Origin: Candidatus Parcubacteria bacterium
GTDB lineage: Bacteria > Patescibacteriota > Minisyncoccia > SURF-38
NCBI GenBank assembly: GCA_003599335.1
Contig: QZJN01000010.1
Location: 1 to 57,328, forward strand
DNA length: 57,328 nucleotides
Reading direction: 5' to 3'
The translations under genes and the position numbers were made by a program. This document shows positions 1 through 57,328 of this stretch, piece after piece. How positions within the stretch are numbered: position 1 is the first letter of the stretch; each line of letters begins with the position of its first letter. The notes below the pieces were generated by a model, which made no database searches, had not been told where the DNA came from, and was given only the letters and a program-made list of their open reading frames with translations.

Positions 1-11
1 AGTATAAAAAA

Positions 12-98
12 GGTGGGGTGGCTGAGCGGTTGAAGGCGGCGGTCTTGAAAACCGTTAGAGGAGCAATCCTCTCGTGAGTTCGAATCTCACCCCCACCG
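12..98 (+). tRNA. tRNA-Ser (anticodon TGA)
   Basis: Acceptor stem GGTGGGG/CCCCACC, anticodon loop containing TGA, long variable arm, GTTCGAATC T-loop. Confidence 0.95.
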
Positions 99-99
99 C

Positions 100-253
100 A
101 GGGAGCAAGCCAACTGCTTGGCTTGCGTGTGAGATGAGAATGCCACAGCGATGCGCGAGTTTTCCCGGCCGGAAAGGCGAGCGCCGCGAGGCGGGGCCGA
201 GAGAAATTTCCGTCAGAAAATTTACTCGTGGCCGAATCTCACCCCCACCGCCA
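100..253 (+). repeat. tRNA-3'-associated structured element, copy A, ending in a duplicate of the tRNA-Ser 3' end
   Basis: CGAATCTCACCCCCACCGC at 81-99 recurs at 233-251; 27 nt at 102-128 are identical to the reverse complement of 15037-15063. Confidence 0.85.
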
Positions 254-284
254 GTTGGGGAAAAATGGCTAAAAAATTAACCAA

Positions 285-782
285 ATGGAAAACCAAGAAG
301 GAGAAAAAGAAACCGAGATTGCTAAAGTGCTTGTGAGCTGGAGGGCTCAAGAATTTGCTCATTATGAAAGAGATAAAAACTGGTATGCCCTTTGGCTTAT
401 AACATCTCTTACCGGAATAATTCTTGCTATTATTTTTAAAAATTTCCTGTTTGCCATTTTTATCTTTTTTGCTGCTTTGGCTATTTTTGTACACGCCCTT
501 CAAGAACCAAGGGTTATCTCTTTTAAAATAACTGCCCGGGGCATAGTAATTTCAGACAGGCTTTATCCATTTGAAGAGCTTGAATCTTTCTGGATAATCT
601 ACGAACCACCTCATATAAAAGAACTCATTATAAAAAGTAAAAGAATCCTGATGCCCCAAATAAATATTCCGATCGGAGATGAAAACCCTGTAAAAATACG
701 CCAGGCCTTGCTTGAGTTTTTGACGGAAAAAGAACAAAAACATTCTCTAATCGATTCCATAAGTCGCTGGCTTAGGCTATAA
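285..782 (+). CDS. Membrane protein with two TM helices and a PH-like C-terminal domain (DUF5673-like)
   Basis: Two hydrophobic segments followed by ...ITARGIVISDRLYPFEELESFWI, a pattern common in CPR. Confidence 0.6.
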   Translation: MENQEGEKETEIAKVLVSWRAQEFAHYERDKNWYALWLITSLTGIILAIIFKNFLFAIFIFFAALAIFVHALQEPRVISFKITARGIVISDRLYPFEELESFWIIYEPPHIKELIIKSKRILMPQINIPIGDENPVKIRQALLEFLTEKEQKHSLIDSISRWLRL

Positions 783-883
783 TGTTTCTAAATTATGTAA
801 ATTTTTTGTAAAAATTTACTCTTCTCATTTCAAGCGATTTCCTTTAGTTTTATGCTTGCCGTAATATCGCTTATAATAAACTT

Positions 884-2368
884 ATGAATAAAAATCCCGA
901 AGCTGGAGGTCTACCGCCAGAAGAAATCAAGAAACAACCCGAACAAACTGGGCAAGAAATACAACCGCCAACACAACAACCAGAAAAAGAAAAAACAGAA
1001 ACCGAAATAGGGAAATTTGAAGCTTCGTTTCTCGAAAATCTTCGCCAGGCCACTCTAAAAAACTTTGCCCCTCACCCTTCACTTAAGGAAAGGTATGACA
1101 GAGAACGTCGGCCATTTGTCGAGGGAGCAAAAAGCGTAGTGCCAAAACTTGAGCTAAACGAGGATAACGACCAAGACCCTCATTTTTACTTCGCTCTAAG
1201 ATATACCGACGAAGAAGGTCAGGATGTAGATTTTGTTCCAAGAACAGAAAAAGGAAACTTAGACGACAATGCCATATGGGGCGCTTTTTCCGAAGCAGCA
1301 AAAAACTATCCACCAGAGCTCGTTGAAGGTTTTTACAAAAAATGCCTCAACGAAGCTTTACTTCCTATAAAACAGAGGGTTTCTTTGTTAGAAAGCCAAG
1401 TTTCTGACTTTGAACAAAAATTCCAACGCACAAAAAATCAGTGGAATAAAGACGATCTCCAAAGAAAACGAAAAAATGCCAAAGACAAATTGGACAGACT
1501 AAACATTAAACTTACCGCTGCGCGTCTAAAATATAGGGAACAAAAACCTTTTGAAGTAAAAAAACCTCACGAAGAAGCGGATCAAGAAGTCTTATTGAAA
1601 ACCCTCAAAGAACTGCCGCCACAAGTAAGTGTTGCCCAAGCGCTTGAAAGATCTGAAGAAGCAACGATCAAGCCAGATGAAATTGAGGTAATTCCTCCGC
1701 CAAAGAAGGTGCCGGAATCTAAACAGGAAAAATCAGCGGTTGTGATAGAAGTCTTGCCAGAAAAAAGTGGGGAAGAAACCATAATCACAAAAAGAAGTCC
1801 CGAAGAAATAAATAAAGAAATAGCCACAGAAGAAAAAAGATTCATAGATAACTTTAATGAAGGTAGTTTAAGTCTCGAAAAAGTCAGGGAGACAATGATG
1901 AAATTAGCAGCGCTGCATAGGGAAAAAGGAGATATTGAACTTGCAGAAAATCTAGAAAAAGAAGCTGCAGAATTAAACGAAGAAACCTACGCGAAGGCTA
2001 TCGAGCTTCTCAAACAAGAAAAAAATGAGTTGCCCCCTCCAGAAAAACCGCCACTCACATACCCGGAATCTGGAGGTAACAACAACGAAGGTTGGTGGAA
2101 TCGTGTTCCTCCAAAAGTAAAAAAATATGTTAAAGTCGGGGTTATTGCCGGCGGAATTGGAGCTGGCATAGGCATAGGCCTCTCTGCTACGAGCGGAATT
2201 GGAGTTGGGCTTGGCACCGGCTTAGCTCTGGGTGTTGGTGGCACGGTTGGCATCGGAGCATTACCGTTTATTATATGGTACTTGTTAAAAGGCTGGGGTA
2301 AACTTTTTAACTGGTCCTGGGAGAAAATAACTGGTGATAAATTTTACGAAGGAAAGAAAAAAGAGTAG
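884..2368 (+). CDS. Glu/Lys-rich coiled-coil protein with a C-terminal glycine-zipper membrane segment
   Basis: 494-aa ORF; C-terminal GVIAGGIGAGIGIGLSATSGIGVGLGTGLALGVGG; TATAAT 6 nt before the ATG. Confidence 0.75.
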   Translation: MNKNPEAGGLPPEEIKKQPEQTGQEIQPPTQQPEKEKTETEIGKFEASFLENLRQATLKNFAPHPSLKERYDRERRPFVEGAKSVVPKLELNEDNDQDPHFYFALRYTDEEGQDVDFVPRTEKGNLDDNAIWGAFSEAAKNYPPELVEGFYKKCLNEALLPIKQRVSLLESQVSDFEQKFQRTKNQWNKDDLQRKRKNAKDKLDRLNIKLTAARLKYREQKPFEVKKPHEEADQEVLLKTLKELPPQVSVAQALERSEEATIKPDEIEVIPPPKKVPESKQEKSAVVIEVLPEKSGEETIITKRSPEEINKEIATEEKRFIDNFNEGSLSLEKVRETMMKLAALHREKGDIELAENLEKEAAELNEETYAKAIELLKQEKNELPPPEKPPLTYPESGGNNNEGWWNRVPPKVKKYVKVGVIAGGIGAGIGIGLSATSGIGVGLGTGLALGVGGTVGIGALPFIIWYLLKGWGKLFNWSWEKITGDKFYEGKKKE

Positions 2369-2425
2369 ATTTGTTTTTTACCTAGAACTTGTTTAAAATA
2401 TTTATCTGAATTGTAATTAGCCGTT

Positions 2426-2497
2426 GCCCTCGTCGTTCAATGGATAGGACGCAAGCTTGCGGAGCTTGTAATAGGGGTTCGAATCCTCTCGAGGGCG
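2426..2497 (+). tRNA. tRNA-Arg (anticodon GCG)
   Basis: GCCCTCG/CGAGGGC acceptor; CAAGC-TTGCGGA-GCTTG anticodon arm; GTTCGAATC. Confidence 0.93.
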
Positions 2498-2650
2498 CAA
2501 AGTTTTCTCTCAAAAAGTTCTCAATACAAAACTTTGCACTTTAATAATATATTCGCTTGGGTTGACAAAAAATCCTAATGTGATAAGATTTGCGTGCTTG
2601 GAAAGTCTGTCGGCTTTCTGACATCCTTAACAATTAAAGATGTAAAAACC

Positions 2651-2737
2651 ATGAACGAACAGAAGAATCCCCAAGCACCTCAACAGCCAAAGCCGCAAGG
2701 CGAAGAAAAAAAGGCTGAAGGGGAACAAAATCAATAA
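2651..2737 (+). CDS. Putative 28-aa micropeptide MNEQKNPQAPQQPKPQGEEKKAEGEQNQ
   Basis: Short ORF between a TTGACA promoter (~2562) and a terminator hairpin (2747-2779); composition resembles neighbouring proteins. Confidence 0.5.
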   Translation: MNEQKNPQAPQQPKPQGEEKKAEGEQNQ

Positions 2738-2746
2738 CGTCACTGA

Positions 2747-2779
2747 ATCAAAGCCCGTCCAATAAGGACGGGTTTTGAT
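2747..2779 (+). terminator. Intrinsic terminator
   Basis: ATCAAAGCCCGTCC-AATAA-GGACGGGTTTTGAT hairpin. Confidence 0.7.
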
Positions 2780-2866
2780 ATATAATAAAAGATATATTTT
2801 TAATGACTCCAAGCCACTAATATTGACAAAATCATAATTTTACATTAAAATATAATCATTAAACTT

Positions 2867-3595
2867 ATGAGTGTTTTTCAACCAGGTATGGGACCAACAC
2901 CAGAACAAATGGGCTTTAATCAAGAATCAACAAAAACTCCGGAAACAAAAGAAACATCCGGAGAAAAATTTGAACAAGCCCTTCTTGAAACTTTAAAAAA
3001 CTCAGCAATCGGAGCAAGACTTGAAAAAGAAGAAGGCAAAGAAGTTAAGGCGAAAACAAACCCGGATCAGGTTCAACTGTTAAACCTGCAAGAACTTGGA
3101 AAAGAAAAGGCTGGAGAGATTGAAGCCAAAGAAAAACTCAAAAGAGATTTAGATTCTATCACATCGGCATCTGGCGTGGAAGCGATTTTTGATTTTGATA
3201 AATCCGGGAAACTAAATGAGATATCTTTCGGGTTGGTAATAAAAAAAGCCGAGGGTAAAAAGCCGGCAGAAATATTGAAATTAGACGATGAAGAAAGAGC
3301 CAAAGAAGCAATCGAGGCCGCAAAAGCCCTGTCTTCAGAAAAAGAGGAAGGTAAATTCATGAATAGAATCCTTGATAAAAAAATTGAAGCTTTAAACGGA
3401 GAATATACAGAACTTGTAAACCAGCTTGATGCTTTATTTAAATCCCAGAAAGTTGGGGAAGAACTGCCGGCTCCCATACGCAGCGCCCTAAAACAGGAAA
3501 AATCAAGACAACGAATGCTTGAGGCTCAAATTGAAAGCCTGCAGCAAACAAAAAAGATGTTTGAAAAAAAAGAAGGTTCCGACCAAAAACAATAA
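2867..3595 (+). CDS. Hypothetical Glu/Lys-rich coiled-coil protein
   Basis: 242-aa ORF preceded by TTGACA-17-TAAAAT. Confidence 0.75.
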   Translation: MSVFQPGMGPTPEQMGFNQESTKTPETKETSGEKFEQALLETLKNSAIGARLEKEEGKEVKAKTNPDQVQLLNLQELGKEKAGEIEAKEKLKRDLDSITSASGVEAIFDFDKSGKLNEISFGLVIKKAEGKKPAEILKLDDEERAKEAIEAAKALSSEKEEGKFMNRILDKKIEALNGEYTELVNQLDALFKSQKVGEELPAPIRSALKQEKSRQRMLEAQIESLQQTKKMFEKKEGSDQKQ

Positions 3596-3656
3596 ATCTA
3601 TCGTATTTAAAAAGTCGTTAATCTAATAAAATATTAACGGATTTAAAAATAAAATA

Positions 3657-3881
3657 ATGAGCGTACATCAACCAGGCCAAGGCCCATCGCCAGAAGCAAG
3701 CGAAGAACAACCAGAAACCACGCTTGAAGCCGAATTCGTCGATTTAAGCGAAGAGGCCAAAACAGAGGAAACTGAAAAACCAGATCAAAAACCAAAAGGT
3801 TCTGGTCAGATAAAATTGGCTCCTGACTTTAAAGTAACTTATAAAGAAAAAGATAAGAGACCAGAACAGAAAGAAAAGTAA
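3657..3881 (+). CDS. Small acidic hypothetical protein
   Basis: 74-aa ORF whose N-terminus resembles that of the upstream ORF; followed by a terminator. Confidence 0.65.
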   Translation: MSVHQPGQGPSPEASEEQPETTLEAEFVDLSEEAKTEETEKPDQKPKGSGQIKLAPDFKVTYKEKDKRPEQKEK

Positions 3882-3889
3882 TCTAAACA

Positions 3890-3918
3890 AAGAAACCCCG
3901 CCGCTGGCGGGGTTTCTT
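3890..3918. terminator. Intrinsic terminator (bidirectional-type)
   Basis: AAGAAACCCCGCC-GCT-GGCGGGGTTTCTT. Confidence 0.75.
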
Positions 3919-3959
3919 GTTTATTCCCACACATCTAGGATAGAGTAAAAGATAGAATT

Positions 3960-6080
3960 ATGACTACTAATTTATCTTTCTCTCTAAATACTCCCCTTTC
4001 TGAACTTAAACGAATAACCCCGGCGTATATTAAAAATCTCAAAAAACTCAAAATAAAAACGCTGGGCGATTTGATTTATCATTTTCCCAACCGCTATGAA
4101 GATTTCTCAAAAATTCTGCCAATAAAAGATGTCTTCGTCGGCGAAGTCGTAACAATCCAAGGAAAAATAACCGATATAAATCTCACCCGCACGTGGAAAA
4201 GAAAAATATACATAACAGAAATAGAGATAAAAGACGAAACCGGTTCAATCTCGGCCATTTGGTACAACCAACCATACCTCGCTCAAACTTTTAAACCCGG
4301 TCTTACTATAAGCCTTTCTGGCAAGACTTCCAAAGAAGGTAAAAGGGTTTATCTTCAAAATCCCTCTTACGAACTAGTCAGAAAAGAAAATCAGTTTTTG
4401 GCTCACACCGCAAGATTGGTGGCTATTTATCCCGAAACAAAAGGGGTGACTAGCCGCTGGTTAAGATTTCAACTAAAACAGCTTTTACCTTTTATTAAAG
4501 AAATTCCCGAGTTTCTTCCCCAAAACATAATAAGAAAAAATGGGCTTATGCCTTTAGCTCTTGCCTTAAACGAAATCCATTTTCCAAATTCTAGAGAAAA
4601 GATTGAACATGCCAAAAAAAGACTTGGTTTTGACGAAATTTTTTTCATTCAGCTTTTTCTTGCAACCCAAAGAGCGAACTTAAAGAAAGAAACTTCTCCA
4701 GCTATTAGCTTTAATCAAAAAATTGTAAAAAAATTTGTGGATTCTTTGCCTTTTAAATTAACCCAGGCCCAACGCAAAGCCGCTTGGGAAATTCTGCAGG
4801 ATTTAGAAAAATCTCACCCGATGAACAGGCTTTTAAACGGCGATGTCGGCACCGGCAAAACCCTTGTCGCTTCAATCGCTTCCCTGCAGGTTGCGGAAAA
4901 AAATCACCAGGTGGCCTTTATGGCCCCAACCGAAGTTTTGGCATGGCAACATTTTAATACCTTTTACTCGTTGTTCCAAGAAAACAATTTTGGAATCGTC
5001 TTGGCGACCGGCTCTCAAAACAAATTTTTCAACCCAACCACAAAAGAAATAAAAGAAGTTACAAAAAAACAAATAAAAGAGATTGTCGGCAACGGGAGAG
5101 CTCAAATTATCATCGGCACACACGCCCTCATCCAGGAAGACTCTGTATTTAAAAATCTGGCATTGGCCATAATTGATGAACAACATCGTTTCGGCGTTGC
5201 ACAAAGGGCAAAATTGGCTTCCGGTCAAAAACTTACGCCTCACCTTTTAACAATGACGGCAACTCCAATCCCCCGCACGCTTACGCTTGCAATCTACGGG
5301 GATCTGGATATTTCAATCTTAAACGAGATGCCGCGCGGATTAAGAACTGTGAATACAAAAATTATCCTCCCCCAACAAGCTAATCAAATTTATCGCTTTG
5401 TTGCAGAACAAATAATAAAAGGCCAGCAGGTCTTTGTTGTTTGTCCAAGAATTGAAGAGGTTAAAGAAGAAAAAATTGAAAGTGAGGCAATAATTAAAAA
5501 GCTGGATATGAAAGCCGTTGATACCGAATTTGAAAAACTAAAAAAGATCTTTCCAAAATTCAATATCGCCAAGCTCCATGGAAAAATGAAATCCCAAGAA
5601 AAAACTGAAGTTTTAGAAAAGATGCAACGGGGAAAAATTGATATTTTAGTTGCAACATCTGTGATTGAAGTTGGTATTGATGTTCCTAAAGCAAGCATTT
5701 TATGGATAGAAAACGCCGAACGTTTCGGTCTTGCGCAATTGCATCAATTTCGTGGGCGCATAGGCCGTAAAGGACAACAAGCTTGGTGTTTTTTGTTTTC
5801 AAATAAAGATAGTTCCGAGCGACTAAAAGCCATGGTTGCGACAAACGACGGGTTTAAATTGGCTAAAAAAGACCTGGAAATAAGGGGACCGGGAGAATTT
5901 TACGGAGTCCAACAATGGGGATTCCCGGATCTAACAATCGGCTCTCTGGCTGATTACGAAACAGTAAAGCTTGCGCGCGACGAAGCCTTAAACCTCTTAA
6001 AGGAAGATTCTGAGTTAAAAAAATATCCAGCGCTCAAAGCAAAGTTTTCGGATTTTACCAAGAAAATACACTTAGAATAA
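3960..6080 (+). CDS. recG: ATP-dependent DNA helicase RecG
   Basis: MNRLLNGDVGTGKT, MAPTEVLA, IIDEQHRFG, MTATPIPRTL, ERFGLAQLHQFRGRIGR. Confidence 0.97.
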   Translation: MTTNLSFSLNTPLSELKRITPAYIKNLKKLKIKTLGDLIYHFPNRYEDFSKILPIKDVFVGEVVTIQGKITDINLTRTWKRKIYITEIEIKDETGSISAIWYNQPYLAQTFKPGLTISLSGKTSKEGKRVYLQNPSYELVRKENQFLAHTARLVAIYPETKGVTSRWLRFQLKQLLPFIKEIPEFLPQNIIRKNGLMPLALALNEIHFPNSREKIEHAKKRLGFDEIFFIQLFLATQRANLKKETSPAISFNQKIVKKFVDSLPFKLTQAQRKAAWEILQDLEKSHPMNRLLNGDVGTGKTLVASIASLQVAEKNHQVAFMAPTEVLAWQHFNTFYSLFQENNFGIVLATGSQNKFFNPTTKEIKEVTKKQIKEIVGNGRAQIIIGTHALIQEDSVFKNLALAIIDEQHRFGVAQRAKLASGQKLTPHLLTMTATPIPRTLTLAIYGDLDISILNEMPRGLRTVNTKIILPQQANQIYRFVAEQIIKGQQVFVVCPRIEEVKEEKIESEAIIKKLDMKAVDTEFEKLKKIFPKFNIAKLHGKMKSQEKTEVLEKMQRGKIDILVATSVIEVGIDVPKASILWIENAERFGLAQLHQFRGRIGRKGQQAWCFLFSNKDSSERLKAMVATNDGFKLAKKDLEIRGPGEFYGVQQWGFPDLTIGSLADYETVKLARDEALNLLKEDSELKKYPALKAKFSDFTKKIHLE

Positions 6081-7646
6081 TCATTTCCGTGACTTCTCAG
6101 TCACCCAAAAACCCATATATTTTCCTAGCATCAGACGAGTTTGAGCCTCAAGAGCCGGGATTGAAGAAAAAATCATCAAGGCAAACGGGGTAAGAAACCA
6201 CTGCAAAACAAGCCAAGCATTATGAAACAAGGATTTCCCTTTAGGCGGGGGCGGCATTAAAGCAATACTTAAAGTTGCCGATGTAACTATTCCTATCATT
6301 GAAATTGTAAGCAATATCTGGGTCAGCTTTGGAAGATTATAAGAAAGAACGGTGGAACGAAAAGCCTGCCCTCCTATCGCTATTGGCAACCAGCCCATCA
6401 AAAAAATAATCAGTGAGCTTGTCGCCCAGGTATGAAAGCCTTCAACAAGCAGCCAAAGATATTTAATTTTTATTTTTAAAGCAACGGCCTTATTTTTCAG
6501 AAAACCAAAAGCAAGATATGGCAAGTTTTCAACTCCCCAGGCCCAACGACGCTGTTGCTTATAAATATTGATCATTGTACGACCGAAACTTTCGGCAACG
6601 TTGGCATCCATAGAAACCGGATAATATAAAGATACAACTTTATAATCGCCATCGTAACGAAGCAGCGACTGAAAAAATATTCTTGAATCTTCAGAAACCA
6701 TATTGTTTTGCCAGAAACCAACATCTTCAAGAGCTTTAAAGCTCATTGAATGAGAAGAAAAGGTTGTTTGTTTGTGAGGCCTTTCTTGCTGCATCATATG
6801 CCAGAAGGTTGAAGAATAACTCAAGACTCTGGCCAAAGCCGGGGCCTCCCAAATATTGTTGTGATAAAAAGGTATTGGCTGGTAAGAAGCCCTGGCTGGA
6901 TTTTTTGTTTTTAAATAATGATACGTAAGGCAGCCAAAATAACCTCTTGGAACCTGGGTATCAACATCAAAAGCAGAAACAATAATTCGCTCGTAAGGAA
7001 TCCCCTTCTCATTTATCATTGTTTTTATTTGCCCGGCGGCGAAGTGTAGATTTGAACCCTTGCCGGCGACTTCACCCGATATATTATTCGGATGAACCGT
7101 AACTATAAAATCTCCAAAGGCTTCTTTGAACTTTTCTTTCATTTTTACAGCTATATTTTTGGCTTCTTCACCGGCTCTTTCTTCAATAGCCAAAACAACA
7201 ACCATTCTTTCTTTCGGATAATCAGCCGCTTTTATCGCCTCTATTGTTTGTTCGACTATCTTTTTATCCTCTTTGTACATCGGCAAAAAAACTACGTGCC
7301 AAAGATCGCGCCAGCTTGAGAGAGGCAGAGAATATTTTTTGGGAGGAAATTTTTCAAGTTTTTTAAGCCAATCTGTATGTAATCTTTTTTTCATTTTGTC
7401 GTAAGTGGCCTTAAGAAAAAAGAAAAGATATAGAGTTCTTACAAACCAATAGAAATCAAATATTATTATGAATAGCGCAACAAAAACCGGAATTTTGTAG
7501 GATAGAAATATCAATAAAGCAAGCGTTGACCAAGCCAAGACTCCAGGAAGTATCTCAAAAAATCTGTATAAAATTTTATCTTTGCGGCTTTCAAGCTCGG
7601 CTGCTCTTCCAAGACGGGTATAAAAATAAGCCTCTGGTAAAGGCAT
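6081..7646 (-). CDS. Membrane glycosyltransferase, family 2
   Basis: LPMYKE, GKGSNL, DVD, SED and QQRRW motifs; multiple TM helices; start could be the TTG at 7658. Confidence 0.88.
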   Translation of the reverse strand: MPLPEAYFYTRLGRAAELESRKDKILYRFFEILPGVLAWSTLALLIFLSYKIPVFVALFIIIFDFYWFVRTLYLFFFLKATYDKMKKRLHTDWLKKLEKFPPKKYSLPLSSWRDLWHVVFLPMYKEDKKIVEQTIEAIKAADYPKERMVVVLAIEERAGEEAKNIAVKMKEKFKEAFGDFIVTVHPNNISGEVAGKGSNLHFAAGQIKTMINEKGIPYERIIVSAFDVDTQVPRGYFGCLTYHYLKTKNPARASYQPIPFYHNNIWEAPALARVLSYSSTFWHMMQQERPHKQTTFSSHSMSFKALEDVGFWQNNMVSEDSRIFFQSLLRYDGDYKVVSLYYPVSMDANVAESFGRTMINIYKQQRRWAWGVENLPYLAFGFLKNKAVALKIKIKYLWLLVEGFHTWATSSLIIFLMGWLPIAIGGQAFRSTVLSYNLPKLTQILLTISMIGIVTSATLSIALMPPPPKGKSLFHNAWLVLQWFLTPFALMIFSSIPALEAQTRLMLGKYMGFWVTEKSRK

Positions 7647-7672
7647 GGTGAGTTTCAATTATACTCTAAACT

Positions 7673-9013
7673 TTAAATAGAAACAAATGTGATAGGCAGT
7701 TTTAAGATAAAGCCGACAACAACGGCGCCAATACAAATCGCTAAAATAAAAAATCTTCTATTTTGGTATTTATCGAAAAAATATTTTATTAAAATTGCCG
7801 AAAGCATAATCCCAAACAAAAGAGCCGGAATATAATGATACAAAAACATGGGCCTTGAGATTGCTGCAAACGGCGCCCAATTAATAAGCCAGCCGATGGT
7901 AAATATTAAGCTTAACTTGCCATAATTACTCTTACGAAAATCACTTTTTAATACCAGAAGAAAAGAAGAAACAAAAACAGACAATAGCACTATCCACCAA
8001 ACGCCAAGGTTTGCGTCAAAAACAACTAAATTTTGATTATTATCAAAATGATACGGAAACGGCTTTTGTCCAAGGGGCCACAACCAAAAGGGGCTTGCCG
8101 AGGGATGAACTGCACTGCCTATATTACCCCCAAACATATAAAAATTAGTTTCCAAGAAACGTCCGATAATTGTGTTTGAACGAGGAGAATTTAAAAATTC
8201 AATATCTGTATAAATAGGGCTTCCCGCAGCCGCAACATAATTCAAACTAAACCAACGATTACCTTCGTCTGTTTTTACGATGCCAAAATAAATAGTGAAA
8301 ATTAAAAAATAAACAGCAAGAGGAATACTTACCAAAGAAAACCAATTAAACCCTTTGGGCTGTGAAGTGAGTTTAACATTGCTATTAAAAAGCTTCTGTG
8401 CCAAAGGATGAATCCAAATAATCATCAGTAATGCGCTCCAACCAGTCCATTTAACAGAGCCGGCCATACCAGCCGCTATTAAAGAAAAAACTAAAAGCTC
8501 TTTTTTGTATTTTTCAGATTTAAATGATTTCACAAATAACCAAAAACTTAACAGTATAAAAAACCAGAGCATCGAATCCAACAAAATAAGTTTGGATTGA
8601 ACTATTGCCGAATTATCAAAAGCAATAAAAAATCCTCCCAAAAACGAGGCTAAACGCGAACCGGAAAGTTCAAAAACCAAAGACCACAAAAGCAAAACAA
8701 CCATCACTCCAAAAAAAGCTGGAACAATCCGAAGGGCTAAAAATTTATCAGAAGGATAGGCCTTGCCAACTTCAATTTTCCCGTCAGTCGGGATACCAAT
8801 GACGCTAGCGGCGCCAGAAATAATTAATTTTCCAAGTGGCGGATGAATATCAAAAGAATACCTTCCTTTTAGATAATCTTGGGTAAAACCAGAAAAATGA
8901 TATTCATCGGTTACAACTATTGCCGGATTAAAAATAAACAAAAATCTGGTCAGAACAGCTATGGCCAATATTACCCAAACTTCCGGATGAGTTGATCTAA
9001 AAAATTCTTTCAT
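7673..9013 (-). CDS. Protein O-mannosyltransferase-like (PMT/GT39) phospholipid carrier-dependent glycosyltransferase
   Basis: DEYHF, FDIHPPLGKL, ILLD, VKWTG, HPSASPFWLWP, FLYHYIPA. Confidence 0.85.
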   Translation of the reverse strand: MKEFFRSTHPEVWVILAIAVLTRFLFIFNPAIVVTDEYHFSGFTQDYLKGRYSFDIHPPLGKLIISGAASVIGIPTDGKIEVGKAYPSDKFLALRIVPAFFGVMVVLLLWSLVFELSGSRLASFLGGFFIAFDNSAIVQSKLILLDSMLWFFILLSFWLFVKSFKSEKYKKELLVFSLIAAGMAGSVKWTGWSALLMIIWIHPLAQKLFNSNVKLTSQPKGFNWFSLVSIPLAVYFLIFTIYFGIVKTDEGNRWFSLNYVAAAGSPIYTDIEFLNSPRSNTIIGRFLETNFYMFGGNIGSAVHPSASPFWLWPLGQKPFPYHFDNNQNLVVFDANLGVWWIVLLSVFVSSFLLVLKSDFRKSNYGKLSLIFTIGWLINWAPFAAISRPMFLYHYIPALLFGIMLSAILIKYFFDKYQNRRFFILAICIGAVVVGFILKLPITFVSI

Positions 9014-9081
9014 TAAACACTTCAATTATACCAAATTTATAAATATAGACTTTGTTATAGAAAGCCTGCATTAAAAATTTG

Positions 9082-9156
9082 TGCTCCCATCGGGATTCGA
9101 ACCCGAGTTTCAGCCGTGAAAGGGCCGCGTCCTGGACCAGGCTAGACGATGGGAGC
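9082..9156 (-). tRNA. tRNA-Glu (anticodon TTC)
   Basis: GCTCCCA/TGGGAGC acceptor; CGGCC-CTTTCAC-GGCTG anticodon arm. Confidence 0.95.
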
Positions 9157-9203
9157 AATTTATCTACAACATATTACAACACTTTTTTTATTTTGTATAC
9201 TCA

Positions 9204-10514
9204 TTAAAGCTTATTTTTTACTTCATTATCAAGACTCCCCGCTCCCATAAATACAAAGGTTGTTTTTTGAGGGTAGCCCGAATTTTTAATATGTTTTAAA
9301 ACTTGTTCAAATTTTTTAAAATAAAAAATCTTTTTCAATCTGCTTTTTTTGGAAATAATTTTTCTTACCGCAACGGCAAGTTCTTTGCTTGTTTTATTGT
9401 GCTTTAAAAGCTTATCCCGACCAAGAACTATATATTCGGGCAGTAAAATAAGTTCGTCTGCTTCAATAAAAGATGCCGGGTATTCTTTAAACAACCTTGT
9501 TAATCTATCCTGCTGATGGGGTTGGAAAACACATATTAATTTTTGCCCAGGGTATCTTTCTCTAAGACCTTGCAGTGTCGCGGCAATTTCAGTTGGGTGA
9601 TGAGCGTAATCACTGAAGATTAAAAATTTCTTCAGAGCCTTGTGCCTTGGCTTGACCAATTCCATCCTTCTCCAAGCGCCATTATATTCTTGCAATGATG
9701 CCCTTATCAGTTCTTTTGAAATTCCCAAATACAAAGCTGCTTTGGAGGCCGCTTCAGCATTAAGCTGATTATGCAACCCCAAAATTTTCAAAGGATACTT
9801 TCCCCCGGATGACGTACCAAAAAAAATTAACTTCCTCTTCAAACCAACCAGGGCCTTTAAAACGTTCTTATCTTTGCCATTGGCAATAATTTTTCCATCA
9901 GGAGAAACGTTTAACAAAAATTTCTTAAAGGCGCTGATAACCCAGTTTATATTTTTATATATATCAAGATGTTCGCTATCAATATTGGTAACGACTGCGA
10001 TATTAGAAAAGTAATTATGAAAGGCTCTCGCATATTCATCGGCTTCAACCACTAAATATTTGCTTTTACCAAGACGAAAATTGTTGTTTCCAAATTCCCT
10101 AAGCTTTGTGCCGACTATAACCGTCGGGTCAAAGCCGGCTTTAACCAGAATTAAGGCCACCATCGCCGTCGTGGTGCTTTTTCCGTGGGATCCCGAAACC
10201 GCAATTGTAAAATATTTTTTTGTCAACTCTCCAAGAGCTTGAGCGTAAGTTTTGATTATGATTTTTGAATCTTTGGCTCTTTTTAATTCCGGGTTTGAAG
10301 AACCAATAGCGGCTGAATAAATGATAAGTTTGGTTTTGAGAGAGATGTTTTTAGCTTTATGGCCCAAAAAAATCTTTACTCCCATTTTTCTGAGCCTCTC
10401 CAAAACTTCGGAAAATGTTGCATCAGACCCAGATACCTGATAACCTTGATGCACAAAATACTGCGCCAAAGCGCTCATTCCTATACCACCGATACCAATA
10501 AAATGGATTTTCAT
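9204..10514 (-). CDS. murC: UDP-N-acetylmuramate--L-alanine ligase
   Basis: HFIGIGGIGMSALA, GSHGKSTTT, EADEY, DYAHHPTEI, FQPH. Confidence 0.95.
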   Translation of the reverse strand: MKIHFIGIGGIGMSALAQYFVHQGYQVSGSDATFSEVLERLRKMGVKIFLGHKAKNISLKTKLIIYSAAIGSSNPELKRAKDSKIIIKTYAQALGELTKKYFTIAVSGSHGKSTTTAMVALILVKAGFDPTVIVGTKLREFGNNNFRLGKSKYLVVEADEYARAFHNYFSNIAVVTNIDSEHLDIYKNINWVISAFKKFLLNVSPDGKIIANGKDKNVLKALVGLKRKLIFFGTSSGGKYPLKILGLHNQLNAEAASKAALYLGISKELIRASLQEYNGAWRRMELVKPRHKALKKFLIFSDYAHHPTEIAATLQGLRERYPGQKLICVFQPHQQDRLTRLFKEYPASFIEADELILLPEYIVLGRDKLLKHNKTSKELAVAVRKIISKKSRLKKIFYFKKFEQVLKHIKNSGYPQKTTFVFMGAGSLDNEVKNKL

Positions 10515-10528
10515 AACCCATTAATTGT

Positions 10529-11590
10529 ATGAAAATTTTAGCCATAGAAACAAGCTGTGACGAAACTTCAATAGCCATTGTTGAGGCTTGGATGGTTGCC
10601 AAAAACACCCCAAAATTTAAAATCGTAGCAAATACAATATCATCCCAGGTTAAACTTCATGCCCAATACGGCGGCGTCGTTCCAAATCTGGCCTCAAGAG
10701 AACACCTTAAAAATTTAATACCTGTTTTTGAAGAGACGCTTAAAAAGGCTTCGATAAAAAAGCAGGATATTCCAAAAAAAATACAGCTTCTGGCCGTAAC
10801 TGTTGGCCCGGGACTTATTCCATCGCTTATTGTCGGGGTTAACTTTGCAAAAACACTCGGGCTTATAACAAATTTGCCTATTGTCGGAACGAATCATCTT
10901 GAAGGACATATCTATTCTAATTGGCTTGATCATTCTCAAGAAATAAACTTTCCGGCCCTGAATTTAATTGTTTCTGGCGGCCATACTCAACTTGTCCTAA
11001 TGAAAGATTGTTTTAAGTATAGGCTACTTGGCGAAACAAGAGACGATGCAGCTGGAGAAGCTTTTGATAAAATTGCAAGATTGCTTGGCCTTGGATACCC
11101 CGGCGGTCCGGCAATAGATAAAGCTTCTCAAAATGGCAACCCTGAAGCTTTCAAACTGCCGCGACCAATGATTGATTCAAAAGATTTTGAATTCAGCTTT
11201 GCCGGTCTTAAAACGGCTGTTTTGTATATGACTAGAACCATGACCAGCGAAGAAATTTCCCAAAAAACGCCGGGTATAGCCGCAAGCGCCCAACAAGCCA
11301 TAGTTGATGTTTTGATCTCAAAAACATTGGGAGCGGCCCAACAATATAAGGCCAAAACAATTATGGTTTCTGGCGGTGTTGCGGCAAATAAAAAACTGCG
11401 GGAAATTTTGACAAAAAAATCTACGGTGCCAGCATTTTTTCCTCCGATTGAGCTGGCCACCGACAACGCAGCAATGATAGCTATGGCCGCTTATTTTAAT
11501 TTTCTCAATAAAAAATCTCCTTCTGTGCAAGCGGGTTGGCCCTGGGAACAAATAGAAGCCGATTCAAACTTGCAGCTTAAAACGTCTTAG
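10529..11590 (+). CDS. tsaD: tRNA N6-adenosine threonylcarbamoyltransferase TsaD
   Basis: ILAIETSCDET, HLEGH, VSGGHT, DDAAGEAFDK, TDNAAMIA. Confidence 0.97.
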   Translation: MKILAIETSCDETSIAIVEAWMVAKNTPKFKIVANTISSQVKLHAQYGGVVPNLASREHLKNLIPVFEETLKKASIKKQDIPKKIQLLAVTVGPGLIPSLIVGVNFAKTLGLITNLPIVGTNHLEGHIYSNWLDHSQEINFPALNLIVSGGHTQLVLMKDCFKYRLLGETRDDAAGEAFDKIARLLGLGYPGGPAIDKASQNGNPEAFKLPRPMIDSKDFEFSFAGLKTAVLYMTRTMTSEEISQKTPGIAASAQQAIVDVLISKTLGAAQQYKAKTIMVSGGVAANKKLREILTKKSTVPAFFPPIELATDNAAMIAMAAYFNFLNKKSPSVQAGWPWEQIEADSNLQLKTS

Positions 11591-11617
11591 AGTTTCTGGA
11601 TGGGTTATAATTAGACC

Positions 11618-13690
11618 ATGAATAAGACAGAGGCCGAGTACAAACCCTACGATCCAAAGGAAACCGAGCCAAGAATATACAAATTGTGGGAAGACTCGGG
11701 ATTTTTCAATCCCGACAACCTGCCCGGAAAAAGGGATAAAAACTTTGTAATAATGTTACCTCCTCCAAACGTAACTGGTTCTTTGCATATGGGACATGCT
11801 CTTGAACACTCTCTGTCTGATGCAATTATTCGTTGGAAAAGAATGAAGGGATTTAAAACTTTGTGGCTGCCGGGAACCGATCATGCCGGAATTGCAACCC
11901 AAAATGTTGTTGAAAAAGAGATCAAAAAAGAAGGCTTATCGCGACACAAACTCGGTAGGGATAAATTTCTTGAGAGAGTCTGGGCTTGGAAAGAAAAATA
12001 CGGAAACGCCATAGTGGAGCAAATGAAAAAGCTTGGCAACTCCCTTGATTGGTCCAGAATCCGCTTCACAATGGATGAAAATTATCAAAAAGCCGTCAAA
12101 GAAGCTTTCTTGCACTACCATAAAAAAGGACTGATATATCAGGGAGAAAGAACTGTTAATTGGTGCACGCGTTGCGGCACTTCCCTTTCGGATCTCGAAC
12201 TTAACTATTCGGATGAAAAAGCAATCTTATATCATATAAAATACGGGCCGTTAACTTTAGCAACTGTTCGCCCAGAAACAAAGCTCGGCGACACCGGAGT
12301 GGCCGTGCATCCGGAAGACAAACGTTATCAAAAATATATAGGCAAAGAAATTGAAATCGAATCGGTCGAAGGTAAAGCAAAAATGAAGGTTGTTGCAGAC
12401 GAAAGAGTTGATCCGGAATTTGGCACCGGCGTTATTAAAGTTACGCCGGCTCATGATATTTTGGATTTTGAGATCGGACAAAAAAATAATTTACCCGTAA
12501 AATCGGTTATAGGACCTGATGGAAAAATGAATGAAAACGCCGGACCGTATAAAGGACTGTCGGTGATCGAGGCCAGAAAAAAAATCGTTGAGGATATGAA
12601 ACTAAAAGGTCTTATTGTAAAAGAAGAGGAATACCAACACAGAGTCGCGAAATGCTATCGCTGCGACACGATCATCGAACCCCTGCCTTCAAAACAATGG
12701 TTTTTGAAAATATCTGATGAAAAACATTCCCTGGCCAAAACAGCTATCGAGGCTGTAAAAAAAGGAAGGATTAAAATAAGCCCGAAAAAATGGGAGAAAG
12801 TTTATTTTGATTGGCTTGAGAATATAAAAGACTGGAACATATCTCGCCAAATCTGGTGGGGACATAAAATCCCCATAGATGGGGTTGATGATGTTCTTGA
12901 TACCTGGTTTTCCTCGGCTTTATGGCCTTTTGCAACCCTTGGCTGGCCCGAAAAAACCTCTGATTTAAAAACTTTTTATCCAACAACCTTTATGACTTCT
13001 GCCCGAGATATACTTCACCTTTGGATCACAAGAATGATTTTTTCCGGCCTTGAATTTATGAATAAAGAACCTTTTGGAGAAGTTTACATACACCCGACAG
13101 TTCTTACAAAGACTGGCAAACGAATGAGTAAATCCTTAGGAACGGGCATAGACCCGCTTGAATTGATTGAAAAATACGGAGCTGACGCAACAAGATTCGG
13201 TTTGTTATGGCAAGTGCTTGGCGGACAAGATATAAGGTTTGGGGAAGAATCGGCAGTGGCCGGTAAAAAATTTGCCAACAAAATATGGAATGCAGGAAGA
13301 TTTTTAATACCGCAACTAAACCCCAACATTAAATACAATCTAAAATGGCCGAAAAATAACGAGACCGAGCTTGATAAACAAATGAGGTCTGATTTGGCCG
13401 GACTTATAAGCAAGGTTGATAAAGGACTTTCAGACTTTGAATTTGGTGATGCCTTGCATGAGTTATACGAATATTTCTGGAAGAAATTCGCCGACGTTTA
13501 TATAGAAGACATAAAAAAACGAAAAGATCAGGATGCCACGCATCGCGCATTTATTATATATGCAACATTGCTTAAACTTTTGCATCCGTTTATGCCGTTT
13601 GTGACAGAGGCTATTTATGATAAACTTCCTATAGAGAATAAACTTCTCCTTGTGGTTGAAAATTGGCCGCAGGCCGAGGAGCTTAAATGA
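11618..13690 (+). CDS. valS: Valine--tRNA ligase (compact, no C-terminal coiled coil)
   Basis: PPPNVTGSLHMGH, GTDHAGIATQ, DWNISRQIWWGH, RMSKS. Confidence 0.96.
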   Translation: MNKTEAEYKPYDPKETEPRIYKLWEDSGFFNPDNLPGKRDKNFVIMLPPPNVTGSLHMGHALEHSLSDAIIRWKRMKGFKTLWLPGTDHAGIATQNVVEKEIKKEGLSRHKLGRDKFLERVWAWKEKYGNAIVEQMKKLGNSLDWSRIRFTMDENYQKAVKEAFLHYHKKGLIYQGERTVNWCTRCGTSLSDLELNYSDEKAILYHIKYGPLTLATVRPETKLGDTGVAVHPEDKRYQKYIGKEIEIESVEGKAKMKVVADERVDPEFGTGVIKVTPAHDILDFEIGQKNNLPVKSVIGPDGKMNENAGPYKGLSVIEARKKIVEDMKLKGLIVKEEEYQHRVAKCYRCDTIIEPLPSKQWFLKISDEKHSLAKTAIEAVKKGRIKISPKKWEKVYFDWLENIKDWNISRQIWWGHKIPIDGVDDVLDTWFSSALWPFATLGWPEKTSDLKTFYPTTFMTSARDILHLWITRMIFSGLEFMNKEPFGEVYIHPTVLTKTGKRMSKSLGTGIDPLELIEKYGADATRFGLLWQVLGGQDIRFGEESAVAGKKFANKIWNAGRFLIPQLNPNIKYNLKWPKNNETELDKQMRSDLAGLISKVDKGLSDFEFGDALHELYEYFWKKFADVYIEDIKKRKDQDATHRAFIIYATLLKLLHPFMPFVTEAIYDKLPIENKLLLVVENWPQAEELK

Positions 13691-14448
13691 CTGGCACAAC
13701 ACTCTTATATATAATCGTTGGTTTTCTGCCATCAATAGTCTGGCTGTTTTTTTATTTAAGAGAAGACGCACATCCGGAGCCAAACAGGCTTGTTGTTTTG
13801 GTTTTTTTTCTGGGGATGCTGACTGCTCCCATTGCCGTTGGAGCAGAGTATCTTTTTGTGAAAGCCTTAAATCTTCTTAACATATCAACCGCTGTCCAGG
13901 TTTCCGATTTAATAAGGGTGCCAACATTAATTGTTTTGCTTGGCATAAGCGCAATTGAAGAACTTCTTAAATATTCTGTCGTCAAGCTAAGAATTTTGCA
14001 CGACAAAGAGTTTGACGAGCCGGTTGATGCCATGATATATATGGTGATAGCTGCGCTTGGTTTTGCTGCTGTTGAAAACATTTTATTTATTGCCGGTCCG
14101 TTTCAACAATCTCTCGCTCAAGGCTTCACGGTAATTTTGGCAAGATTTTTAGGAGCAACTTTCTTGCATGCCCTTGCTTCGGCGATGATAGGATTTTATA
14201 TAGCTCTTGCTATTTTACATAAAGTCAAACACCATCACGGACATCTTGTGCAAGGCCTCATGCTTGCAGTCGCATTCCACACACTTTACAATTGGTTAAT
14301 CCTTCAGAATCAACCTCTTCTTGTCGGAATGCTCCTGCTTTTGGTTGCATTCCTTATAGGAAAAGCCTTCCAAAACTTACGTAGAAAAGTCTTTAAACCA
14401 ACAAACTATTATTCTAACTTCCAAACATGGCAAAAAAATCCTTTTTAG
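13687..14448 (+). CDS. PrsW-family intramembrane metalloprotease
   Basis: EELLK, GFAAVEN, HAL and FHTLYN motifs. Confidence 0.9.
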   Translation: MTGTTLLYIIVGFLPSIVWLFFYLREDAHPEPNRLVVLVFFLGMLTAPIAVGAEYLFVKALNLLNISTAVQVSDLIRVPTLIVLLGISAIEELLKYSVVKLRILHDKEFDEPVDAMIYMVIAALGFAAVENILFIAGPFQQSLAQGFTVILARFLGATFLHALASAMIGFYIALAILHKVKHHHGHLVQGLMLAVAFHTLYNWLILQNQPLLVGMLLLLVAFLIGKAFQNLRRKVFKPTNYYSNFQTWQKNPF

Positions 14449-14897
14449 AAAAATTCGCAGGCTCTCAATCGGAGGAAATATCATATAACGATGAGGCCGC
14501 GGAACTGGCTCTGGCTTCTCGCGTAAAAACGCCGAGGGTCCAGGAAGACGTCTTGGCCGAAGAAGAAGGCCAATTAACTTTGGATGTTTACCAGACGCCA
14601 TCTGAAGTAATAATCAAATCAACCATAGCCGGAGTTGATCCAAATGATCTTGATATTTCTATAAACAACGATATGGTCACAATCCGCGGCACAAGACATA
14701 AAGACGAAGAAGTCGATTCGGAAGAATATTATTACCAGGAACTTTATTGGGGCTCTTTTTCAAGATCTGTCATTCTGCCGGTTGAAGTTGATGCCGATGA
14801 AGCCGAGGCTTCAATGAAAAACGGAATTTTAACCATAAAATTGCCGAAGCTTGATAAAGAAAAACATAGAAAACTAAAGGTAAAAAACCAAGGTTAA
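14427..14897 (+). CDS. Hsp20/alpha-crystallin small heat-shock protein
   Basis: WGSFSRSVILP, ASMKNGILTIKLPK. Confidence 0.92.
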   Translation: MAKKSFLEKFAGSQSEEISYNDEAAELALASRVKTPRVQEDVLAEEEGQLTLDVYQTPSEVIIKSTIAGVDPNDLDISINNDMVTIRGTRHKDEEVDSEEYYYQELYWGSFSRSVILPVEVDADEAEASMKNGILTIKLPKLDKEKHRKLKVKNQG

Positions 14898-14899
14898 TT

Positions 14900-14937
14900 A
14901 AACCAAAAACCTCCGAATTATCGGAGGTTTTTGGTTT
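14900..14937. terminator. Bidirectional intrinsic terminator
   Basis: AAACCAAAAACCTCCGA-ATTA-TCGGAGGTTTTTGGTTT. Confidence 0.8.
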
Positions 14938-14940
14938 TTA

Positions 14941-15068
14941 GTGGGCTGGGAGAGATTTGGTCACAACTCTTTTGTTTTAACAAAAGGTCGCGACCCCGCC
15001 TCGTCTGCAAAGCATGACTCCGGCATTCAAATCCCTACGCAAGCCAAGCAGTTGGCTTGCTCCAGATT
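14941..15068 (-). repeat. tRNA-3'-associated structured element, copy B, ending in a duplicate of the tRNA-Leu 3' end
   Basis: 14941-14959 matches 15069-15087 at 18/19; shares the 27-nt hairpin and CGAGGCGGGGYCGMGA with copy A. Confidence 0.85.
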
Positions 15069-15069
15069 G

Positions 15070-15152
15070 TGGGCGGGGAGAGATTTGAACTCTCACGAGA
15101 TTACTCTCACTAGCTCCTAAGGCTAGCGCGTCTGCCGTTCCGCCACCCGCCC
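15070..15152 (-). tRNA. tRNA-Leu (anticodon TAG)
   Basis: GGGCGGG/CCCGCCC acceptor; CTAGC-CTTAGGA-GCTAG anticodon arm; variable arm. Confidence 0.95.
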
Positions 15153-15281
15153 GTATAAATCATTATTACAGCTTAAATAAAGGCTGACAAATACTTGACT
15201 TTTTAGTATTTCTATGATAATATCATAACTGTTCATTTCGCTCTTTTCAAGTTCAAAATCCAAACACAAGAGAGGTGAAAA

Positions 15282-16400
15282 ATGGAGTCACTGATTTTGC
15301 TGCTCGTGATTATCGGGGTTGGCATGCTCGTGTTGGCGTGGTCAGCGCCGATCCCGACAAATTACGTCGGGGTTGAAACTATCTTCGGCAACCGGTTCTT
15401 CTTTGGCCGGGCCAAGATACGGGTCCTGCCGGAAGGCTTGGGGTGGCGAACATTTCCAAGACCAATTTCCACAATTCTTCGGATTCCTCTGTTACAGGAA
15501 CTCGATGAAGAAGTTTCTGTCGAGGCTTACACAGCCTATGCAGAAGTAACAGAGCCTGGTAAAGAAAGTCCTGCCGGCGAATTGGCGTTAGTAACGTGGG
15601 AGCTTGCTTTTAAGTGGCGGGCTTCGCGTTACCCATCGCGTCTGCGTCGCTTTGTAGAGCTCTCAACGGATGCATTGATGGAAGGCAAAGATGTCAAAAC
15701 CTTTACCATCAATGCCGCCATCGTTGATCTCAAAAACCTCCTTCTCAGCCTGACCAGTCAAGTTGGCCCAGCCCACGTCCTTGATTGTATCGAGGAATTC
15801 GGGCTGATCCTAAACCTTTTTTCAAGAGGGAAAGTGAAGGACGAGGAGCTTGAGAATTGGCTAGACTATTTTCGTAAAACTCCGACCGACCGCGAGGAAC
15901 TCCGCAAAGATCTTCGCAAGAAAGTCGGGGAAATCGACAAACAGGACAGACTGGAGGGGAAGTGGACTCAGGCCGACTTTGCCAGAGCTGAAACCGAGGA
16001 AGAAACTGGCCAGCGAGAACTACACATTTCCCCCATCGAGGACGGCGTAGGCATCTCAATCGAGAAGGTCAGTATCAAGAAACGGAAGTTCGACAAAAAA
16101 ACTGACGATGCCTTCCATGCCAAAGTGCGCCAGAGCCGCAAAGCACAAGGGGCCGCGGCGACTGTCGACGCCATGAAAAAATTGGCGGAACAACTCCCAG
16201 CCGGCCTCACCCCTGCAGAGCGTGCTCGCTATGCTGCAATGGCCCTCGAGCTGCCTGTTTCAACTATCGCCATCGACACTCGAGAAGGTGGCTCTCCCCC
16301 ATTCGTGATAGTTCAAACCCCAACCTCCCAACCGTCCCAACAACCACCGACCAAAGCAAAAAAGGGTAGGAGCGGTAAGGTCGGAGAGGAGGAGAACTGA
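15282..16400 (+). CDS. Divergent SPFH/band-7-like membrane protein
   Basis: N-terminal TM then IPTNYVGVETIFG...RVLPEGLGW; GISIEKVSIK followed by an Ala-rich helix; SD GAGAGG. Confidence 0.6.
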   Translation: MESLILLLVIIGVGMLVLAWSAPIPTNYVGVETIFGNRFFFGRAKIRVLPEGLGWRTFPRPISTILRIPLLQELDEEVSVEAYTAYAEVTEPGKESPAGELALVTWELAFKWRASRYPSRLRRFVELSTDALMEGKDVKTFTINAAIVDLKNLLLSLTSQVGPAHVLDCIEEFGLILNLFSRGKVKDEELENWLDYFRKTPTDREELRKDLRKKVGEIDKQDRLEGKWTQADFARAETEEETGQRELHISPIEDGVGISIEKVSIKKRKFDKKTDDAFHAKVRQSRKAQGAAATVDAMKKLAEQLPAGLTPAERARYAAMALELPVSTIAIDTREGGSPPFVIVQTPTSQPSQQPPTKAKKGRSGKVGEEEN

Positions 16401-16402
16401 CC

Positions 16403-17419
16403 ATGGCACAGCAAGCACAACGCTTCAACGAAGACACGGTTCTATTTGAGGGTTGGTTCAAAACTCTCAAAGTTCTGTTCTTCATTCTTCTCGTGATTAC
16501 ACTTGTCGCTTCGGCTATCCTCAAAGCCTGCCCGGGTAAATCTCCCGAGCAGACCAGGAACGAGACGACAAAACAGCAGGTCGCCCAAGCCGCAACCAGC
16601 GAGCTTGCCTACCAGCAACTCGTTGCCGATGCAACAAAGATGAACAGCGCCAAGACTTACCCACAAGGGAACGCCCTGGAGCCGCCGACCATCATTCATG
16701 AGCGCAACTCTCGCGAGGTGGAAATCTCAATCAACGGAACCAACGAATACTTCGTTGACCCGAAGATTCGCTTTCACCAAACAGGTATGAGCTTTAGGCT
16801 TGAAGCCGGCCAACAACTCGCCATCATGGCGCGTTGCCTCAACGACCAAGAGCTGGATTACAACGCTTGGGGCAATGGCACCAAAGTCTGGGGCCTACCT
16901 AGAGGGCTTTACCGCCTCATGACCAAAGAAGATCAAATTGCTTTTTTTGAACGCGAGGTGGTCCGGCCTTGGGTGAAATACCCTGGACGATTCTTTGGTG
17001 CTGCGGTTTTGGCCCTGATCGATCGCTCAAACAACCAGGCTTTTCCCGGCAATGTCGTTGCCTGGAAGGCTTTCCAGAGGGGAGAAACCCTGATTCATCT
17101 TAACTACACGGCTCAAAAAGCCGTTGAAGTTGAGGTGGTCATTCACAGAAATTTGCATCTGCAAGCTCCCTCATCTTCGGAGCCCGGGGTGTTGGAAAAC
17201 CAAAACCAATACTCCGGTTGGCGAGGCGCGCAATATTGGCGCTTCACCATCAATGTGCTGAACGGCCCCGAAGCTAAACCTCTCAACGGTGTAGTTCTTC
17301 TTTCGCCCCAAAAGCCAGAAACAAAAGGCTTTTGGGCAACGAAAACCCGAAGCTCTCCGAGCGATATTGCCCGGAGAGCTTCTTCCTTTTTAAAAACCAG
17401 TGAAACTAACGTTTACTGA
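16403..17419 (+). CDS. Hypothetical single-pass membrane/exported protein
   Basis: 338-aa ORF with one TM helix, SD GGAGG, immediately downstream of the preceding gene. Confidence 0.65.
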   Translation: MAQQAQRFNEDTVLFEGWFKTLKVLFFILLVITLVASAILKACPGKSPEQTRNETTKQQVAQAATSELAYQQLVADATKMNSAKTYPQGNALEPPTIIHERNSREVEISINGTNEYFVDPKIRFHQTGMSFRLEAGQQLAIMARCLNDQELDYNAWGNGTKVWGLPRGLYRLMTKEDQIAFFEREVVRPWVKYPGRFFGAAVLALIDRSNNQAFPGNVVAWKAFQRGETLIHLNYTAQKAVEVEVVIHRNLHLQAPSSSEPGVLENQNQYSGWRGAQYWRFTINVLNGPEAKPLNGVVLLSPQKPETKGFWATKTRSSPSDIARRASSFLKTSETNVY

Positions 17420-17754
17420 CCCAAGAGGACGTTTTCAACAATCGGAATAATTGAGCCTGCAATAATCGCAACAACAACACCGACAATTCCCCATTTGAGC
17501 CATGCACCCGCTTTCTTTCTTTGATCCTCGTTGCCACCAGCTGTCAGATACATAATGGCCGCGATCAAAATTGCAACAACAGCCAAAATACCAACAAGAA
17601 TGAATATCCAGTTCAACAAAACCTGCAACCAGTTTATGAAGTCTCCAATTCCGGTAATAGGCGCTGTGCCTGTTGGTATAGTAGTTACCTGAGCAGAAGC
17701 AACGGCTGGCGCAAACAAAACTGCAAGCGCAAGCAAGGATAATAACTTATACAT
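17413..17754 (-). CDS. VirB2/TrbC-like (CPR T4SS-type) pilin
   Basis: Signal peptide ending ASA-Q; two TM helices flanking YLTAGGNEDQRKKAG. Confidence 0.85.
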   Translation of the reverse strand: MYKLLSLLALAVLFAPAVASAQVTTIPTGTAPITGIGDFINWLQVLLNWIFILVGILAVVAILIAAIMYLTAGGNEDQRKKAGAWLKWGIVGVVVAIIAGSIIPIVENVLLGQ

Positions 17755-18009
17755 TTTTTATTTTAAATAAAGTTTTTTGGATTGTCTCTCCTTGCAATAT
17801 TTTGCAAAGAGAGAAAACGACCTTTTTCTATCTTTTTTAAGTTTCCTCCTACATAAGCATTATAAGTGATATTAATGGAAAAAGGAAACTAAAAAAATTG
17901 GTCAAAATTTATGAAATAAATGTTTGTAAAAAGCTTATCAATTATATAAGAATTATGAGGTTTTTCTGGTTTTCATACAAAAGAAGGTTATCCCCACTCG
18001 AATATCGAT

Positions 18010-18369
18010 TTATTGACCGAGTAAAATATTCTGAACAATTGTGATTATTGAACCGGCAAGAATGGCAACCGCTATACCGACAACGCCCCAGAACAAAAAA
18101 CCTTTGGCTTTGCGACGCGCCTCCTCGTTATCTCCAGACATCATAAATAATACCGCCGAATACAATATAACCATCACGGCTAGAATGCCAATTATCTGAA
18201 AAGCAAAAGTAACTATTTTACCAAGAGAAGTAACAACATCTCCGGTGCTTGTGATATTAACAGTTGGAATCTGCTGTTGGGCTTGCGCTAAACTACCAAC
18301 CAGAAAGAAACTGAAAATAACCACCATTGCCAAAAAAACAACTAATCTTCCCTTTATGTAATATTTCAT
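18010..18369 (-). CDS. VirB2/TrbC-like pilin
   Basis: Signal peptide ending AQA-Q; FMMSGDNEEARRKAKG between two TM helices. Confidence 0.82.
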   Translation of the reverse strand: MKYYIKGRLVVFLAMVVIFSFFLVGSLAQAQQQIPTVNITSTGDVVTSLGKIVTFAFQIIGILAVMVILYSAVLFMMSGDNEEARRKAKGFLFWGVVGIAVAILAGSIITIVQNILLGQ

Positions 18370-18391
18370 ACTTAATACTAAATACTAATTA

Positions 18392-18757
18392 CTAACTAAT
18401 GATTGACTGAATGAGCAAAACTATGCCTTTTGAAATCATTAGGATGATAATCCCGACAATTGCCCAAAGCAAAGCTTTATTTGCAGTTTTGATTTTCTCG
18501 GGGTTTCCTCCTGCGGTAAGATATAAAAACCCGGCCCAAAGCACAACCAATGTTGCCAATGGCAAACCAATAAAAAGCAAAAAATCAATAATATTATTTA
18601 CAACATCAGGAATGCCAAGCTGACAATTTGGCTGTCCAGATGGGCACAAAGGATTTGGAATGGTTACCGAAACTTGACTTGGAGGTTGGGCTTGAGCCAA
18701 AGCAACGGCTGGGATAAAAAGAACCGCCAAAAAGATAATGATTAAAAATCTATTCAT
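18392..18757 (-). CDS. VirB2/TrbC-like pilin
   Basis: Signal peptide ending ALA-Q; IPNPL; YLTAGGNPEKIKTANKAL. Confidence 0.85.
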   Translation of the reverse strand: MNRFLIIIFLAVLFIPAVALAQAQPPSQVSVTIPNPLCPSGQPNCQLGIPDVVNNIIDFLLFIGLPLATLVVLWAGFLYLTAGGNPEKIKTANKALLWAIVGIIILMISKGIVLLIQSIIS

Positions 18758-18773
18758 AAAAGTTCGTAAATGG

Positions 18774-20303
18774 TTAATTTCCTGTTATGTTTCTTATTTG
18801 CCATCTGGAACCGTTATCGCATGATGCGCTTGCCGAACTTCTATTTGCCTGGTCGCACTCATAAGATATGTTAGCTCTCGGATATAAATTGTTGTTTAAG
18901 GTTGAAATCGTACCAAGGGCGGGAGAGGAAACCCTAACATGATACTTGCAATCCGGATTAAAAGCATTATAAACACACGCGTCTTCTCCTGCAAACAAAT
19001 CATATGTATAACTTGTATAACCTGTGCCCCACACAAAAGAACTGTTATTTAATGCCGGGACAACCTGATTTGTATTTGATTGAATAAGACTGACCTGCAT
19101 ATTTTGACCAGCACAATTTGTGTTTCCGACAATCACTAAAAGCACGGGGAATGGTCGTGATTGAGTGAAAAACCCAGAGCCCTGATAGCCTCCGGGAAAC
19201 ATTTCTATGCGGGTCAACTGACAAACCTGAACTTGACTAGTCGGAGCCCCAGAGCCAGTTGGACTACTAAGATGAATATTATCACCGGTTGTTGTGTTAA
19301 ATCTTCTGCTAGGACCGCAATATTGAGTACAAATTGGAGTATTGCACGCCGAATATTCATTAATAATGTCGCTTGAGTTTGGCGGCAGTCCTAATCTGTA
19401 GCCAACCTGTTGCAGGGCCCAACAAACTTTTCCAATATTTTGAGGTGTCGGATTGTTAACCACAATATCAACCGAAGCACCCGTGCAATGCCCAGGATCT
19501 GAATGAGGGACAAATGGAGGGCACCCTTCTGAAAGGCTAAAAGTGGAACCTGTTGCCGAAGCTATCTGATATGCCTGATCAAGCTTGCTTACAACTAATG
19601 GCAAGGCATACGGATTAACCCTACTTGTGTTATATGGCTGGACAGTTCTGAATTGCTGCAACGGGCCATTGCAAACCTGTTGAGCCGTTGTCAGCGACAC
19701 CACTACAGGCCGGACACAAGTTGTATTTGCTCCCGGCGGCAAGGTCGAGGTACTACTTGTGGGGACAGTCAGAACTCCCGGCTGAAGCTGACCTCCTTGT
19801 TGCACCTGACAACTAACTTGATTCCAGGGCCAAGGAAAACCTTGGGGTTGAGCCGTTGCCGTGCTTGAACCAAGCCCAGACATCACATTAATTACTGTAT
19901 TTACTATTAAATAAGAACCGAGTCCGATCAAAAGTCCAATTAAGGCCGCTGATAAAACTTCTTTGGCTTTTCGAACCCTTCCCTCTGAACCTCCTGCAGT
20001 CAAATAAATAAATCCGCCATAAGCAACCATGGCTATAACTATCGCATAAACAATTCCTCCCGGTGGCGGACCAATAAGCAAGTTGATTATGCGTTGAACC
20101 ACAACGAGGGTGTGACAAACAGTACAAGGATCTTTTACAAGATTTCCCGAAGCATCAAAATAATCTCCACAGGGAACTATTCCTGTTTGTTGGGCAAAAA
20201 TAAAGTTCGGCGCAAAGAGAGCGCTTAATAAGACGGTGACAAAAACAATCGCGCCTAATAAAGTAGCTTTAAAAATATTTTTTTTGATTTTTAATAGCTC
20301 CAT
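18774..20303 (-). CDS. Pilin-domain protein with a Cys-rich extracellular extension containing a peptidase M15-like motif
   Basis: GIVPCG...CTVCH and YLTAGGSEGRVRKAK pilin core; HCTGASVD (H-x6-D) and TTGDNIH. Confidence 0.72.
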   Translation of the reverse strand: MELLKIKKNIFKATLLGAIVFVTVLLSALFAPNFIFAQQTGIVPCGDYFDASGNLVKDPCTVCHTLVVVQRIINLLIGPPPGGIVYAIVIAMVAYGGFIYLTAGGSEGRVRKAKEVLSAALIGLLIGLGSYLIVNTVINVMSGLGSSTATAQPQGFPWPWNQVSCQVQQGGQLQPGVLTVPTSSTSTLPPGANTTCVRPVVVSLTTAQQVCNGPLQQFRTVQPYNTSRVNPYALPLVVSKLDQAYQIASATGSTFSLSEGCPPFVPHSDPGHCTGASVDIVVNNPTPQNIGKVCWALQQVGYRLGLPPNSSDIINEYSACNTPICTQYCGPSRRFNTTTGDNIHLSSPTGSGAPTSQVQVCQLTRIEMFPGGYQGSGFFTQSRPFPVLLVIVGNTNCAGQNMQVSLIQSNTNQVVPALNNSSFVWGTGYTSYTYDLFAGEDACVYNAFNPDCKYHVRVSSPALGTISTLNNNLYPRANISYECDQANRSSASASCDNGSRWQIRNITGN

Positions 20304-21584
20304 CTATTGAACAATTCTTGAAACTTGAAACGCGGCTTCTTGCAGAGCGCGTCTTGCATCAAGCCTTCCTTCTAAGAGAGAGTTTACCATGTTGGCAAAG
20401 ATTCGGCTAACAGCTTCTTCGTCCCGCTGAAACCATGATTTTGCTGTTAAATTTTGTTCTGAATAAATGCCAACAATCGGAGCGGCCTGAAATTGAGGAA
20501 TAAAACGACGCTGGGCCGGCGCCATTTCCGAATTTAAAAGATATTCAAACAACACCTCATCGTTTTCTCTCAAAAGATTTAAAAGTTGCCAAGACTGATC
20601 AGCATTTTGAGACTGATTTGAAACAACCCACGTCCAGTAAGAAGCGTGTGTTACATTTGCGGCGGAGCCTTGCTGTTGCGGCGCTTTGGCAACCCCAAAA
20701 TTAAGCTGTGGCGAACGGGCCCTTATAAAATCCAGATCCGAGTTATAACCAAGCACCATGGCGACTTTCCCGGTTGCAAATGCCTCAAGAGAATTTGGCA
20801 TGCTGGCATCCCAACTTTGATTTACATTCCCTTGCTTGGAAAAACTTACATAAAAATCAAGGGCTGAAGGGCCTCCGACCCTATCAAAAGAAACCCGCTT
20901 CGCTTCATCAACCATTTTTTCTCCAGCCTGCATCATCATGAGAGAAATGATGTCCTTAAAATTCGCTACATTGTCTCCCCTGCCAAGAGCAGCACCCGAA
21001 CGCTCTATTGTTCCAAATATTCCAGATTTTTGAGTTAGACGCTGAGAAAGAATGGCAAACTCCTGCCAGGTTTTTGGCGGAGCTGCAACCCCGGCGGCGT
21101 TAAACATATCTTTATTGTAAAAAAGAGCGAGCGTATCAACCGAAACAGGCAAAGAATAAATCCTGTCGCCGATTATAATATCTGAAGAAACAACTTCAAC
21201 ATATTCTTCCTCTAGCTGCCTAAGGTTGAGAAGATTTATCGGTGCCGGCGTTATTTTATCTTGATATCTTGGTATCCAGGTATTTTTTATTGCATAAATA
21301 TCAGGCCCCTTACCGGCGGCAAGCGCCTCAAGAAGCCTACGCTCATAATCAACTTGAGAAAATTGCTGGTATTTAACTTCCGAGCCGAAAGCATTACGAT
21401 AAGCCTCAATAAAAGGACCAAATTCATTCGGTGTATCCACTATGCCCCAAATCGAAAGTTGAACCCTCGTGGGAGTAACGGTCCTATCCCCGCCGACCCC
21501 GGATCCAAAAATAACAACGAAAACAATTATAAAAAATATTAATACGCCGCCGCCTATAAGAAGAGTTCGTTTGTCAAAATTCAT
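20304..21584 (-). CDS. Extracellular solute-binding protein (sugar-binding family 1)
   Basis: GKGPDIY, LPVSVDTLALFYNKDMF, PPKTWQEF, FATGKVAM. Confidence 0.88.
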   Translation of the reverse strand: MNFDKRTLLIGGGVLIFFIIVFVVIFGSGVGGDRTVTPTRVQLSIWGIVDTPNEFGPFIEAYRNAFGSEVKYQQFSQVDYERRLLEALAAGKGPDIYAIKNTWIPRYQDKITPAPINLLNLRQLEEEYVEVVSSDIIIGDRIYSLPVSVDTLALFYNKDMFNAAGVAAPPKTWQEFAILSQRLTQKSGIFGTIERSGAALGRGDNVANFKDIISLMMMQAGEKMVDEAKRVSFDRVGGPSALDFYVSFSKQGNVNQSWDASMPNSLEAFATGKVAMVLGYNSDLDFIRARSPQLNFGVAKAPQQQGSAANVTHASYWTWVVSNQSQNADQSWQLLNLLRENDEVLFEYLLNSEMAPAQRRFIPQFQAAPIVGIYSEQNLTAKSWFQRDEEAVSRIFANMVNSLLEGRLDARRALQEAAFQVSRIVQ

Positions 21585-21586
21585 GT

Positions 21587-22147
21587 TTACTGTTTTTTAA
21601 AAATAAGACCCCAGTGGTACGCTCCTGCATCTATTTTCTTATCAAATTTCATTCCGGCTTTTTCGCAAAACTTCTTTGCGTCTTCTTCGTTAAACGGCCA
21701 ACCGCCATGCGAATATGGAAAGTTTTCTTTATGCCAATCAATAAGAACCAAAAAACCTCCTGTCTTTAACATACGCGACGCCTCTTTTAAAACCTCATCC
21801 TTCTTTTGAGATTGAAACAAAACGTTTGCTATTAAAACCATGTCAATGCTGCCATCTGCAATTCCTGTTGAGCCATAAACCTCCAAATCCGCCCTCTTGG
21901 TTTCGATATTTGCTACTCCTATCATTTTTGCCCTTGAACGCACAGCCTCAAGAGCTTCACTTAAAACATCCACGGCATAAATCTTTCCTTCGGGACCAAC
22001 TCTTTGGGCCATCAAAATCGTGAAATAACCAGAACCCGCCCCAAAATCGGCAACTGAAAAACCATTCTGCAAAGGTAGTTGCGGTAAAACAAGTTCGGGC
22101 CGCAAAAAAGCCCCTGTTGGTTTTACCTCTGACTTGTCTTTATTCAT
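21587..22147 (-). CDS. Class I SAM-dependent methyltransferase
   Basis: VADFGAGSGYF, IYAVDV, LKTGGFLVLIDW. Confidence 0.88.
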   Translation of the reverse strand: MNKDKSEVKPTGAFLRPELVLPQLPLQNGFSVADFGAGSGYFTILMAQRVGPEGKIYAVDVLSEALEAVRSRAKMIGVANIETKRADLEVYGSTGIADGSIDMVLIANVLFQSQKKDEVLKEASRMLKTGGFLVLIDWHKENFPYSHGGWPFNEEDAKKFCEKAGMKFDKKIDAGAYHWGLIFKKQ

Positions 22148-22159
22148 AAATTATTTCTT

Positions 22160-24613
22160 TCAAAGAAGAGTTGCCGAGGCTACTTTATCGTCTGCAGCCA
22201 AGCGCATAACTCTTACACCCTGAGTAGCCCTGCCAAGCTCTGAAATTTCAGATAACTTTACCCTAACAACCTGACCTTTTTGAGATATCGCAACCAAATC
22301 CGTTTCTGTAGCAATAACAAAAGCTATAACCAAAGGCCCTGTTTTATCTGTGATTTTGGCTGTTAAAATCCCTGAACCGCCCCGCTTTTGTATTCTGTAT
22401 TCTTCAAGAGAAGTCCTCTTGCCAAAACCGTTTGCCGTAAGGGTAAGCAAAGCCGTTGGCGGATTCTTAACGACAATCACATCCATCCCAACCACTTCAT
22501 CGTCTTTTTTAAGCCTCATCGCAGTAACACCTCCGGCAGTTCTCCCCATTGGCCGGACATCTTTTTCAGGAAATCTTATTGAAAGACCTTCTTTCGTTGT
22601 CAGTATAACTTCTTCAGAACCACTTGTCGCTTTAACCCAGCGCAGAGAATCTCCTTTGGCAATTTTTATGGCCAAGAGCCCGCTTTTTCTATTTGAACGA
22701 AATTCATCAACCGATGTCTTTTTTATTTTACCATTTTTGGTAACCATCATAAAATAAGTTTTTTTCTCAAGCTTTGGTTCCGGCTTTTCTTTTAGGGTCA
22801 AAATGGCCGAGACCCTCTCTGTCTGGGCAAGATTCAAGAAATTAACAAGGGCTTTGCCGCGGCTAACCCTTGAGCCCTCGGGAATATCAAAGGCTCTGGC
22901 CTGAAAAAGCCTGCCGGTCGTTGTAAAAAACAAAAGGTAATCATGAGTGTTGGCGGTAACAAAATGTTCAACCGGATCAGCCTCTTTTGATTGAGCACCA
23001 AGAACACCTTTACCGCCCCTCTTTTGAACCCTATAAACTTCCGGATCCGTTCTTTTAATAAAACCCCCGAAACTAAGAGTTATAAGAACTTCTTCTTGGG
23101 GCACAAGATCTTCTGTTTTGAGCTCGCTAACCGCTCCTTTTATAACCTGGGTGCGCCGTTTATCGGCGTAGGTATTTTTAACTTCCGTAAGTTCCCCCTT
23201 TATGACTTCTGAAATTTTATGCTCGTCTTTCAATAAAGCCGTCAGTTCTTTAATTAATTTTTGTTTTTCTTTCAGCTCGTCTTCTATTTTTTGCCGTTCA
23301 AGCGCCGCCAATGTAGCCAGTCTCATATCTAAAATCGCCTGGGCCTGAATTTGAGTAAGATCAAATTTCTTTATTAAGTTTAAAGCCGCCTGTTCACGGG
23401 TCGGAGAAGCCTTGATTGTTTTTATAACAGCATCAATATCGGCCAGGGCTTTATGCAAACCCTCAAGTATGTGAACTCTTTCTTTTGCCCTTTCTAAATC
23501 AAATTGGGTTCGCCTGCGAACAACGACATGGCGATGCAATAAAAATTGTTCAAGGGCATTTTTTAAAGACAAAATCTGCGGCTGCAATCCATCAATAAGA
23601 GCCAACATATTTAGATGGAATGTTTTTTGGAGATCGGTGTATTTATAAAGACTGTTTAAAACTTTTTGGGGTATCGCATCTCCCTTCAAATCAATGACAA
23701 TTCTCAAACCGTCTTTATCGGATTCATCGCGGATATCTCTTATACCATCAAGTTTTTTGTCCTTAACCAACTCAGCCATCTTTTCTATAAGAGCCGCTTT
23801 TGAAACCTGGTATGGTATTTCTGTGATAATTATCTGATATTTATCCTTCTTACCTTCAACAACTTCGGCTTTACCTCTAACCACCATTGGCCCCTTGCCG
23901 GTTGAATAAGCCTCAAGAATATCTTTTTGGTTATAAACTATGCCGCCCGTTGGAAAATCTGGCCCCTGAATAAATTGAAGCAAATCTTGGCTGGTTGCGT
24001 CTGGGTTTTCAATCAAATATGTAAGCGCGTCGGCCAACTCACCTAAATTATGAGGCGGTATGTTTGTGGCCATGCCAACAGCTATACCCAAGCTTCCGTT
24101 TAGTAGAAGTTGTGGAATTTTTGAAGGCAAAACCCTTGGTTCTTTCCTTGTGCCATCGTAATTATCAACGAAATCAACTGTATTTTTATCAATATCGGCA
24201 AGCATCTCTGAACTTAAAGCGGTCATTTTTGCTTCTGTATAACGCATGGCTGCTGGCGCATCACCGTCTATAGAACCAAAATTTCCCTGCCCCTTTATCA
24301 ACAAATAACGCATCGAAAAATCCTGAGCCATACGCACAAGCGCGTCATAAACAGGGACATCTCCGTGAGGATGATACCTTCCAAGAACATCTCCGACGAT
24401 ACGGGCCGATTTTACGGTTTTACCATTATATCTGAATCCCGCTTCGTTCATTGAATATAAAATTCTTCTATGAACCGGCTTTAAACCATCCCTGACGTCC
24501 GGTAGGGCGCGGGAAACTATTACGCTCATGGCATAATCAAGATAAGATTCCCGCATTTCTACGGAAATATCTCTTTTTTGTATTTCTCCAAATTCGCTTG
24601 TTTGGTTATTCAT
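22160..24613 (-). CDS. gyrA: DNA gyrase subunit A
   Basis: RALPDVRDGLKPVHRR, YHPHGD, AAMRYTE, GyrA box QKRGGKG. Confidence 0.98.
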   Translation of the reverse strand: MNNQTSEFGEIQKRDISVEMRESYLDYAMSVIVSRALPDVRDGLKPVHRRILYSMNEAGFRYNGKTVKSARIVGDVLGRYHPHGDVPVYDALVRMAQDFSMRYLLIKGQGNFGSIDGDAPAAMRYTEAKMTALSSEMLADIDKNTVDFVDNYDGTRKEPRVLPSKIPQLLLNGSLGIAVGMATNIPPHNLGELADALTYLIENPDATSQDLLQFIQGPDFPTGGIVYNQKDILEAYSTGKGPMVVRGKAEVVEGKKDKYQIIITEIPYQVSKAALIEKMAELVKDKKLDGIRDIRDESDKDGLRIVIDLKGDAIPQKVLNSLYKYTDLQKTFHLNMLALIDGLQPQILSLKNALEQFLLHRHVVVRRRTQFDLERAKERVHILEGLHKALADIDAVIKTIKASPTREQAALNLIKKFDLTQIQAQAILDMRLATLAALERQKIEDELKEKQKLIKELTALLKDEHKISEVIKGELTEVKNTYADKRRTQVIKGAVSELKTEDLVPQEEVLITLSFGGFIKRTDPEVYRVQKRGGKGVLGAQSKEADPVEHFVTANTHDYLLFFTTTGRLFQARAFDIPEGSRVSRGKALVNFLNLAQTERVSAILTLKEKPEPKLEKKTYFMMVTKNGKIKKTSVDEFRSNRKSGLLAIKIAKGDSLRWVKATSGSEEVILTTKEGLSIRFPEKDVRPMGRTAGGVTAMRLKKDDEVVGMDVIVVKNPPTALLTLTANGFGKRTSLEEYRIQKRGGSGILTAKITDKTGPLVIAFVIATETDLVAISQKGQVVRVKLSEISELGRATQGVRVMRLAADDKVASATLL

Positions 24614-24929
24614 CAGCTAAAGAATTAGAAAATTCTCCAAATAAACCCTTGGCCGATTTTTTCAAGTCAGAAAGCCTTGAAACATCTATATCTATGTCTT
24701 CAAAAAATCCGGATAAGGAACCGAAAAAACTCTTTTCGTATTTCTGACTCTCAATTTGTTGTGAGACGTTTGCTTGATTTTTAACTTCAAAGGAACCAGA
24801 GAGTGAATTTCTGAAAGAATTAAACCAGATGTATAAAATTGCGGTCATTATCAAAACGGTCATCGCGACGGCGATAAAAAATCTTGCACGAGGAGATTTA
24901 TTTTGTAGCCCCGAAATAAAGTTGGACAT
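24606..24929 (-). CDS. Hypothetical single-TM protein
   Basis: 107-aa ORF tightly packed between the MBL hydrolase and gyrA. Confidence 0.6.
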   Translation of the reverse strand: MSNFISGLQNKSPRARFFIAVAMTVLIMTAILYIWFNSFRNSLSGSFEVKNQANVSQQIESQKYEKSFFGSLSGFFEDIDIDVSRLSDLKKSAKGLFGEFSNSLADE

Positions 24930-24931
24930 AT

Positions 24932-25603
24932 TTAAGAAGACCCTGCCTTCAGAACAATTACTTTTGTTTCTTCAGGATTTATGTCTTTTTTCTTTATTGT
25001 TAATTTATCAAGTTCTTCTGGTTTACTTGCACCCATTGCTTTCAAAAATTTTTCCGGACCATCCATATCTATAGAAACTCCTTCAAGCTTATAATGTATG
25101 GGTATAACTATTGATGGCTCTATTTGATTGATAACCTTCTGAGCTGTTTGAGCATCCAAAACAGAAAGTTTTTCTTTCCCGAGAGAATAACTTCCGCCGA
25201 TCGGAACGAATAATATATCAACGCCGCCAAGCTCTTCAACCTGTTCATCTGTAAGCGCTTCTTGACCAAGATCAGAAAGATGAGCCAGAGAAATGCCTTC
25301 TGATTCCAAACGATACATTGTAATGGGTTGAGATTTTTTAAAATCATGCCAACCCAAAATCCCCTTTATAAAGACTTCCCTTAATTCATGCTCACCTGGA
25401 CCTTTTATCAAAAAGGCTCCTTCAAAGGAACTTGCATTGTTATGATCCGGATGTTCGTGGGTTGTTAAAACAACATCTGCCTTACCTCTCGGAGGGTTAA
25501 GACCGACAACCGAACGCTCAAAAGGATCAATAATAACAGTTGTTTCTTGAGCCGCCTTGGTTACAATTTTAAGGCAAGATTGACCGTACCAATTTATGAC
25601 CAT
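24932..25603 (-). CDS. MBL-fold metallo-hydrolase (Lactamase_B_3-like)
   Basis: WYGQSC, IDPF, THEHPDH, HLSDLG, IPIHY. Confidence 0.88.
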   Translation of the reverse strand: MVINWYGQSCLKIVTKAAQETTVIIDPFERSVVGLNPPRGKADVVLTTHEHPDHNNASSFEGAFLIKGPGEHELREVFIKGILGWHDFKKSQPITMYRLESEGISLAHLSDLGQEALTDEQVEELGGVDILFVPIGGSYSLGKEKLSVLDAQTAQKVINQIEPSIVIPIHYKLEGVSIDMDGPEKFLKAMGASKPEELDKLTIKKKDINPEETKVIVLKAGSS

Positions 25604-25746
25604 TACTTAAAATAATACCAAAAAATGAGGTTAAATTCAAAGAAAAAACTTCTTATAAAAAAGGAAAACTTATTCCGCCAATGCAAGATTAAGGTGTTCC
25701 TTGAGGGGTTGACCAGATTGGTTTTTTTAACTAAAATAGGCACACT

Positions 25747-26898
25747 GTGTTTGAGCAAAAAGAGCACAAACCCAGCCAAACTTTCCCATATATGGAGACT
25801 TTATTGAAACAACAAGGGCTACAATTGCCTAAAGTTGGCGAAATAATAAAAGGCAACATAATAACCAAAAAGGGCAATACCCTTTATATTGACTTGGGTA
25901 ATTTTCGTACTGGCATTGTCTATGGCCAGGAATTTTATTTGGCTAAAGAATTCATAAAAAGCCTTAAAGAACAAGATCCCGTTTCGATAAAAGTTTTAGA
26001 TCTTGAAAACGAAGATGGCTATGTTGAACTTTCACTGGCCCAAGCTGGCCTTAGCCTCGGATGGCAAAAACTTGCCCAGATCAAAGATGAAAAAACAACC
26101 GTATCGGTAAAAATCGAGGAAGCCAACAGGGGCGGTCTAATAGCCGCCCTCGAAGGACAAAAGGCTTTCTTACCGGTTTCCCAACTTTCGAATGAACATT
26201 ATCCTCGCATTGAAGAAGGGCAAAAAGATAAAATACTTGAAGAATTACAAAAGCTTGTTGGAGTTGATTTAGAAGTAAGAATAATTGACGTTGATCCTTC
26301 AACAAATAAATTAATTATATCCGAAAGGGCTTCCCAAAACGAAGTTATGCAGGAAGTTCTATCACATTATAAAGTCGGGGATGTTGTTGATGGAGAAATT
26401 TCTGGCGTTACTGACTTTGGGGCTTTCATTAAATTCTTTTACCGAGGCTTAAAAACTGGGCAAGAAAACATGCCGCTCGAAGGCCTTGTTCATATTTCAG
26501 AGCTCGACTGGCAGCTAATAGAGGATCCACGAAGCGTTGCTAAAGTTGGCGATCAGGTGCAAGCAAAAATAATAAGCATCGAAGATGGCAGACTTTCATT
26601 ATCAATAAAGGCTCTAAAGAAAAATCCTTGGACCGGAGTTGAAGAAAAATATAAAAAAGGCGATGTCGTTTCCGGAAAACTGATGAAATTCAACCCTTTT
26701 GGAGCTTTTATAAAACTTGATGAAAATATTCACGGACTTGCGCATATTTCTGAATTTGGGTCTGAAAAGAAAATGAAAGAATTAATACAACCAGAAACGT
26801 CTTATGAATTCAAAGTTCTTTCTGTTGAACCTAAAGAACACAGAATGAGCCTTAAATTCTTGGGCGAAAAGGGTAAGGAAGAAAAAACATCTCAATAA
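25747..26898 (+). CDS. rpsA: 30S ribosomal protein S1 (four S1 domains)
   Basis: Repeated S1 motifs AFLPVSQL, FGAF...EGLVHISEL, GLAHISE; start may be the ATG at 25792. Confidence 0.9.
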   Translation: MFEQKEHKPSQTFPYMETLLKQQGLQLPKVGEIIKGNIITKKGNTLYIDLGNFRTGIVYGQEFYLAKEFIKSLKEQDPVSIKVLDLENEDGYVELSLAQAGLSLGWQKLAQIKDEKTTVSVKIEEANRGGLIAALEGQKAFLPVSQLSNEHYPRIEEGQKDKILEELQKLVGVDLEVRIIDVDPSTNKLIISERASQNEVMQEVLSHYKVGDVVDGEISGVTDFGAFIKFFYRGLKTGQENMPLEGLVHISELDWQLIEDPRSVAKVGDQVQAKIISIEDGRLSLSIKALKKNPWTGVEEKYKKGDVVSGKLMKFNPFGAFIKLDENIHGLAHISEFGSEKKMKELIQPETSYEFKVLSVEPKEHRMSLKFLGEKGKEEKTSQ

Positions 26899-26975
26899 CA
26901 CATCGAGTAATGGGCTTGGGAACTTAAGGCTAAAGTTTGTTATAGTATAAAAAGCCAAGCCTTAAAACACATTCA

Positions 26976-28781
26976 ATGAAAAATCTTGCAAAAAATATAC
27001 TTTGGGTTGTAGTAGCGTTTTTTTTAATAACGTCGGTTTTTAGTCTGCTCACCCAATCTTTCAAAAAACCGGAGTCAATTTCCCTCTCCCAACTGGTTGG
27101 TCTTATTAATGACGGCAGCGTTAAGAAAATTTCAGTTTCTCAAAATGATCTTGAAGTTGAACTTGCCTCTGGCGAAGTTCGTCATGCAAAAAAAGAGGCT
27201 GAGGCGTCTTTAACCCAAACTCTTGCCAACTTTAACGTTGATCAGAAAAAATTTGAGACGGTTACTCTTGAAGTTAAAGAACCTTCAGGATTTACTTTTT
27301 GGCTAATAACATTATTGCCCTTCATTTTACCAGTTATCTTAATAGCTTTGTTTTTCTGGCTGATGTTTCGCCAGGTTCAACGCGGCTCCTCCCAGCCTTT
27401 TACATTCGTAAAATCACTTGCCCGCATAGCAACCTTCAAAGAAAAGGTTACATTTAAAGATGTAGCGGGATTGCAGGAAGCTAAAGAAGAGCTTGGCGAA
27501 ATTGTCGAATTCTTGCGCAACCCCAAGAAATTTTTAGACTTGGGAGCAAAAATTCCAAGAGGAGTTTTGCTTGTGGGTTCTCCTGGCACCGGAAAAACCC
27601 TTTTGGCAAGAGCTGTGGCTGGAGAAGCCAACGTTCCGTTTTTCCACATGTCTGGTTCCGAATTTGTCGAAATGTTTGTTGGAGTTGGAGCCTCAAGAGT
27701 AAGAGATCTGTTTACAACCGCCAAAAGACATGCCCCTTCCATAATTTTTATTGACGAAATCGATGCTGTCGGGCGTCACAGAGGAGCCGGCCTTGGAGGA
27801 GGGCACGACGAACGCGAACAAACTTTAAATCAAATATTGGTTGAGCTTGATGGTTTTGACCGAGACACAAATATCATAATTATGGCTGCAACAAACCGCC
27901 CAGATATTTTAGATCCGGCCCTACTAAGACCGGGCAGATTTGACCGAAGGGCCATTCTTGATCTCCCAGATATCAAAGATAGAGAAGCTATTCTCAGGAT
28001 TCATTCTAAAGGCAAGCCGATCGCAAAAGACGTCAATTTCAGAAAAATAGCCGAGAGAACTCCGGGATTTTCTGGAGCCGATTTGGCAAACATAATAAAC
28101 GAAGCTGCAATTTTAGCCGCAAGAGAAGGTAAAAAAGAAGTAAATCAACTGCATCTTATTAATTCAATCGAAAAAGTTTTACTCGGGCCGGAAAGAAAAA
28201 GTCATATTCTTTCAGAACGAGAGAAAAAAATCGCCGCATATCATGAAGCCGGCCATGCTCTTGTCGCCGCTTCATTGCCTCATGCCGATCCTGTTCATAA
28301 AGTTTCTATTGTATCTCGTGGTCGTGCAGCTGGGTACACGCTTAAATTGCCAACCGAGGATAAACATCTTCGTTCATTTTCAGAATTTGTTGCCGACTTA
28401 GCAGTTGCTCTTGGAGGTTATGCAACAGAAAAAATAGTTTTCAACGAACTTACAACCGGAGCCTCAAATGATCTGGAGCAAGCAACCGAGCTTGCCAGAA
28501 GATTAGTTACTCGCTATGGCATGTCTTCAAAACTTGGCCCAAGAACTTATGGAGAATCGCATGAGTTAGTTTTTCTTGGCAAAGAAATCGCCGAACAAAG
28601 AAACTATTCAGAAAACGTTGCCTATCAGATTGATCAAGAAGTAAACAAACTTATAAAGTCTTCTTATAATGTCGCTGTAAACATAATTAAAAAATACAGA
28701 AAGAAACTTGATAAAATTGCTTCTGTGTTAATGAAACAAGAAGTGATAGAACAAGAACAATTCAATCAATTGATGGCTTAG
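26976..28781 (+). CDS. ftsH: ATP-dependent zinc metalloprotease FtsH
   Basis: Two TM helices, [39 protein letters not shown]. Confidence 0.98.
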
Positions 28782-28782
28782 A

Positions 28783-28817
28783 ACTTTAAAATCCCGCCCA
28801 AAGCGGGATTTTAAAGT
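28783..28817. terminator. Terminator hairpin after ftsH
   Basis: ACTTTAAAATCCCGC-CCAAA-GCGGGATTTTAAAGT. Confidence 0.7.
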
Positions 28818-28867
28818 GATGTTGAAAGAATCTGAAGATTTGGATAAACTATCTCTACGTCTTTTTT

Positions 28868-28939
28868 GCCGCGGTAGCTCAGTGGTAGAGCGCATGCCTG
28901 AAGAGCATGGCGTCGGGTGTTCGATTCACCCCCGCGGCA
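28868..28939 (+). tRNA. tRNA-Phe (anticodon GAA)
   Basis: GCCGCGG/CCGCGGC acceptor; CATGC-CTGAAGA-GCATG. Confidence 0.95.
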
Positions 28940-28946
28940 CAAAAAT

Positions 28947-29018
28947 CCGCCCGTAGCTCAATGGTAGAGCAGTTGCCTCTTAAGCAAACGGTTGTAGGTT
29001 CGAATCCTACCGGGCGGA
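28947..29018 (+). tRNA. tRNA-Lys (anticodon CTT)
   Basis: CCGCCCG/CGGGCGG acceptor; anticodon loop CTCTTAA. Confidence 0.93.
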
Positions 29019-29038
29019 CCGATTTTTAAGATTTGAAA

Positions 29039-29123
29039 GGGCAGGTGGTGGAATCGGCAGACACGTACGTTTGAGGGGCGTATGCCGCAAGGCGTGGGGG
29101 TTCAAATCCCCCCCTGCCCACCA
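29039..29123 (+). tRNA. tRNA-Leu (anticodon GAG)
   Basis: GGGCAGG/CCTGCCC acceptor; loop TTGAGGG; encoded CCA. Confidence 0.95.
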
Positions 29124-29134
29124 AGGAGAGTCAC

Positions 29135-29211
29135 GGACGGTTAGCTCAGTTGGCTAGAGCGTCTCGTTTACACCGAGAAGGTCGTAGGTTCGAGTCCTAC
29201 ACCGTCCACCA
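29135..29211 (+). tRNA. tRNA-Val (anticodon TAC)
   Basis: GGACGGT/ACCGTCC acceptor; TCTCG-TTTACAC-CGAGA; encoded CCA. Confidence 0.95.
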
Positions 29212-29253
29212 AGATTAAAAAGCGCCGAGTGGCGCTTTTTTGATTTCGTATTT

Positions 29254-29748
29254 TTATGAAACTACCTCTGCTTTTTTCTCTTCCGGTTTTTCTTCAACCA
29301 CGAGAGTTTCAAATTTCTTCTCTTTTATCTTTTTGCGAGCCTTTCTACCCTGCATGTTTCTAAGATAATAAAGTTTTGCCCGCCTCACCTTTGCCTGTCT
29401 GACAACTTCTATTTTTTCAATATAAGGAGACAGAAACGGAAAAACTTTTTCAACGCCAACACCAGCGGCAATTTTTCTAACGGTAAATGTGGCGTCAGGC
29501 CCTTGCCCGTTTCTTTTGGCAATAACAACTCCTTCAAAAATCTGAATTCTCTCAATGGCGCCTCCTTTGGCCCCTTCGCCACGAGCCTCAATTGCTTTTT
29601 TGGCCGTTTTTGAAACCTTTTTGGCGGCAGAAACTATTGTTTCTTTTACCTTCTGATAAACCTTAATAGTATCTCCAGCTCTAAAATCGGGCCATTTCTT
29701 TTGGCCGATTTCTTGGGCTTTAAAAACTTCCAATAAATTAGTTCCCAT
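29254..29748 (-). CDS. rplS: 50S ribosomal protein L19 with an internal insertion
   Basis: [11 protein letters not shown]...[39 protein letters not shown]. Confidence 0.95.
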
Positions 29749-29802
29749 ATTTTTTATTCGCAGTGGCTATACTACCCCAAAATCAAAGACTAAGCAACCC
29801 CC

Positions 29803-30720
29803 CTACCTTAACTTCTTCAATATCGCCTCTAAACTTTCTGGCAAGTCAGCCTCGAAAATTTTGTCCTTATTAGAAGGTACTTCAAGCTCAAGATAATGAG
29901 CATGCAAAAAATGCCTTATCAAATTCGTTCGTAATGTTTCCTGCAAAGATTTTGAAGTGTACTTTTCATCGCCAACAACTGGATGCCCAATATAAGCGCA
30001 GTGAACTCTTATTTGATGTTTTCTGCCGGTACGTGGCTGAAGTTCAAGAAATGTAAATTCTTTATAGCGTTTACGGACTTTATAAAAAGTTGTGGCGTTT
30101 TTTGTTCCGCCTATAGTTTGTTTAACGCCTGTTGTTTCGCTTCTCATTATGGGCGCCTCAATTACGCCAAAATCATCCTTAATAATCCCGTGAACTAAAG
30201 CCAGATACCGCTTTACGACAAGACGATTTTGAAACTGAAATTTTAAATGCTCGTACGCTTGTTGGATTTTTGCAATAATCAAAAGACCGGATGTTTCTTT
30301 ATCAAGCCGATGAACAATCCCGGGCCTCAAAGGATCTTCTCCAACTCCTTCGATTTGTGGCCAACGAGCAAGCAGGCCGTTAACAAGGGTCTTGTTTTTT
30401 GTAGTTTCTGAAGGATGAACAACAAGTCCAGCCGGTTTATTTATGACAATACAATCTTTATCTTCATAGATTATTTCAAACCGTATCTTTTGATCAGCCT
30501 CAAGTGAAATTGGCTGGGGAGATCTTAAAACTATATGAATAACATCCTGATTTCTCAAAATATAACTCGGTTCTGTTTTTCGACCGTTCACCAAAACAAA
30601 TTGCTCTCTGATTAAGTTTTGCAGCCAATGCCTAGAAAACTCCGAAAATTTTTCCCGGAGAAACTTATCAAGCCTTGAACCGCTTTCTTGATCTGTGATT
30701 GTAAGGGTAAATTCGCCCAT
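29803..30720 (-). CDS. RluA/RluD-family pseudouridine synthase
   Basis: N-terminal S4 domain, NKPAGLVVHP, GIVHRLDKETSG, TGRKHQIRVH. Confidence 0.93.
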   Translation of the reverse strand: MGEFTLTITDQESGSRLDKFLREKFSEFSRHWLQNLIREQFVLVNGRKTEPSYILRNQDVIHIVLRSPQPISLEADQKIRFEIIYEDKDCIVINKPAGLVVHPSETTKNKTLVNGLLARWPQIEGVGEDPLRPGIVHRLDKETSGLLIIAKIQQAYEHLKFQFQNRLVVKRYLALVHGIIKDDFGVIEAPIMRSETTGVKQTIGGTKNATTFYKVRKRYKEFTFLELQPRTGRKHQIRVHCAYIGHPVVGDEKYTSKSLQETLRTNLIRHFLHAHYLELEVPSNKDKIFEADLPESLEAILKKLR

Positions 30721-30724
30721 TTTG

Positions 30725-30807
30725 TGGGCAGGGAGGGACTCGGACCCTCAAGCCCTTTCGGGCACATGATTTTAAGTCATGCGCGTATACCATTCCGCCA
30801 CCTGCCC
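30725..30807 (-). tRNA. tRNA-Leu (anticodon TAA)
   Basis: GGGCAGG/CCTGCCC acceptor; CATGA-CTTAAAA-TCATG; T-loop reads GTCCGAG. Confidence 0.92.
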
Positions 30808-30888
30808 AAGTTAGAAAAATATATCACGAAACAAACTCTCTTGAAAAGAAACAGCCTCGAGCAAGCATGAAAGCTAACACGAGGCTGT

Positions 30889-31165
30889 TCAACCGCTCCA
30901 AAGATCCTTCTCCCTCATGAGTTGGTTATCAGCTATTTGGGCAACCAGACGGCCGGTTCGGGGCTCACAAAAAATCATAAATCTTTGTGTATCAACCTCC
31001 AAGCCAAGCCCAGGAGGCATACCTGCAAACTGGTAGTGACCGGGCATTCCTGGATAACTCAAAGTGACCGTTCACCCGCCGCGAAACCAGCGTAGAGTCA
31101 ACCCAGATAACTGGCGCCGCAATTGAGGGCGGAGGTTCTCTGCCAAGAAGGTTTATCCTGACCAT
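30889..31165 (-). pseudogene. Orphan ~91-aa gene interrupted by a single extra base (or an assembly error)
   Basis: SD CGGAGG + ATG at 31165; 277 nt (3n+1) to the TGA at 30889 that abuts a terminator; removing one A at ~31071 joins the frames. Confidence 0.55.
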
Positions 31166-31230
31166 AAGGCACCTCCGGAACTATTTGTTATTTTAGCTCC
31201 ATGCTAAAACTTTTTCATTGTGGATATTTG

Positions 31231-31302
31231 AGGCCGAGGCGGGAATTGAACCCGCGTATAAGGGTTTTGCAGACCCTTGCCTTACCACTTGGCTACTCGG
31301 CC
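31231..31302 (-). tRNA. tRNA-Cys (anticodon GCA)
   Basis: GGCCGAG/CTCGGCC acceptor; AGGGT-CTGCAAA-ACCCT. Confidence 0.95.
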
Positions 31303-31306
31303 GTAT

Positions 31307-31648
31307 TCATTCTGTATTATGGATGTTTTCAATAATCTCTTCAACTTTATCAGCGCTGACTTGCCCTTTATCAATCTGGAAAGAAATTTTTGGCACAACT
31401 CTCATCTGAAGCTTTTTGATCAAAAGATGTTGTATTTCTCCTCTTGCCTCTTTTAAAGTTTCGAAAACTTCATTCATGGCGGTGCTTGGCAAGCAAGTTA
31501 TAAAAACAAAAGCCTCGGAGTTATCTTGGGAAACTTCAACATGGGTAACAGTAACAAGCACACCTTTTCCAAAACTAACCTCTCTGCTTATGAGGCCGGC
31601 AACTTCTTCGTGTAATAATTTATTAAGTTTTTCAGTTCGCCTGCTCAC
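31307..31648 (-). CDS. rbfA: Ribosome-binding factor A
   Basis: RRTEKLN...VTVTHVEVSQD...MRVVPKISF; directly after infB. Confidence 0.9.
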   Translation of the reverse strand: MSRRTEKLNKLLHEEVAGLISREVSFGKGVLVTVTHVEVSQDNSEAFVFITCLPSTAMNEVFETLKEARGEIQHLLIKKLQMRVVPKISFQIDKGQVSADKVEEIIENIHNTE

Positions 31649-31673
31649 TAAATATTTCTATGTCCTAAAACTA

Positions 31674-33197
31674 TCAGAGGCTTGGCTTTTCAAACCTTTC
31701 CTCAAAGGCTTCAAGAATATCTCCAACTTCAACTTTAACATTGCTGTTTTCTGCAGTAAATAATAGCCCGCACTCCATTCCTTCTTTTATCTGGTCGGCC
31801 TCAATTTTATTTTGTTGAAGCTGAGCAATACTTCCCAACCCAACTTCATTTTTATTGCGAGTTATAACAGCCTTCTCTCCCCGCTTTATAAATCCGCTTG
31901 TAACTTTCCCGCCAATAATCTGCCCCCTGGGTGTCTCTTTGAAAGTCGCCAAAACCTTTAAGCGCCCGGTGTTTTCTTTTTGCGCTTTTGGCTCAAGTAA
32001 AGCCACCATCGTTTTTTTAACCTCTTCAACCAAATCGTAAATAACCTCAAAAACAAAAATGCCAACACTAAACTGATCGGCCAAATTTTGCATTTCCGAA
32101 GATACCCTCACTTTAAAAGCGAAAATTGGAGCATTGGCAGAGCTTGCAAGTTTTATATCAGCTTCGGAAACATCGCCAATCTTGGCGTCTAATATTTCAA
32201 GCCTAACTTCTTGCGTTGAAATTTCAACCAAAGTTTTCTCAATCGCCTCAAGGGTTCCTTGGGTGTCGGCTTTAAGAACTATTTTAAGGGTCTTAATGGT
32301 TTCTCCTTCTTGAGATTTTTGACGCTGAACTTTTTTGTTTGCTTCAGAGTGTTTACTGACGTATTCTTCAAGTTCCTTTTTGTTCTCAAATACTCTAAAC
32401 TCCGCGCCAAGCGCAGGCAAACCCTCAAAACCAGCGACCAACACTGCCGGCGCGAGGAAGTTTGCTTCTTTAAGAGCGTGCCCATCAGCATCTTCCAAAG
32501 CCTTAATCTTGCCCGAAACATTTTCAGCCGCAATATAATCTCCGGTTCTCATTCTCCCGCTTTTTATAATCAGCGTAGCCACAACGCCTCTCTTGGAACC
32601 GGTGTGAGATTCTATAACTATTCCCGAAGCGTTTTCATTGGGTTTAGCCTTTAAATCCTCCAAGTCGGCCACGAGCAAAACAAGATCAAGCAACTCATCA
32701 ATACCCTTACCTGTTTTGGCCGAAATTTCCTGCACGGGGATTTTCCCGCCCCAATCTTCAACCTGCACATCCGCTTCAGCTAGCTGCTGTTTTACCCTTT
32801 GCAAGTTTGCTTCTCCTTTGTCTATTTTGTTTATCGCCACTACAAAAGGAATTTTCGCCTGCCTGATTATTTTAATAGCCTCTATTGTCTGGGGCTTCAC
32901 GCCATCGTCTGCCGCAACAACCAAAATAGCCACATCGGCAACCTGTGTGCCTCTTGAGCGCATTTTTGTAAAAGCTTCATGCCCGGGAGTATCAATAAAA
33001 GCCACAACCCGATCTTTATGTTTAATATGATAAGCACCGGTATGCTGAGTAATGCCTCCTGATTCGCCGGCCGCAACTTCAGTTTTACGAATAGTATCAA
33101 GCAAAGTCGTTTTTCCATGGTCAATATGCCCCAAAACAACCACGATAGGTGGCCTTGTTACTAAATCTGATTTTGTTTTTGTTGCGCTCGTAGTCAT
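31674..33197 (-). CDS. infB: Translation initiation factor IF-2 (lacks the long N-terminal domain)
   Basis: RPPIVVVLGHIDHGKTTLLD, GGITQH, DTPGHEAF, NKID. Confidence 0.96.
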   Translation of the reverse strand: MTTSATKTKSDLVTRPPIVVVLGHIDHGKTTLLDTIRKTEVAAGESGGITQHTGAYHIKHKDRVVAFIDTPGHEAFTKMRSRGTQVADVAILVVAADDGVKPQTIEAIKIIRQAKIPFVVAINKIDKGEANLQRVKQQLAEADVQVEDWGGKIPVQEISAKTGKGIDELLDLVLLVADLEDLKAKPNENASGIVIESHTGSKRGVVATLIIKSGRMRTGDYIAAENVSGKIKALEDADGHALKEANFLAPAVLVAGFEGLPALGAEFRVFENKKELEEYVSKHSEANKKVQRQKSQEGETIKTLKIVLKADTQGTLEAIEKTLVEISTQEVRLEILDAKIGDVSEADIKLASSANAPIFAFKVRVSSEMQNLADQFSVGIFVFEVIYDLVEEVKKTMVALLEPKAQKENTGRLKVLATFKETPRGQIIGGKVTSGFIKRGEKAVITRNKNEVGLGSIAQLQQNKIEADQIKEGMECGLLFTAENSNVKVEVGDILEAFEERFEKPSL

Positions 33198-33235
33198 ATC
33201 ACTAATACCTAATTCCTGTTTATTGAATACTATTA

Positions 33236-33718
33236 TTATAGTTTTGGCGTTTTAATCTTTTGAGCTTCTTTGACGGCTTCTTTTTCTTCTTCCGTTAAAG
33301 GTTGCGGCGAGTGCCCGCCCTTAACGTTTTTTATGTAAACCCTTGAACGTTCCGAGGTAAACAAGGCACTCAAAACAAATCCGTTGTCTGAATTATCAAG
33401 CACTGCGAGTGAAAAACTCTGGTTTCCGCCAGTCTCCCTAAACGGGTTATATCTGACAATGCCGATTTTCTGGGAAGCCTTGGATGCTGTGTCGGCCACT
33501 TCTCCCAGTCTTTTTTCCAAATCTTCGCTTTTAAATTTTAAACGCTTAATGTCTTTGGCATACTCTTTCAGCATTGCCTCAAGGTTTTCTCCGCTTGGGC
33601 CAGTCAAAAATATCTTCAGTCTTTTATGAAGCTTTGAAGTGATAATTATAAGAACCACAACGGCAATAGCCAAAGCTCCAAGAATATACCAAAGATATGA
33701 AAAAAGTAGCGTACCCAT
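33236..33718 (-). CDS. DUF4446-family protein
   Basis: N-terminal TM; GIVRYNPFRETGGNQSFSLAVLD; LTEEE; start uncertain (up to 33757). Confidence 0.8.
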   Translation of the reverse strand: MGTLLFSYLWYILGALAIAVVVLIIITSKLHKRLKIFLTGPSGENLEAMLKEYAKDIKRLKFKSEDLEKRLGEVADTASKASQKIGIVRYNPFRETGGNQSFSLAVLDNSDNGFVLSALFTSERSRVYIKNVKGGHSPQPLTEEEKEAVKEAQKIKTPKL

Positions 33719-33784
33719 GATAAAAAGCCTCATTTGAGGCTCTAACATTGTACGCAATTATTGCAGATTTAGCAATCTAATGAG

Positions 33785-33932
33785 TATAATTTAATTATTA
33801 TGCTGACCACAAAAAGAATTACAACTTGGTCTGGCTTTTCTAATAAAACCTCTTTTTTACGCCAAAGGGGTTAGCTTAATTTACGATTAGAGTTTGAAAT
33901 TTGAGATAATCTGCCCCTCTGGCAGATTTTTT
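33785..33932 (+). promoter_or_regulatory. Putative leader-peptide attenuator (24-aa uORF 33800-33874, terminator 33908-33932)
   Basis: TATAAT, then uORF MLTTKRITTWSGFSNKTSFLRQRG; AATCTGCC/GGCAGATT + T-run; 33861-33870 complementary to 33914-33923. Confidence 0.6.
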
Positions 33933-33951
33933 AACTCTTAAATTCAAATCA

Positions 33952-34920
33952 ATGACGAACCAAATTATTTCCATCAAAAATTTAGTCTTTAGAGGCATAC
34001 ATGGAATAACTCAAAAAGAAAAAAATAAAAGTCAACGCTTATTAATTAATATAGAGGTTGAATCAAGTTTTCCAGATCTTTCATCTGATGAAATAAGCAA
34101 AACAATCGACTATCGCATGATCAAAGAGATAGCAAAAAAATCCGTTGAACAAAAAAGTTTTGGCCTGATAGAAACTTTAGCTCAAAACATAGCCGATGAA
34201 ATAAGCTTTGACTTGCTGGTAAAAAAAGTTGTTGTTTCGGTCTCAAAGCCAGACATTTGGCAAAACGGAATTCCTTCCGTGACAATAACCAAAGAATGTT
34301 TGCCGCCAAGACTTAATCTTTTTGATTTTAACTGGAGTGAGTTTATTGAAGATATTTGTGATAAAGGAGGCATCTCTTTGCCAATTTTACCGCTAGGCAG
34401 ACGTCTTAAGCTTCTTGAGGAAGCGGAAAAATATAATTATATAGTCCAACCGGAAATTGTCGGCCCAGCCAAGGTGCGCGAACAGATATCCTCGGTTTCA
34501 GATTTTGAAGAAACCAGTCTGTTTTTGAAACTTCGTGATGATTTTACAGAGCTTTTATTGCGAAAAATCCCGTCCGAAGAACTTACTAAACTTTTTCCAA
34601 ATCCTCTTTGTTTCAACGAATTCTCTCTACAAAAATATCAAAAAGGCTCAATTGGTATAACTCCTCATAAAGATGGGGCTTCAAGGCATAATTTGATTTG
34701 TGTGTTCATTCTTAAAGGAAAGGCCGATTTCGCTTTATGCGATGATAGATCCGGTTCAAATCCGAAATATCTCGATACTTCTCCCGGAAATATGATTGTG
34801 CTTCGCGGCCCTGGCTTTTTTGGCGGCCAGCACAGACCCTTTCATTTTGTGACGAACATAACAGAGGAAAGAATAGTTTTCGGTTTACGCCAAAGAGTAA
34901 AACAATCCACATTGATATAA
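33952..34920 (+). CDS. Dihydroneopterin aldolase (FolB) fused to a 2OG-Fe(II) dioxygenase-like domain
   Basis: N-term GIHGITQKE...TIDY...LIETLA...VSKP; C-term PHKD...RPFHF...RIVFGLR. Confidence 0.78.
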   Translation: MTNQIISIKNLVFRGIHGITQKEKNKSQRLLINIEVESSFPDLSSDEISKTIDYRMIKEIAKKSVEQKSFGLIETLAQNIADEISFDLLVKKVVVSVSKPDIWQNGIPSVTITKECLPPRLNLFDFNWSEFIEDICDKGGISLPILPLGRRLKLLEEAEKYNYIVQPEIVGPAKVREQISSVSDFEETSLFLKLRDDFTELLLRKIPSEELTKLFPNPLCFNEFSLQKYQKGSIGITPHKDGASRHNLICVFILKGKADFALCDDRSGSNPKYLDTSPGNMIVLRGPGFFGGQHRPFHFVTNITEERIVFGLRQRVKQSTLI

Positions 34921-34961
34921 CTTTTTCAAACTGCTTTAATGTCTTTAGCAAAGGAGGATAT

Positions 34962-35285
34962 ATGCCCGACTTCTCTCTGCGTTTGTGGGAATTTTGGCGC
35001 CTACGCTCCAACAATATCCAGGAAGGCCGGGAGCATGGCATAAAATGGGTTGTTGCGATTATGCCCGGCGCCGATCGCAGCAAAATGCCCGAAGAACTCT
35101 CAAAAGAAGTTGCGCATCTCATGATTGACGACGGAATAATTTTCGATGTAGTTCGTGAAGTCAAAGACATCGATATTTCCGATCTCAATCCGGGTCAACG
35201 TCAGCTTCTTGAACAAGCCATCTCCTCTCGGGAGATAACACATCTCCCAAAAGACAGGATGACTTTCATTACAGTCGCCGCCTAA
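34962..35285 (+). CDS. Hypothetical protein
   Basis: SD AAAGGAGG, 107 aa, followed by a hairpin at ~35305-35332. Confidence 0.65.
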   Translation: MPDFSLRLWEFWRLRSNNIQEGREHGIKWVVAIMPGADRSKMPEELSKEVAHLMIDDGIIFDVVREVKDIDISDLNPGQRQLLEQAISSREITHLPKDRMTFITVAA

Positions 35286-35422
35286 AAGATTCAGTTCTCC
35301 AACCAAAGACCGCGGTTCGCCCAGCGGTCTTTCTCTTTTTATTTATCAACTATCACCTTAAACCCGCCGTAAACAAAACGCTTCATATCAAACGGCATTG
35401 GTTTGCCTTAACTTTAAATTGA

Positions 35423-35593
35423 TTAAATTTCATTTCCGTCTTTACTCTCTTCTGCGTGGTCTATAATTTCTAAATTACAACTTTTATGTTTTTTGCACCA
35501 CTTTTCGCATTTTTCCGCCCATTCTTTATCCTTATAGTGGAGCCTGCACTCTGCGCATATATATAGATTTTTATCTTGATTACTTGTATTCAT
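35423..35593 (-). CDS. Small Cys-rich (zinc-binding-like) protein
   Basis: MNTSNQDKNLYICAECRLHYKDKEWAEKCEKWCKKHKSCNLEII. Confidence 0.65.
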   Translation of the reverse strand: MNTSNQDKNLYICAECRLHYKDKEWAEKCEKWCKKHKSCNLEIIDHAEESKDGNEI

Positions 35594-35606
35594 ACTGCTA
35601 ATTCTT

Positions 35607-35855
35607 TTAACGATGAGGACACCCGGCCCAGCAACACGGCCGACGTTTTCCTTCAATAAGCTCTGTACGTGTCCTCTCAATATGTAATTTTCTCGTCTCC
35701 GGTTTTTTAACAGACACAACCCAACAAATCCATTCATTGCGCGCAAGCGGCGTAATATCCTCCCATGCTGCTAGCGCCGCTGTGGAAGAACTAAGGATTT
35801 TTCGTAAATCCGCTGGCACCTTATGCACTGTACCGGCAGAAATTTCTTTAGTCAT
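35607..35855 (-). CDS. YdeI/OmpD-associated family protein
   Basis: VPADL...WEDITPLARNEWICWV...KKPETRK...RPCCWAGC. Confidence 0.82.
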   Translation of the reverse strand: MTKEISAGTVHKVPADLRKILSSSTAALAAWEDITPLARNEWICWVVSVKKPETRKLHIERTRTELIEGKRRPCCWAGCPHR

Positions 35856-35880
35856 AAGATTGTTTTATTAACTCCTCTAT

Positions 35881-35970
35881 TGGCGGAAGCGGGAGGATTC
35901 GAACCTCCGAGGGGATTGCTCCCCAACCGGTTTTCGAGACCGGCGCATTAGACCGCTCTGCCACGCTTCC
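35881..35970 (-). tRNA. tRNA-Ser (anticodon CGA)
   Basis: GGAAGCG/CGCTTCC acceptor; CCGGT-CTCGAAA-ACCGG; encoded CCA. Confidence 0.95.
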
Positions 35971-36035
35971 AAAAATTTGTTTTTTCTAAAACCTATACTA
36001 CACTATACTAGATACTTAATACAAAATACTTTTTT

Positions 36036-37289
36036 ATGGCAAAATTTATCGTAACCGGAGGAAAAAAACTAAAAGGAGAAATTGCCGCTTCTGGCTCTAA
36101 AAACGCCGCTTTGCCTATTATTGCCGCATCTTTGCTTTCTTCGCAACGCTCCATCATCCGCAACGTCCCTCTCATTAAGGATGTTTTAACTTTGGTTGAA
36201 CTTATTAAATCTCTCGGAGCCAAAGTAATTTTTGAAAGCCACAATCTTTATATTGAGCCTGGCTCTATAAATTCTCACACCCCAAATCCGCAGCTTGCGG
36301 GCAAACTTCGCGGATCAATTTTGCTTTTGGGACCGATGCTCGCGCATTTTGGAAAAATCCATATTCCTTATCCGGGCGGAGATTTAATAGGCCCAAGGCC
36401 GATTGATACTCATCTTAAAGCCCTGAAACAGCTTGGCGCAGAAGTTGAAGAGGGCGATATTTTAAAACTTGAAGCAAAAAGACTAAAAGGAACAAGAATT
36501 ATTTTAAGCGAAGCTTCTGTTACGGCAACGGAAAATTTGCTTATGGCCGCAACCTTAGCCCAGGGCGAAACTATTATAAGACTTGCCGCAATGGAACCTC
36601 ACGTTGTTGAGCTTGCAAAAATCTTAAAAGACATGGGTGCAAAAATTGAAGGCATCGGCACGCCAACACTTACCATAAAAGGAGTTAAAGAACTTCACGG
36701 TTTTATTCATACCCTTGAGCCAGACCCCATTGAGGTTGGCTCTTTTGCAATTTTAGCGGCGACAACTAAAAGCCCTATAACTATAAAAGGTGTAAATCCA
36801 GAAAACCTTGATGCAGTTTTAATAAAACTTTCAGAGATAGGGGTAAATTGGAAATTGAACGACAATAATCTTTTAATAGAACCACCGCCAAAGCCATATC
36901 AGGCTGCCAAAATCCAAACCGGTCTTTATCCGGCTTTACCCACAGACTTGCAATCGCCTTTTGGAGTTTTAGCCACGCAAGCCCAAGGCACTTCTTTGAT
37001 ACACGATTGGATGTATGAGGGACGCTTGGCTTATATTAATGAGCTTCGTAAAATGGGTGCTAATGCTTTTATTTTAGACCCGCACCGAGCCATTATTCAT
37101 GGTCCAACCCCGCTTTATGGCAAAGAAATCCATTCGCTTGATATACGTTCGGGTATAACAATGATTATCGCTTCACTTGCCGCTTCAGGCCAAAGCATTA
37201 TCAATGATGCTGAAATTATCGATAGAGGCTATGAAAATATTGAAGCTCGTTTGCAAAATTTGGGAGCTCAAATTGAAAGAATCAACTAA
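36036..37289 (+). CDS. murA: UDP-N-acetylglucosamine 1-carboxyvinyltransferase
   Basis: SGSKNAALP, PGGDLIGPRPIDTH, SVTATEN, LDIRSG, IDRGYE. Confidence 0.96.
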   Translation: MAKFIVTGGKKLKGEIAASGSKNAALPIIAASLLSSQRSIIRNVPLIKDVLTLVELIKSLGAKVIFESHNLYIEPGSINSHTPNPQLAGKLRGSILLLGPMLAHFGKIHIPYPGGDLIGPRPIDTHLKALKQLGAEVEEGDILKLEAKRLKGTRIILSEASVTATENLLMAATLAQGETIIRLAAMEPHVVELAKILKDMGAKIEGIGTPTLTIKGVKELHGFIHTLEPDPIEVGSFAILAATTKSPITIKGVNPENLDAVLIKLSEIGVNWKLNDNNLLIEPPPKPYQAAKIQTGLYPALPTDLQSPFGVLATQAQGTSLIHDWMYEGRLAYINELRKMGANAFILDPHRAIIHGPTPLYGKEIHSLDIRSGITMIIASLAASGQSIINDAEIIDRGYENIEARLQNLGAQIERIN

Positions 37290-37328
37290 AAACAGATGAG
37301 CCCGGGCGTTTTGAAACACCAGGGCTCA

Positions 37329-38258
37329 TTAGATAACCTCCACAGAATTCGGAAGGTTCAAAACGAGGTTGATTACGAAATCGTGCCGGAGCTCTTTTGG
37401 TACAAGCACGGTTATCGTCTTGTCTTGGGGAAGGCTGATGCTCGCCCAGTTATAGACGTTGAGATGCGGATTCCAACGAAGCAGGTTGCCGACTTTGCCA
37501 TAGCCTGTCAGGCGAGGGATTGTCACCCGATCGCCTTTTATTTTCAACTTCACTTCAGCCAGCTCTTCTCCAATCTTAAAACTTGAAGGAAGCTGAAACG
37601 AAGGCACATAGGCCAAGGATGGAACCGATAAATCGCCAAGTAGGTTCTGTGTGTCAACAATGAAGTACGCAAGAACCTTTGGCACGAAATCCATAGTTTC
37701 TGGATGCAACTGCAGCCTCCAAAAATTGGTTGTGCCGGCCCGAGCGATTGCCTTATCCACGTTGTCTTCCCCGGTGTTCCAGGCGGCGATGACCAAAAGA
37801 GGATCACCGTTGAACTTATCAATCAGAAATCGCAGATACTTCGCCGCGACTTGTGAGTTTTGCGCCGGATCAAACATCGCGCTTGGAGTTGAACCAAAAC
37901 GTAAAGCGGTAGCCGGCATTGTCTGCCACAATCCAAGCGCCCCTTTGTAAGAAACTGCCTGGATATTGCCGGTTGATTCTGGAACAGTTATGTAGGCATA
38001 TTGCGCCGGCACTCCCTGCTCCAGAAGTTTTTCCTGGGCTGTGGCAAAGTGAAACTTTGCGCCGCTCAAATGCAAGGCGGCGCTGCGCGGGGAAGCCAAA
38101 AGCTGGTTTATGGCCGCGTTCAGCCTCCAATATGCCGCTCTGTCCGACGCATCAATTACCTTATCGGCAAATTGAAATTGCATCGGGATGTCTGCCGCTC
38201 CCAAAACGGAGGCAATAAGCAGACACAAACCAAACAGAAAAAACCTCGTAAGTTTCAT
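37329..38258 (-). CDS. Secreted lytic transglycosylase (SLT, MltD-like)
   Basis: Signal peptide; PES...AVSYKGALGLWQTMPATA; AAWNTGE; ETMDFVPK. Confidence 0.85.
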   Translation of the reverse strand: MKLTRFFLFGLCLLIASVLGAADIPMQFQFADKVIDASDRAAYWRLNAAINQLLASPRSAALHLSGAKFHFATAQEKLLEQGVPAQYAYITVPESTGNIQAVSYKGALGLWQTMPATALRFGSTPSAMFDPAQNSQVAAKYLRFLIDKFNGDPLLVIAAWNTGEDNVDKAIARAGTTNFWRLQLHPETMDFVPKVLAYFIVDTQNLLGDLSVPSLAYVPSFQLPSSFKIGEELAEVKLKIKGDRVTIPRLTGYGKVGNLLRWNPHLNVYNWASISLPQDKTITVLVPKELRHDFVINLVLNLPNSVEVI

Positions 38259-38364
38259 TTCGTAAAACCTCCGTTGAAAAGATCAAAAAAACACGCCAAT
38301 GGCGTTCTAATACTATAAACTATATTGTATAAAAGTCAACCTTATGAATAAACGACTTTTCCGG

Positions 38365-38392
38365 TCGTATGTTAACAATTGTTAACATACGA
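38365..38392. repeat. Perfect 28-bp palindrome
   Basis: TCGTATGTTAACAATTGTTAACATACGA. Confidence 0.85.
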
Positions 38393-38441
38393 AAAACGAT
38401 TTCTAAAGACAATCCTTAACTAACCGTCGAAGCCGAGGAGA

Positions 38442-39554
38442 TTACCCAAAAGTAAAAGTAAAGGCTTTTAGTCCTGGATCTTCTATAATAATTTCCAAAG
38501 TGTGTTCCCCTAAACCCGAAGAATCTTCGATTAATCTATATAGACCTTCCTCTTTAATAAAAACGGTTCCGTCTTGAACAACATCCTGACCAGCCACACT
38601 ACCAACTGGCTTTCCGTCTATCAAAACCCTTACCAGCACTCCATTTTCGGAGCTGGCCACAAAATAAACGTCTTGGGCTTTGTATTTAAAGATTATTTTT
38701 GATTGAGCAGAAGTATTTTGCGCGAATTCTTCGGCAACATCCCAATCTCCAACCAAATACAAAGTGTTTAGCTTAGTTTCTTTTGGCTGGCTTAATTTTT
38801 GAATACCAACAGATCCTCTTTGGCCATTACCCAAGTATTCGTTACGCAAAGCTCCAAAATAAACCTCGGGGCTTTGGACTAAAATATTTTCATCAACTCC
38901 CGCTGGTTTGCTTATGTCGCCGGCGATAGAGGCCTGTTCTCCCAACACTTTGGCTCGCTCGGCTAAAGCTTCCTGGATTTTCCGTTCGGTTTCTTCATAG
39001 GCCCCCTCGCCAATATGATCATAAATAATAAAGCCATCAATATCTATCAGATACTTACGGGGCCAATAGCGATTTTTGTAAGCTGTCCAGGTTGAATAAT
39101 CGTTGTCCAAAACAATCGGATATTTAATGGCAAATTTTTGTACTGCCCGCTGAACGTTTTCATATTTTTCTTCAAATTCAAACTCCGGAGTATGCACGCC
39201 GATTATAACCAGCCCTTTGTCTGAATATTTCTCGTGCCAGGCGTTAAGATACGGAATCGTTCGCTGACAATTTATGCAAGAATATGTCCAAAAATCAACC
39301 AGCACTACTTTTTTGCCTACCTGATCGGCAATTGAAATTTCATCAATATTTATAAAACCATCCGGCGTGGTTATCTCTTTGGCCGGTTCGTAACGTTTGG
39401 CTTTTTCGGTTTTGCTTAAAACAACCCCGGGGACAACCGAACCGGCATCTTGCCTGCCGACACGCGAAGCTTTTTGAGACTGTAGAAAAATTATCGTTCC
39501 TCCAATAATAACAATCACAACCCAAAGGATTGTTTTGCGAGCTTCAATTTTCAT
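38442..39554 (-). CDS. Membrane-anchored redoxin (DipZ C-terminal-like thioredoxin plus beta-sandwich)
   Basis: DFWTYSCINCQRT, GVHTPEF, NRYWP, SPEVYFG, AFTFTFG. Confidence 0.88.
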   Translation of the reverse strand: MKIEARKTILWVVIVIIGGTIIFLQSQKASRVGRQDAGSVVPGVVLSKTEKAKRYEPAKEITTPDGFINIDEISIADQVGKKVVLVDFWTYSCINCQRTIPYLNAWHEKYSDKGLVIIGVHTPEFEFEEKYENVQRAVQKFAIKYPIVLDNDYSTWTAYKNRYWPRKYLIDIDGFIIYDHIGEGAYEETERKIQEALAERAKVLGEQASIAGDISKPAGVDENILVQSPEVYFGALRNEYLGNGQRGSVGIQKLSQPKETKLNTLYLVGDWDVAEEFAQNTSAQSKIIFKYKAQDVYFVASSENGVLVRVLIDGKPVGSVAGQDVVQDGTVFIKEEGLYRLIEDSSGLGEHTLEIIIEDPGLKAFTFTFG

Positions 39555-40255
39555 TGCAGCAAAAATCTGTTTAGTATTTCAAAATTAGCTATGCGAGATA
39601 AATTTTGAGTGAAAATTAAAATTCCAAGCCCGATGAGAATTATTCCAAAAACAACGTTTACGTAAGAAAGTGCCTTGCCATAACGGGCAATAAATGTAGA
39701 GGCCGGAGCGGCAAAAAGCCCGACTACCAAAAACGGCAGCCCAAGCCCCAAAGAATAACTTACAAGCAAAGAAAATGCAGAACCAGGAGCTGTTGCCGCT
39801 AAACCCAAAATTCCTCCAAGCACAGCGCCAACGCAAGGCGTCCAGCCGGCCGCAAACGCAGCGCCAAACACAAATGATGTTAAATAACGGGAAGAAAATT
39901 TAGTCTTAACGGAAAGCTTATATTCTCTTTCCAAAAAAGGAAGCTTAATAAGCCCCACTAAGTAAAGACCGAAAAATATAATCAGCACTCCGCCGATTCG
40001 CGAAAGCCAGATCTGAACATCGTAAGCCACGGCTTCAAGTAATGAATTTAAAAGCACCCCTAAAGCAGAAAATACAGCCGAGAAACCGAGAACAAAAAAG
40101 ATGCTGTTTAGAAATATTTCTTTTCTTTTCCTTGCGGCTTCTTCAACGCTTGTACCGGCAAGGTAAGCCAAAAACCCCGGGATAATCGGCAAAATGCAGG
40201 GCGCAAGAAAAGATACAATGCCAGCGACAAAAGAAACACCTAAAGTAAACTCCAT
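39551..40255 (-). CDS. ccdA: CcdA/DsbD-family transmembrane electron transporter
   Basis: SFLAPCILP, GWTPCVG, YSLGLGLPF. Confidence 0.88.
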   Translation of the reverse strand: MEFTLGVSFVAGIVSFLAPCILPIIPGFLAYLAGTSVEEAARKRKEIFLNSIFFVLGFSAVFSALGVLLNSLLEAVAYDVQIWLSRIGGVLIIFFGLYLVGLIKLPFLEREYKLSVKTKFSSRYLTSFVFGAAFAAGWTPCVGAVLGGILGLAATAPGSAFSLLVSYSLGLGLPFLVVGLFAAPASTFIARYGKALSYVNVVFGIILIGLGILIFTQNLSRIANFEILNRFLLQ

Positions 40256-40264
40256 AACTAAATT

Positions 40265-40900
40265 TTATTGAGTAAGGACTTTGTTTATTTCCTCAAAATA
40301 TCTTGTTTTGCTCCAGCTTTCAGGAGATTTGAAAATTCTCTGGCCATTTTGAACAAAAACTTTCGTGTGCTGGTATGCAACTCCGTGCTGGCGAGCCAAG
40401 TCTTTTTCATCATTGTCGGTATCGCTGTCGTTGTAATTTACCCGAAAACCGACCACCTTGTCGGTTTTTAAATCGTTGAAAGCCGGATAAAGTGCTGTTG
40501 ATACCTCCGCCCGACAAATCGGACACCAGGTTGCATAGAAATAAAGCACAATAAGTTTATTGGAAGCTAAAGCTTTTTCGTAGTCAGCCTTGTTAAAATC
40601 TATGAGTGGCGCCATATTTCCTGCTATAACATTTCCCGAGAAAACGAGTTTTTCCATCATACTATCGGTCGCTTCAACGCCAGACATCGCTTCACCTTCT
40701 TTTTTCATCATTGTCTCGCCTTCTTTTTCGGCCATCATCTCACCCCCTTCTTTGTCCATCATTGCATTTTCTTCCCCAACCAATGCAGGAAAATCTTCGG
40801 CGCTGGGTCTAGCGCTTAAATACCAACCAACACCGCCGACTGCCACAACCGCCAAAACCATGATTATAACCAATGGCGCTATTCCTTTTTTGTAAGTCAT
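40265..40900 (-). CDS. Thioredoxin-like protein with a prepilin-like N-terminus and Met-rich linker
   Basis: YATWCPIC, VAYQHT; MTYKKG-IAP N-terminus. Confidence 0.8.
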   Translation of the reverse strand: MTYKKGIAPLVIIMVLAVVAVGGVGWYLSARPSAEDFPALVGEENAMMDKEGGEMMAEKEGETMMKKEGEAMSGVEATDSMMEKLVFSGNVIAGNMAPLIDFNKADYEKALASNKLIVLYFYATWCPICRAEVSTALYPAFNDLKTDKVVGFRVNYNDSDTDNDEKDLARQHGVAYQHTKVFVQNGQRIFKSPESWSKTRYFEEINKVLTQ

Positions 40901-40906
40901 TTTATT

Positions 40907-41812
40907 TTATTGAACAACAATCTGACCCCTTACTAAAGATTGCAGATGATCATGATACCCCCAACTGCCAACTTCGTTAAAAGTAAACGACCAGGAAGCT
41001 CCCGGAGCAATACCCATGCAGGCATCAAAAATCTTTGATTGTTCCGAAGTTCCGCATTTATCTATATCCGAACCGGGATAAACCTCGTGGGTTGGGTGCA
41101 ATCCGGTTGCCGGCCAGCGTTCTTTTGTGCCTCTGTTGGTAAATTGCACGGCATCACCCTTCTTGATCATGAGGGTTGATGGTATAAAACCCGCAGCCGT
41201 CATTTCAACCGTATGTGTTTTTCCTTTTTCCATCATCGCCCCGCTTTCTTTATTCATCATTGAATCGCCTTCTTTTTTCATCATCATTGATTCAGCGTCC
41301 AAAGCTTCAAATTGCTGCATTGGCAAATCGCCACAAGAAACGTAAGTGCTTACTTCGCTCGCAGATTTATGAACATTTATGGCTGAGGGCAACTCATCGC
41401 CAAGCTTGAGCAAAGAAATATCGAGTGTTGTTTCCGAACGTCCGTTAACAACATTATTTAATGGATATTTAACGGCTCCGGGCGTTGGGCAAGAACCGAT
41501 ATGAATATGGGCAGGTTGAGCAACCCCGACAGCTCCGGTTGAAACAACAAGAGTTACTTTGGTTTTTTGCCCATCAATGTCCGTTAAAACAGCTGTGCCT
41601 GTCTGACCAGAATTATTTTGTTCATTCATTACTACAACAACTTGGTTTTTCTTCATCATTGCATCCTCCTTTTTTTCCATCGCAACTTCCTGGCCCGGAG
41701 CCTGAAGAGACTTGCCTCTTTGTTTAACATAAAAAGTCGCGCCTCCGGCCAAAAGGCCCAGGGCTATAAGAAGAATTATTATGGGAGCAACTCCTTTTTT
41801 GTATGTAATCAT
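40907..41812 (-). CDS. Exported protein with a CHRD/SOD-like His domain, Met-rich linkers and a cupredoxin domain
   Basis: QPAHIHIGSC, AINVHKS...VSCG; GFIPSTLMIKKGDAVQFTN...WGYHDHL. Confidence 0.75.
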   Translation of the reverse strand: MITYKKGVAPIIILLIALGLLAGGATFYVKQRGKSLQAPGQEVAMEKKEDAMMKKNQVVVVMNEQNNSGQTGTAVLTDIDGQKTKVTLVVSTGAVGVAQPAHIHIGSCPTPGAVKYPLNNVVNGRSETTLDISLLKLGDELPSAINVHKSASEVSTYVSCGDLPMQQFEALDAESMMMKKEGDSMMNKESGAMMEKGKTHTVEMTAAGFIPSTLMIKKGDAVQFTNRGTKERWPATGLHPTHEVYPGSDIDKCGTSEQSKIFDACMGIAPGASWSFTFNEVGSWGYHDHLQSLVRGQIVVQ

Positions 41813-41869
41813 ATTTTGGTTTTTTAATTCTTAAATTATCAACTTTAATTTTACTTTGCCAAAAAGTTA

Positions 41870-41887
41870 TGTCAAGTTGACTTTACA
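41870..41887 (-). promoter_or_regulatory. Candidate operator overlapping the -35 of the cupredoxin/thioredoxin operon
   Basis: TGTCAA-N6-TTTACA within the inverted repeat 41864-41893; on the minus strand TTGACA-16-TAAAAT. Confidence 0.5.
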
Positions 41888-41901
41888 TAACTTGTGGATA
41901 T

Positions 41902-42264
41902 CTAATTTTTTATCTTGTTATAAGCGAGCGCAATTAGCTTACCGGCAATCATTGCAATTAGGGCAACCACAAGCCATAAATCAATCTTGTGCGATACGCT
42001 TTGAATAACAATACCCAAAACAAGCACAGCCGAACCAACAAGAAATCCAACCCTGCCTGCAATCATTAAATGCAACTGTTCGCGTTCGTCTTGTGCCTTT
42101 TCTCGCCAAATGAAACTCGCAAAGACAGCAAAAACAACCACAAGCGCTCCAACCGTCGCCATCAAAGCCTGATCTGGCATTTTGCCCGAAAATGTATCGA
42201 GTAAAAGCACCGAAAGAATTATCAGAATTAAAGCAACGATAATTTCACTAATAAAACCTTTCAT
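41902..42264 (-). CDS. Small membrane protein (DUF2178-like, DERE motif)
   Basis: Four TM helices with QDEREQ; downstream of an XRE regulator. Confidence 0.65.
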   Translation of the reverse strand: MKGFISEIIVALILIILSVLLLDTFSGKMPDQALMATVGALVVVFAVFASFIWREKAQDEREQLHLMIAGRVGFLVGSAVLVLGIVIQSVSHKIDLWLVVALIAMIAGKLIALAYNKIKN

Positions 42265-42269
42265 CTATA

Positions 42270-42479
42270 TCAAGTTAATTTGAACAAATCCTCTACCGAC
42301 TTTTTAAAAACCCTGGCAATTTTTAAAGCCAAAAGAACGGAGGGTGTATAATTTCCTCTTTCCAAAGCAATAATTGTCTGACGAGTAACACCAACGGCGT
42401 GCGCAAGGCCTTCTTGGGTAATGCCGGCCTTGGTGCGTACTTCATAAACTTTGTTTTTTACCACATCCGACTCGTGCAT
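42270..42479 (-). CDS. XRE-family HTH transcriptional regulator
   Basis: [31 protein letters not shown]. Confidence 0.92.
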
Positions 42480-42508
42480 TGATTTTATGTTATCGCCTAT
42501 CTTGCAAA

Positions 42509-42526
42509 TGTCAACCCAACTTTACA
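42509..42526 (-). promoter_or_regulatory. Candidate autoregulatory operator of the XRE gene
   Basis: TGTCAACCCAACTTTACA, same pattern as 41870-41887, includes the minus-strand -35 TTGACA. Confidence 0.5.
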
Positions 42527-42567
42527 CAGAAAAGAGGCTGACAGAAATTTTTGTCAGCCCCTTTGAA

Positions 42568-43155
42568 CTACCGAACTTTGCCGGTTTTTTGGTAACGGCG
42601 CCAAACTTTGAGCCAATCCTGCTTGAAAATGGCAAGCATAACTTGGTCAAAGTAGCGCCCCTTCCTAAAATGGTGTTTGCGAAGTCTGCCTTCAATTTTG
42701 TAGCCGCATCGTAGCGAATAACGGATGCTGCGCTCGTTGAAAGCAATTGCCGCAGAGCAAACTTTGTGCATATTGAGCGTGTTGAAGGCATACTCAAGCA
42801 AAATCATCTTGGCGTCTGTGCCATAACCCTTACCCCAGTACTCCTTTTCACCGATCAAGGCTCCGGTTACAGCCACCCTATCTTTCCACTGTATGAAATT
42901 GAAACCCATCGTGCCGATAAATACTCCTTCGTGAGTTTCAATTCCAAAAACAACGTGGCTGTCGTTATCTTCCTTTGCAAGAGATTCAAGCCACTTTTCT
43001 TCGCGCTGTTCCATCACCGGCCAGTACGTTGCCACGTACTGGTTTACCTCTGGATCATTAATCCAGCGAAGCAAAGTCGGAATATCAGCTTTGCTTAGCG
43101 GCCTAAGGATCACTTTTTTACCCTTCAGAAACACCACCTTGTTTTCCTGCGACAT
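42568..43155 (-). CDS. GNAT N-acetyltransferase (RimJ/RimL-like)
   Basis: ILRPL, EYWGKGYGT, NERSIR...GYKIEGRLR; SD AAAGGAGG before the ATG at 43155. Confidence 0.88.
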   Translation of the reverse strand: MSQENKVVFLKGKKVILRPLSKADIPTLLRWINDPEVNQYVATYWPVMEQREEKWLESLAKEDNDSHVVFGIETHEGVFIGTMGFNFIQWKDRVAVTGALIGEKEYWGKGYGTDAKMILLEYAFNTLNMHKVCSAAIAFNERSIRYSLRCGYKIEGRLRKHHFRKGRYFDQVMLAIFKQDWLKVWRRYQKTGKVR

Positions 43156-43192
43156 TGTCGCCTCCTTTGTGAAAGAACAAACCGAGCCTGCC

Positions 43193-43359
43193 AAAAACTA
43201 AAATCGCCTTGGCGTTGACTCGCCAAGGCGATTTTTGCGATATCAAAAAGTAAATTAAGTATTACAAATACGCATATGCAAACATTGCCCAGGCAAACCA
43301 ATACCAAAAACCCAGAGGGTACCCGCAGAGAGCACCGGGGTTTGGTAACGAATATTCAT
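43193..43359 (-). promoter_or_regulatory. Putative leader peptide (43255-43359) plus 5'-UTR terminator (43201-43234)
   Basis: uORF MNIRYQTPVLSAGTLWVFGIGLPGQCLHMRICNT; perfect 14-bp stem AAATCGCCTTGGCG/CGCCAAGGCGATTT followed by TAGTTTTT. Confidence 0.55.
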
Positions 43360-43494
43360 TTTGTGCAACATTTCACATTGCATATTTTTGTAGCCCAAAG
43401 CATAACATAACAGCTAAATATTGACAATAGTTTAATTTTATGAGATAAAAAGTTTGGTTCCAAATTAACACAACGTCGCGATAAGGAGACATCC

Positions 43495-43977
43495 ATGAAA
43501 TGCTTTTTCTGCCATCGCGACATTGAAAGTGTTGTGATGGTCATTTTTGAGGGCTTTGCTCATAAAACATGCGCAATCAAGGCTGGCCGGTATTGTGAGA
43601 AACACGACGTACCAAAAACCAGCTTTCAAGAAAACACCTGCCACGCCTGCATCCGCTGCATCGACGAGGATGTAGTCAATCTAGAACTTCAAGACCGATC
43701 ATGCGTGAAGTTTCTTGAAGAGAATCTGCCTCGGCCGGAATTTAACGCTTTAATGCGCTGGGCAGAAGTGATAAGCAGAATAACTCACTCTGAACCAGAA
43801 ACTTCTGTTTTGCGCGGACTTGTAACAAGAGCGCACTACACCAACAAAAAAGTTTCAGAAGTCCTCACTGAACTCGCCTTTGCTCAAAGCATCACCAAAC
43901 TCATTCCGCCAGACCTGCAAGAAATCGTTGACGATCATTACAGAGGGCTTATGGCTCTCAAGGCTCCTTTCAACTGA
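43495..43977 (+). CDS. Hypothetical protein with a Cys/His-rich N-terminus
   Basis: CFFC, HKTC, CEKH, CHACIRC; SD TAAGGAG; downstream terminator. Confidence 0.65.
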   Translation: MKCFFCHRDIESVVMVIFEGFAHKTCAIKAGRYCEKHDVPKTSFQENTCHACIRCIDEDVVNLELQDRSCVKFLEENLPRPEFNALMRWAEVISRITHSEPETSVLRGLVTRAHYTNKKVSEVLTELAFAQSITKLIPPDLQEIVDDHYRGLMALKAPFN

Positions 43978-44034
43978 ACGCCGCGCCAAGAAGTTTTTGG
44001 TGCGGCGTCTTCTTTTTAAATCACTAATTAATAA

Positions 44035-44643
44035 CTATATCTTTCCGCCTTTAGCGTCCACGCTGTGCCATAAATAAAGCGAAGCTAAGGTGCGATAGGG
44101 TTTCCATTTTTCTGAAATTTCCTTAAGTTGTTTTGGAGCTGGCTCTTTTTTCATTTTATAAAGCCTTTGTATTGCCCGGCGAAGCCCCAAATCCCCCGGA
44201 GAAAAAACATCCGGCCGGGAAAGCGCAAACATTAAAAACATCTCAGCTGTCCATCGGCCAACGCCATGAATTCTCACAAGATGCTCAACCACTTCCTCGT
44301 CTGACCAATGACGTAATTTTTTAACATTGATAAATCCTTTATCAAAATGTCTGGCAACGTCTTTAATAAATTCAACTTTTGAACCAGACATGCCACAGCT
44401 TCGCAATTTTCGCGTAGGCATTTTTAGAACCGTCTTGGGAGTTGGGAACTTTTTGCCCGGAAATAAAGCTTCAAAACGTTTAACAATGGTAGCCGCAGCT
44501 TTGCTTGAAAGCTGTTGGTTGATAATTGCGGCAACTAAAAACTGAAAAAAGTTGCGATAGGGCTTTGGTATATTTATTTTCTGCTTTTTTATCAGCGTGC
44601 CAAGCCTTTTATCACGCGAAGCGAGGTATTTAGCCGGAGTCAT
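44035..44643 (-). CDS. DNA-3-methyladenine glycosylase II (AlkA-like HhH-GPD)
   Basis: IINQQLS, IHGVGRWTAEMFLMF, DLGLR, WKPYR. Confidence 0.9.
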   Translation of the reverse strand: MTPAKYLASRDKRLGTLIKKQKINIPKPYRNFFQFLVAAIINQQLSSKAAATIVKRFEALFPGKKFPTPKTVLKMPTRKLRSCGMSGSKVEFIKDVARHFDKGFINVKKLRHWSDEEVVEHLVRIHGVGRWTAEMFLMFALSRPDVFSPGDLGLRRAIQRLYKMKKEPAPKQLKEISEKWKPYRTLASLYLWHSVDAKGGKI

Positions 44644-46037
44644 TTATAACTTTCTTGATTAAGCAAAACTTGTTTTCGGGTAACCAGCTTATTTATAACC
44701 AGAAAAGATAAAAAACTAACAACTATTCCTGGTATAAACGCTTCTACTGGCGATATAAACAGAAATACTACGATGGTTAAAAAACCAAGAACCGCGCTCC
44801 AAAATGCCGCGGTCTCGGTTGCTCTTTTCCAATAAAAACCAAAAACAACCGCAGGCAATAAAGCAGCAAAGAAACTAATCGCGTCAATTGCCAAATGAAC
44901 AACATTAAAGACCGCTACCGCAATCACAACTGCAAGCGCCCCTAAGATGAAAGTTGTCCATCTGCTGGCTGACAAAACTTGCTTTGAGCTCAATTCATTA
45001 TTAAAGGTCTTTTGATAAAGGTCATGAACAAGTGTCATGCTCATAATTAATAACACCGTATCGGCAGAAGACATTATTGCTGCAAAAAATCCAGCAAGTA
45101 CAACGCCAAAAAAAACTGGTGGTAAATACAGCTTTAAAAGCTCTGGCACAATTGTATTTGCCGTGGCATCAGGAACAACGATTTTTCCGAAAACACCAAA
45201 TAATGTTCCCATAATAAGAAAGAGAAGCACAATTATTCCAGCGTATTTCATAACCCATCGTGCATTTTGGACACTATCAGCTGCGTACGAACGTTGCCAT
45301 AAATCAGCTGCAACTATATTACTTGCCCCTAAAAACAAGAAACCAAAAAGAAATACATACCAAGGAGCAAATTCCTGACCGCTAAGGAAAGAAAAAGGAA
45401 GCTGAGCAATAGCCTCAAAGCCCCCGCTCTTGTCTATAACCACTGGTAAAAAAATAAAAGTAAGTGAAAGCATGACAAGAAACTGAAAAACGTCGGTGCG
45501 AATATCAGCCCTGAGCCCACCAATGGTCGTATATGCAACAACGATTGCTCCACCAATAATTGTTGCTAAGTTTGGATCAACGCCCCCAATTATCGATACA
45601 AATATACCTATGCCTAGAATTTGTAAAGCAAGCCACAGTCCATAACTTATGAGGTTAAGCACGACACCAACTACCCTAGTTCGTTTAGAATACCTGTATT
45701 CAAGAAAATCTGGCATCGTATAAGCGCCGGTTGTATCACCAAATTCTTTAATTTTTGGAGCAAAATATTTCCCAAAAATAATAAATGCGACAAAAAAGGA
45801 ACTCAACAAAATAAGCGTCGCCAGTCCACCGCCAGAAAATGCCACGCCAGCATTACTTATTAGAGAACCAACTCCTAAAAACGTGGAAGTTATAGTCGCT
45901 ATAAGAAGGAATTTATTTGTTTTTCTACTATTAACCCAATAATCATCGATGGTAATTTTCTTACGTTCAAAAACACCGATAACAAAAATTATGATAAAAA
46001 ATATCGCAACTATAACAAAATCTATTGAAAGGCTCAT
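44640..46037 (-). CDS. Sodium:solute symporter family protein
   Basis: TMPDFLEYRY, YTTIGGLRADIRTDVFQ, WQRSYAA, AAIMSSAD. Confidence 0.9.
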   Translation of the reverse strand: MSLSIDFVIVAIFFIIIFVIGVFERKKITIDDYWVNSRKTNKFLLIATITSTFLGVGSLISNAGVAFSGGGLATLILLSSFFVAFIIFGKYFAPKIKEFGDTTGAYTMPDFLEYRYSKRTRVVGVVLNLISYGLWLALQILGIGIFVSIIGGVDPNLATIIGGAIVVAYTTIGGLRADIRTDVFQFLVMLSLTFIFLPVVIDKSGGFEAIAQLPFSFLSGQEFAPWYVFLFGFLFLGASNIVAADLWQRSYAADSVQNARWVMKYAGIIVLLFLIMGTLFGVFGKIVVPDATANTIVPELLKLYLPPVFFGVVLAGFFAAIMSSADTVLLIMSMTLVHDLYQKTFNNELSSKQVLSASRWTTFILGALAVVIAVAVFNVVHLAIDAISFFAALLPAVVFGFYWKRATETAAFWSAVLGFLTIVVFLFISPVEAFIPGIVVSFLSFLVINKLVTRKQVLLNQESYK

Positions 46038-46047
46038 GGGTATCTTA

Positions 46048-46122
46048 TGGTGGACCGGATGGGATTTGAACCCACGACCTCTTGTATGCCATACAAGCGC
46101 TCTGCCGCTGAGCTACCGGCCC
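46048..46122 (-). tRNA. tRNA-Ala (anticodon GGC)
   Basis: GGGCCGG/CCGGTCC acceptor with G3:U70; CTTGT-ATGGCAT-ACAAG; encoded CCA. Confidence 0.95.
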
Positions 46123-46139
46123 GTTGATGGCTTGCACTA

Positions 46140-46412
46140 TCAAATATTATCTTCCGGCCCTTCAATAGATTTTCCCTTTTTTGAAAAAACGTACAGATAC
46201 AAAATTTCAAGAATCCCGACTGTATTAATAACAAGCAAAGCAACAAACCATTCTTTTGAGCCTGATCTGGCGGCTTTCCATAAAGCAAGCCCTTTCCAAA
46301 CTAAAGACCAGATAAGTAAAGCCCAAAAGCCAAACCAGCCCCAAGGAGTAAACCAATTCATCATCCAGGGACCCATAAAGCCCTCTCCAAAATTTTGCCA
46401 ATAGTGCATCAT
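46140..46412 (-). CDS. DUF5652-like membrane protein
   Basis: WSLVWKGLALWKAAR...WFVALLVINTVGILEILYL. Confidence 0.8.
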   Translation of the reverse strand: MMHYWQNFGEGFMGPWMMNWFTPWGWFGFWALLIWSLVWKGLALWKAARSGSKEWFVALLVINTVGILEILYLYVFSKKGKSIEGPEDNI

Positions 46413-46558
46413 GCTTTAGTATTTAGTATTTTGTATTATGTATTTAAGAAACAACCTTTTGGTTTGCCAACCTTTTGTCTGTCGCGTATAGTTTAATTGA
46501 AAGAATAAAAATTGGCAATTAATCAGCCTGGGGGCTGATCCGCCTTGGGTGGACAACT

Positions 46559-46630
46559 CCCCCTGTAGCTCAATGGACAGAGCAGATCCGTCCTAAGGAT
46601 AAGATGGGGGTTCGATTCCTCCCGGGGGGA
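46559..46630 (+). tRNA. tRNA-Arg (anticodon CCT)
   Basis: CCCCCTG/CGGGGGG acceptor; anticodon loop GTCCTAA. Confidence 0.92.
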
Positions 46631-46652
46631 CAAGAATGTTAAAATTTAATCA

Positions 46653-47009
46653 ATGAAAGATAATCTTTACTTTCAGATTTTTAAGCAATTAATTCCTGTT
46701 TTCTTTGGACTTTTATTTGGATCTTTTCTTTGGCAAAACAACTTACTTCTTACACTGGTTTTTGTGGGAATAATTGCCGCTATGCTCCTTATTGAACATT
46801 ATCCAGGAGATATTATTGCTTTATTGCTCGGGATTATAATGGGCTTCATCATAGAAATTATAGGCACCTCGGTTGTAGGATACCAAAGTTTTACAAATCC
46901 AGACTTTCTTGGTATTCCCATGTGGCTGCCTTTCGCTTGGGGTTATGCTCTAATGGTAATGAAACGCATTGGTGTTATCATTTATGAAAATCACAAACAC
47001 ATTATATGA
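46653..47009 (+). CDS. Small integral membrane protein (DUF2878-like)
   Basis: Four hydrophobic segments; GIPMWLPFAWG. Confidence 0.65.
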   Translation: MKDNLYFQIFKQLIPVFFGLLFGSFLWQNNLLLTLVFVGIIAAMLLIEHYPGDIIALLLGIIMGFIIEIIGTSVVGYQSFTNPDFLGIPMWLPFAWGYALMVMKRIGVIIYENHKHII

Positions 47010-48052
47010 AAGAACAATCTCCAATTATTGAAACCATAAAAAAAGTGATGCCAGCTGTTGTGAGCGTTATGATTTCCAAGCATCTTTCCGAGCAAGATTT
47101 GGAACAAATTATTGCTTATGGTAAATCCTTTGGCCTGCCTTTTGGAATGAAAGAGTTAAAATCTTTGCAAGGAAAAAGAGTCCGTGTCGGCGGGGGCTCT
47201 GGATTTTTTGTTTCTCCCGATGGGCTGATTTTAACTAACAAACACGTTGTTGCCGACCCCGATGCGGAATACGCGATAACAACAACCGATCATAAACGTT
47301 TCAAGGGTTTAGTTTTAGCCCGCGATCCAATTAACGACGTCGCCATTTTAAAAATCCAAGACGCAAATCAACAATTTCCGTATCTTGAACTTGGCAACTC
47401 TACCGACCTTGAACTTGGCCAAACTGTTGTTGCTGTTGGCAATGCCTTGGGAGAATTTCAAAATACGGTTTCAACCGGAATTGTTTCTGGCCTTTCGCGC
47501 TACATTATGGCTCAAGATTCTGCAACCGGACACGAACAAAAATTACGTGGCTTGATCCAAACCGATGCTGCCATAAACCCTGGGAATTCTGGCGGGCCGC
47601 TGACAGACTTGGAAGCAAAAGTTATCGGCATTAACACCGCTGTAATTTTTGGGGCTCAAAATATCGGTTTTGCCATACCTGTTAACACTGCTAAAAAAGA
47701 CTTGGAATCGGTAAAGCAATTTGGCAGATTGAGGGTGCCATTTTTTGGAGTTCGTCACATAACAATCACTCCGGCCATTCAAAAAGAATTTAAGCTGCCA
47801 ATAAGCAGCGGTGCATTTGTAATATCCGAACACGTGCCCGGAGATTTTGCGGTTGTACCAGATTCCCCCGCAGAGCGAGCCGGCGTTGAGGAAGGCGATG
47901 TTATTTTGGAATTTAACGGCCAAAAAATAAGCAAAGAAAACCCCTTGGAATATTGCCTTGCACAATGTGATGTAAATCAACAGGTTAATTTAAAAATCTG
48001 GCACGCCGGGCAAGAAAAAGTTGTTACGGCAGTACTTACTGAAAGGAAATAA
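47006..48052 (+). CDS. HtrA/DegP-family serine protease with a PDZ domain
   Basis: GSGF, TNKHVV, DVAILK, IQTDAAINPGNSGGPL, SPAERAG. Confidence 0.95.
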   Translation: MKEQSPIIETIKKVMPAVVSVMISKHLSEQDLEQIIAYGKSFGLPFGMKELKSLQGKRVRVGGGSGFFVSPDGLILTNKHVVADPDAEYAITTTDHKRFKGLVLARDPINDVAILKIQDANQQFPYLELGNSTDLELGQTVVAVGNALGEFQNTVSTGIVSGLSRYIMAQDSATGHEQKLRGLIQTDAAINPGNSGGPLTDLEAKVIGINTAVIFGAQNIGFAIPVNTAKKDLESVKQFGRLRVPFFGVRHITITPAIQKEFKLPISSGAFVISEHVPGDFAVVPDSPAERAGVEEGDVILEFNGQKISKENPLEYCLAQCDVNQQVNLKIWHAGQEKVVTAVLTERK

Positions 48053-48083
48053 GAATTTAGAATAAGGGATTAGGAACAAAAAC

Positions 48084-48115
48084 CGCAAGTTAATACATAT
48101 TAACTTGCGATTTTT
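48084..48115 (+). terminator. Terminator after the HtrA gene
   Basis: CGCAAGTTAATA-CA-TATTAACTTGCG followed by ATTTTT. Confidence 0.65.
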
Positions 48116-48187
48116 AGTTTGTATCAATTCTTGATTATGTAAAAGACATTTGTTATACCATAGGCAGCCTGAAAGGAGGTGTTCATC

Positions 48188-57007: not shown

Positions 57008-57115
57008 CAAAACATTGCTGCGAGGCTTCATCTTTTATTGACAGACTAATATATTTATGCTATAATTTATTTACTCTATCTGTTCGTTTCAATTCAATCT
57101 ACGGAAAGGAGTCAA

Positions 57116-57328
57116 ATGAACCGCAAGCCGTGGTGGTTGATGTACTCTCTCGTGCTTGTTGGGTACTTGTATGTTTCGTGGCCGGTATTGCAATACACAA
57201 CCACGAACTACCAGTTCCTCGAGTACGAACACATCCCGGTGATGACCGTCCCGCAAATGAAGTCTGAGCTTGAACGCCTTGAACATCGGGTAAACAATCC
57301 TGGAGATCCAACCCAGTATTGCGAAAAC
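57116..57328 (+). CDS. Partial hypothetical membrane/exported protein (runs off the window)
   Basis: TTGACA-17-TATAAT promoter, SD GAAAGGAG, open frame MNRKPWWLMYSLVLVGYL... Confidence 0.65.
   Translation, partial: MNRKPWWLMYSLVLVGYLYVSWPVLQYTTTNYQFLEYEHIPVMTVPQMKSELERLEHRVNNPGDPTQYCEN

Follow-up and report, generated by a model that had tools for sequence, protein, structure and literature searches.

Behind tRNA-Leu(TAG) of a Parcubacteria genome: a folded, gene-less element with flipped and straight copies of the tRNA tail, and its wider family

Introduction

Directly behind the tRNA-Leu(TAG) gene of Candidatus Parcubacteria bacterium (contig QZJN01000010.1, minus strand) lies a 128-nt segment, copy B (14941-15068), that holds no open reading frame and ends in a second copy of the tRNA 3' end. 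A segment of the same layout, copy A, follows tRNA-Ser(TGA) elsewhere in the window, which is the whole stretch of 57,328 nt analysed here. What kind of element leaves a spare tRNA tail behind two different tRNA genes? The initial annotation had preferred selection on structure to the idea of a decayed att scar, a view to be given up if a larger search yielded no further copies or no covariation. Both were looked for: more copies were found, and covariation lay above that of shuffles.

Results

Layout of the two window copies

The features of the locus and of copy A are as follows.

15162..15190, minus strand: promoter-like site just upstream of tRNA-Leu; TTGTCA, 17-nt spacer, AATAAT, with TG
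15070..15152, minus strand: tRNA-Leu(TAG), intact, class II, the cognate tRNA of copy B (ARAGORN; Rfam tRNA model, 57.6 bits)
15061..15068, minus strand: linker with short leader, AATCTGGA; its CUGG and the CCAG of the tail form a 4-bp helix in the MFE fold
15039..15060, minus strand: hairpin H1, GCAAGCCAACTGCTTGGCTTGC; 9-bp stem and 4-nt loop, the family signature, identical in both window copies
15026..15038, minus strand: GT, P1 5' strand AGGGATTTG and AA junction; read from the sequence as antisense to the T-loop/T-stem 3' strand
14997..15025, minus strand: P2 (UGCC/GCG), enclosing the conserved GGAG/CGAG internal loop and the variable hairpin P2a in the fold
14960..14996, minus strand: GG junction and P3 (GUCGCGA/UUGUGAC), with two G-U pairs and a variable inner hairpin in the fold
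14941..14959, minus strand: tail, repeating tRNA-Leu from C56 to A73 in direct orientation, plus one base
14900..14939, minus strand: long A/T-flanked hairpin, CCTCCGA..TCGGAGG, then a T run; terminator-like in appearance
100..253, plus strand: copy A, behind tRNA-Ser(TGA) (12-98), same layout as copy B; 106.7 bits with model R1
Parts of copy A, plus strand: H1 105-126, antisense arm 129-135, tail 233-250, then CCA; the MFE fold reproduces the consensus

Read in the direction of the tRNA, the order in the window is promoter-like site, tRNA-Leu, copy B and the hairpin with its T run. The promoter is a prediction from a consensus scan (10 of 12 consensus positions match), and such a scan missed the hairpin at 14900..14939 because its T run belongs to the stem. 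Within copy B, the P1 5' strand pairs with 14959-14951 in the MFE fold, the first 9 nt of the tail forming the 3' strand of P1, and the CUGG/CCAG pairing of the leader uses the single base at which the tail departs from the tRNA. In longer family members, the leader position is occupied by a copy of the 5' acceptor strand of the tRNA.

Every sequence item that had been listed for copy B was recovered in its place by reading and by script. The identical 27-mer, GGAGCAAGCCAACTGCTTGGCTTGCGT, lies at 102-128 (plus strand) and 15063-15037 (minus strand), is the longest string common to both copies and occurs twice in the whole genome of 690,606 bases; the 27-mer at 15034-15060, three bases off from it, had no match in 100 shuffles of the window. 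The segment AGGGATTTGAA (15036-15026) is antisense at 10 of 11 positions to the T-loop and T-stem of tRNA-Leu(TAG), CGAGGCGGGGTCGCGA shares 14 of 16 positions with copy A, and the tail CAAATCTCTCCCAGCCCAC (14959-14941) is identical to the tRNA-Leu 3' end at 18 of 19 positions; the corresponding direct repeat of copy A agrees at 18 of 18. The stem GGTCGCGA/TTGTGACC of copy B differs in sequence from GGCCGAGA/CTCGTGGCC of copy A with the pairing kept. The statement that the other 13 tRNAs of the window lack the element also held, as these two loci alone, among 15 tRNA genes, scored with either model: an unfiltered search of the whole window with the scaffold model R2 scored the two copies at 83 and 78 bits, and the next matches, at ~13 bits, were the T-arms of tRNAs.

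Fold, covariation and strand

Covariation was assessed on two alignments: 30 copies aligned with MAFFT and unfitted to any model, and 75 distinct copies aligned by the model, whose figures lean towards that model because the alignment was fitted to it. Among the 30 copies, 87.5% of 989 cells were paired, as against 27-40% with slid partners, and 126 cells showed double changes compared with 38 ± 5 in shuffles, none of 500 shuffles reaching the observed covariation; changes on both sides were seen in 22 of 33 pairs. The model-fitted set of 75 gave 87.2% paired cells and 311 double-change cells (shuffles: 91 ± 10).

H1 was paired in 100% of its cells, with both-sided changes in 4 of its 9 pairs in the 30 copies and in 8 of 9 in the 75 model-fitted copies. 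Pairs of P2 covary, one of them being CG in 44, GC in 15 and UA in 3 of the 75 copies, and its inner pair is C-G in 68 of 69 cells. The compensatory changes first noted between copies A and B extend through the family, all 7 pairs of P3 changing on both sides somewhere among the 30 and the 75 members. At one pair of P3, 42 of the 75 copies have G-U, and at a second pair 28 of 75 do. On the tRNA-sense strand, 150 G-U cells were counted versus 44 A-C cells. Conserved G-U pairs and internal loops are equally compatible with an RNA of cellular function.

Folded alone, copies B and A give MFE structures that match the consensus (z = -5.2 and -2.6). The element is confirmed as a real, folded, gene-less unit in which the tRNA tail stands once flipped and once straight. 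H1, the GGAG/CGAG internal loop and the three-way junction at which P1, P2 and P3 meet make up its constant scaffold, and in the fold predicted for the tRNA-sense strand the antisense arm and the leader sequester the spare tail. Several different cores (a GGGTT type and a AAAGATTTT type) occur with the same H1 and arms.

Arms matched to the neighbouring tRNA

The scaffold is set among three arms that match the tRNA: an acceptor-like leader, the segment antisense to T-loop and T-stem, and the direct tail copy. The antisense arm is complementary to its own tRNA at no fewer than 8 of 9 positions in 34 of 56 elements (8.5% for other isotypes), the leader fits its own tRNA in 16 of 56 (2.6% for other isotypes), and the tail matches in 37 of 54 compared with 0% for other isotypes. 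Of the tRNA itself and the tail of the element, it is often the tRNA that the antisense arm fits better (L007, L013, L025 and L026). There are also poorer fits: L029 and L033, behind different tRNAs, have an identical leader that fits neither well, and in some copies (L196, L137 and L005) the tail is just partly tRNA-like.

The left boundary of the repeat is sharp, identity rising at tRNA positions 56/57 from 0.10-0.19 to 0.65 and then 0.90 in the 31 of 53 elements that could be aligned for this analysis. The right boundary is fuzzy, and the duplicated segment comprises 17-19 nt of the tRNA.

Copies in this and other genomes

A covariance model found five copies in the 0.69-Mb genome, three of them outside the window and one behind the tmRNA gene. 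Four of the 49 tRNA/tmRNA genes have a copy within 400 nt; the fifth copy matches tRNA-Leu(CAA), which is located 1.33 kb upstream, and a 277-aa open reading frame lies between that tRNA and its element.

The sets searched were 401 genomes of the class, 151 of the phylum and 151 of Burkholderiales, plus a few further records. The 22-nt H1 was found in 65 of the 401 genomes of the same class, its reversed control giving 0 matches, and the family in 11 of the 151 genomes of the phylum. With the covariance model, 97 matches at E <= 0.001 were obtained, in 80 loci of named genomes. For 62 of 83 model matches, a tRNA or tmRNA on the same strand ends at most 150 nt upstream, and 15 isotypes are represented. 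Records that bear the labels Elusimicrobia, Burkholderiales, Verrucomicrobia and others likewise contain exact H1 and full elements, and the family is present in genomes of 5.2, 4.6 and 1.7 Mb in records labelled Burkholderiales and Elusimicrobium; some of the labels may be wrong, the 'Gammaproteobacteria' and 'Bdellovibrionales' records (L117 and L183) being genomes of 1.1 and 0.8 Mb. The family is not confined to Leu and Ser tRNAs or to Patescibacteria.

Among 23 pairs of copies with a scaffold identity of at least 80%, 19 had a tail identity below 75%, and copy A is 83% identical in its scaffold to an Elusimicrobia copy. Scaffolds that are 80-90% identical stand behind different tRNAs with different arms, which argues that the element spreads and is retargeted. 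Tandem arrays were seen at four loci (L024, L043, L135 and L146), and truncated copies exist in the family. The same tRNA-Ala carries the element in two species of one genus (L021 and L022). A terminator-like hairpin stands between tRNA and element in many copies (L005, L007, L009, L031, L146 and L175), and these terminators argue against obligatory co-transcription.

Searches for a mobiliser, empty sites and larger versions

Three enzyme families were tested in five copy-rich complete genomes. RVT_1 was absent from two of the five and Y1_Tnp from three, so that no reverse transcriptase or Y1 transposase is common to them. Tyrosine recombinase was the sole tested family present in all five, which says little because nearly every bacterium has one; in the present genome, its matches lie on other contigs (C6 and C3).

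Orthologous tRNA-Ala loci were searched in five genomes of the same genus and two of these loci were read. The element is absent from both (G104 and G296, two species of that genus). The DNA downstream of the orthologous tRNA-Ala is unrelated between species, and an insertion junction is therefore not definable from these empty sites. In G296, the tRNA-Ala is followed by a putative NYN-like open reading frame, named from its sequence.

A phage or plasmid origin was rejected. The H1 pattern was absent from viral contigs (0 matches), neither plasmid nor phage records were matched by blastn, and a 16-nt core pattern occurred at 24 viral loci, of which L093 alone holds elements, two in tandem with no adjacent tRNA called. 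Extending three loci with H1 but no tail (L090-L092), as candidates for larger, gene-carrying versions, revealed no second tRNA-end copy; what they hold is a truncated left end or just H1, with ordinary genes beyond it. Nor does the element resemble a MITE, as constant terminal inverted repeats are missing (the inverted arms vary with the tRNA) and a 17-19 nt tRNA segment with a fuzzy right end takes the place of a short, fixed-length target-site duplication. A stop of reverse transcription at a modified T-loop base was dismissed as the cause of the boundary: the copy begins at 56/57 with position 58 inside it, and a reverse transcriptase is missing from two copy-rich genomes.

At gathering thresholds, Rfam yielded only tRNAs in the window, and permissive scans of both copies brought up no credible family. 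The ribozyme families of Rfam release 15 gave no match at E <= 10 on 14880-15160 or 1-300, and a hammerhead-like reading of the GAUGAGAA junction was dropped on inspection, with no Rfam match. The H1 string was found in 0 papers, and search listings on mobile elements of Patescibacteria tRNA genes, on structured RNA of CPR bacteria and on tRNA-like elements downstream of tRNAs contained no description of the family.

Comparison with known systems

By architecture, the closest known relatives are RtT and sX4, and the family is a member of neither. Like the present family, RtT (Rfam RF00391, rttR; the tyrT-distal 178-bp repeats of E. coli) is found immediately 3' of a same-strand tRNA gene and can be tandem, with 4 units around tyrT/tyrV. 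In its closing helix, the T-loop/T-stem 3' strand of the tRNA occurs once inverted and once direct, an arrangement that the window copies share; the GAGAA junction after the antisense arm is exactly that of copy A, and the 3' tail of RtT repeats the last 19 nt of the tRNA, a free tRNA-end tail being found in the window copies too. The RNA annotated as rttR begins directly after tyrV and extends as far as the CCA of the tail. RtT differs in lacking H1 and in having another interior. At the E. coli locus examined, its units adjoin only tRNA-Tyr genes, compared with 15 isotypes and several phyla for the present family; RtT we take to be an enterobacterial family.

The Rfam RtT model (gathering threshold 45 bits) scored 133-138 bits on the four E. 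coli units and had no match on either window copy at E <= 10. Nor did it score at E <= 0.01 on RtT-looking units of Burkholderiales. A shared core was rejected as well: model R2 aligns only the arms of RtT, skips 83 nt and reaches 9.7-13.6 bits, which equals the T-arm background of the window.

The consensus of sX4 (Rfam RF02223; Xanthomonas and other Proteobacteria) comprises a class II tRNA-Ser, a spacer, a hairpin and a G-rich arm, which Rfam pairs with the T-stem 3' strand as the antisense arm of the family would pair. Its hairpin aligns to H1 of a betaproteobacterial family member, and in two Burkholderiales genomes (L360 and L365, tRNA-Ser(CGA)) a complete unit that closes with a direct copy of the tRNA end comes after an sX4-like match. 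The sX4 model ends before core and tail. Against its gathering threshold of 70 bits, it gave 15.3 bits on tRNA-Ser plus the start of copy A, 28.4 bits on L121 and no match on copy B; the cut-off was reached in 0 of 151 Burkholderiales genomes (one unpublished genome, G575, included, without bearing on any claim), and model R1 found nothing in the 15 best sX4-like loci. Both RtT and sX4 are detected RNAs according to PMC3300014 and PMC6337395 and to the rttR annotation. Table 1 of PMC3300014 gives 280-300 nt for Xanthomonas sX4 on northern blots versus 156 nt expected.

Folded single-stranded recombination sites are known from the CTX-phage attP, used by XerCD, and from integron attC. As in these, a single strand folds to a stem that imitates a duplex target, with the structure of the arms kept over their sequence, and P1 and the leader helix of the family repeat the end of the tRNA gene in both senses; a further likeness is insertion that regenerates the target and permits serial or tandem insertion. 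Unlike attC and CTX attP, the target here is a tRNA gene end instead of dif or attI, the unit measures 110-180 nt and no recombinase is linked to it. The att sites of tRNA-integrating islands have in common with the family a direct repeat that spans T-loop to tRNA 3' end, an identity block that begins inside the T-loop, and the adjacency to insertion hotspots. In contrast to island remnants, the present units contain neither integrase nor gene remnant, fold with covariation between the repeats and hold an extra, inverted copy of the target; in copy B, the direct repeat flanks an insert of 128 nt without an open reading frame, and neither an integrase nor a remnant of one was found inside the repeats or next to them.

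A last comparison is with tRNA-like processing signals and trailer RNAs, with plant mitochondrial t-elements and E. coli 3'ETS-leuZ as examples. Here too, an RNA comes from a tRNA transcription unit, and an acceptor/T-arm-like helix could guide processing enzymes. The acceptor-like helix of copy B, however, has just 4 bp, and a large junction replaces the T-loop.

Discussion

The further copies and their covariation bear out selection on structure and speak against a decayed att scar, with a correction to the initial annotation: being structured and being att-like are not alternatives, and an insertion process is still the best reading of how the tRNA end came to be directly repeated. That the element belongs to a structured, horizontally spreading tRNA-trailer module is very probable. 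That this module is co-transcribed and processed like RtT is somewhat probable by analogy, and the full explanation, in which copy B represents a non-coding, structured module that is widespread and resides in the 3' trailers of tRNA and tmRNA genes, is favoured by a narrow balance.

Under this explanation, the module would be transcribed with tRNA-Leu from the tRNA promoter and freed by ordinary tRNA 3'-end processing, and, if E. coli RtT is a guide, the upstream tRNA would still mature because the decoy tail is locked in P1. Recombination at the direct copies of the tRNA end may cause the DNA unit to be gained, lost or amplified; tandem arrays and the element-free orthologous site in two species of the same genus are observed, and whether the latter reflects loss or gain is a matter of interpretation. 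The scaffold would further move among tRNA genes and genomes and acquire arms that fit the new tRNA, a step suggested by the same scaffold standing with different arms. The route preferred for this is strand exchange at tRNA 56|57 between a tRNA gene and a folded single-stranded or circular module, whose stem would mimic the duplex end of the tRNA gene, catalysed perhaps by a host-encoded or trans-acting recombinase; in this specific form, a folded-site route is a tentative suggestion. A bolder version is improbable: a mobile element free of protein genes, its programmable, guide-like arms being rewritten from each new tRNA or tmRNA target by host functions or by its own catalytic fold, with RtT and sX4 as products of the same undescribed insertion process at 56|57.

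The strongest rival, possible but rather unlikely, is an RtT-like trailer RNA that is released from the tRNA precursor and benefits the host instead of being a selfish module. The targets of its antisense arm and decoy tail would be the cognate tRNA or enzymes that handle the T-arm and 3' end of tRNAs (processing control, buffering or decoy), with H1 as a protein-binding handle. Such a role would suit the sequence conservation of H1 and of the GGAG/CGAG loop across distant genomes, the G-U pairs kept at fixed positions (42/75 and 28/75 copies) and an antisense arm that often suits the tRNA better than the element's own tail, as well as the predicted place of the window copy within the tRNA transcription unit, the detection of RtT and sX4 as RNAs and the retention of the element by two species of one genus behind the same tRNA-Ala. 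It is at odds with the patchy distribution (65/401 and 11/151 genomes; 5 of 49 tRNA/tmRNA genes here), the same tRNA locus without the element in two same-genus species, tandem and truncated copies and the terminators that commonly separate tRNA from element; spread accounts better than an ancient function for near-identical scaffolds behind unrelated tRNAs.

A small self-cleaving or self-ligating ribozyme, acting at the junction of P3 and tail (tRNA 56|57) and making or capturing tRNA 3' fragments, is very improbable. The compact three-way junction with conserved unpaired purines, the very sharp boundary of the tRNA copy at 56/57 and the independence from any associated protein gene would agree with catalysis, but no known ribozyme family scores on either copy at E <= 10, and different cores with the same H1 and arms are unexpected for a catalytic core. 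Least credible is the decayed scar of a larger integrated prophage or island with the tRNA 3' end as att, the similarity of A and B being a leftover: the direct repeat recalls att sites and the tRNA loci of these genomes are insertion hotspots (the 277-aa and the NYN-like reading frames), but covariation and scaffold conservation across the family largely refute it, as do 128 nt without a coding remnant and the same scaffold behind 15 isotypes.

tRNA gene ends are known as classic landing sites of mobile DNA, but the present units are small, structured and without a gene of their own. Near-identical scaffolds with target-matched arms span ultra-small bacteria and 5-Mb Burkholderiales genomes. 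For annotation, spare tRNA tails can pass for att scars or tRNA fragments, and the repeats may interrupt assemblies; in this genome, C10 and C11 are two contigs that terminate in the same tRNA-Ser. The architectural link to the long-known, unexplained RtT and sX4 makes the question of origin, movement and retargeting testable in cultivable bacteria, and whether such units affect tRNA maturation is likewise testable there.

Architecture of the two window copies

Copy B, the gene-less structured unit 3' of tRNA-Leu(TAG), and copy A, its counterpart behind tRNA-Ser(TGA), are built from the same parts in the same order.

Features of the two window copies
15152-15070, minus strand: tRNA-Leu(TAG), the gene directly before copy B
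Between tRNA-Leu(TAG) and H1, minus strand: linker of 8 nt (from sequence and fold)
15060-15039, minus strand: H1, the 22-nt signature hairpin, GCAAGCCAACTGCTTGGCTTGC, of copy B (from sequence and fold)
3' of H1, minus strand: GT, then AGGGATTTG, antisense to the T-loop and T-stem 3' strand of tRNA-Leu(TAG), then AA
After AA, minus strand: small helix UGCC/GCG around GGAG, a short hairpin, CGAG (from sequence and fold)
Before the tail, minus strand: GG, then helix GUCGCGA/UUGUGAC with an inner hairpin (from sequence and fold)
14959-14941, minus strand: tail CAAATCTCTCCCAGCCCAC, 18 of 19 identical to the last 19 bases of tRNA-Leu(TAG)
100-253, plus strand: copy A, behind tRNA-Ser(TGA)

Three features of copy B in the initial annotation were all recovered: the 27-mer in common with copy A lies exactly at 15037-15063, is the longest string shared by the two and occurs twice in the 690,606-base genome, the segment antisense to the T-arm of its own tRNA is present, and the unit closes with the near-copy of the tRNA-Leu 3' end. 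Shifting the 27-mer by 3 bases along copy B (15034-15060) gave a string that was absent from all 100 shuffled versions of the window. Each folded separately, the copies gave the same architecture, at -53.9 kcal/mol for copy B (z = -5.2; 0 of 200 shuffles as good) and -62.9 kcal/mol for copy A (z = -2.6; 2 of 200). The one mismatch between the copy B tail and its tRNA (C to A) makes a predicted 4-bp helix with the linker, CUGG/CCAG.

The tail of copy A ends in CCA (251-253), and 12 nt on comes an ATG (265 onward, plus strand) with GGGGAAAAA before it; the tRNA-Ser transcript may therefore also serve the downstream gene. The window's contig C10 (1-99) and contig C11 (1-88) both terminate in identical tRNA-Ser(TGA) sequence, and the assembly probably broke at this tRNA or its element. 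Elsewhere in the window, a four-tRNA cluster (Phe, Lys, Leu-GAG, Val; 28868-29211, plus strand) is followed by a terminator-like hairpin and carries no element, and a 310-aa open frame holds a reverse transcriptase (RVT_1) match of 56 bits (48374-48829, plus strand), with a second on contig C6.

A covarying fold on the tRNA-sense strand

Thirty copies were aligned with MAFFT (alignment A1, not fitted to any model), which together with a hand-drawn structure gave the covariance model R1. Standard pairs filled 87.5% of 989 cells in A1, as against 27-40% when partners were slid by 1-3 columns, and both sides had changed in 22 of 33 pairs. Double-change cells numbered 126, compared with 38 +/- 5.4 in shuffles, and the covariation score was reached by none of 500 shuffles. 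A second alignment of 75 distinct copies (A2), fitted to the model and hence favourable to it, was 87.2% paired, with 311 double-change cells against 91 +/- 9.6.

H1 cells were paired throughout (100%), and the three-base helix P2 of the three-way junction alternates between GCC/GGC, GGC/GCC, GAC/GUC and ACC/GGU. In P3, G-U stands at one pair in 42 and at another in 28 of the 75 copies; with 150 G-U cells against 44 A-C cells, the strand that folds is the tRNA-sense strand. In P1, roughly one copy in three has tandem G-A/A-G in place of two pairs and reads GAUGAGAA where the others have GAUUCGAA; copy A also takes the G-A/A-G form. Many loops read GCGNAGC or GCGNNAGC, with 32 and 14 occurrences on the sense strand compared with 2 and 2 on the antisense one; the abstract of a 2026 review (PMC13037366) describes such motifs as extraordinarily stable DNA mini-hairpins. 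These loops are not regarded as deciding between RNA and DNA folding.

A constant scaffold with target-matched arms

The three arms match the tRNA that the element follows.

Matches of the arms to their own tRNA and to other isotypes
Antisense arm, at least 8 of 9 complementary: own tRNA 34 of 56; other isotypes 8.5% of 2822 comparisons
Leader (5' acceptor-like), at least 7 of 8 complementary: own tRNA 16 of 56; other isotypes 2.6%
Tail, at least 12 of 13 identical: own tRNA 37 of 54; other isotypes 0%

On its left side the direct copy begins abruptly: identity to the tRNA is 0.10-0.19 over positions 54-55, rises to 0.65 at C56 and is 0.90 from 57 on. The right edge is fuzzy past the discriminator. 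This boundary was read from 31 of 53 elements, the other 22 being excluded because fewer than 8 of the last 10 tail bases matched the tRNA or because the helix search had misplaced the elements.

Near-identical scaffolds (H1 plus junction) stand at different tRNAs in very different genomes. Among the 75 copies, 23 pairs had scaffolds at least 80% identical, and in 19 of these the tails were less than 75% identical, which indicates a scaffold that moves while its arms follow the tRNA. Copy A and an Elusimicrobia copy have scaffolds 83% identical, and a copy labelled 'Uhrbacteria' and one labelled 'Gammaproteobacteria' reach 86%. Exceptions exist: L029 and L033 lie at different tRNAs with one common leader, and the tails of L005, L137 and L196 are tRNA-like in the T-part only. 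Alternative cores (GGGTT type, AAAGATTTT type) are combined with the same H1 and arms, and 10 of 75 copies have an optional spacer motif, GAACGAAGTGA, after the tRNA, compared with 20 of 2000 control windows.

Distribution within and beyond the lineage

R1 detected five copies in this genome. The window pair scored 116 and 106.7 bits, the copy behind the tmRNA gene 97.3 bits and the copy behind tRNA-Arg(TCG) 78.6 bits; the fifth, at 70.2 bits, has a tail equal to the 3' end of tRNA-Leu(CAA), 1.33 kb upstream. A repeat of the gene's own end within 400 nt was found for 4 of its 49 tRNA/tmRNA genes. Between tRNA-Leu(CAA) and the fifth element (G000:C14:54401-55942) lie terminator-like hairpins, a 277-aa hydrophobic open frame on the opposite strand and, just before the element, a degenerate tRNA-end copy; the gap looks like a later insertion between the two.

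Of 401 genomes from this class, 65 contained H1 at up to 3 mismatches and none a reversed control pattern; this genome is the sole representative of its family and order among them. Variants preserve the stem by paired changes (GCGAGCC..GGCTCGC, GCAAGCA..TGCTTGC, GAAAGCC..GGCTTTC). In the loci returned, H1 lies in tRNA-sense orientation from a few to ~120 nt past a tRNA of almost any isotype, followed by the arm antisense to the T-arm of that tRNA and, 90-170 nt later, by the 3'-end copy. R1 matched 11 of 151 genomes of a phylum sample, this one included, and one of them held 11 matches that had escaped the H1 pattern; counts by that pattern are therefore underestimates. H1 also stands alone (L017, L028 and L091, the last behind tRNA-Arg(GCG) on G010:C3), in one case inside an extended A/T-flanked hairpin immediately past a tRNA, elsewhere with no same-strand tRNA adjoining.

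Exact scans for GCRAGCCAACTGCTTGGCTYGC returned at least 119 stretches at one genome per species and at least 120 in metagenomes. Among the matches listed, named records were mostly Patescibacteria-group MAGs, with further labels of Elusimicrobia, Burkholderiales/Betaproteobacteria, Gammaproteobacteria, Verrucomicrobia, Bdellovibrionales and Simkaniaceae. R1 gave 97 matches (E <= 0.001) on 80 loci returned; of 83 elements, comprising the best 81 of these 97 and two in the viral locus L093, 62 had a same-strand tRNA or tmRNA ending at most 150 nt upstream, across 15 isotypes including tRNA-Sec. The labels of a 1.1-Mb 'Gammaproteobacteria' genome (G545, L117; 7 elements) and a 0.8-Mb 'Bdellovibrionales' genome (G548, L183; 1 element) may be wrong. 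Two Burkholderiales genomes of 5.2 and 4.6 Mb had 3 R1 matches each and an Elusimicrobium genome of 1.7 Mb had 15, and the family thus truly reaches outside the ultra-small bacteria.

Signs of gain, loss and amplification, and the search for a mover

Units are arranged in tandem at L016, L024 (two nearly identical units), L030, L043, L135 and L146, and shortened elements retaining the left end alone also occur. At tRNA-Ala(GGC) of one genus, two species keep the element (L021, L022) and two do not. The DNA 3' of the gene is unrelated in each of the latter, and an empty-site junction was not definable at the orthologous loci compared.

Five complete or near-complete copy-rich genomes were searched for a mover. 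RVT_1 was absent from two of them (one with 12 H1 sites, one with 11 model matches) and Y1_Tnp from three. All five had a tyrosine recombinase, three of them just one copy; this is uninformative because such recombinases are nearly universal in bacteria. The sole match of the 12-copy genome G010 (G010:C3:2722-3297) ends ~150 nt before an element-bearing tRNA-Arg(TCT); in G021 and G248 the recombinase is near no element, so this adjacency is probably coincidence. H1 had no match in 2.9 million viral contigs, and the plasmid and phage records searched gave none. Among 24 viral loci picked by core motif, one (L093) holds two elements. On this viral-classed contig, a tandem of at least two elements whose H1 is divergent lies at 2837-3222 (minus strand) with no tRNA called alongside, and the locus may be host DNA at a prophage edge.

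Comparison with RtT and sX4

The four Rfam RtT (RF00391) units around tyrT and tyrV of E. coli K-12 (133-138 bits) resemble the element in several respects. Their closing helix GGGGAAGGAU/AUCCUUCCCC pairs an inverted with a direct copy of the T-loop/T-stem 3' strand of tRNA-Tyr, the GAGAA junction is the same, and the free tail ends in the CCACCA of tRNA-Tyr. In contrast, the interior differs and H1 is missing. The Rfam RtT model gave no score on copies A or B, and R1 scored 2-3 bits on RtT units. R2, a scaffold-only model from alignment A3, scored 9.7-13.6 bits on RtT from the arms alone, which plain tRNA T-arms in the window equal, so homology between element and RtT is not established. The rttR RNA, as annotated, is 171 nt long and runs from 8 nt past tyrV to the CCA of the tail; that one tyrT repeat unit encodes it is attributed to Bosl and Kersten (1991), as cited in PMC3318445. 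Under stress, according to a preprint, coverage by exonuclease-resistant DNA is raised across the tyrT-rttR region; the same preprint describes the mode of action of rttR as unknown (10.1101/2024.07.17.603846).

Rfam sX4 (RF02223) matched weakly, with 15.3 bits on tRNA-Ser plus copy A and 28.4 bits on L121. Its consensus starts with tRNA-Ser and continues through a spacer and a hairpin alignable to H1 to a G-rich arm that pairs with the T-stem 3' strand. According to PMC3300014 (Table 1 and text), Xanthomonas sX4 was expected at 156 nt and ran at 280-300 nt on northern blots. In my reading, such a length would accommodate a tRNA together with one whole unit. In two Burkholderiales genomes, tRNA-Ser(CGA) (L360 in G633, L365 in G606) has an sX4-like match followed by an RtT-looking unit without H1, with GAUGAGAA, GGUUCGAC and a tail that repeats the tRNA end perfectly, in tandem at L365; these units gave no score with Rfam RtT or R1.

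Proposed working and contribution

A promoter-like site (15190-15162, minus strand) and a hairpin with a T run (14939-14900, minus strand) suggest that the element would be co-transcribed with its tRNA. By analogy with RtT, it could then be freed by tRNA 3' processing, its tail a putative decoy sequestered by the antisense arm. Movement might proceed via strand exchange at tRNA position 56|57. The alternative reading of the element as a functional RNA is judged less likely than not.

The analysis contributes two models (R1, R2), a set of five copies from this genome with the tmRNA one among them, the extension to large non-CPR genomes, the scaffold-versus-arm comparison, the 56/57 boundary, and a tested architectural link to RtT and sX4.
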